A DNA stretch of 5,682 nt from the NCBI RefSeq assembly GCF_003334785.1, contig NZ_QOWV01000042.1. The stretch is one strand, 5' to 3'. The translations under genes were made by a program, and so were the position numbers. The notes below the pieces were generated by a model. That model did no database searches and was not told the origin of the DNA. It saw nothing but the letters and a program-made list of their open reading frames with translations. Position 1 is the stretch's first letter. The number at the start of each line of letters is the position of its first letter. This DNA is from Escherichia coli (GTDB taxonomy: Bacteria; Pseudomonadota; Gammaproteobacteria; Enterobacterales; Enterobacteriaceae). Positions 1 through 5,682 of this stretch are shown here, one piece after another.

Positions 1-73
1 GGTCATCGCCGAAACTGACGGTTTTCAGACTCTTGATCTCATCGTCCAGATAGCGGTTCAGCTCGAGGTGTTC
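1..73. repeat. One unit (missing its first 2 nt) of the 75-bp coding tandem repeat; the array continues beyond the left edge.
   Basis: ggtcatcgccgaaactgacggttttcagactcttgatctcatcgtccagatagcggttcagctcgaggtgttc differs at 2 of 73 positions from 5163..5235. Bases 74..~130 look like a degenerate further unit. Confidence 0.9.
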
Positions 74-229
74 ATAATCTTCACTGACGCTAAAACTCTT
101 AACATTTTGTAGCATCTTATATTCGTACTTCAGCTTCTCTATTAACTCATTACTTAAATCATCAAGAGCATCATGGTCATATTTCGATGACATCAGATGC
201 GATTTTTTAATCATAAATCTGCCATCCAT
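1..229 (-). CDS. Acidic 25-aa tandem-repeat protein, paralogue A. The start codon is inside the window and the 3' end runs off the left edge (76 codons visible).
   Basis: AGGAG at 240..236, a 6-nt spacer, then ATG at 229..227. This lies 13 nt downstream of the stop (245..243) of the PIN-like ORF on the same strand. Hand translation: MDGRFMIKKSHLMSSKYDHDALDDLSNELIEKLKYEYKMLQNVKSFSVSEDYEHLELNRYLDDEIKSLKTVSFGDD..., with no stop before the window edge. Bases 1..73 are one unit of the 75-bp repeat seen at 5101..5640. The ORF is absent from the ORF track, presumably because it is truncated by the edge. Confidence 0.65.
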   Translation of the reverse strand, partial: MDGRFMIKKSHLMSSKYDHDALDDLSNELIEKLKYEYKMLQNVKSFSVSEDYEHLELNRYLDDEIKSLKTVSFGDD

Positions 230-242
230 ATGATACTCCTTC

Positions 243-1493
243 TTACTCTGTTATTGATGAAAGGATTGAGCTCATCTTCTGAATAGAAGATAACTTTCCT
301 TTCATTAGAAGTCTAATTTTAGCCATTATCTCAGGATCTGTCGCAGATTCTAGCTTTTTAGATAGACCAGCAATTTCTGCCTTTTCTCTTTTTATTCTGT
401 TTTCTAGGAGTGCTCGGTGTTCACTGTTGCTTGTGTTACTTCCAGCTCCATACCCATTCCCTGTTGAAATGTTGAGGTTTTCGGTGTTTATTTTAAGATC
501 GAATGCGTTGTTTATATTTAAGATTAGTTCTTTTGTGTTTATTACATCAAAAAATTGAACGCTTGAGTTATTTAGCATTTCCTCTCTTAATATAGCGTGA
601 ACGCCTTTGTTTTCTCTATTTTCTTTATCTCTACCAACTTTAAATATGAAGTCATCTTTTGCATCATTAGTGATTAGGAAAACGTTTTTCGCACCTGTTG
701 ATGCGGCATGCTCTAGAGTTTCTTTCCATATGTAGAAATCACCATAAGCTCTTTGATAAGTAATGCCGTCATAAGAGAATATATTGTCTGGCTTTCCTAC
801 CTTGTCTGCGTCACAGAATCCAGGGGGCGTTTTTAATTCATACCTTGATTTACATTCAGCATCTAATCCATTAATGTATTCTTGGTCCTTTTTTACGCCT
901 ATTTTTCCAGAGAATATGTTGTCAATCCATTCTCTATGTATGTCTTTTGTATTTAACTCATCAATTGATTCATTGAGTTTTCCATACATATCCTCTAGTC
1001 CTGAGTTTAATAAATCAATGGATTTTTTTATTAACTCAGATACTTGTCTGTTTAGCCCTTCGTAATGCCTTGCTTTGGAGTTGTTGCATTTTTCTAATAG
1101 TTTTGATGAATAAGATAATAAATCAACAACAGGAGATGTTGTTGTTGATATCAAGTGTTTCTGATCGTCGATAACCCCTAATCTTCTTCTCTGATACTCC
1201 AACGCAGTAAAATAAGGGAGATATATATTTTCTCTTATCTGTTCTATTGATTTCTTTATCGCAGATATTGTTTCCTGGTTGTTTCTATATAGGTCTAATA
1301 TGACATTGGTGTCAAAAACAAATAATGTATCATCTGCCCTGTATATATCAGGATTGTCCTTTATGTTGCCTGTATAAAATCCTTTAAACATATCCCTCAT
1401 CGACATAAAAAAGCCCCTATTATTCATTTCTGTTTTGTTCTTTTCGTCAGTTGCTGACTCTTGTGTCAACATCAAAATCAATCGATCATGCAA
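243..1493 (-). CDS. PIN-like domain protein (putative metal-dependent nuclease, DUF4935-like pattern) with a C-terminal helical tail.
   Basis: This is the longest ORF in the window (416 codons). Motifs in order are FVFDTNVILDLY (D61), YLPYFTALEYQRRR (E99), PPGFCDADK, YGDFYIWKETLEHA (D252) and VFLITNDAKDDF (D277/D280/D281). These are followed by a low-complexity NISTGNGYGAGSNTSNS stretch and a roughly 55-aa Lys/Glu/Leu-rich tail. The true start is probably internal: ATG at 1406 (M30) has AGGGG at 1418..1414 with a 7-nt spacer, and ATG at 1427 (M23) is an alternative. The 1493 start lies only 9 nt from the RNAII -35 box and upstream of a perfect TTGACA at 1469..1464. Confidence 0.8.
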   Translation of the reverse strand: MHDRLILMLTQESATDEKNKTEMNNRGFFMSMRDMFKGFYTGNIKDNPDIYRADDTLFVFDTNVILDLYRNNQETISAIKKSIEQIRENIYLPYFTALEYQRRRLGVIDDQKHLISTTTSPVVDLLSYSSKLLEKCNNSKARHYEGLNRQVSELIKKSIDLLNSGLEDMYGKLNESIDELNTKDIHREWIDNIFSGKIGVKKDQEYINGLDAECKSRYELKTPPGFCDADKVGKPDNIFSYDGITYQRAYGDFYIWKETLEHAASTGAKNVFLITNDAKDDFIFKVGRDKENRENKGVHAILREEMLNNSSVQFFDVINTKELILNINNAFDLKINTENLNISTGNGYGAGSNTSNSEHRALLENRIKREKAEIAGLSKKLESATDPEIMAKIRLLMKGKLSSIQKMSSILSSITE

Positions 1494-1501
1494 ATGATCT
1501 C

Positions 1502-1530
1502 TTGAGATTCCTTTTTTCTACGCGTAATCT
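1502..1530 (+). promoter_or_regulatory. RNAII (primer) promoter.
   Basis: TTGAGA at 1502..1507, a 17-nt spacer, then TAATCT at 1525..1530. These are the same hexamers and spacing as the pBR322 RNAII promoter (TTGAGA-17-TAATCT). The expected start is near G1539. Confidence 0.7.
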
Positions 1531-1538
1531 TTCTTCCT

Positions 1539-1646
1539 GTAAACGAAAAAACCACCCTGGCAGGTGGTCTTTTCGAAGGTTAGATAATCCTGGCAGATTC
1601 TCTAACCGTGGTAACAGTCTTGTGCGAGACATGTCACCAAATCCGT
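1539..1646 (-). ncRNA. RNAI: RNAI antisense copy-number regulator (about 108 nt).
   Basis: The minus strand starts ACGGATTTGGT (pMB1: ACAGTATTTGGT), 6 nt after the TACACT -10 box. It ends in an ACCACC/GGTGGT hairpin (1551..1568) followed by a T6 run on the minus strand, at the same position as the pMB1 RNAI terminator. It is fully complementary to the RNAII 5' end. Confidence 0.75.
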
Positions 1647-1652
1647 CCTTTC

Positions 1653-1682
1653 AGTGTAGCCTCACTCAGGCCACCACTTCAA
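1653..1682 (-). promoter_or_regulatory. RNAI promoter.
   Basis: On the minus strand: TTGAAG (1682..1677), a 17-nt spacer, then TACACT (1658..1653). These hexamers are identical to the pBR322 RNAI promoter as I recall it. Confidence 0.65.
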
Positions 1683-2299
1683 GAACTCTCGATACATCTC
1701 TCGCACATCCTGTTTACCAGTGGCCGTTGCCAATGGCGATTAGTCGTGTCTTTTCGGGTTGGACTCAAGACGATAGTTACCGGATAAGGCGCAGCGGTCG
1801 GACTGAACGGGGGGTTCGTGCATACAGTCCAGCTTGGAGCGAACTGCCTACCCGGAACTGAGTGTCAGGCGTGGAATGAGAAACCGCGGCCATAACAGCG
1901 GAATGACACCGGTAAACCGAAAGGCAGGAACAGGAGAGCGCACGAGGGAGCCACCAGGGGGAAACGCCTGGTATCTTTATAGTCCTGTCGGGTTTCGCCA
2001 CCTCTGACTTGAGCGTCGATTTTTGTGATGCTCGTCAGGGGGGCGGAGCCTATGGAAAAAGCGCCTGCGGCGCGGCCTTTTTCGGGGTTTCCGTTTTTGC
2101 GCACATGTTCTTTCCCGGGTTATCCCCGGATTCTGTGGATAACTGTGTTACCGTTTTTGTGTGAGTCAGTACCGCTCGCCGCAGCCGAACGACCGAGCGT
2201 AGCGAGTCAGTGAGCGAGGAAGCGGAAGAGCGCCGGAAGCTACATTTTCTCCTTACGCATCTGTGCGGCATTTCACACCCGGCATGGTGCACTTTTCAT

Positions 2300-2400
2300 A
2301 CCATCCGCACTGATGCTGCATGAGTAAGCCAGTATACACTCCGCTATCGCTACGTGACTGGGTCATGGCTGCGCCCCGACACCCGCAAGGTCAACGGCCT
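2300..2400 (-). other. oriT: bom/oriT (basis of mobility) with the ColE1-type nic site.
   Basis: The minus strand reads ...gcgatagcggagtgtatactgg|cttactcatg. The ColE1/pBR322 nic motif CTGG/CTTA falls at 2332..2325, with the nic between 2329 and 2328. The flanking gtgactgggtcatggctgcgccccgacaccc is near-identical to the pBR322 bom region. Confidence 0.75.
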
Positions 2401-2477
2401 GACGCGCCCTGACGGGCTTGTCTGCTCCCGGCATCCGCTCACAGGCAAGCTGTGACCGTCTCCGGGAGCTGTATGTG

Positions 2478-2669
2478 TCAGAGGTTTTCACCGTCATCAC
2501 CGAAACGCGCGAGGCAGCTGCGGTAAAGCTCATCAGCGTGGTCGTGAAGCGATTCACAGATGTCTGCCTGTTCATCCGCGTCCAGTTCGTTGAGTTTCTC
2601 CAGCAGCGTTAATGTCTGGCTTCTGATAAAGCGGGCCATGTTAAGGGCGGTTTTTTCCTGTTTAGTCAC
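2478..2669 (-). CDS. rop: Rop/Rom RNA one modulator (copy-number control).
   Basis: The 63-aa product MTKQEKTALNMARFIRSQTLTLLEKLNELDADEQADICESLHDHADELYRSCLARFGDDGENL matches the pMB1/ColE1 Rop sequence as I remember it. It has a GTG start at 2669..2667 and GGAGG at 2679..2675 with a 5-nt spacer. Confidence 0.95.
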   Translation of the reverse strand: MTKQEKTALNMARFIRSQTLTLLEKLNELDADEQADICESLHDHADELYRSCLARFGDDGENL

Positions 2670-2710
2670 TGATGCCTCCGTGTAAGGGGGGATTTCTGTT
2701 CATGGGGGTA

Positions 2711-3058
2711 ATGATACCGATGAAACGCGAGAGGATGCTCACCATACGGGTTACTGATGATGAACATGCCCGGTTACTGGAACGCTGTGAGGGTAAACAA
2801 CTGGCGGTATGGATGCGGCGGGTCTGCCTGGGTGAGCCGGTTGCCCGTTCCGGGAAGCTGCCGACACTGGCACCGCCGTTACTGCGCCAGCTGGCTGCCA
2901 TCGGGAATAACCTGAATCAGACAGCGAGGAAGGTGAACAGCGGGCAGTGGTCTTCCGGCGACCGGGTTCAGGTGGTGGCCGCACTGATGGCCATCGAGAG
3001 AGAGTTGCGCAGCTTACGGCAGGTCGTCAGGGGACAGGGAGCGCGGGATGATAGTTAA
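2711..3058 (+). CDS. mbeC: MbeC/MobC-type relaxosome accessory protein (ribbon-helix-helix).
   Basis: MLTIRVTDDEHARLLERCEGKQLAVWMRRVCLGEPVARSGKLPTLAPPLLRQLAAIGNNLNQTARKVNSG... is ColE1/pMB1 MbeC, whose 5' part survives in pBR322 next to rop. The ORF is open from 2672. In-frame ATGs occur at 2672, 2702, 2711, 2720 and 2735, so the start is uncertain. I chose 2711 because it gives about 115 aa. The stop TAA at 3056..3058 overlaps the mbeA start. Confidence 0.85.
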   Translation: MIPMKRERMLTIRVTDDEHARLLERCEGKQLAVWMRRVCLGEPVARSGKLPTLAPPLLRQLAAIGNNLNQTARKVNSGQWSSGDRVQVVAALMAIERELRSLRQVVRGQGARDDS

Positions 3059-3425
3059 GTTTCATGCCAGGGGGAAAGGTGGTGGCAGTGGTCCGGTTGA
3101 TTACCTTCTGGGAAGGGAGCGTAACCGGGAAGGTGCAACGGTACTGCAGGGTAACCCGGAAGAAGTCCGGGAACTCATCGATGCCACGCCATTTGCGAAG
3201 AAATATACGTCCGGTGTTCTGTCGTTCGCGGAGAAGGAACTGCCGCCGGGAGGACGTGAAAAAGTTATGGCGAGCTTTGAGCGTGTACTGATGCCCGGTC
3301 TTGAAAAAAATCAGTACAGCATCCTGTGGGTGGAGCACCAGGACAAGGGACGGCTTGAGCTGAATTTTGTCATTCCGAACATGGAGCTACAGAGCGGAAA
3401 ACGCCTCCAGCCGTACTACGACCGG

Positions 3426-3477
3426 GCAGACAGGCCGAGAATTGATGCCTGGCAGACAGGCCGAGAATTGATGCCTG
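3426..3477. repeat. Perfect 2 x 26-bp tandem duplication inside mbeA.
   Basis: gcagacaggccgagaattgatgcctg occurs at 3426..3451 and again at 3452..3477. It is followed by gcagac (3478..3483), so the unit is bounded by 6-bp GCAGAC microhomology. Confidence 0.95.
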
Positions 3478-3761
3478 GCAGACGCTGGTTAATCACCATT
3501 ACGGGCTGCATGACCCCAACGCCCCGGAGAACCGCCGGATACTGACTCTCTCTGATAACCTGCCGGAAACGAAACAGGCGCTTGCAGAGAGCGTCACACG
3601 CGGGATAGACGCTCTTTATCATGTCGGGGAGATAAAAGGCCGTCAGGATGTGATTCAGGCGCTCACAGAGGCAGGGCTTGAAGTGGTCAGGGTGACGCGA
3701 AGCAGTATCAGCATTGCAGACCCGAACGGTGGGAAGAATATCAGGCTGAAAGGAGCATTTT

Positions 3762-4292
3762 ATGAGCAATCTTTTACAGACGGGCGCGGAGTTCGAGAAA
3801 AAGCTGAAAGAGAGAGCCGAATCTACAGAGACAATGCTGAACGACGAGTTCAGGAAGCTCGAAGAATCTGTAAACAGGGAGCTGACCTCAAACGAATCTT
3901 TAATCAGGAACGCTATCAACGACCATACAGCAGCCCTGAAAGAACTTCTGGAGAGGTATCAGAAAACGACCGTCAGCACGATGGACACACACTGGCAAAC
4001 CGTGCTGAAAATGAGCGTGAAACGCTGGCTGTGGCTGATTATCGTCTCAGTACTGATGTTTGCCACGACCGGGAGTCTGCTGTGGTACCAGGGCATGAAG
4101 ATAAACGAGAATATGAATATTCTCCGCGAGCAGAAAGAGAGTCTGGAGAAGCTGAACGCGAAGACATGGGGCGTGCGTTATCACGAGGACAGCAACGGAC
4201 GTTTTCTGGTGTTGCCGAAGGGGATGAAAGCCGAAACGAACTGGACGAAGGACAACGGCAAACTGAACGCAGTGAGACTGGTGCAGGAGTGA
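3762..4292 (+). CDS. mbeB: MbeB mobilisation protein, nested out of frame within mbeA.
   Basis: A 176-aa ORF with AGGAG at 3751..3755 and a 6-nt spacer before the ATG. It has one hydrophobic segment (WLWLIIVSVLMFATTGSLLWY). Its position and size match ColE1 mbeB. Confidence 0.8.
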   Translation: MSNLLQTGAEFEKKLKERAESTETMLNDEFRKLEESVNRELTSNESLIRNAINDHTAALKELLERYQKTTVSTMDTHWQTVLKMSVKRWLWLIIVSVLMFATTGSLLWYQGMKINENMNILREQKESLEKLNAKTWGVRYHEDSNGRFLVLPKGMKAETNWTKDNGKLNAVRLVQE

Positions 4293-4298
4293 CAGAGC

Positions 4299-4532
4299 AT
4301 GACGGAGCTGGAAAGACATTTGCTGAACGCCTTAGAGCAACTGCAACAGGACTATATGCAGCGGCTGAACGAATGGGAGAGCGCCTTCGTGGAATTGCAG
4401 AAAATGTTTTCGCTTACGCAACGGGACAACGCGATGCTGAACGAGCGGGTCATGCAGTTGAGTCAGCAGGTGCAGCACTTGAGCGAGCGGACAGAACGCT
4501 TGAGCCAGTTATACAGCGAGAACAGGAGATAA
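4299..4532 (+). CDS. mbeD: MbeD mobilisation/entry-exclusion-associated protein, nested within mbeA.
   Basis: A 77-aa ORF starting 7 nt after mbeB, with AGGAG at 4285..4289. It is helical and heptad-rich (LLNALEQLQQDYMQRLNEWESAFVELQ). Its position matches ColE1 mbeD. Confidence 0.8.
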   Translation: MTELERHLLNALEQLQQDYMQRLNEWESAFVELQKMFSLTQRDNAMLNERVMQLSQQVQHLSERTERLSQLYSENRR

Positions 4533-4562
4533 GGGACGAACGGCTGATACAGGAGCGCGAAC

Positions 4563-4760
4563 ATGCGTTATCCCTGGAGCGTGAGCGCCAGCCGGAAATA
4601 CAGGAACGCACACTGGATGGCCCTTCGCTGGGATGGTAATCAGAGACAGGCTAAAATGTTGTCAGCGCGTTTCCGGTGCATTTTTTGGGATAATGGTTGG
4701 TTCGGGGGCACCGGGAACGCGCTTCAGTCAGACCTTGCTGAAAACACAGGAACGCGTTAA
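4563..4760 (+). CDS. Small Trp/Arg-rich ORF overlapping the mbeA 3' end (possible mbeE-like ORF; not recognised).
   Basis: AGGAG at 4551..4555 with a 7-nt spacer before ATG 4563 is a good ribosome-binding site. The 65-aa product has no motif I recognise. ColE1 is described as having a fifth small mbe ORF, but I cannot verify correspondence. Confidence 0.25.
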   Translation: MRYPWSVSASRKYRNAHWMALRWDGNQRQAKMLSARFRCIFWDNGWFGGTGNALQSDLAENTGTR

Positions 4761-4849
4761 AACGCATACGGGCGCGATTCTGGTGTATCTTTTGTTGCTG
4801 TGTTTTGCCGTTATTGCCAGATCGCGCTCATTCCCCTGAATTTCTGTTT

Positions 4850-5086
4850 TTCCGCTCCGGTTCCGTCTTCTGCCTTTCCGAAAGTATGAAAAAAATCCGT
4901 TTCAGCAGTCTCTGGCTGGAAATTCCTGCGTGATTCACATGGCTGCATAGCTATGCATGTGGTTAAAATTTACCGGGTGCGATCGCGGCAGTTTTTCGGG
5001 TGGTTTGTTGCCATTTTTACCTGTCTGCTGCCGTGATCGCACCGAACGCGTTTCAGTGGTGCGTACAATGGGATGTTATGGTAAAT
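4850..5086 (+). other. cer: cer-type multimer resolution site (accessory sequences plus XerC/XerD core).
   Basis: The core at 5058..5086 is GGTGCGTACAA-tgggatg-TTATGGTAAAT. Both 11-bp arms are identical to ColE1 cer as I recall it. A 14-bp perfect palindrome TGCATAGCTATGCA (4944..4957) lies about 100 bp upstream, where the cer ArgR box sits. The left boundary is approximate. Confidence 0.75.
4975..5060 (+). ncRNA. rcd: Possible Rcd-like checkpoint RNA encoded inside cer.
   Basis: A -10-like TAAAAT lies at 4964..4969. A long stem pairs gcgatcgcggcag (4979..4991) with ctgccgtgatcgc (5028..5040), 12 Watson-Crick pairs plus one G-U. The segment resembles the ColE1 cer/Rcd region from memory. Direction and ends are not established from this sequence. 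Confidence 0.3.
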
Positions 5087-5100
5087 GGCTCTCGCTAGTT

Positions 5101-5640
5101 TCATTTAATTTTTAAATTACGAAGCTCATTATCCAGATAGCGATTCAGCTCGAGGAGCTCGTGGTCATCGCCGAAACTGACGGTTTTCAGGCTCTTGATC
5201 TCATCGTCCAGATAGCGGTTCAGCTCGAGGAGTTCGTGGTCATCGCCGAAACTGACGGTTTTCAGACTCATGATCTCATCGTCCAGATAGCGGTTCAGTT
5301 CCCGGAGTTCGTGGTCATTGCCGAAACTGACGGTTTTCAGGCTCTTGATCTCATCGTCCAGATAGCGGTTCAGTTTCCGGAGCTCGTGGTCATCGCCGAA
5401 ACTGACGGTTTTCAGACTCATGATCTCATCGTCCAGATAGCGGTTCAGCTCGAGGAGCTCGTGGTCATCGCCGAAACTGACGGTTTTCAGGCTCATGATC
5501 TCATCGTCCAGATAGCGGTTCAGTTTCCGGAGCTCGAGGTCATCGCCGAAATTGACGGTTTTCAGACTCATGATCTCATCGTCCAGATAGCGGTTCAGAT
5601 AGAGGAGATCATAGTCATCGCAGACGCTAACAGTATTAAC
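5101..5640. repeat. 75-bp tandem repeat array: six near-perfect units at 5161, 5236, 5311, 5386, 5461 and 5536, plus degenerate flanking units.
   Basis: The period was verified by coordinates: gtggtcatcgcc recurs at 5161, 5236, 5386 and 5461, with the one-mismatch variant gtggtcattgcc at 5311. Units differ at only a few positions each. The variants are combinations of cagactcatgatc versus caggctcttgatc, and cagctcgaggag versus cagtt(t/c)ccggag. Confidence 0.95.
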
Positions 5641-5652
5641 AATATTTATCAA
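5101..5652 (-). CDS. Acidic 25-aa tandem-repeat protein, paralogue B (repeat domain and C-terminus). The homologous N-terminal region continues upstream past an in-frame TAG and off the right edge.
   Basis: The ORF contains seven repeat units of consensus LNRYLDDEI(M/K)SLKTVSFGDDHEL(LE/RK) and ends ...LNRYLDNELRNLKIK, with TGA at 5103..5101. The track start at 5652 is a TTG directly after TAG 5655..5653. No SD precedes it, so it is probably not a real start. It may be a disrupted gene, so pseudogene status is possible. Confidence 0.55.
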   Translation of the reverse strand: MINIVNTVSVCDDYDLLYLNRYLDDEIMSLKTVNFGDDLELRKLNRYLDDEIMSLKTVSFGDDHELLELNRYLDDEIMSLKTVSFGDDHELRKLNRYLDDEIKSLKTVSFGNDHELRELNRYLDDEIMSLKTVSFGDDHELLELNRYLDDEIKSLKTVSFGDDHELLELNRYLDNELRNLKIK

Positions 5653-5682
5653 CTAGTAATCGTACATCATCAGCTCAATTAA

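What the first reader, a model, noticed from the sequence alone, without database searches (positions are those of the whole stretch)
1..1493. PIN-like nuclease plus acidic repeat-protein operon in the colicin slot of a ColE1-type plasmid: candidate undescribed defence/toxin/anti-defence module
Seen in sequence: the whole interval between the cer core (ends 5086, continuing across the window edges) and the RNAII promoter (1502) is filled by co-directional minus-strand genes. Gene 1 carries the ordered acidic motifs of a PIN-fold nuclease: FDTNV D61, ALEY E99, GDFYIWKE D252 and ITNDAKDD D277/280/281. It also carries PPGFCDADK, a pattern I associate with the PIN-like/DUF4935 family. Gene 2 starts 13 nt after its stop, with AGGAG plus ATG, implying one operon. 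It encodes a short unique N-terminus followed by acidic 25-aa repeats. A paralogue of gene 2 lies further along the same strand. Established knowledge: ColE1-family plasmids keep their accessory cargo (colicin/immunity/lysis) in this slot, and PIN-fold nucleases are effectors of toxin-antitoxin and antiphage systems. Inference: this is a two-component module in which the repeat protein acts as sensor, inhibitor/antitoxin or nucleic-acid mimic for the nuclease. I do not know of a described system with this pairing, and I cannot search.
Basis: partly seen in the sequence, partly recalled or inferred. Interest (0 to 1): 0.8.

Follow-up and report, generated by a model that had tools for sequence, protein, structure and literature searches.

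The report
Plasmid PIN nuclease with repeat-protein partner
The cargo of this small ColE1-type E. coli plasmid is a conserved two-gene operon, a PIN_8-family nuclease followed by a fast-evolving acidic tandem-repeat protein; no described system matches the pair, it looks like a split form of single proteins that carry both parts, and its function (probably a regulated toxin or defence nuclease) is still untested.

Summary

The "paralogue" is mostly wrong. The window matches ECOR10 plasmid pIII at 99.85-100%, and there one 346-aa gene spans both pieces. Only the last 61-84 nt of the window are an unexplained diverged copy of gene-2 codons 29-55 with an in-frame stop.

The pairing is real. All 8 PIN clusters of this plasmid clade (56-100% identity, ColE1 and Rep3 backbones) have a repeat gene 12-14 nt downstream. 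None of 80 distant homologues does, but 20 of 131 family members carry fused C-terminal tandem repeats, including two other small plasmids.

Neither protein hit PADLOC-DB or NCBIfam, and I found no paper on PIN_8 function.

My best reading is a split nuclease-plus-regulator module of the toxin/abortive-defence kind. That function is inferred, not shown. I rate it a new variant of a known kind, of moderate interest.

The parts
243..1403 (-). PIN_8-family nuclease gene (386 aa from ATG 1403; stop TAA 245-243). The open frame extends to TTG 1493, but those 30 codons are probably not translated.
230..242 (-). 13-nt intergenic spacer; the AGGAG Shine-Dalgarno sequence (240-236) lies within it
   Evidence: Read directly from the sequence. 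The spacing is 12-14 nt in all 8 related clusters.
1..229 (-). 5' part of gene 2: 56-aa non-repeat N-terminus plus the first 25-aa unit, cut by the window edge
   Evidence: Identical to L001 4371-4599, where the ORF continues for 346 aa. The N-terminal motif M-[ND]-[DE]-x-S-F-L-x-x-K is shared by orthologues.
5101..5621 (-). 3' part of the same gene 2: 6.6 repeat units of 75 bp, a basic C-terminus and stop TGA 5103-5101
   Evidence: TRF finds period 75, 6.6 copies and 91% matches. This stretch lies within the window 1543-5621 = L001 1-4079 block, which is 99.85% identical. In the shared motif, E. coli and L106 differ by 6 synonymous and 3 nonsynonymous changes over 12 codons.
5622..5682 (-). 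Anomalous AT-rich segment at the window edge. It belongs to 5599-5682, a diverged copy of gene-2 codons 29-55 with an in-frame TAG. It may be a remnant, a second allele or an assembly junction.
   Evidence: Gapless 81-nt alignment at about 68% identity. It is absent from related loci and from the viral and metagenome collections.
5058..5086 (+). cer-like Xer recombination core, bounding the cargo region 14 nt from the gene-2 stop
   Evidence: Exact match to GGTGCGTACAA-N8-TATGGTAAAT, with 0 matches expected by chance.
1543..1645 (-). RNAI of the ColE1 replicon. It lies directly upstream of the PIN gene and in the same direction; the RNAII promoter diverges from about 1502.
   Evidence: Rfam RF00106, 76.5 bits; sequence.

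Best explanation
The cargo is a two-gene operon.

Gene 1 encodes a PIN_8-family metal-dependent endonuclease. It has a PIN core, a long helical hairpin inserted after the second strand, and a C-terminal helical hairpin.

Gene 2 is probably translationally coupled to gene 1. It encodes a cytoplasmic, acidic protein with a short conserved N-terminus followed by an expandable array of 25-29-aa units.

I read the pair as the split form of an architecture that other PIN_8 proteins have in one chain: a PIN_8 domain followed by C-terminal tandem repeats.

Proposed mechanism (inferred): the repeat protein binds the nuclease and holds it inactive or directs it. When the partner is lost, titrated or bound by a trigger such as a phage or foreign-element product, the nuclease is freed and cuts RNA (or DNA). 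The result is growth arrest or abortive infection. On a small plasmid this serves as defence and, as a side effect, as addiction.

Shown here: PIN_8 membership, an intact active-site signature, protein-coding repeats, strict pairing within the clade, the existence of fused relatives, and rapid partner evolution.

Inferred only: physical binding, inhibition, the trigger, the substrate and any phenotype.
For: - Gene 2 follows at 12-14 nt in 8 of 8 PIN clusters of the clade, at 56-100% PIN identity, on ColE1 and Rep3 backbones.
- Gene 2 codes for protein. Unit periods are multiples of 3 (25, 26 and 28-29 aa). Only its own frame is open across the L006 array. The shared motif shows 6 synonymous against 3 nonsynonymous changes. 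The RNA is not structured (z +1.77).
- Fused PIN_8 plus tandem repeats occur in 20 of 131 family members. These include K. pneumoniae pC51_006 (17-aa units, about 9 copies) and Psychrobacter pA48P2 (units of about 20-21 aa, about 3 copies). Many family members end in an acidic tail.
- The partner evolves much faster than the nuclease. PIN identity is 57% between the window and L006, while the two partners are not significantly alike by BLASTP (E 0.7).
- The wider family has no fixed neighbour. Its neighbours include integrases, resolvases and defence genes (TIR, NACHT, LmuA, PtuB, HEC-06, PD-Lambda-5_B, an RM-like pair).
- The PIN protein matches PHROG 9788 (function unknown) over its full length.
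- ColE1 variable regions are known to carry TA, RM and Abi cargo (PMC5864857).
- The exact PIN protein is listed in 155 blocks of the assembly collection.
Against: - There are no functional data of any kind.
- Neither protein matched any PADLOC-DB model.
- A profile built from the fused repeats does not detect the plasmid repeat proteins. The fusion/fission link therefore rests on architecture, not on proven homology.
- 80 of 80 distant homologues lack a separate repeat gene, and most lack repeats altogether. The repeat partner is therefore not a general requirement of PIN_8.
- Defence genes among the neighbours are a minority, and I did not test enrichment against a background.
- The partner is only moderately acidic.
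- If the window is a closed circle, gene 2 is broken while the PIN gene is intact. That would argue against an essential inhibitor.
Confidence: 0.45

Rival explanations
1. Plain plasmid-addiction toxin/inhibitor pair. The PIN nuclease is a stable toxin and the acidic repeat protein is its stoichiometric, less stable inhibitor, in the manner of barstar, colicin immunity proteins or ribonuclease inhibitor. Plasmid-free segregants are killed, and there is no role in phage defence.
For: - It is the sole cargo of small plasmids on several backbones.
- Toxin-then-inhibitor gene order with tight coupling.
- An acidic partner.
- PIN toxins are the commonest type II toxins (own knowledge; VapC-group assignment in PMC5499597).
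Against: - High-copy ColE1 plasmids with cer gain little from post-segregational killing.
- Fused single-chain relatives cannot work through differential stability.
- The nuclease is 386 aa, not about 140 aa.
- Pfam found no DNA-binding domain in the partner.
- Most family members are solitary chromosomal genes.
Confidence: 0.2
2. The module is not a conflict system. The PIN_8 protein is a regulated RNA-processing or repair nuclease, and the repeat protein is a scaffold or adaptor that confers an unknown benefit on the host or plasmid.
For: - Many distant homologues sit next to housekeeping genes.
- Matelska et al. list PIN_8 as function unknown.
Against: - Patchy distribution, AT-rich foreign composition and carriage on mobile plasmids.
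- Presence in phage protein families.
- A hypervariable partner.
- Mobile-element and defence genes among the neighbours.
Confidence: 0.12
3. Gene 2 is an independent DNA-mimic or anti-restriction (anti-defence) protein of the ArdA/Ocr kind that helps the plasmid establish itself. It is merely co-transcribed with an unrelated nuclease.
For: It is acidic, with periodic charge and no recognisable domain.
Against: - Strict co-occurrence with the PIN gene, and only with this PIN clade. An exhaustive phmmer search of 1.84 billion representatives found only fragments of gene 2 itself.
- Repeats are fused to PIN_8 in relatives.
- Its charge density is well below that of known mimics.
Confidence: 0.07
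4. The tandem array acts as RNA. It would be a type III (ToxIN-like) repeat antitoxin RNA that neutralises the endonuclease, and the open frame would be incidental.
For: A tandem DNA repeat lies next to an endonuclease gene on a plasmid. A second, antisense frame is also open across the E. coli array.
Against: - The array lies downstream of the nuclease gene, not upstream.
- It is preceded by a conserved start codon, Shine-Dalgarno sequence and non-repeat N-terminal peptide.
- Unit lengths are multiples of 3 in all orthologues.
- Conservation is at the amino-acid level, with synonymous changes.
- Only one frame is open across the L006 array.
- The RNA fold is no better than shuffled sequence (z +1.77).
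- Repeats are translated as part of the PIN protein in fused relatives.
Confidence: 0.03
5. It is a bacteriocin-like nuclease toxin with its immunity protein, occupying the colicin position of the plasmid.
For: Position in the ColE1 cargo region, toxin-then-acidic-partner order, and long helical hairpins in the nuclease.
Against: - The nuclease domain is N-terminal.
- There is no room for a lysis gene, because the two genes fill the interval.
- I saw no LexA-box-like sequence upstream by eye.
- Relatives are widespread solitary chromosomal genes in many phyla.
Confidence: 0.03

Closest known systems
[quoted passage not shown] 2017, PMC5499597)
   Same: Gene 1 is a clear member. It has a full-length profile match and the conserved acidic residues, and like DUF4935 as described in that paper it carries a long helical insert after strand 2.
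   Different: The family has no assigned function, and the related DUF4935 is described as mostly monocistronic. Here a clade of PIN_8 is strictly paired with a separate tandem-repeat protein gene.
Single-chain PIN_8 proteins with C-terminal tandem repeats (e.g. K. pneumoniae pC51_006 WP_151676002.1, Psychrobacter pA48P2 WP_181717440.1, Shewanella/Marinimicrobium proteins P0035/P0025)
   Same: An N-terminal PIN_8 domain followed by a charged tandem-repeat array. Some are likewise carried on small plasmids of 4-6 kb.
   Different: The repeats are fused, shorter (about 17-21 aa) and followed by an acidic tail. The window has them in a second gene, with 25-aa units and a basic tail. Sequence homology between the two kinds of repeat was not detectable.
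VapBC type II toxin-antitoxin systems
   Different: VapC is about 130-150 aa, and VapB lies upstream and has a DNA-binding domain. Here the nuclease is 386 aa with helical inserts, and the partner lies downstream, is repetitive and has no DNA-binding domain detected by Pfam.
Nuclease-inhibitor pairs: ribonuclease inhibitor (an acidic LRR protein) with RNase A, barnase-barstar, colicin E nucleases with Im proteins (own knowledge)
   Same: An acidic partner encoded after, or acting on, a nuclease. The E. coli repeat unit resembles BspA-type LRR units, and 31 of 42 scanned distant hits are LRR_5 proteins.
   Different: No homology. The LRR resemblance is absent in orthologous partners and does not reach Pfam thresholds. 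Inhibition is untested.
Fused or split toxin-sensor defence proteins such as CapRel(SJ46) (own knowledge)
   Same: The same logic: an effector domain held in check by a C-terminal domain, or a separate protein, that may sense an invader.
   Different: Unrelated folds, and no trigger is known here.
ToxIN type III toxin-antitoxin/abortive infection system
   Same: A plasmid-borne endonuclease next to a tandem repeat array.
   Different: The ToxI repeats are non-coding RNA upstream of toxN. Here the repeats lie downstream and are protein-coding and unstructured as RNA.

Membership tests
PIN_8 (PF18476), PIN domain-like superfamily | Profile match above Pfam's gathering score | tested here: met
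   143.3 bits against a cut-off of 26.1, E 1.4e-41, residues 57-288 of the 416-aa ORF.
PIN_8 (PF18476), PIN domain-like superfamily | Four to five conserved acidic residues in PIN order (after strand 1, in helix 3, after strand 3, after strand 4) | tested here: met
   D31, E69, D222 and D251 are invariant and D247 nearly so in 35 sequences. Their places relative to the model's strands fit PIN topology. I could not check 3D clustering because no coordinates were available.
PIN_8 (PF18476), PIN domain-like superfamily | PIN fold | tested here: met
PIN_8 (PF18476), PIN domain-like superfamily | Nuclease activity | not testable with these tools
   Needs biochemistry.
VapBC-type type II toxin-antitoxin | Small single-domain PIN toxin with an upstream antitoxin that carries a DNA-binding domain | tested here: not met
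   The nuclease is 386 aa with inserts. The partner lies downstream. No DNA-binding family was detected in it.
VapBC-type type II toxin-antitoxin | Toxicity neutralised by the partner | not testable with these tools
   Needs expression experiments.
Known or candidate anti-phage systems (PADLOC-DB 2.0.0) | Match to a system protein model | tested here: not met
   No family for the PIN protein at E up to 1. The repeat pieces gave only chance-level hits. DefenseFinder was not available.
Type III toxin-antitoxin (ToxIN-like) | Non-coding, structured repeat RNA upstream of the endonuclease gene | tested here: not met
   The array lies downstream, codes for protein and is unstructured as RNA (z +1.77).
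Leucine-rich repeat proteins (BspA-type LRR_5) | Profile match to an LRR family, or a confident alpha/beta-solenoid model | tested here: inconclusive
   - No Pfam LRR family at E below 0.3.
- The AF2 single-sequence model has pLDDT 55, with one strand and one helix per unit.
- 31 of 42 scanned phmmer hits are LRR_5 proteins, with in-register unit alignment.
- Orthologous partners show no such similarity.
ColE1-type replicon | RNAI/RNAII antisense control, with Rop, Mbe mobilisation genes and a cer site | tested here: met
   RNAI RF00106 at 76.5 bits. Rop, MobC, MbeB and MbeD are annotated in the near-identical L001. The cer core is at 5058-5086.
Colicin operon | C-terminal cytotoxic domain, immunity gene, lysis gene and SOS box | tested here: not met
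   The nuclease domain is N-terminal. Two genes fill the interval, leaving no room for a lysis gene. I looked for a LexA box only by eye.

The most novel reading that the evidence does not exclude
PIN_8 nucleases with expandable tandem-repeat modules, either fused or encoded as a separate partner as here, form an undescribed family of mobile-element-borne immune or abortive-infection effectors. In this reading the rapidly diversifying, possibly LRR-like repeat array is the sensor or inhibitor, and its unit sequence and copy number set what releases the nuclease.
Probability: 0.25. Interest if true: 0.75.

Novelty: new variant of a known kind. Interest (0 to 1): 0.55.

Why it matters
PIN_8 is a large family with no known function. 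This plasmid clade offers a compact, naturally isolated two-gene version that is common in E. coli: the exact protein is listed in 155 blocks of public assemblies, and it is present in reference strain ECOR 10. It would be easy to test.

The link between split and fused forms gives a concrete hypothesis for what the variable C-termini of the family do. If the partner proves to be a sensor or inhibitor built from fast-evolving repeats, it would add a new effector-regulator design to bacterial conflict systems. It would also explain why otherwise cryptic small plasmids persist.

If the module is only an addiction system, the finding is a modest extension of PIN toxin biology.

Tried and rejected
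- **Word-indexed protein search** with the 346-aa partner returned nothing. The exhaustive phmmer search found only fragments of gene 2 itself plus LRR_5 and low-complexity proteins.
- **Profile of the fused 18-aa repeats** against the plasmid partners gave no significant match. I therefore dropped the claim that the two kinds of repeat are homologous and kept only the architectural parallel.
- **Foldseek against PDB** with the whole PIN model gave helix-dominated noise. A profile search of PDB sequences was empty. phmmer of the partner against PDB hit only de novo designed helical repeat proteins, which I read as composition and periodicity artefacts.
- **Structure of the partner**: The 183-aa window piece folded at pLDDT 55, too low for a fold search.
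- **LRR idea**: attractive for the E. coli allele, but orthologues do not reproduce it. I kept it as a possibility only.
- **Origin of the odd 61-84 nt at the window edge**: no match in 24 related loci, IMG/VR or JGI metagenomes. Unresolved.
- **Literature**: nothing on PIN_8 function or on this pairing.
- **Promoter scan**: no sigma-70-like site upstream of the PIN gene. Read-through from RNAI is only a thought.
- **Type III TA and colicin readings**: rejected for the reasons given under the rival explanations.
Full report
**What is in the window**

The window is a ColE1-type replicon. Rfam finds RNAI at 1543-1645 on the minus strand. A cer-like Xer core lies at 5058-5086. In the near-identical E. 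coli ECOR 10 plasmid RCS83_pIII (L001, 5912 bp, circular) the rest is annotated as Rop, MobC, relaxase, MbeB and MbeD. The backbone is 48-61% GC, while positions 1-1500 are 32-37% GC. This matches the published split of enterobacterial ColE1 plasmids into a conserved region and a variable cargo region of lower, variable GC that carries toxin-antitoxin, restriction-modification, abortive-infection or bacteriocin genes (PMC5864857).

**Gene 1**

- ORF 243-1493(-) matches Pfam PIN_8 (PF18476) at E 1.4e-41 and PIN_12 (the former DUF4935) at 5.7e-8.
D31, E69, D222 and D251 are invariant and D247 nearly so. In the PPGF..D..K signature, P194, G195 and K201 are invariant, and P193 and D198 are nearly so.
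- An AlphaFold2 model (pLDDT 82) shows a strand-helix core interrupted by a long helical hairpin (residues 64-152). A disordered Gly/Ser/Asn linker and a C-terminal helical hairpin follow.
- Homologues begin at MSMRDMFKGFY. The 30 codons upstream differ from their counterpart in a relative that is 88% identical by 1 synonymous and 9 nonsynonymous changes. The gene body differs by 75 synonymous and 45 nonsynonymous changes. The real start is therefore most likely ATG 1403, giving 386 aa.
- Matelska et al. 2017 defined PIN_8 within the VapC-like group and list it as 'function unknown' (PMC5499597).
- The protein hit no PADLOC-DB or NCBIfam model. It matches PHROG 9788 (function unknown) over its full length.

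**Gene 2 and the supposed paralogue**

The window equals L001 4371..5912 joined to 1..4079, at 100% and 99.85% identity. In L001, and in five other complete contigs that carry the identical PIN protein, a single ORF of 346 aa (371 aa in one contig) runs from that ATG to a stop 14 nt before the cer core. It consists of a 56-aa N-terminus followed by about 11 units of 25 aa. The minus-strand ORF at 5101-5652 is therefore the 3' end of gene 2, not a paralogue.

One thing is left over. Window 5599-5682 is a gapless copy, about 68% identical, of gene-2 codons 29-55. Its substitutions are conservative and it carries an in-frame TAG. I found it in no related locus, nor in the IMG/VR or JGI metagenome collections. 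There are two readings:

- If the record is a closed circle, gene 2 is broken after 78 codons while the PIN gene is intact.
- If it is a linear contig, a second diverged copy or allele lies beyond the edge.

I could not decide between them.

**Is gene 2 a real gene?**

Yes, for several reasons:

- Only its own frame is open across the array of the diverged orthologue L006.
- Unit lengths are multiples of three in every orthologue (25, 26 and 28-29 aa).
- The motif L[NS]R[YT]LDDEI[KR]SL is kept between two orthologues through 6 synonymous and 3 nonsynonymous codon changes.
- Two units folded as RNA are less stable than shuffled sequence (z +1.77).

This removes a ToxIN-like RNA reading. The protein has pI 4.7 (84 D+E, 52 K+R), and its N-terminus as read shows no obvious signal-peptide-like hydrophobic stretch; no predictor was run. 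Unit-to-unit variation is concentrated at positions 7, 10, 21, 24 and 25. Oddly, the array is 52.8% GC, whereas the PIN gene and the gene-2 N-terminus are 33.9% GC.

**Is the pairing conserved?**

The protein search found a tight clade, P0001-P0009, at 56-92% identity. There is then a gap down to about 33%.

I examined eight clusters of that clade: the window type plus P0002, P0003, P0004, P0006, P0007, P0008 and P0009. Every one has a gene starting 12-14 nt after the PIN stop. Each has an N-terminus of the form M-[ND]-[DE]-x-S-F-L-x-x-K, and acidic repeats follow wherever the contig extends far enough to show them. The backbones are ColE1 and Rep3.

The partner evolves far faster than the nuclease. 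PIN identity is 57% between the window and L006, yet the two partners are not significantly alike by BLASTP (E 0.7).

An exhaustive phmmer search of 1.84 billion representative proteins found only fragments of gene 2 itself as true relatives. The partner family therefore seems confined to this module.

**The wider family**

- A scan of reference genomes gave at least 518 relatives. The 80 I kept are 25-34% identical and come from many phyla.
- None of the 80 has a downstream repeat gene. Most are solitary genes with a variable C-terminal region, typically about 100-200 aa.
- Their immediate neighbours share no conserved partner: 130 Pfam families were found among 147 neighbours. The most frequent are integrases (4) and resolvases (3), with TIR, NACHT and HNH at 2 each. 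Single PADLOC hits include LmuA, PtuB, HEC-06, PD-Lambda-5_B and methyltransferases.
- One homologue sits between type III restriction-like genes and an AAA ATPase.
- This context suggests variable islands. I did not test enrichment against a background.

**The key new observation**

Of 131 family members, 20 carry a statistically clear tandem repeat fused to the C-terminus, mostly with a period of 17-21 aa (z above 6 against shuffles). Many family members end in an acidic tail.

Two of these fused proteins are the cargo of other small plasmids:

- K. pneumoniae pC51_006: a ColE1-type plasmid of 5240 bp encoding a 574-aa protein with about nine copies of the unit SLRDREEAMRRAGISMD.
- Psychrobacter pA48P2: a 4204-bp plasmid encoding a 415-aa protein with about three units of roughly 20-21 aa, ending in NLDNLDNLDDE.

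The E. coli operon therefore looks like the split form of a recurrent 'PIN_8 plus tandem repeats' architecture. The caution is that a profile built from the fused repeats does not detect the plasmid partners. The parallel is architectural, and homology between the repeats is not shown.

**What fold is the partner?**

This is not settled.

- For an LRR-like fold: the single-sequence AlphaFold model is weak (pLDDT 55) but shows one short strand and one helix per unit. Among the non-self phmmer hits, 31 of the 42 I scanned are BspA-type LRR_5 proteins. BLASTP aligns SLKTVSFGDDHELRKLNRYLDDEIK in register with SLTTVTFGDNSQLTSIGNYAFEDCD.
- Against: Pfam LRR models do not reach significance, and the orthologous partners from L006 and P0061 show no such similarity.

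An LRR-like solenoid is a possibility, not a finding.

**Interpretation**

The best-supported reading is a two-component nuclease module in which the repeat protein associates with the PIN_8 enzyme and regulates it. By analogy with other nuclease-plus-partner and fused toxin-sensor systems, the module would act in conflict: abortive defence, and incidentally plasmid addiction.

- Shown: PIN_8 membership, an intact active-site signature, a coding and rapidly evolving partner, strict pairing within the clade, and the existence of fused relatives.
- Inferred: binding, inhibition, the trigger, the substrate and any phenotype.

Pure addiction, a non-conflict role, an independent DNA-mimic partner, an RNA antitoxin and a bacteriocin are ranked below this, for the reasons given under the rival explanations.

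**Novelty and score**

Neither protein matched any PADLOC-DB 2.0.0 or NCBIfam model, Pfam recognises only the PIN_8 domain of gene 1, and none of my literature searches turned up the pair.

The kind of system, a PIN nuclease with a protein partner on a mobile element, is familiar. The tandem-repeat partner and the relation between split and fused forms are not. I therefore rate it a new variant of a known kind, with moderate interest (0.55). The module is common, compact and directly testable, but nothing yet shows what it does.

Noticed in passing
window 3425-3483: A perfect 26-bp tandem duplication (2.3 copies) lies inside the mbeA relaxase gene and splits it into ORFs 3048-3545 and 3650-4639. 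L001 and L020 have the same duplication. L015, L019 and L021-L023 have one copy, and L019 encodes an intact 521-aa relaxase. This plasmid lineage probably has a frameshifted relaxase.
   Followed up: partly
window 5599-5682 (minus strand): An AT-rich, gapless copy of gene-2 codons 29-55, about 68% identical, with an in-frame TAG. It is absent from all related plasmids and from the collections I searched. It is either a remnant or second allele, or an assembly junction. If the record is circular, gene 2 is broken while the PIN gene is intact.
   Followed up: partly
window 5101-5621 versus 1-1403: The repeat array is 52.8% GC, while the PIN gene and the non-repeat N-terminus of gene 2 are 33.9% GC. 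This is a sharp compositional step inside one gene, and I have no explanation for it.
   Followed up: no
window 5161-5682 (+): A 173-aa antisense ORF runs across the repeat array. The equivalent antisense frame is not open in the diverged L006 array, so it is most likely a by-product of the repeats.
   Followed up: partly
L107 (K. pneumoniae pC51_006) 2489-3151 and L109 (Rahnella pHW114B): In these ColE1-like plasmids the fused PIN_8-repeat gene is preceded by two small genes. The 220-aa one gives sub-threshold hits to Abi_2 and a HEPN family (23.6 bits against a cut-off of 25.6). This hints at an abortive-infection context.
   Followed up: partly
L110 1483-4595: A Rep3 plasmid contig carries the PIN/repeat module next to a T6SS Tle1-like lipase gene and a DUF3304 gene, a second piece of conflict-type cargo.
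   Followed up: no
L010 467-7565: A PIN_8 homologue (33% identity) lies directly after an N6/N4 methyltransferase gene and a ResIII helicase gene (type III restriction-like). A 421-aa P-loop ATPase gene follows it. This would be a different possible partner set for the same nuclease family.
   Followed up: partly
L019 1713-2828; P0052: The partner varies in copy number: 346 aa in most complete contigs and 371 aa in L019. A 96-aa form with 1.6 units exists as a cluster representative, and may be an assembly collapse.
   Followed up: no
window 1404-1542 (minus strand): The PIN gene lies directly downstream of RNAI in the same direction, and the consensus scan finds no sigma-70-like promoter between them. 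Read-through from the RNAI promoter might contribute to expression of the operon.
   Followed up: no
phage record MW478289.1 39414-40094: Clostridium phage phiCp-A encodes a distant PIN_8-like protein (26% identity over 65% of the query) near one end of its genome.
   Followed up: no

Follow-up and report, generated by a model that had tools for sequence, protein, structure and literature searches.

The 5,682-nt stretch of Escherichia coli DNA analysed here (the window) is, judged by its sequence, a small mobilisable plasmid of the ColE1 type (MOB-HEN/MOBP5) whose oriT is canonical, and its cargo is a conserved, uncharacterised operon that encodes a predicted PIN_8 nuclease and a repeat protein. 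The explanation that we consider best, with a probability of about 75%, joins three parts: transfer polarity is that of canonical ColE1, the leading position of the cargo is given by the plasmid layout, and the cargo would serve in nuclease-based defence, competition or addiction.

The backbone of the window (1491-5086) is common to thousands of ColE1-like plasmids. At least 5000 such plasmids matched the window, and the best of them aligned from ~1490 to ~5086, i.e., over the backbone only; homology to ColE1 plasmids stopped at 5086, the last position of a sequence that was matched to the ColE1 cer consensus and that we take to be a cer-like XerC/XerD core. GC content was 38.5% in the cargo versus 53.9% in the backbone, and the low-GC cargo is foreign. 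RNAII is ~555 nt long, and this length would place the start of replication near 2098. Plasmid RCS83_pIII of E. coli ECOR 10 (NZ_LT985292.1, 5912 bp) was 99.9% identical across window 1-5621 and shares both the PIN_8 gene and a duplication in the relaxase gene mbeA that is described below. The features of the window are collected in Table 1.

Table 1. Positions, strands and supporting evidence of the features assigned in the window.
Feature	Position	Strand	Evidence
Repeat-protein gene, 5' part	1..229	-	ATG at 229..227, 13 nt past the PIN_8 stop; runs off the window start
PIN_8 nuclease gene, first of the cargo operon	243..1472	-	strong Pfam PIN_8 match; ORF open to 1493
ColE1-type replication origin	1543..2100	+	RNAII primer region on plus; 91% identity to ColE1
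RNAI	1645..1543	-	Rfam RF00106, 76.5 bits
oriT (bom) region	2180..2480	-	ColE1 oriT homology, 96% mean column identity
nic motif CTGG/CTTA	2325..2332	-	unique match; invariant versus ColE1 oriT
rop	2478..2669	-	Pfam Rop, E=7.6e-38
mobC/mbeC, relaxosome accessory	2735..3058	+	Pfam MobC, E=6e-13, NikA-like; annotated in RCS83_pIII
mbeA relaxase, frameshifted	3048..4639	+	165-aa stub 3048-3545 plus C-terminal frame 3650-4639
Perfect 26-bp tandem duplication	3425..3476	+	frameshifts mbeA
mbeB	3762..4292	+	nested in mbeA; Pfam MbeB_N, E=1.6e-18
mbeD	4299..4532	+	nested in mbeA; Pfam MbeD_MobD, E=4.7e-35
Presumed cer-like XerC/XerD core, GGTGCGTACAA-TGGGATG-TTATGGTAAAT	5058..5086	+	backbone/cargo boundary, read in sequence
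Repeat-protein gene, 3' part	5101..5682	-	6.6 copies of a 75-bp (25-aa) unit at 5125-5621
Anomalous 61-nt tail	5622-5682	-	diverged copy of 88-147 of the window; contains an in-frame TAG

The sequence CTGGCTTA, which contains the MbeA cleavage site in the ColE1 oriT (PMC5703827), was found at a single site of the window, 2332..2325 of the minus strand. Chance alone would yield 0.11 matches, with at least one match in 21 of 200 shuffled sequences, and the match taken alone is weak evidence for nic. Window 2180-2480 aligned with ColE1 (NC_001371) 1310-1615 at 96% mean column identity, and TAAGCCAGTATACACTCCGCTATCGCTACGTGACTGGGTCA was invariant in this alignment. Because of this homology and the published cleavage site, the nick is predicted between G2329 and C2328 of the minus strand; the nick site and the transferred strand of the ColE1 type were also described elsewhere (PMC9282650). 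By ColE1 homology and the same literature (PMC5703827, PMC9282650), it would be the minus strand that is transferred 5' to 3': the relaxase would nick between 2329 and 2328, and the replication origin would enter first, followed by the PIN_8 gene, the repeat-protein gene and finally the mob genes. The MbeA-family relaxase gene adjoins oriT on the last-transferred side. On the transferred strand, no inverted repeat was found 5' of the nick, where the predicted fold was no better than that of shuffled sequence (z=0.36). A preliminary description of this DNA had proposed the same nic motif, on the same strand and at the same position, together with transfer of the minus strand and this order of entry, all of which agree with the ColE1 alignment and the literature. 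The transfer polarity of ColE1 is already textbook knowledge, and a window that conforms to it adds little.

The relaxase gene itself is interrupted. Matches to the NCBIfam model relax_MbeA_E1 were split into positions 1-137 and 194-496 (E=1e-100 and 1e-122), and in silico deletion of one 26-bp copy restored an mbeA ORF of 521 aa. The 26-bp unit is present only once in four sibling plasmids (L006, L010, L012 and L014), and the intact 521-aa ORF was confirmed in three of them (L006, L010 and L014). Since the duplication interrupts the gene, the MbeA product of the window is probably inactive.

The preliminary description went on to draw a function from this geometry. It placed the cargo at 1-2329, in the leading region, and took this position as fitting an anti-defence role, with the acidic repeat protein as a DNA mimic; such a role would imply an establishment or anti-defence module whose place near the entering end was selected. 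The leading side was confirmed, but the repeat gene crosses the window end into 5101-5682. Leading regions are indeed enriched for anti-defence genes (PMC11541004), and the cargo does lie on the side that enters first. In ColE1-type plasmids, however, every cargo is leading: their one accessory slot is flanked by the cer/mob end and the RNAII promoter, oriT follows directly across oriV, and any occupant of the slot is therefore leading. In ColE1 itself the slot holds colicin E1, and in three inspected relatives it holds CfrBI restriction-modification with colicin V, AbiEii with PP2C, and a C5-methyltransferase with an HTH gene. The position of the cargo on the first-entering side is thus the standard layout of the ColE1 family and says nothing about cargo function. 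Conjugative transfer proceeds at ~750 nt/s, and a plasmid of 5.7 kb would enter as a whole in ~8 s; because of this short total time, first entry would gain seconds only and gives no meaningful head start.

Orientation is more discriminating than position. By their coordinates, the two cargo genes are encoded on the minus strand, and the transferred strand is thus their sense strand, a caveat that the preliminary description had itself raised; transcription of the cargo would consequently be possible only after complementary-strand synthesis. Samuel et al. (2024, PMC11541004) found that the anti-defence, SSB, methyltransferase and toxin-antitoxin families of leading regions were all oriented for transcription from the T-strand, that an anti-CRISPR gene placed on the complementary strand of the F plasmid worked considerably less well, and that anti-defence enrichment extends through most of the first 30 ORFs counted from oriT. 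The transferred strand was not the template strand of the cargo in the window, in its ColE1-type siblings or on a MOBQ backbone. In every ColE1-type sibling where the motif was found, CTGGCTTA was on the plus strand when the PIN gene was set to plus, and on the Rep3/MOBQ plasmid L021 the PIN gene likewise lies on the same strand as an RSF1010-like TAAGTGCGCTCT motif. The position and orientation of the module relative to oriT are the same on two unrelated backbones, a constancy that would speak for selection near the entering end; the orientation is the one that was ineffective in the F-plasmid experiment. A late-acting establishment role, exerted after second-strand synthesis, may be compatible with this orientation. 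Among the anti-restriction, anti-CRISPR, SOS-inhibitor and SSB families, none matched either cargo protein in Pfam, NCBIfam, PHROGs or PADLOC. Samuel et al. list VapC-type PIN families in their supplementary tables, with nothing identifiable as PIN_8 or DUF4935. For small ColE1-type plasmids, all accessory genes are leading, and a statement that cargo lies in the leading region is not usable as functional evidence; it is the orientation of the genes that discriminates.

The repeat-protein gene is divided between the two ends of the window. Its 5' part (1..229) was identical to the corresponding part of RCS83_pIII, where it belongs to one intact ORF of 346 aa with 11 full 25-aa units and a degenerate terminal unit. 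Compared with RCS83_pIII, the array of the window (TRF period 75, 91% matches) is ~290 bp shorter, and the diverged 61-nt tail is present only in the window; the tail had no match in complete E. coli genomes or in viral, metagenome or genome contigs. A single repeat gene, encoding 346-371 aa, was found in RCS83_pIII and more than 10 sibling plasmids, and the plural "repeat genes" of the preliminary description is accordingly doubtful. Two separate genes, an 81-aa stub and a 183-aa ORF with a TTG start, were considered; a collapsed or broken array probably produced this appearance.

The repeat protein is moderately acidic (346 aa, pI 4.73, net charge -32, 84 D+E versus 52 K+R). This acidity would suit a DNA mimic, but the charge density is modest, with 52 K/R residues, and the classical DNA mimics Ocr and ArdA are probably more acidic. 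A homology search with the repeat protein returned no homologues, and its PADLOC-DB 2.0 search gave noise only. Matches to DUF7671, phage_HTJ and designed repeat proteins (Pfam, NCBIfam, PHROG and PDB) were rejected as spurious, because they were inflated by the repeats, contained no significant single stretch and differed completely between two homologous partners. An AF2 model from the single sequence (pLDDT 55) had one strand and one helix per repeat, and the top PDB matches of this low-confidence model in Foldseek were all LRR proteins (COI1, ribonuclease inhibitor, NLRP LRRs and Skp2), with a TMq of 0.62 for ribonuclease inhibitor 1a4y. No LRR sequence model in Pfam matched the protein, even at E<=10. 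The protein is weakly predicted to be LRR-like, a fold that differs from a DNA-shaped array of charges. A DNA mimic would, moreover, leave the neighbouring PIN_8 nuclease and its conserved acidic residues unexplained, and no Pfam, PHROG or PADLOC family annotated as anti-defence matched either protein. Taken together, the geometry of the preliminary description and its caveat about sense both hold, whereas the step from a leading position to a DNA mimic or anti-defence function is unsupported, because the slot is generic, entry would take ~8 s, the cargo has the sense orientation, anti-defence matches are lacking and mbeA is frameshifted by the 26-bp duplication; with the moderate acidity and the LRR-like low-confidence model added, we regard such a function as highly improbable.

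For the first gene of the cargo, homologues point to the ATG at 1406 as the possible true start, and the encoded protein keeps conserved acidic residues; the classification of PIN domains (Matelska et al. 2017, PMC5499597) gives "function unknown" for PIN_8. The exact PIN_8 protein was present in 155 blocks of public assemblies, chiefly on small plasmid-sized contigs, and had no match to any component model of PADLOC-DB 2.0. No convincing sigma-70 promoter was detected upstream of the gene, where a consensus scan gave site counts equal to those of shuffled sequences. The region 1370-1660, read by eye, contained weak promoter candidates only. Distant PIN_8 homologues are standalone genes; in a handful of loci, which amount to no statistical test, their neighbours are a nucleotidyltransferase and an S-4TM effector (CBASS-like) or Abi and DGQHR genes, or they belong to an array of small Vibrio genes on one strand or to a phage accessory region.

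A PIN (VapC-group) fold with conserved acidic residues, a partner gene 13 nt away and co-occurrence of both genes in all close relatives examined would also be expected of a classical toxin-antitoxin pair, in which a constitutively toxic PIN_8 RNase would be held in check by the acidic repeat protein as stoichiometric antitoxin, with stabilisation of the small plasmid as the sole outcome. Ribonuclease inhibitor provides a precedent for an RNase held by an acidic LRR-like inhibitor. On the other hand, homologues of 30-40% identity, including one on a 4.2-kb plasmid and one on a chromosome, have no partner, which implies that the nuclease is probably not lethal by itself, and the standalone state of the distant homologues implies that PIN_8 proteins do not require the repeat protein as an antitoxin. 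The partner is also unlike VapB-type antitoxins, being 346 aa long, repetitive and encoded downstream, with no DNA-binding domain found, and no toxin-antitoxin family in Pfam, PADLOC or NCBIfam matched. We therefore consider this strict form of addiction unlikely.

Comparison across plasmids supports a two-gene unit. Wherever the contig continues (ten contigs listed), PIN_8 is followed after 13 nt by an ORF without a Pfam match, and this ORF encoded the repeat protein in all three cases that were translated. The module is also present on an unrelated Rep3/MOBQ backbone: a Rep3/MobA_MobL plasmid encodes a 56%-identical PIN_8 followed by an acidic protein of 335 aa, which has a different 25-aa repeat but shares the core L-[SN]-R-x-L-D-D-E. 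These comparisons bear on a further alternative, that the 75-bp array works as an RNA, i.e., as a ToxI-like antitoxin or decoy of a type III toxin-antitoxin system, with the long ORF incidental. A tandem nucleotide array does adjoin the nuclease gene and is open on both strands, although the latter is usual for repeats. Across three module families, however, the repeat DNA is unrelated, whereas at the protein level the families share the repeat motif and, at the N-terminus, M-[ND]-[DE]-x-SFL; the repeat periods of 75, 75 and 78 nt are all multiples of three, the ORF opens 13 nt past the stop of the PIN gene and closes shortly beyond the array, and no Rfam model matched the array. An RNA function is hence scarcely credible.

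Of the readings considered, a nuclease-based defence, competition or addiction module, comparable to the other occupants of the slot, appears most likely for this operon. The repeat protein would then be a protein-binding regulator or sensor of the PIN_8 nuclease and not an early-expressed anti-defence factor. A more specific and tentative proposal, which we hold as possible but rather doubtful, is that the pair is an undescribed two-component system of unrelated small mobilisable plasmids, in which the nuclease would be controlled by an LRR-like solenoid through the sensing or sequestering of a protein, for anti-phage or anti-plasmid defence or, less likely, for establishment or anti-defence after entry. 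If this proposal were true, selection and not accident would account for the unvarying place and orientation of the pair relative to oriT. The PIN_8 and repeat-protein pair merits separate attention.

Several known systems resemble parts of this plasmid. VapC-group PIN nucleases have a VapC-like core fold and acidic active-site residues in common with the PIN_8 protein, which differs from them in its size of ~400 aa, a long helical insertion and a C-terminal helical hairpin, and which has no VapB-type antitoxin beside it in the window. The likeness of the 25-aa repeats to LRR solenoids of the ribonuclease-inhibitor-like and cysteine-containing types would consist in the one short strand and one helix that the low-confidence model predicts per unit; their core L-[SN]-R-x-L-D-D-E differs from the LxxLxLxxN signature of LRR proteins. 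Leading-region islands of F and IncI plasmids (ardA, psiB, ssb and Frpo promoters) lie on the first-entering side, as does the cargo of the window, but the orientation of that cargo is opposite to theirs, and the enrichment described for the first 30 ORFs compares with a replicon of only 5.7 kb (Samuel et al. 2024). The closest parallel is ColE1 (NC_001371), in which oriV, oriT, rop, mobC and mbeA with nested mbeB and mbeD follow in the identical order, with mbeA frameshifted by the 26-bp duplication in the window, unlike in ColE1. Both plasmids have RNAI and RNAII, an identical nic motif with identical flanking sequence, and a single accessory slot from the mob end to the RNAII promoter, which is occupied by the colicin E1, immunity, lysis and exclusion genes in ColE1 and by the PIN_8 and repeat-protein operon in the window.

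The window is a small ColE1-type plasmid of 5682 bases, in which, from the position of RNAI, RNAII begins at about 1543 of the plus strand, with the origin at about 2100. Its nearest record is RCS83_pIII of E. coli ECOR 10 (NZ_LT985292.1, 5912 bp, circular), which is 99.9% identical to window 1-5621. The cargo, which comprises a PIN_8 nuclease gene and a repeat-protein gene starting 13 nt past its end, has a GC content of 38.5% versus 53.9% for the backbone. The XerC/XerD core, presumed to be cer-like, is the exact end of homology to other ColE1 plasmids and forms one edge of the accessory slot.

Features of the window, and partners of diverged PIN_8 homologues in other public records
Feature	Position	Strand	Basis or description
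RNAI	1645..1543	minus	Rfam, 76.5 bits
rop	2669..2478	minus	
mobC/mbeC	2735-3058	plus	Pfam and NCBIfam
MbeA relaxase gene	from 3048	plus	Pfam and NCBIfam
mbeB	3762-4292	plus	Pfam and NCBIfam
mbeD	4299-4532	plus	Pfam and NCBIfam
PIN_8 gene	1472..243	minus	PF18476, E=1.4e-41
Repeat gene	start 229, across window start into 5682..5101	minus	75-bp repeats
XerC/XerD core, presumed cer-like	5058-5086		GGTGCGTACAA-TGGGATG-TTATGGTAAAT
Partner in L022	1731-2738		acidic, different tandem repeats
Partner in L025	4851-5240		acidic, different tandem repeats
Partner in L026	1845-2177		acidic, different tandem repeats
Partner in L029	2595-2807		acidic, different tandem repeats

The ColE1 nick motif CTGGCTTA occurs once in the window, on the minus strand at 2332..2325, where the preliminary description had placed it. 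As a bare 8-mer, 0.11 chance matches are expected, and at least one was found in 21 of 200 shuffles; the match alone is little proof, and sequence context settles the nick site. Alignment of ColE1 1310-1615 with window 2180-2480 gave 96% mean column identity, with the block TAAGCCAGTATACACTCCGCTATCGCTACGTGACTGGGTCA of the oriT invariant, confirming both the strand and the position. The relaxase cleavage site has been located within CTGGCTTA of ColE1 oriT (PMC5703827), and the strand that is nicked is complementary to the one drawn (PMC9282650, Fig. 3 legend). On the basis of this homology and these two reports, the nick on the minus strand separates G2329 from C2328. A search 5' of the nick for an inverted repeat or hairpin, as an independent strand signature, found nothing significant. 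The relaxase stays bound to the 5' end and transfer proceeds 5' to 3', so that the minus strand would be transferred and the order of entry would be origin, PIN_8 gene, repeat gene and mob genes, the mbe genes last, as had been correctly deduced from the nick and the gene order. By distance from the nick, the origin falls in the initial 800 nt, the PIN_8 gene at 856 to 2085 nt and the repeat gene up to ~2900 nt; mbeD, mbeB, mbeA and mobC follow in that order at 3500 to 5300 nt.

In mbeA, a 26-bp sequence (GGCAGACAGGCCGAGAATTGATGCCT) is perfectly duplicated in tandem at window 3425-3476; this shifts the reading frame and leaves a 165-aa stub, and deletion of one copy in silico restores a 521-aa ORF. 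The duplication is also present in RCS83_pIII and L011, and a single copy is found in the sibling plasmids L006, L010, L012 (5886 bp, i.e., 5912 minus 26) and L014; for L006, L010 and L014, the relaxase ORF was confirmed to be intact at 521 aa. Judged from this frameshift, the window plasmid probably cannot mobilise itself without complementation or reversion of the duplication, and such reversion could occur by slippage.

The cargo had been described as confined to 1-2329, but the repeat gene runs on across the window start. The plural 'repeat genes' is also doubtful, with a single ORF in RCS83_pIII (346 aa, 11 complete 25-aa units followed by a degenerate last one) and one gene of 346 or 371 aa in sibling plasmids. 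Approximately 290 bp of the repeat array is missing from the window. The final 61 nt repeat window 88-147 in diverged form, with substitutions only and TAG in place of AAG, and comparison of 5560-5682 with 25-147 showed that the window ends in a divergent duplicate of the repeat gene's 5' coding portion with this in-frame TAG. No relative and no collection searched contained the 61-nt tail; it is either a real partial paralogue or the mark of a record broken or collapsed inside the repeat array. The 75-bp repeats, read in antisense, account for a 173-aa plus-strand ORF at 5161-5682, which is probably not a gene. Three public 'plasmid' records bearing the cassette, namely L003 (K. variicola CP044052), L004 and L005 (E. 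coli FDAARGOS_1248, CP069547 and CP069548), are linear pieces that end in the repeat array, and the latter two (5915 bp together) are probably one plasmid split in two. In L006 (GCA_025279975.1, a 12.6-kb contig), a Tn3-family transposase and another rop gene appear to be joined to the PIN_8/repeat ColE1 plasmid, an arrangement that suggests a cointegrate or a transposon insertion.

The two cargo genes form an uncharacterised conserved pair. The PIN_8 family is entered as 'function unknown' in the PIN classification (PMC5499597). Across 37 aligned homologues, residues D54, E92, D245 and D274 do not vary, and the AlphaFold model (pLDDT 82) has a PIN core, a long insertion that is helical, and a helical hairpin at the C terminus. 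The protein matches the uncharacterised phage family phrog_9788, and nothing in PADLOC. An identical protein occurs in 155 blocks of public assemblies, on contigs representing several different mob backbones; wherever the contig continues (ten contigs shown), an ORF without a Pfam hit lies 13 nt downstream, and it was the repeat protein in all three translated. On other small plasmid-like contigs, each homologue of 56-76% identity precedes an acidic protein that begins M-[ND]-[DE]-x-SFL, with family-specific 25- or 26-aa repeats sharing the core L-[SN]-R-x-L-D-D-E; most of these contigs (L022, L025, L026, L029) break inside the repeat arrays. The repeat periods are 75, 75 and 78 nt and the DNA sequences are unrelated, which points to selection on the protein and argues against reading the repeats as an RNA array. 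A low-confidence single-sequence model of the window's 183-aa ORF (pLDDT 55) has one short strand and one helix per repeat, and its best PDB matches are all leucine-rich-repeat (LRR) proteins: COI1, ribonuclease inhibitor (TMq 0.62), NLRP proteins, Skp2 and RanGAP. No LRR sequence model matches the repeat protein, and hence an LRR-like solenoid is suggested only tentatively by the modelling.

Distant PIN_8 homologues (30-40% identity) are single genes, found beside a nucleotidyltransferase and S-4TM effector gene (a CBASS-like pair) and beside Abi and DGQHR genes. Others lie in a Vibrio array of small genes on one strand, in a phage accessory region or on a chromosome, and one is the sole obvious cargo of a Psychrobacter plasmid of 4.2 kb. 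A classical toxin-antitoxin pair is a weaker variant for the cargo, because related PIN_8 genes occur without a partner. We favor a nuclease-based defence, competition or addiction module, as is usual in this slot, in which the repeat protein may be a protein-binding regulator or sensor of the nuclease. The cargo operon shares its strand with RNAI and starts ~50-140 nt past the RNAI terminator; its transcription meets the unidirectional ColE1 replication fork head-on. Window 1400-1545 yielded no good sigma-70 promoter on the minus strand, and RNAI read-through is thus conceivable.

The location of the cargo on the leading side is ordinary ColE1-family architecture. Matches to the window in PLSDB include at least 5000 ColE1-like plasmids, the best of them aligning from ~1490 to ~5086, the backbone; everything else is held in the slot between the cer-like core and the RNAII promoter. 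Because oriT lies directly beside oriV, with mob on the far side, any occupant of this slot is 'leading'. Relatives carry there a CfrBI-family restriction-modification system and a colicin V-type bacteriocin, an AbiEii toxin and a PP2C phosphatase, or a cytosine methyltransferase and an HTH regulator, and ColE1 carries colicin E1 with lysis and exclusion genes; these occupants are defence or competition genes, not anti-defence genes. Conjugative transfer proceeds at roughly 750 nt/s, so all 5682 nt would be inside in ~8 s, and the cargo would precede the mob genes by a few seconds at most.

The transferred strand (T-strand) is the sense strand of both cargo genes and hence cannot be their template; the operon would be expressed only after complementary-strand synthesis. 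This shared sense, raised earlier as a caveat, is decisive rather than minor, both genes and the nicked strand being minus. CTGGCTTA is likewise on the strand of the PIN and repeat genes in the ColE1-type siblings L006, L007 and L009-L015, a set with three or more different MbeA variants. On L021, an unrelated Rep3/MobA_MobL plasmid, the strand that holds the module also carries an inverted repeat followed by TAAGTGCGCTCT, and this motif agrees with the RSF1010-type nick consensus at 11 of its 12 positions. The leading-side position therefore carries no functional information on the cargo. The proposal that it fits an early anti-defence module, with the repeat protein as a DNA mimic, draws on that position and on the moderate acidity of the protein (pI 4.73, 84 D+E versus 52 K+R); with a generic slot, a trivial gain in time and the wrong orientation, it is unsupported and very improbable. 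The PIN_8 and repeat-protein module merits testing in its own right.

In large conjugative elements, leading enrichment extends over most of the first 30 ORFs from oriT (PMC11541004). Samuel et al. reported, for the 300 most prevalent leading-enriched families, that anti-defence, methyltransferase, SSB and toxin-antitoxin families were all oriented for transcription from the T-strand, and that an anti-CRISPR was markedly less effective when encoded by the complementary leading-region strand (PMC11541004). Whereas the leading-enriched anti-defence families of that study can be transcribed from the T-strand, the cargo genes of the window have the opposite orientation.

Follow-up and report, generated by a model that had tools for sequence, protein, structure and literature searches.

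The window, meaning the whole stretch of 5,682 nucleotides of Escherichia coli DNA that was analyzed, is colinear with RCS83_pIII, a circular plasmid of 5912 bp from E. coli ECOR 10 (NZ_LT985292.1, locus L001). The two sequences differ by 6 mismatches and 0 gaps over 5621 bp, and all 6 mismatches to LT985292.1 lie at 5599-5613, within a 75-bp tandem array that also holds both ends of the window. The backbone is that of a mobilizable ColE1-type plasmid, comprising an RNAI/RNAII replicon, rom, and a mobC-mbeA(-mbeB-mbeD) module, and 1011 of the 1024 related plasmid records are typed mobilizable. The features of the window are as follows.

243-1493, minus strand: cargo gene for a PIN_8 protein of 416 aa (PF18476, 1.4e-41).
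1543-1645, minus strand: RNAI antisense RNA, marker of a ColE1-type replicon (Rfam RF00106, 76.5 bits; gathering score 47).
2315-2385, minus strand: probable oriT (bom/nic) region, apparently intact (read from the sequence against a presumed bom sequence).
2478-2669, minus strand: rom/rop, 63 aa (open reading frame; annotated as a Rop family protein).
2735-3058, plus strand: mobC/mbeC-type gene for a ribbon-helix-helix relaxosome accessory protein, intact (Pfam MobC PF05713, 4e-13; NikA-like PF21983).
3048-3545, plus strand: truncated mbeA open reading frame, 165 aa, with its TGA at 3543-3545 (open reading frame list and reading; RefSeq WP_140410903.1).
3425-3483, plus strand: perfect 26-bp tandem duplication (TRF, direct reading, and shuffle control).
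3485-4639, plus strand: orphaned 3′ part of mbeA, native codons 138-521 and the stop, in the +2 frame (reading of open reading frames).
3762-4292, plus strand: mbeB, 176 aa, intact, nested in mbeA in another frame (PF04837 MbeB_N, 1.6e-18).
4299-4532, plus strand: mbeD, 77 aa, mobilization/exclusion gene, intact, nested in mbeA (PF04899, 4.7e-35).
5101-5652 and beyond, minus strand: cargo gene for a hypothetical repeat protein (open reading frame over the 75-bp array).

The mobC gene overlaps the start of mbeA by 11 nt and is annotated in RefSeq, PF01815 matches the same rom/rop gene in the related loci L002-L012, and mbeD scores 118 bits against the NF033829 cutoff of 60. The original prediction held that mbeB and mbeD are intact, and both are indeed byte-identical to the genes of sibling plasmids that have an intact mbeA. 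Across four of these siblings (L007, L008, L009, and L011), mobC, mbeB, mbeD, rom, RNAI, and the stretch 2300-2400, which holds the oriT-like region, all recur byte for byte. The region at 2315-2385 reads as the reverse complement of what we take to be the ColE1/pBR322 bom sequence (...GGAGTGTATACTGGCTTA...). A 14-mer nic core matches it with 2 mismatches, a match equaled in 50 of 200 shuffles, and a 28-nt pBR322 bom/nic query, whose sequence was likewise presumed, has no match at three or fewer mismatches. RefSeq also places a 27-aa "replication initiation protein" at 198-281 (minus strand) of L001, corresponding to approximately 1740-1823 of the window, in the RNAII/origin region; this call is probably an over-annotation.

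The cargo consists of the PIN_8 gene and the directly adjoining repeat-protein gene, a pair conserved on many ColE1-like metagenome plasmids (L003-L012). The 75-bp tandem array at 5125-5621 (also 1-73) comprises 6.6 copies with 91% match and encodes 25-aa repeats (LNRYLDDEIMSLKTVSFGDDHELxE). The open reading frame of the repeat protein is 308 aa long in LT985292.1 and 121-371 aa in those sibling contigs that contain it completely, calls shorter than this being cut by contig ends, so the number of repeats appears to be variable. No convincing Pfam, NCBIfam, or PADLOC match was found for the repeat protein, and PADLOC returned no match for either cargo protein. Together the two genes may form an uncharacterized cargo module, such as a defense or toxin system.

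The lesion in mbeA is a period-26 array at 3425-3483, for which TRF reports 2.3 copies, 100% matches, and 0 indels. Positions 3426-3451 and 3452-3477 carry the same sequence, GCAGACAGGCCGAGAATTGATGCCTG, and are followed by GCAGAC at 3478-3483, so the original observation of a 26-mer present twice in tandem and followed by a third GCAGAC stands. The flanking microhomology that it described is also present, but is longer by one nucleotide than the six given: the given strand of the window has just three GGCAGAC heptamers, at 3425, 3451, and 3477. Since the shared flank is 7 nt long, the duplicated unit has no unique register within 7 positions. The whole structure spans 59 nt, and the junction between copy 1 and copy 2 reads …GATGCCTGGCAGACAGGCCGAG…. 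Between 81 and 5100 of the window, the longest self-match at periods from 10 to 60 is 33 bases, at period 26, against a maximum of 13 (mean 8.8) in 60 dinucleotide-preserving shuffles. Perfect head-to-tail copies with a short direct repeat at the ends of the unit are what is seen in tandem duplications arising by slipped-strand mispairing.

The consequences for the reading frame are those anticipated from 26 mod 3 = 2. Translation from 3048 yields native residues 1-137 and a 28-aa out-of-frame tail, giving the expected 165-aa product with its stop at 3543-3545, and the downstream frame, said to continue to 4639, is open from 3446 to that point. RefSeq annotates at the mbeA position of LT985292.1 only a 165-aa "relaxase/mobilization nuclease domain-containing protein" (WP_140410903.1). 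The fragment reaches 338 bits against the cutoff of 500 for NCBIfam NF047848 (relax_MbeA_E1), over profile positions 1-137 of 497, while the 521-aa open reading frame obtained by repair reaches 890 bits over positions 1-496 of 497. Judged from these sequence comparisons, the locus is an mbeA gene and its present product is no full member of the family.

The duplication also alters the relation of mbeA to its nested neighbors. With the +26 shift, truncated mbeA is read in the frame of mbeB (position mod 3 = 0; mbeB start 3762), and mbeB is now preceded by the mbeA stop at 3543-3545 and by some 216 nucleotides that go untranslated. Several database proteins of about 400 aa (P0031, P0035, P0040, and others) join an MbeA N-terminus of about 290 aa to an MbeB-like C-terminus; residues 289-386 of P0031 are 36% identical to residues 60-157 of the window's MbeB (E = 1e-20). 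These look like frameshifted or chimeric calls across the overlapping mbeA/mbeB frames. The 90%-identity clusters that contain truncated and intact MbeA also hold MobC proteins of 107-118 aa, which looks like a clustering artifact, perhaps tied to the overlapping genes.

Comparison with the nearest relatives, a check recommended with the original prediction, identifies the single-copy allele as ancestral: L011 and more than 1000 related plasmids are without the extra copy. Aligned to positions 1-5438 of the window, L011, a metagenome contig (ENA ERZ28528053), shows 0 mismatches and one 26-bp gap, and both halves of mbeA are byte-for-byte as in the window in L007, L008, and L009. Loci L003-L012 carry the allele with one copy, GACCGGGCAGAC...GCCTGGCAGACGCTGG, in which GGCAGAC borders the unit at either end. 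Among the 1024 related plasmid records, LT985292.1 is the only one in which the match to an mbeA query spans 1592 bp; the other full-length matches among those listed span 1564-1566 bp. For a 321-bp query around the site, the best matches in 5,426 complete E. coli genomes span 292-295 bp, as these carry 26 bp fewer than the duplicated allele. In silico loss of one copy gives a 521-aa open reading frame whose exact sequence (P0016) occurs on at least 24 public contigs. The sibling comparison and the presence of the repaired open reading frame on record thus mark the 26-bp insertion as the derived state. By alignment, it is the only lesion between the window plasmid and its intact siblings, which makes it very recent in evolutionary terms.

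The caveat that the duplication might be an assembly or sequencing artifact has lost most of its weight. The identical duplication is found in three assemblies, namely the window, LT985292.1, and DABQXL010000055.1 of GCA_014451455.1, the last being a 5200-bp contig with 100% identity to the window across 5187 bp. ECOR 10 belongs to the antibiotic-sensitive strains for which purified plasmid DNA was the direct input to sequencing (Branger et al., 2018; PMC6202452). For plasmids below 30 kb, sequencing followed a transposon-insertion strategy that we take to have used Sanger chemistry, and annotation was under manual expert validation (PMC6202452). The method behind LT985292.1 therefore differs from that behind the other two draft contigs, which are presumably short-read assemblies. 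That the true plasmid holds a single copy of the 26-mer is highly improbable: although the ends of the draft contig and the 6 mismatches in the 75-bp repeat array indicate that the assembler struggled with repeats there, the same junction recurs in three assemblies with different contig ends, one of them from transposon-assisted sequencing of purified plasmid DNA with manually validated annotation. Moreover, the perfect 59-nt structure fits within a single read and would need junction-spanning reads, and the rest of the sequence is identical to natural sibling plasmids. All three assemblies that bear the duplication may come from ECOR 10, and hence from non-independent strains, and the duplication may be heteroplasmic or a mutation of one laboratory stock.

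Two GC-rich 7-nt direct repeats together with perfect head-to-tail copies are the signature of slipped-strand mispairing. The reading that we prefer, with a probability of about 85%, is that of a recent slipped-strand loss-of-function mutation in mbeA of ECOR 10 pIII or a near-identical plasmid; slippage as the mechanism, loss of function, relaxed selection, and a possible precise reversion are the parts of this reading that we infer. Ancestral mbeA would have carried two GGCAGAC heptamers, 26 bp apart, and during replication the nascent strand would have slipped back onto the first heptamer from the second and copied 26 nt anew, producing a perfect tandem duplication and a frame shift of +2. 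Translation would then end after 137 native and 28 unrelated residues, leaving a fragment that retains Tyr19 and the HEN metal-binding motif and ends in the helix that follows the HEN strands. Most probably, such a plasmid would be unable to nick and pilot its own oriT but would still be replication-proficient. Cognate MbeA supplied in trans could probably still mobilize it, since mobC, mbeB, mbeD, and probably oriT are untouched. A hairpin that might have aided slippage in the ancestral unit was considered and dropped, as the DNA fold of the 43-mer has an energy of -5.7 kcal/mol (z = -0.41).

How much of the relaxase is lost can be judged from motifs, conservation, and structure. The HEN variant of motif III, which replaces the three-histidine motif, defines ColE1-type MOBP5 relaxases (PMC5030251; PMC3394729; PMC12857230). 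In the window, Y19 lies in PVDYLLG and H97, E104, and N106 lie in HQDKGRLELNF, all upstream of residue 137, as the original prediction had it for the Tyr (VDYLLG) and the HEN motif. Across 38 homologs, Y19, H97, and N106 never vary, and conservation of E104 is 90% or higher. In this alignment, whose members are 45-93% identical to the first sequence, conservation reaches about residue 235-260, and the invariant positions beyond the cut number 18 between N140 and F234, with R258 in addition. A sequence search of the PDB with MbeA gave no match, and fold comparison was used instead; it assigns the protein to the HUH-endonuclease relaxase fold. The structure consulted is an AlphaFold2 model of the intact relative P0031, which is 99% identical (mean pLDDT 80). 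In this model, residue 137 lies inside a helix (126-142) directly after the HEN strands (93-97 and 104-110), and further helices (165-183 and 190-199) and a small sheet (204-226) follow. The secondary structure of the model, taken with the conservation, suggests that parts of the HUH-fold core come after residue 137. Of the conserved N-terminal domain, the fragment is short by about 100 residues, and none of the C-terminal half is left in it.

It would follow that the nuclease domain is incomplete and detached from the C-terminal half, and the plasmid is thus predicted to be unable to mobilize itself. That the gene is still working, with the 165-aa fragment, by itself or helped by a C-terminal piece made from a restart, nicking oriT and supporting transfer, appears very unlikely. 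Every residue known as catalytic (Y19, H97, E104, and N106) is retained, and the Pfam Relaxase nuclease-domain match (residues 51-126) is unaffected by the truncation and as good as for the intact protein, but the cut falls within a predicted helix and well short of the end of the conserved region. MOB-suite types the plasmid as mobilizable (MOBP), and isolated N-terminal relaxase domains are active in other families, an example being the minimal MobA domain of R1162, a 183-residue chain in its structure (2NS6). Against this, the fragment ends 31 residues past N106. According to the residue numbering that we assume for R1162, the minimal MobA domain would run about 60 residues beyond its metal-binding His motif. 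The C-terminal half of a relaxase is generally required for delivery to the secretion system, and here any such half would be unattached to the nuclease.

Two routes by which the frame might be restored or the protein completed were tried and set aside. Programmed -1 frameshifting or a homopolymer slip finds no support, as 3420-3545 holds neither a slippery heptamer nor five or more identical bases in a row. Rescue as a split protein would depend on an internal start, and the first ATG, GTG, or TTG in the downstream frame is GTG 3650, at native residue 193; residues 138-192 would thus be missing from both pieces, which also speaks against a working gene made up of two fragments. The duplication is therefore, on the evidence of the encoded protein, probably inactivating, and self-mobilization of the plasmid is probably lost.

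The duplication is also rare. A junction-specific 47-nt query (3431-3477), to which single-copy alleles match over at most 27-28 contiguous bases, was used for the searches; an 81-nt coverage query was set aside, as overlapping pieces of single-copy alleles joined to 100% coverage. The 47-nt query is fully covered in 1 of 72,556 PLSDB plasmid records, the ECOR 10 plasmid itself, and in none of 5,426 complete E. coli genomes. Neither the one-genome-per-species contigs nor the JGI metagenome contigs hold an exact match to a 32-nt junction sequence. At least 600 relatives in each of two annotated collections carry the stretch, dozens of them exactly. Recurrence in independent lineages, by which a phase-variable (contingency) locus is recognized, was not observed. 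As judged from these searches, the duplication is a private mutation, and no recurrent site-specific event or switch.

These counts bear on the idea, raised with the original prediction, that the change could be reversible. Direct homology is a substrate for RecA-independent slippage deletion, and the two copies and the heptamer provide 33 nt of it. Precise loss of one copy through this homology is mechanistically plausible and would restore an mbeA identical to the natural allele. One could extend this to a reversible on/off switch, in which replication slippage in the multicopy pool would turn either allele, duplicated or single-copy, into the other, possibly with mixed plasmid copies per cell, so that the duplication is a reversible, heritable OFF state of mobilization. 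Mobilization would be turned ON again by precise 26-bp loss and such revertants enriched upon the arrival of a conjugative helper, which would make this an unprogrammed yet functional bet-hedging switch on a ColE1 plasmid. The plasmid is multicopy, as this idea would have it, but a junction found in one plasmid record and in no complete E. coli genome, while the stretch is so widely carried, speaks against a switch. The site has no tract of many repeat units, the hairpin of the ancestral unit is insignificant (z = -0.41), and a single event requires no selected mechanism. A switch is accordingly regarded as extremely improbable.

The biology of the host offers a reason why a recent loss-of-function mutation might persist. 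ECOR 10 was isolated from human feces in the USA in the 1970s-80s, belongs to phylogroup A, and is antibiotic-sensitive (PMC6202452, supplementary table). Its plasmids are pI (4.07 kb) and pII (3.0 kb), both relaxase-negative, and pIII (5.9 kb), which is classed "MOB_RNA" (PMC6202452, supplementary table). None of these three small plasmids is conjugative according to that table. With no conjugative plasmid recorded for ECOR 10, the mobilization genes would be under relaxed selection, and the mutation was probably kept for this reason, since the plasmids sequenced from the host include no conjugative helper. ECOR 10 may nevertheless harbor an ICE in its chromosome or a helper plasmid that escaped sequencing. 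It is rather unlikely that the knock-out was instead positively selected, for example by sparing the cost of relaxosome nicking or of MbeA expression. Plasmids commonly evolve by losing transfer functions (PMC11229322), and frameshifting duplications have been selected in another plasmid gene (PMC3398533), but here a single lineage is affected and neutrality suffices, given that no helper is known among the sequenced plasmids.

In its wider setting, this is an ordinary frameshift in a ColE1/MOBHEN mbeA gene, within known biology and with no new system, and the sequence is already public and already annotated as a truncated relaxase. Its wider importance is small. It nonetheless offers a clean natural case in which a mobilizable plasmid would have become non-mobilizable in one step with the exact ancestor recorded, the 26-bp insertion being the sole difference from that ancestor in 5.4 kb. 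Plasmid pIII is still classed as mobilizable both by MOB-suite/PLSDB and in the original survey (PMC6202452), because the N-terminal relaxase fragment still matches, and typing by relaxase presence can thus overestimate mobility. Users of the ECOR collection should assume that pIII of ECOR 10 is transfer-defective unless complemented.

The annotation of mbeA in databases requires some care in this respect. PGAP frequently gives intact ColE1 mbeA a wrong pseudogene label (PMC11229322). In most PLSDB relatives, MobC, MbeB, and MbeD are present but no relaxase is recorded under the full-length mbeA match; the PLSDB gene table omits pseudogenes, and the missing relaxase entries are probably explained by this mislabeling.

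Among characterized systems, the closest family is that of ColE1 MbeA, the MOBP5/MOBHEN relaxase (NF047848; Varsaki et al., 2003, cited in PMC5030251, PMC3394729, and PMC12857230), from which the window gene differs in being split by a +26 frameshift, with only profile positions 1-137 matched and 338 against 500 bits. Its nearest natural counterparts are the sibling plasmids L005-L012 (e.g., ENA ERZ28528053 NODE_6914), which have the same gene order and the same PIN_8 and repeat-protein cargo but, unlike the window, have the 26-mer only once and encode an unbroken MbeA of 521 aa; how many 75-bp repeats their cargo open reading frame holds is variable. The trfA1 duplications of pMS0506 resemble the present one in being short, perfect, bordered by GC-rich direct repeats (3-10 bp, compared with 7 bp in the window's mbeA), and frameshifting in a backbone gene (PMC3398533). 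Unlike those, the case described here concerns a single natural isolate without sign of selection or parallelism. Pseudogenized transfer genes, which mark transitions in plasmid mobility (PMC11229322), provide the other parallel: a mobility gene is inactivated, the remaining plasmid is maintained, and automated typing still reports it as mobilizable. In that study, 487 ColE1-type mbeA "pseudogenes" were discarded as annotation errors (PMC11229322). Unlike those discarded calls, the frameshift in the window lies in the DNA itself and is the sole difference from an intact sibling.

What the first reader, a model, noticed from the sequence alone, without database searches (positions are those of the whole stretch)
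5101..5682. Near-identical 75-bp coding tandem repeats encoding an acidic 25-aa module (possible solenoid or DNA mimic)
Seen in sequence: at least six 75-bp units differ by only a few nt each, and the variation is a mosaic of two alternative sub-blocks rather than random drift. This suggests recent expansion, gene conversion or recombination between units and between the two arrays; unit 1..73 is 71/73 identical to 5163..5235. Each 25-aa unit (LNRYLDDEIMSLKTVSFGDDHELLE) has 6-7 Asp/Glu against 2-4 Lys/Arg, a net charge of about -2 to -5 per unit by hand count. Inference: rotated as LKTVSFGDDHELLELNRYLDDEIMS, the unit shows L-x-x-V-x-F-x-x-D followed by an amphipathic helix. This is a weak resemblance to leucine-rich-repeat-like alpha/beta solenoids. 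Alternatively, the regular acidic surface could mimic nucleic acid, as ArdA and Ocr do. Copy number is likely unstable and could tune function.
Basis: partly seen in the sequence, partly recalled or inferred. Interest (0 to 1): 0.65.

Follow-up and report, generated by a model that had tools for sequence, protein, structure and literature searches.

The report
Acidic repeat partner of a plasmid nuclease
The 75-bp repeats are real and encode most of a small, very acidic tandem-repeat protein that always sits directly behind a PIN-type nuclease gene on small enterobacterial plasmids; this conserved two-gene module has no known function and is probably a nuclease plus its regulator.

Summary
Window 5149-5598 carries six 75-bp units that differ from their consensus by 1-5 nt, followed by a 45-nt partial unit and a stop codon. 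The unit at 1-73 belongs to the same array.

There is one gene, not two arrays. The window is a ColE1-type plasmid contig broken inside the array. In the closed E. coli ECOR10 plasmid (99.9% identical) the minus-strand gene encodes 346 aa: a 56-aa head, 11 units of 25 aa and a short basic tail.

The gene starts 13 nt after a VapC-like PIN_8 nuclease gene. This gene pair is conserved across plasmid backbones, down to 56% nuclease identity. The partner's units change in sequence and length (23-29 aa) across relatives, but they stay acidic and repeated, and only the minus-strand frame stays open. It is therefore a protein, not an RNA or an antisense ORF.

Structure prediction gives one helix plus a loop per unit at low confidence. 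It shows no beta strands and no LRR-like fold. ArdA/Ocr membership is not met.

Unit order is conserved among isolates, with 11 units the usual number, so the array is not hypervariable.

Best reading, by inference: a multivalent acidic regulator of the nuclease in a toxin-antitoxin-like or anti-phage module.

The parts
5149..5598 (-). Six complete 75-bp units (25 aa each). They correspond to units 6-11 (types F G H I G J) of the canonical 11-unit array.
   Evidence: The units differ from the consensus by 1-5 nt and have the same order as in ECOR10 plasmid L001 and in L110, L115-L117.
5101..5148 (-). Terminal partial unit LNRYLDNELRNLKIK (a basic tail) plus the TAA stop at 5103-5101. This is the 3' end of the partner gene.
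   Evidence: The same C-terminus is present in every complete relative.
1..61 (-). First repeat unit (type A) of the same gene, cut by the contig end. It holds 20 of 25 codons.
   Evidence: Bases 1-73 are 71/73 identical to 5163-5235.
62..229 (-). Non-repeat N-terminal 56 codons of the partner gene, with the ATG at 229-227. Sequence: MDGRFMIKKSHLMSSKYDHDALDDLSNELIEKLKYEYKMLQNVKSFSVSEDYEHLE.
   Evidence: An N-terminal motif M-x-x-x-[SF]-F-h-x-x-K is shared by all partner types.
230..242 (-). 13-nt spacer between the nuclease stop and the partner start. It contains the Shine-Dalgarno sequence AAGGAG (241-236), 6 nt before the ATG.
   Evidence: Read from the sequence. The same 12-13 nt spacing occurs in all relatives.
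243..1493 (-). PIN_8 (VapC-like PIN) nuclease gene. The ORF gives 416 aa. The likely true start is M30 (window 1406), giving 387 aa.
5599..5682 (-). Foreign tail at the contig end. It is a diverged homologue of N-terminal codons 29-56 (LIELMMYDY*LINIVNTVSVCDDYDLLY) with an in-frame TAG. It is not part of the canonical gene.
   Evidence: GC 0.33, like the gene's N-terminal part. It was not found in 103 loci, in the metagenome scan or in PLSDB.

Best explanation
Shown: the repeats are the body of one minus-strand gene. It is complete only in closed relatives, where it is 346 aa: a 56-aa head, 11 near-identical 25-aa acidic units and a short basic tail. The gene is translationally coupled, 13 nt downstream, to a VapC-like PIN_8 nuclease gene. 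The pair is a cargo cassette on small mobilizable plasmids of Enterobacterales.

Inferred mechanism: the repeat protein is the regulatory subunit of the nuclease. Each unit is one helix preceded by an acidic S-F-G-D-D cap. The protein behaves as a flexible, multivalent acidic string that folds on binding, not as a rigid solenoid. It would bind PIN_8, either through the nuclease's basic C-terminal helical hairpin or through its nucleic-acid-binding surface, and keep it inactive. One partner molecule could hold several nuclease molecules. Loss or titration of the partner, for example after phage-induced shut-off of host expression or after loss of the plasmid, would free the nuclease to cut RNA or DNA. 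That would make the pair a toxin-first toxin-antitoxin / abortive-infection type module with a repeat-built protein antitoxin.
For: Gene identity:
- The window is 99.9% identical to closed plasmid NZ_LT985292.1. The full 346-aa ORF is there and in at least 8 other assemblies.

Coupling:
- A Shine-Dalgarno sequence plus ATG lie 13 nt after the nuclease stop.
- The pair is conserved on ColE1-type backbones and on Rep3-type backbones, with nuclease identity from 100% down to 56%.

The constraint is on the protein:
- Only the frame on the nuclease's strand stays open in all types.
- Unit length changes in whole codons: 23-29 aa in L106, 26 aa in L023.
- The core motif F-x-D-D...L-x-x-L-x-R-x-L-D-D-E is kept.
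- HMMER links the window type to the L106 type at E 8e-7.

Charge:
- Partner pI is 4.5-4.7, with net charge -32 to -39 in the long forms.
- The last 74-76 residues of the nuclease carry net +3 to +9 in all plasmid-clade homologues; in the window this region has pI 9.7 and net +4. The part from residue 356 is predicted as a confident helical hairpin, 356-415.

Evolution:
- Partner dN/dS is 0.26-1.2, against 0.10-0.15 for the nuclease in the same plasmid pairs. This is typical of an interaction or conflict surface.

Structure:
- Prediction is helix plus loop per unit at low confidence, which fits folding on binding.

Family theme:
- 17 of 112 stand-alone PIN_8 proteins carry their own C-terminal tandem repeats of 17-18 aa, at the position where the plasmid clade has its hairpin. 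Short repeats therefore go with this nuclease family both in cis and in trans.

Context:
- The module sits in plasmid cargo slots that otherwise hold colicins, restriction-modification and Abi genes.
- It lies beside a methyltransferase (L006) or a reverse transcriptase (L009) in some contigs.
- Some PIN_8 genes neighbour known defence genes.
Against: - There is no experiment, and no interaction prediction could be run.
- Most PIN_8 proteins are stand-alone (also PMC5499597, read). The nuclease therefore need not be toxic and need not require an antitoxin.
- The partner lacks any recognisable DNA-binding domain, and it lies downstream rather than upstream as in classical VapBC.
- Neither protein matches PADLOC.
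- ColE1 plasmids are high-copy and rarely need addiction modules.
- Homology between the cis repeats of stand-alone PIN_8 proteins and the partner units was tested and not found.
- The hydrophobic moment of the window helix is only modest: 0.34, with 13% of shuffles as high.
Confidence: 0.4

Rival explanations
1. Sensor or adaptor rather than inhibitor. The repeat protein would be the recognition subunit of a PIN_8 defence system. Its repeated acidic helices would bind, or act as a decoy for, a phage or plasmid protein. That binding would activate or recruit the nuclease.
For: - The partner evolves faster than the nuclease (dN/dS 0.26-1.2 vs 0.10-0.15).
- Whole repeat types are replaced between close nuclease relatives.
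- Stand-alone PIN_8 proteins exist without any inhibitor and often carry variable C-terminal repeats, like the variable sensor regions of other defence proteins.
- One distant PIN_8 is paired with a P-loop ATPase next to a type III restriction system.
- A defence system that pairs a PIN domain with an ATPase (HEC-03) has been described (10.1101/2024.01.29.577857).
Against: No phage data exist. There are no PADLOC hits. Near-identical units give one specificity repeated 11 times rather than a diverse recognition surface. Unit order is conserved across isolates, so there is no sign of rapid diversification within this type.
Confidence: 0.25
2. Free-standing nucleic-acid mimic (ArdA/Ocr-like anti-restriction or anti-defence protein) that helps the plasmid establish itself, functionally independent of the nuclease.
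For: The protein has high, regularly spaced negative charge: 24% Asp+Glu, pI 4.7. It is carried on a mobilizable plasmid.
Against: There is no match to ArdA, Ocr or any anti-restriction family at E <= 1. The gene is never found apart from a PIN_8 gene and is translationally coupled to it. No confident rigid fold is predicted that could copy B-DNA geometry.
Confidence: 0.06
3. Rigid repeat fold: an LRR-like alpha/beta solenoid or an alpha-solenoid of stacked helices that forms a binding scaffold.
For: The period is regular at 25 aa. phmmer matches de novo designed helical repeat proteins with the same helix-plus-loop period: 7rdr at E 7e-8 and 8cwy at E 6e-4, the latter aligned over 287 columns without gaps.
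Against: AlphaFold2 gives pLDDT 52 and pTM 0.18, and no strands. No LRR family passes. In the L106 relative, unit length varies from 23 to 29 aa with Pro/Gly-rich linkers, which is hard to fit to a regular solenoid. The matches to designed proteins reflect shared composition and an N-cap motif (GD[DE]E...), not ancestry.
Confidence: 0.1
4. RNA-level function: the tandem array would act as a repeat RNA antitoxin processed by the nuclease, as in type III toxin-antitoxin systems (ToxIN), and the ORF would be incidental.
For: There is a tandem nucleotide array next to an endonuclease gene on a plasmid. The analogy to ToxI repeats is from my own knowledge.
Against: - The array lies downstream of the nuclease gene, not upstream.
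- Three units fold less stably than shuffled sequence (z = +2.2; 198 of 200 shuffles fold at least as well).
- Rfam finds nothing there.
- The reading frame, start codon and Shine-Dalgarno sequence are conserved.
- Relatives keep the amino-acid motif while DNA and unit length diverge in whole codons.
Confidence: 0.03

Closest known systems
VapBC-type (PIN-domain) type II toxin-antitoxin systems
   Same: It has a VapC-like PIN nuclease with conserved acidic active-site residues. The nuclease is paired in one operon with a small acidic protein. The module is plasmid-borne.
   Different: The partner lies downstream, has no DNA-binding domain and no similarity to any VapB. It is built from 2-12 tandem units. 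The nuclease is about 390 aa, with a long helical insert and a C-terminal hairpin, against about 130 aa for VapC. Most PIN_8 relatives have no partner at all.
RnlAB / LsoAB (toxin-first RNase toxin-antitoxin pairs; LsoAB is on a small E. coli plasmid and acts against phage). Comparison from my own knowledge.
   Same: The nuclease gene comes first and the small partner gene immediately follows. It is cargo of a small enterobacterial plasmid. Both plausibly work by abortive infection.
   Different: There is no sequence or domain relation: RnlA/LsoA are HEPN-type, not PIN. Their antitoxins are not repeat proteins. Nothing has been tested for this module.
ToxIN-type type III toxin-antitoxin systems (tandem-repeat antitoxin). 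Comparison from my own knowledge.
   Same: A tandem array of near-identical units sits adjacent to an endonuclease gene on plasmids. The idea of one unit per toxin molecule is the same.
   Different: Here the repeats are translated and the constraint is on the protein. They lie downstream, and the RNA shows no excess structure.
DNA-mimic proteins Ocr and ArdA
   Same: Both are very acidic, carried on mobile elements and have periodic negative charge.
   Different: There is no sequence match. No rigid fold is predicted. The gene is obligately linked to a nuclease gene rather than free-standing.
Stand-alone PIN_8 proteins with C-terminal tandem repeats (e.g. P0053 with 7 x SIDNDRLREALERTNNIP, P0048 with 8 x GNEQLQKALKSYQDPFA)
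   Same: They belong to the same nuclease family (25-33% identity). They combine it with short tandem repeats that have an S-[FI]-D-[ND]-[DE] cap, and they end in a charged tail.
   Different: Their repeats are fused in cis, are 17-18 aa long rather than 25, and are not detectably homologous to the partner units.
De novo designed helical repeat proteins (PDB 7rdr, 8cwy, 5cwb)
   Same: They have the same helix-plus-capped-loop period and the same Leu/Glu/Asp/Lys-rich amphipathic pattern. phmmer E-values are 7e-8 to 6e-3.
   Different: The resemblance is convergent and compositional only. No confident matching fold was predicted for the natural protein.

Membership tests
Leucine-rich repeat (LRR) solenoids | LxxLxLxxN/C motif recognised by LRR profiles | tested here: not met
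   Pfam scan at E <= 1. The only LRR hit is PF23622 at E 0.041, 13.7 bits against a cutoff of 26.9, with no significant stretch.
Leucine-rich repeat (LRR) solenoids | One beta strand per unit forming a parallel sheet | tested here: not met
   AlphaFold2 gives helix 19 + loop 6 per unit, no strands, pLDDT 52. The run used a single sequence, so this is not decisive.
ArdA / Ocr DNA mimics | Sequence membership in the ArdA or Ocr families | tested here: not met
   No such family appears among Pfam, NCBIfam or PHROGs hits.
ArdA / Ocr DNA mimics | High negative surface charge | tested here: met
   pI 4.73, 84 Asp+Glu against 52 Lys+Arg in 346 aa.
ArdA / Ocr DNA mimics | Rigid fold that places carboxylates like B-DNA phosphates; inhibition of type I restriction enzymes | not testable with these tools
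   The model has low confidence. This needs a solved structure and an enzyme assay.
Type II toxin-antitoxin, VapBC class | PIN-fold toxin with conserved acidic catalytic residues | tested here: met
Type II toxin-antitoxin, VapBC class | Adjacent co-transcribed small protein partner | tested here: met
   13-nt spacer with a Shine-Dalgarno sequence. The pair is conserved in all plasmid-clade relatives.
Type II toxin-antitoxin, VapBC class | Antitoxin upstream, with an N-terminal DNA-binding domain (AbrB, RHH, Phd or HTH) | tested here: not met
   The partner is downstream. No DNA-binding family was detected.
Type II toxin-antitoxin, VapBC class | Toxicity of the nuclease and its neutralisation by the partner | not testable with these tools
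   Needs expression assays.
Type III toxin-antitoxin (ToxIN-like) | Non-coding tandem repeats upstream of the toxin gene that give a structured RNA | tested here: not met
   The array is downstream and coding. RNA fold z = +2.2. There is no Rfam hit.
Known anti-phage defence systems (PADLOC-DB 2.0) | A match of either protein to a system component model | tested here: not met
   PIN_8 gave 0 families. The partner gave only sub-threshold hits inflated by the repeats.
PIN_8-associated acidic repeat protein (the family proposed here) | Gene 12-13 nt downstream of a plasmid-clade PIN_8 gene; N-terminal M-x-x-x-[SF]-F-h-x-x-K; at least 1.6 acidic units with F-x-D-D ... L-D-D-E core; short basic tail | tested here: met
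   The window carries the head (62-229), unit 1 (1-61), units 6-11 and the tail (5104-5598).

The most novel reading that the evidence does not exclude
PIN_8 nucleases would form a previously unrecognised class of conflict systems gated by tandem arrays of short acidic helical motifs. In chromosomal members the array is fused in cis. On enterobacterial plasmids it is split off as a separate gene. The array would act as a multivalent pseudo-substrate or decoy: a protein counterpart of the repeat RNA antitoxins of type III systems. The number of units would set how many nuclease molecules are held, or the trigger threshold.
Probability: 0.2. Interest if true: 0.8.

Novelty: new variant of a known kind. 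Interest (0 to 1): 0.55.

Why it matters
The PIN_8 family is listed as 'function unknown' in the only survey that mentions it (PMC5499597). I found no paper on the repeat partner.

The module is common. The nuclease protein is indexed in 155 + 33 sample blocks. Named cluster members come from E. coli, Klebsiella, Citrobacter, Salmonella and Enterobacter, including reference strain ECOR10.

If the partner is a repeat-built protein antitoxin or sensor, it would add a new regulatory principle to nuclease-based toxin-antitoxin and defence systems. It would also give a simple, tunable experimental handle, because unit number can be varied.

Practically, the array breaks short-read plasmid assemblies. 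This window, two FDAARGOS strain assemblies and several metagenome contigs all end inside it. It also produces truncated or spurious ORF calls.

Tried and rejected
- Protein word-index search with 320 aa of the repeat protein found nothing. The 76-aa head found only four proteins of 96-99 aa.
- An exhaustive profile search of 1.84 billion representatives found only the family itself and one fragment of the L106 type. There is therefore no distant annotated relative.
- Pfam, NCBIfam, PADLOC and PHROGs hits to the repeat protein (DUF7671, phage_HTJ, phrog_30419 and others) have no individually significant stretch. They are sums over repeats, and I rejected them.
The 6.6-unit model has low confidence, so I ran no fold search on it.
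- Antisense plus-strand ORF: rejected as not conserved.
- RNA antitoxin: rejected.
- Homology between partner units and the cis repeats of stand-alone PIN_8 proteins was tested with phmmer against shuffled decoys and with hhalign. It is not significant: only an 8-column cap motif, P 0.24.
- The origin of the 84-nt tail was sought in all loci, JGI metagenomes and PLSDB without success. An exact look-up of the 183-aa ORF also failed.
- Promoter and terminator scans were uninformative.
- A defence-island test on 140 neighbours of distant PIN_8 genes gave a few hits (HEC-06, bSEFIR, SspE/Orf5, type IV restriction enzyme). It had no background control, so I count it as weak evidence only.

Full report
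**1. The observation**

Tandem Repeats Finder reports one array at 5125-5621: period 75, 6.6 copies, 91% matches, score 791.

Cut in coding register on the minus strand, there are six complete units at 5598-5149. They differ from their consensus by 3, 4, 1, 4, 4 and 5 nt. A 45-nt partial unit and a TAA stop follow.

Bases 1-73 match 5163-5235 at 71 of 73 positions.

The variable sites fall into a few alternative sub-blocks: ATGAGT / AAGAGC / ATGAGC, and CGGGAA / CGGAAA / CTCGAG. The 'mosaic' description is therefore fair.

Net charge of the six units is -2 to -5.

**2. One gene, cut by the contig ends**

The window is a ColE1-type mobilizable plasmid. It carries RNAI at 1543-1645, and rop, mobC, mbeB and mbeD.

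Over positions 1543-5621 it is 99.9% identical to the closed 5912-bp plasmid RCS83_pIII of E. coli ECOR10.

In that plasmid the minus strand carries one ORF of 346 aa: a 56-aa head, 11 units of 25 aa and the tail LNRYLDNELRNLKIK. RefSeq annotates it from a later start codon as a 308-aa hypothetical protein.

In the window the head and the first unit lie at 229-1 and run off the contig. Units 6-11 and the tail lie at 5598-5104.

Without its last 84 nt the window is 314 nt shorter than the reference. That equals the rest of unit 1 plus units 2-5.

Other public records are broken in the same array: two linear FDAARGOS records and several metagenome contigs.

**3. The odd tail**

Positions 5599-5682 are not a repeat unit. 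On the minus strand they read LIELMMYDY*LINIVNTVSVCDDYDLLY.

This is colinear with codons 29-56 of the real gene. 52 of the last 75 nt are identical, and the differences fall 10/7/16 by codon position. GC is 0.33, like the head of the gene and unlike the array (0.505).

The tail is absent from every fetched locus, from the JGI metagenome scan and from PLSDB.

I could not decide between two explanations: a chimeric join with a diverged allele, or a real disrupted allele. The 183-aa ORF listed at 5101-5652 is a product of this junction.

**4. Which strand, and is it protein or RNA?**

The gene starts at ATG 229, 13 nt after the stop of the upstream gene, with AAGGAG 6 nt before the ATG.

In four diverged relatives only this frame is open throughout:
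- The antisense ORF is open in the window type.
- It is open in a different frame in L106.
- It is closed, with 4-36 stops per frame, in L018 and L023.

Unit length differs by whole codons (23-29 aa) while an amino-acid core is kept.

Three units folded as RNA are less stable than shuffled sequence (z = +2.2), and Rfam finds nothing there.

The product is a protein translated from the minus strand.

**5. The neighbour**

The upstream gene (1493-243) encodes a PIN_8 protein (PF18476, E 1.4e-41).
- With 27 homologues, AlphaFold2 gives pLDDT 77.
- D61, E99, D252 and D281 are invariant.
- The model adds a long helical hairpin insert (94-182) and a confident C-terminal hairpin (356-415).
- The C-terminal ~75 residues that contain this hairpin are basic: pI 9.7 in the window, and net +3 to +9 across the plasmid clade.
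- Residues 1-29 are low-confidence and missing in homologues, so the real start is probably M30.
- The only survey that mentions PIN_8 lists its function as unknown (PMC5499597).

**6. The pair is conserved, and the repeats are ancestral to the clade**

Every plasmid-clade PIN_8 gene I could inspect (56-100% identity) is followed 12-13 nt later by an acidic repeat gene. The one exception is L017, where the contig ends about 150 nt past the nuclease gene and only the start of a similar ORF is visible. The backbones include ColE1-type plasmids and Rep3-type plasmids.

| Partner type | Nuclease identity (approx.) | Partner features |
|---|---|---|
| Window type | 100% | Near-identical 25-aa units |
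| P0018/P0019 | not noted | 99 aa, 1.6 units |
| L106 | 74% | About ten diverged units of 23-29 aa, LSRSLDDEIRSLQLSLKHSF.DDD |
| L022/L023 | 69% | 26-aa units |
| L018/L019 | 56% | 25-aa units, HGFDDIHKLSLSLIDESFNNERLNV |

All types share three features: an N-terminal M-x-x-x-[SF]-F-h-x-x-K motif, pI 4.5-5.2 (4.5-4.7 in the multi-unit forms) and a short basic tail.

HMMER links the window type to the L106 type at E 8e-7. It finds nothing else among 1.84 billion representatives.

The partner evolves faster than the nuclease: dN/dS 0.26-1.2 against 0.10-0.15, on small counts.

**7. Copy number**

I coded each distinct unit by a letter.
- Eight independent complete assemblies read A B C D/M E F G H I G J plus the partial unit, with a few single-unit substitutions.
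- One assembly has 12 units (ABBC...).
- Versions with 10, 9, 6, 2 and 1 units are in-register deletions, and they come from short-read assemblies that can collapse repeats.

Unit identity is therefore position-specific and conserved across isolates. The array is not hypervariable, although changes of one unit do occur.

**8. Fold**

AlphaFold2 on the window's 6.6 units, run as a single sequence, gives a 19-residue helix and a 6-residue loop per unit. Mean pLDDT is 52 and pTM is 0.18, and there are no strands.

No LRR, ArdA or Ocr family matches.

phmmer against PDB sequences finds only de novo designed helical repeat proteins with the same helix-plus-capped-loop period (7rdr at E 7e-8, 8cwy at E 6e-4). 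I read this as convergent resemblance.

The variable, Pro/Gly-containing linkers in L106 argue for a flexible string of helices rather than a rigid solenoid.

The hydrophobic moment is modest for the window helix (0.34) and clearer for L106 (0.54).

**9. The wider family**

Distant PIN_8 genes (25-35% identity; 80 genome loci and 61 plasmid records) are mostly stand-alone and have no repeat partner.

However, 17 of 112 carry their own C-terminal tandem repeats of 17-18 aa in 4-8 copies, followed by an acidic tail. These lie where the plasmid clade has its basic hairpin.

phmmer with shuffled decoys and hhalign show no significant similarity to the partner units beyond an S-[FI]-D-[ND]-[DE] cap. 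This is a shared architecture, not demonstrated homology.

One distant PIN_8 is paired with a P-loop ATPase beside a type III restriction system. A few neighbours of other PIN_8 genes match defence families (no control).

**10. Mechanism**

Shown:
- A conserved, translationally coupled nuclease-plus-acidic-repeat-protein cassette on small plasmids.
- The constraint is at the protein level.
- The partner is acidic, whereas the C-terminal ~75 residues of the nuclease, which include its helical hairpin, are basic.

Inferred:
- The repeat protein binds and regulates the nuclease. Most likely it holds several copies inactive until it is lost or titrated, giving toxin-antitoxin or abortive-infection logic.

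The main rival is a sensor/adaptor role. Free-standing DNA mimicry, a rigid solenoid and an RNA antitoxin are less likely, for the reasons given above.

**11. Novelty**

I found no paper, curated family or defence model that covers the partner or the pair.

I rate it a new variant of a known kind: a PIN nuclease operon with an unprecedented repeat-built partner. Interest is moderate.

Noticed in passing
window 5599-5682: 84-nt contig-end tail. It is a diverged copy of the partner gene's N-terminal codons 29-56 (52 of the last 75 nt identical, GC 0.33) with an in-frame TAG, joined directly to unit 6. It was found nowhere else. It is either a chimeric assembly or a real disrupted allele.
   Followed up: partly
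window 3425-3483: A perfect 26-bp tandem duplication (2.3 copies, 100% matches) lies inside the mbeA relaxase gene. It leaves a 165-aa product, whereas relatives encode 499-541 aa. The ECOR10 plasmid's relaxase annotation is likewise a 165-aa product, so the plasmid may be mobilisation-defective.
   Followed up: partly
window 5104-5598 versus 62-229 and 243-1493: The array has GC 0.505 (GC3 0.66 over the full-length partner gene in L001). The same gene's head and the nuclease gene have GC 0.34 (GC3 0.31 for the nuclease gene in L001). The shift is also present in the L106 and L023 repeat types but not in L018. Possible causes are codon optimisation or GC-biased conversion among repeats.
   Followed up: partly
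P0048, P0053, P0054, P0052, P0058, P0051, P0064, P0043; loci L051, L057, L035: Stand-alone PIN_8 proteins carry C-terminal tandem repeats of 17-18 aa (4-8 copies, e.g. SIDNDRLREALERTNNIP) followed by an acidic tail. This applies to 17 of 112 sampled. The repeats are not detectably homologous to the plasmid partner units.
   Followed up: yes
L020 4001-6534 (and L021): A 33%-identical PIN_8 gene is followed by a 421-aa protein with a Walker A motif (GSSKQGKT). It sits next to a type III restriction-modification pair (methyltransferase + ResIII helicase). This suggests a different PIN_8 two-gene system in a defence context.
   Followed up: no
window 243-1493: The listed 416-aa ORF starts at a TTG. 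Homologues and the structure model indicate the real start is M30 (window 1406, 387 aa). Public gene calls use 416, 409 and 387 aa.
   Followed up: partly
window 5161-5682 (+): A long antisense ORF (173 aa or more, VVIAETDGFQ...) runs through the array. It exists because one stop-free unit is repeated, and it is not conserved in relatives.
   Followed up: yes
L009 485-1832; L006 413-3351: In other plasmid contigs the same PIN_8 + repeat cassette sits beside a reverse-transcriptase + cold-shock-domain pair (retron/DRT-like), or beside a large N6/N4 methyltransferase gene. The cassette therefore shares cargo slots with defence-type genes.
   Followed up: no
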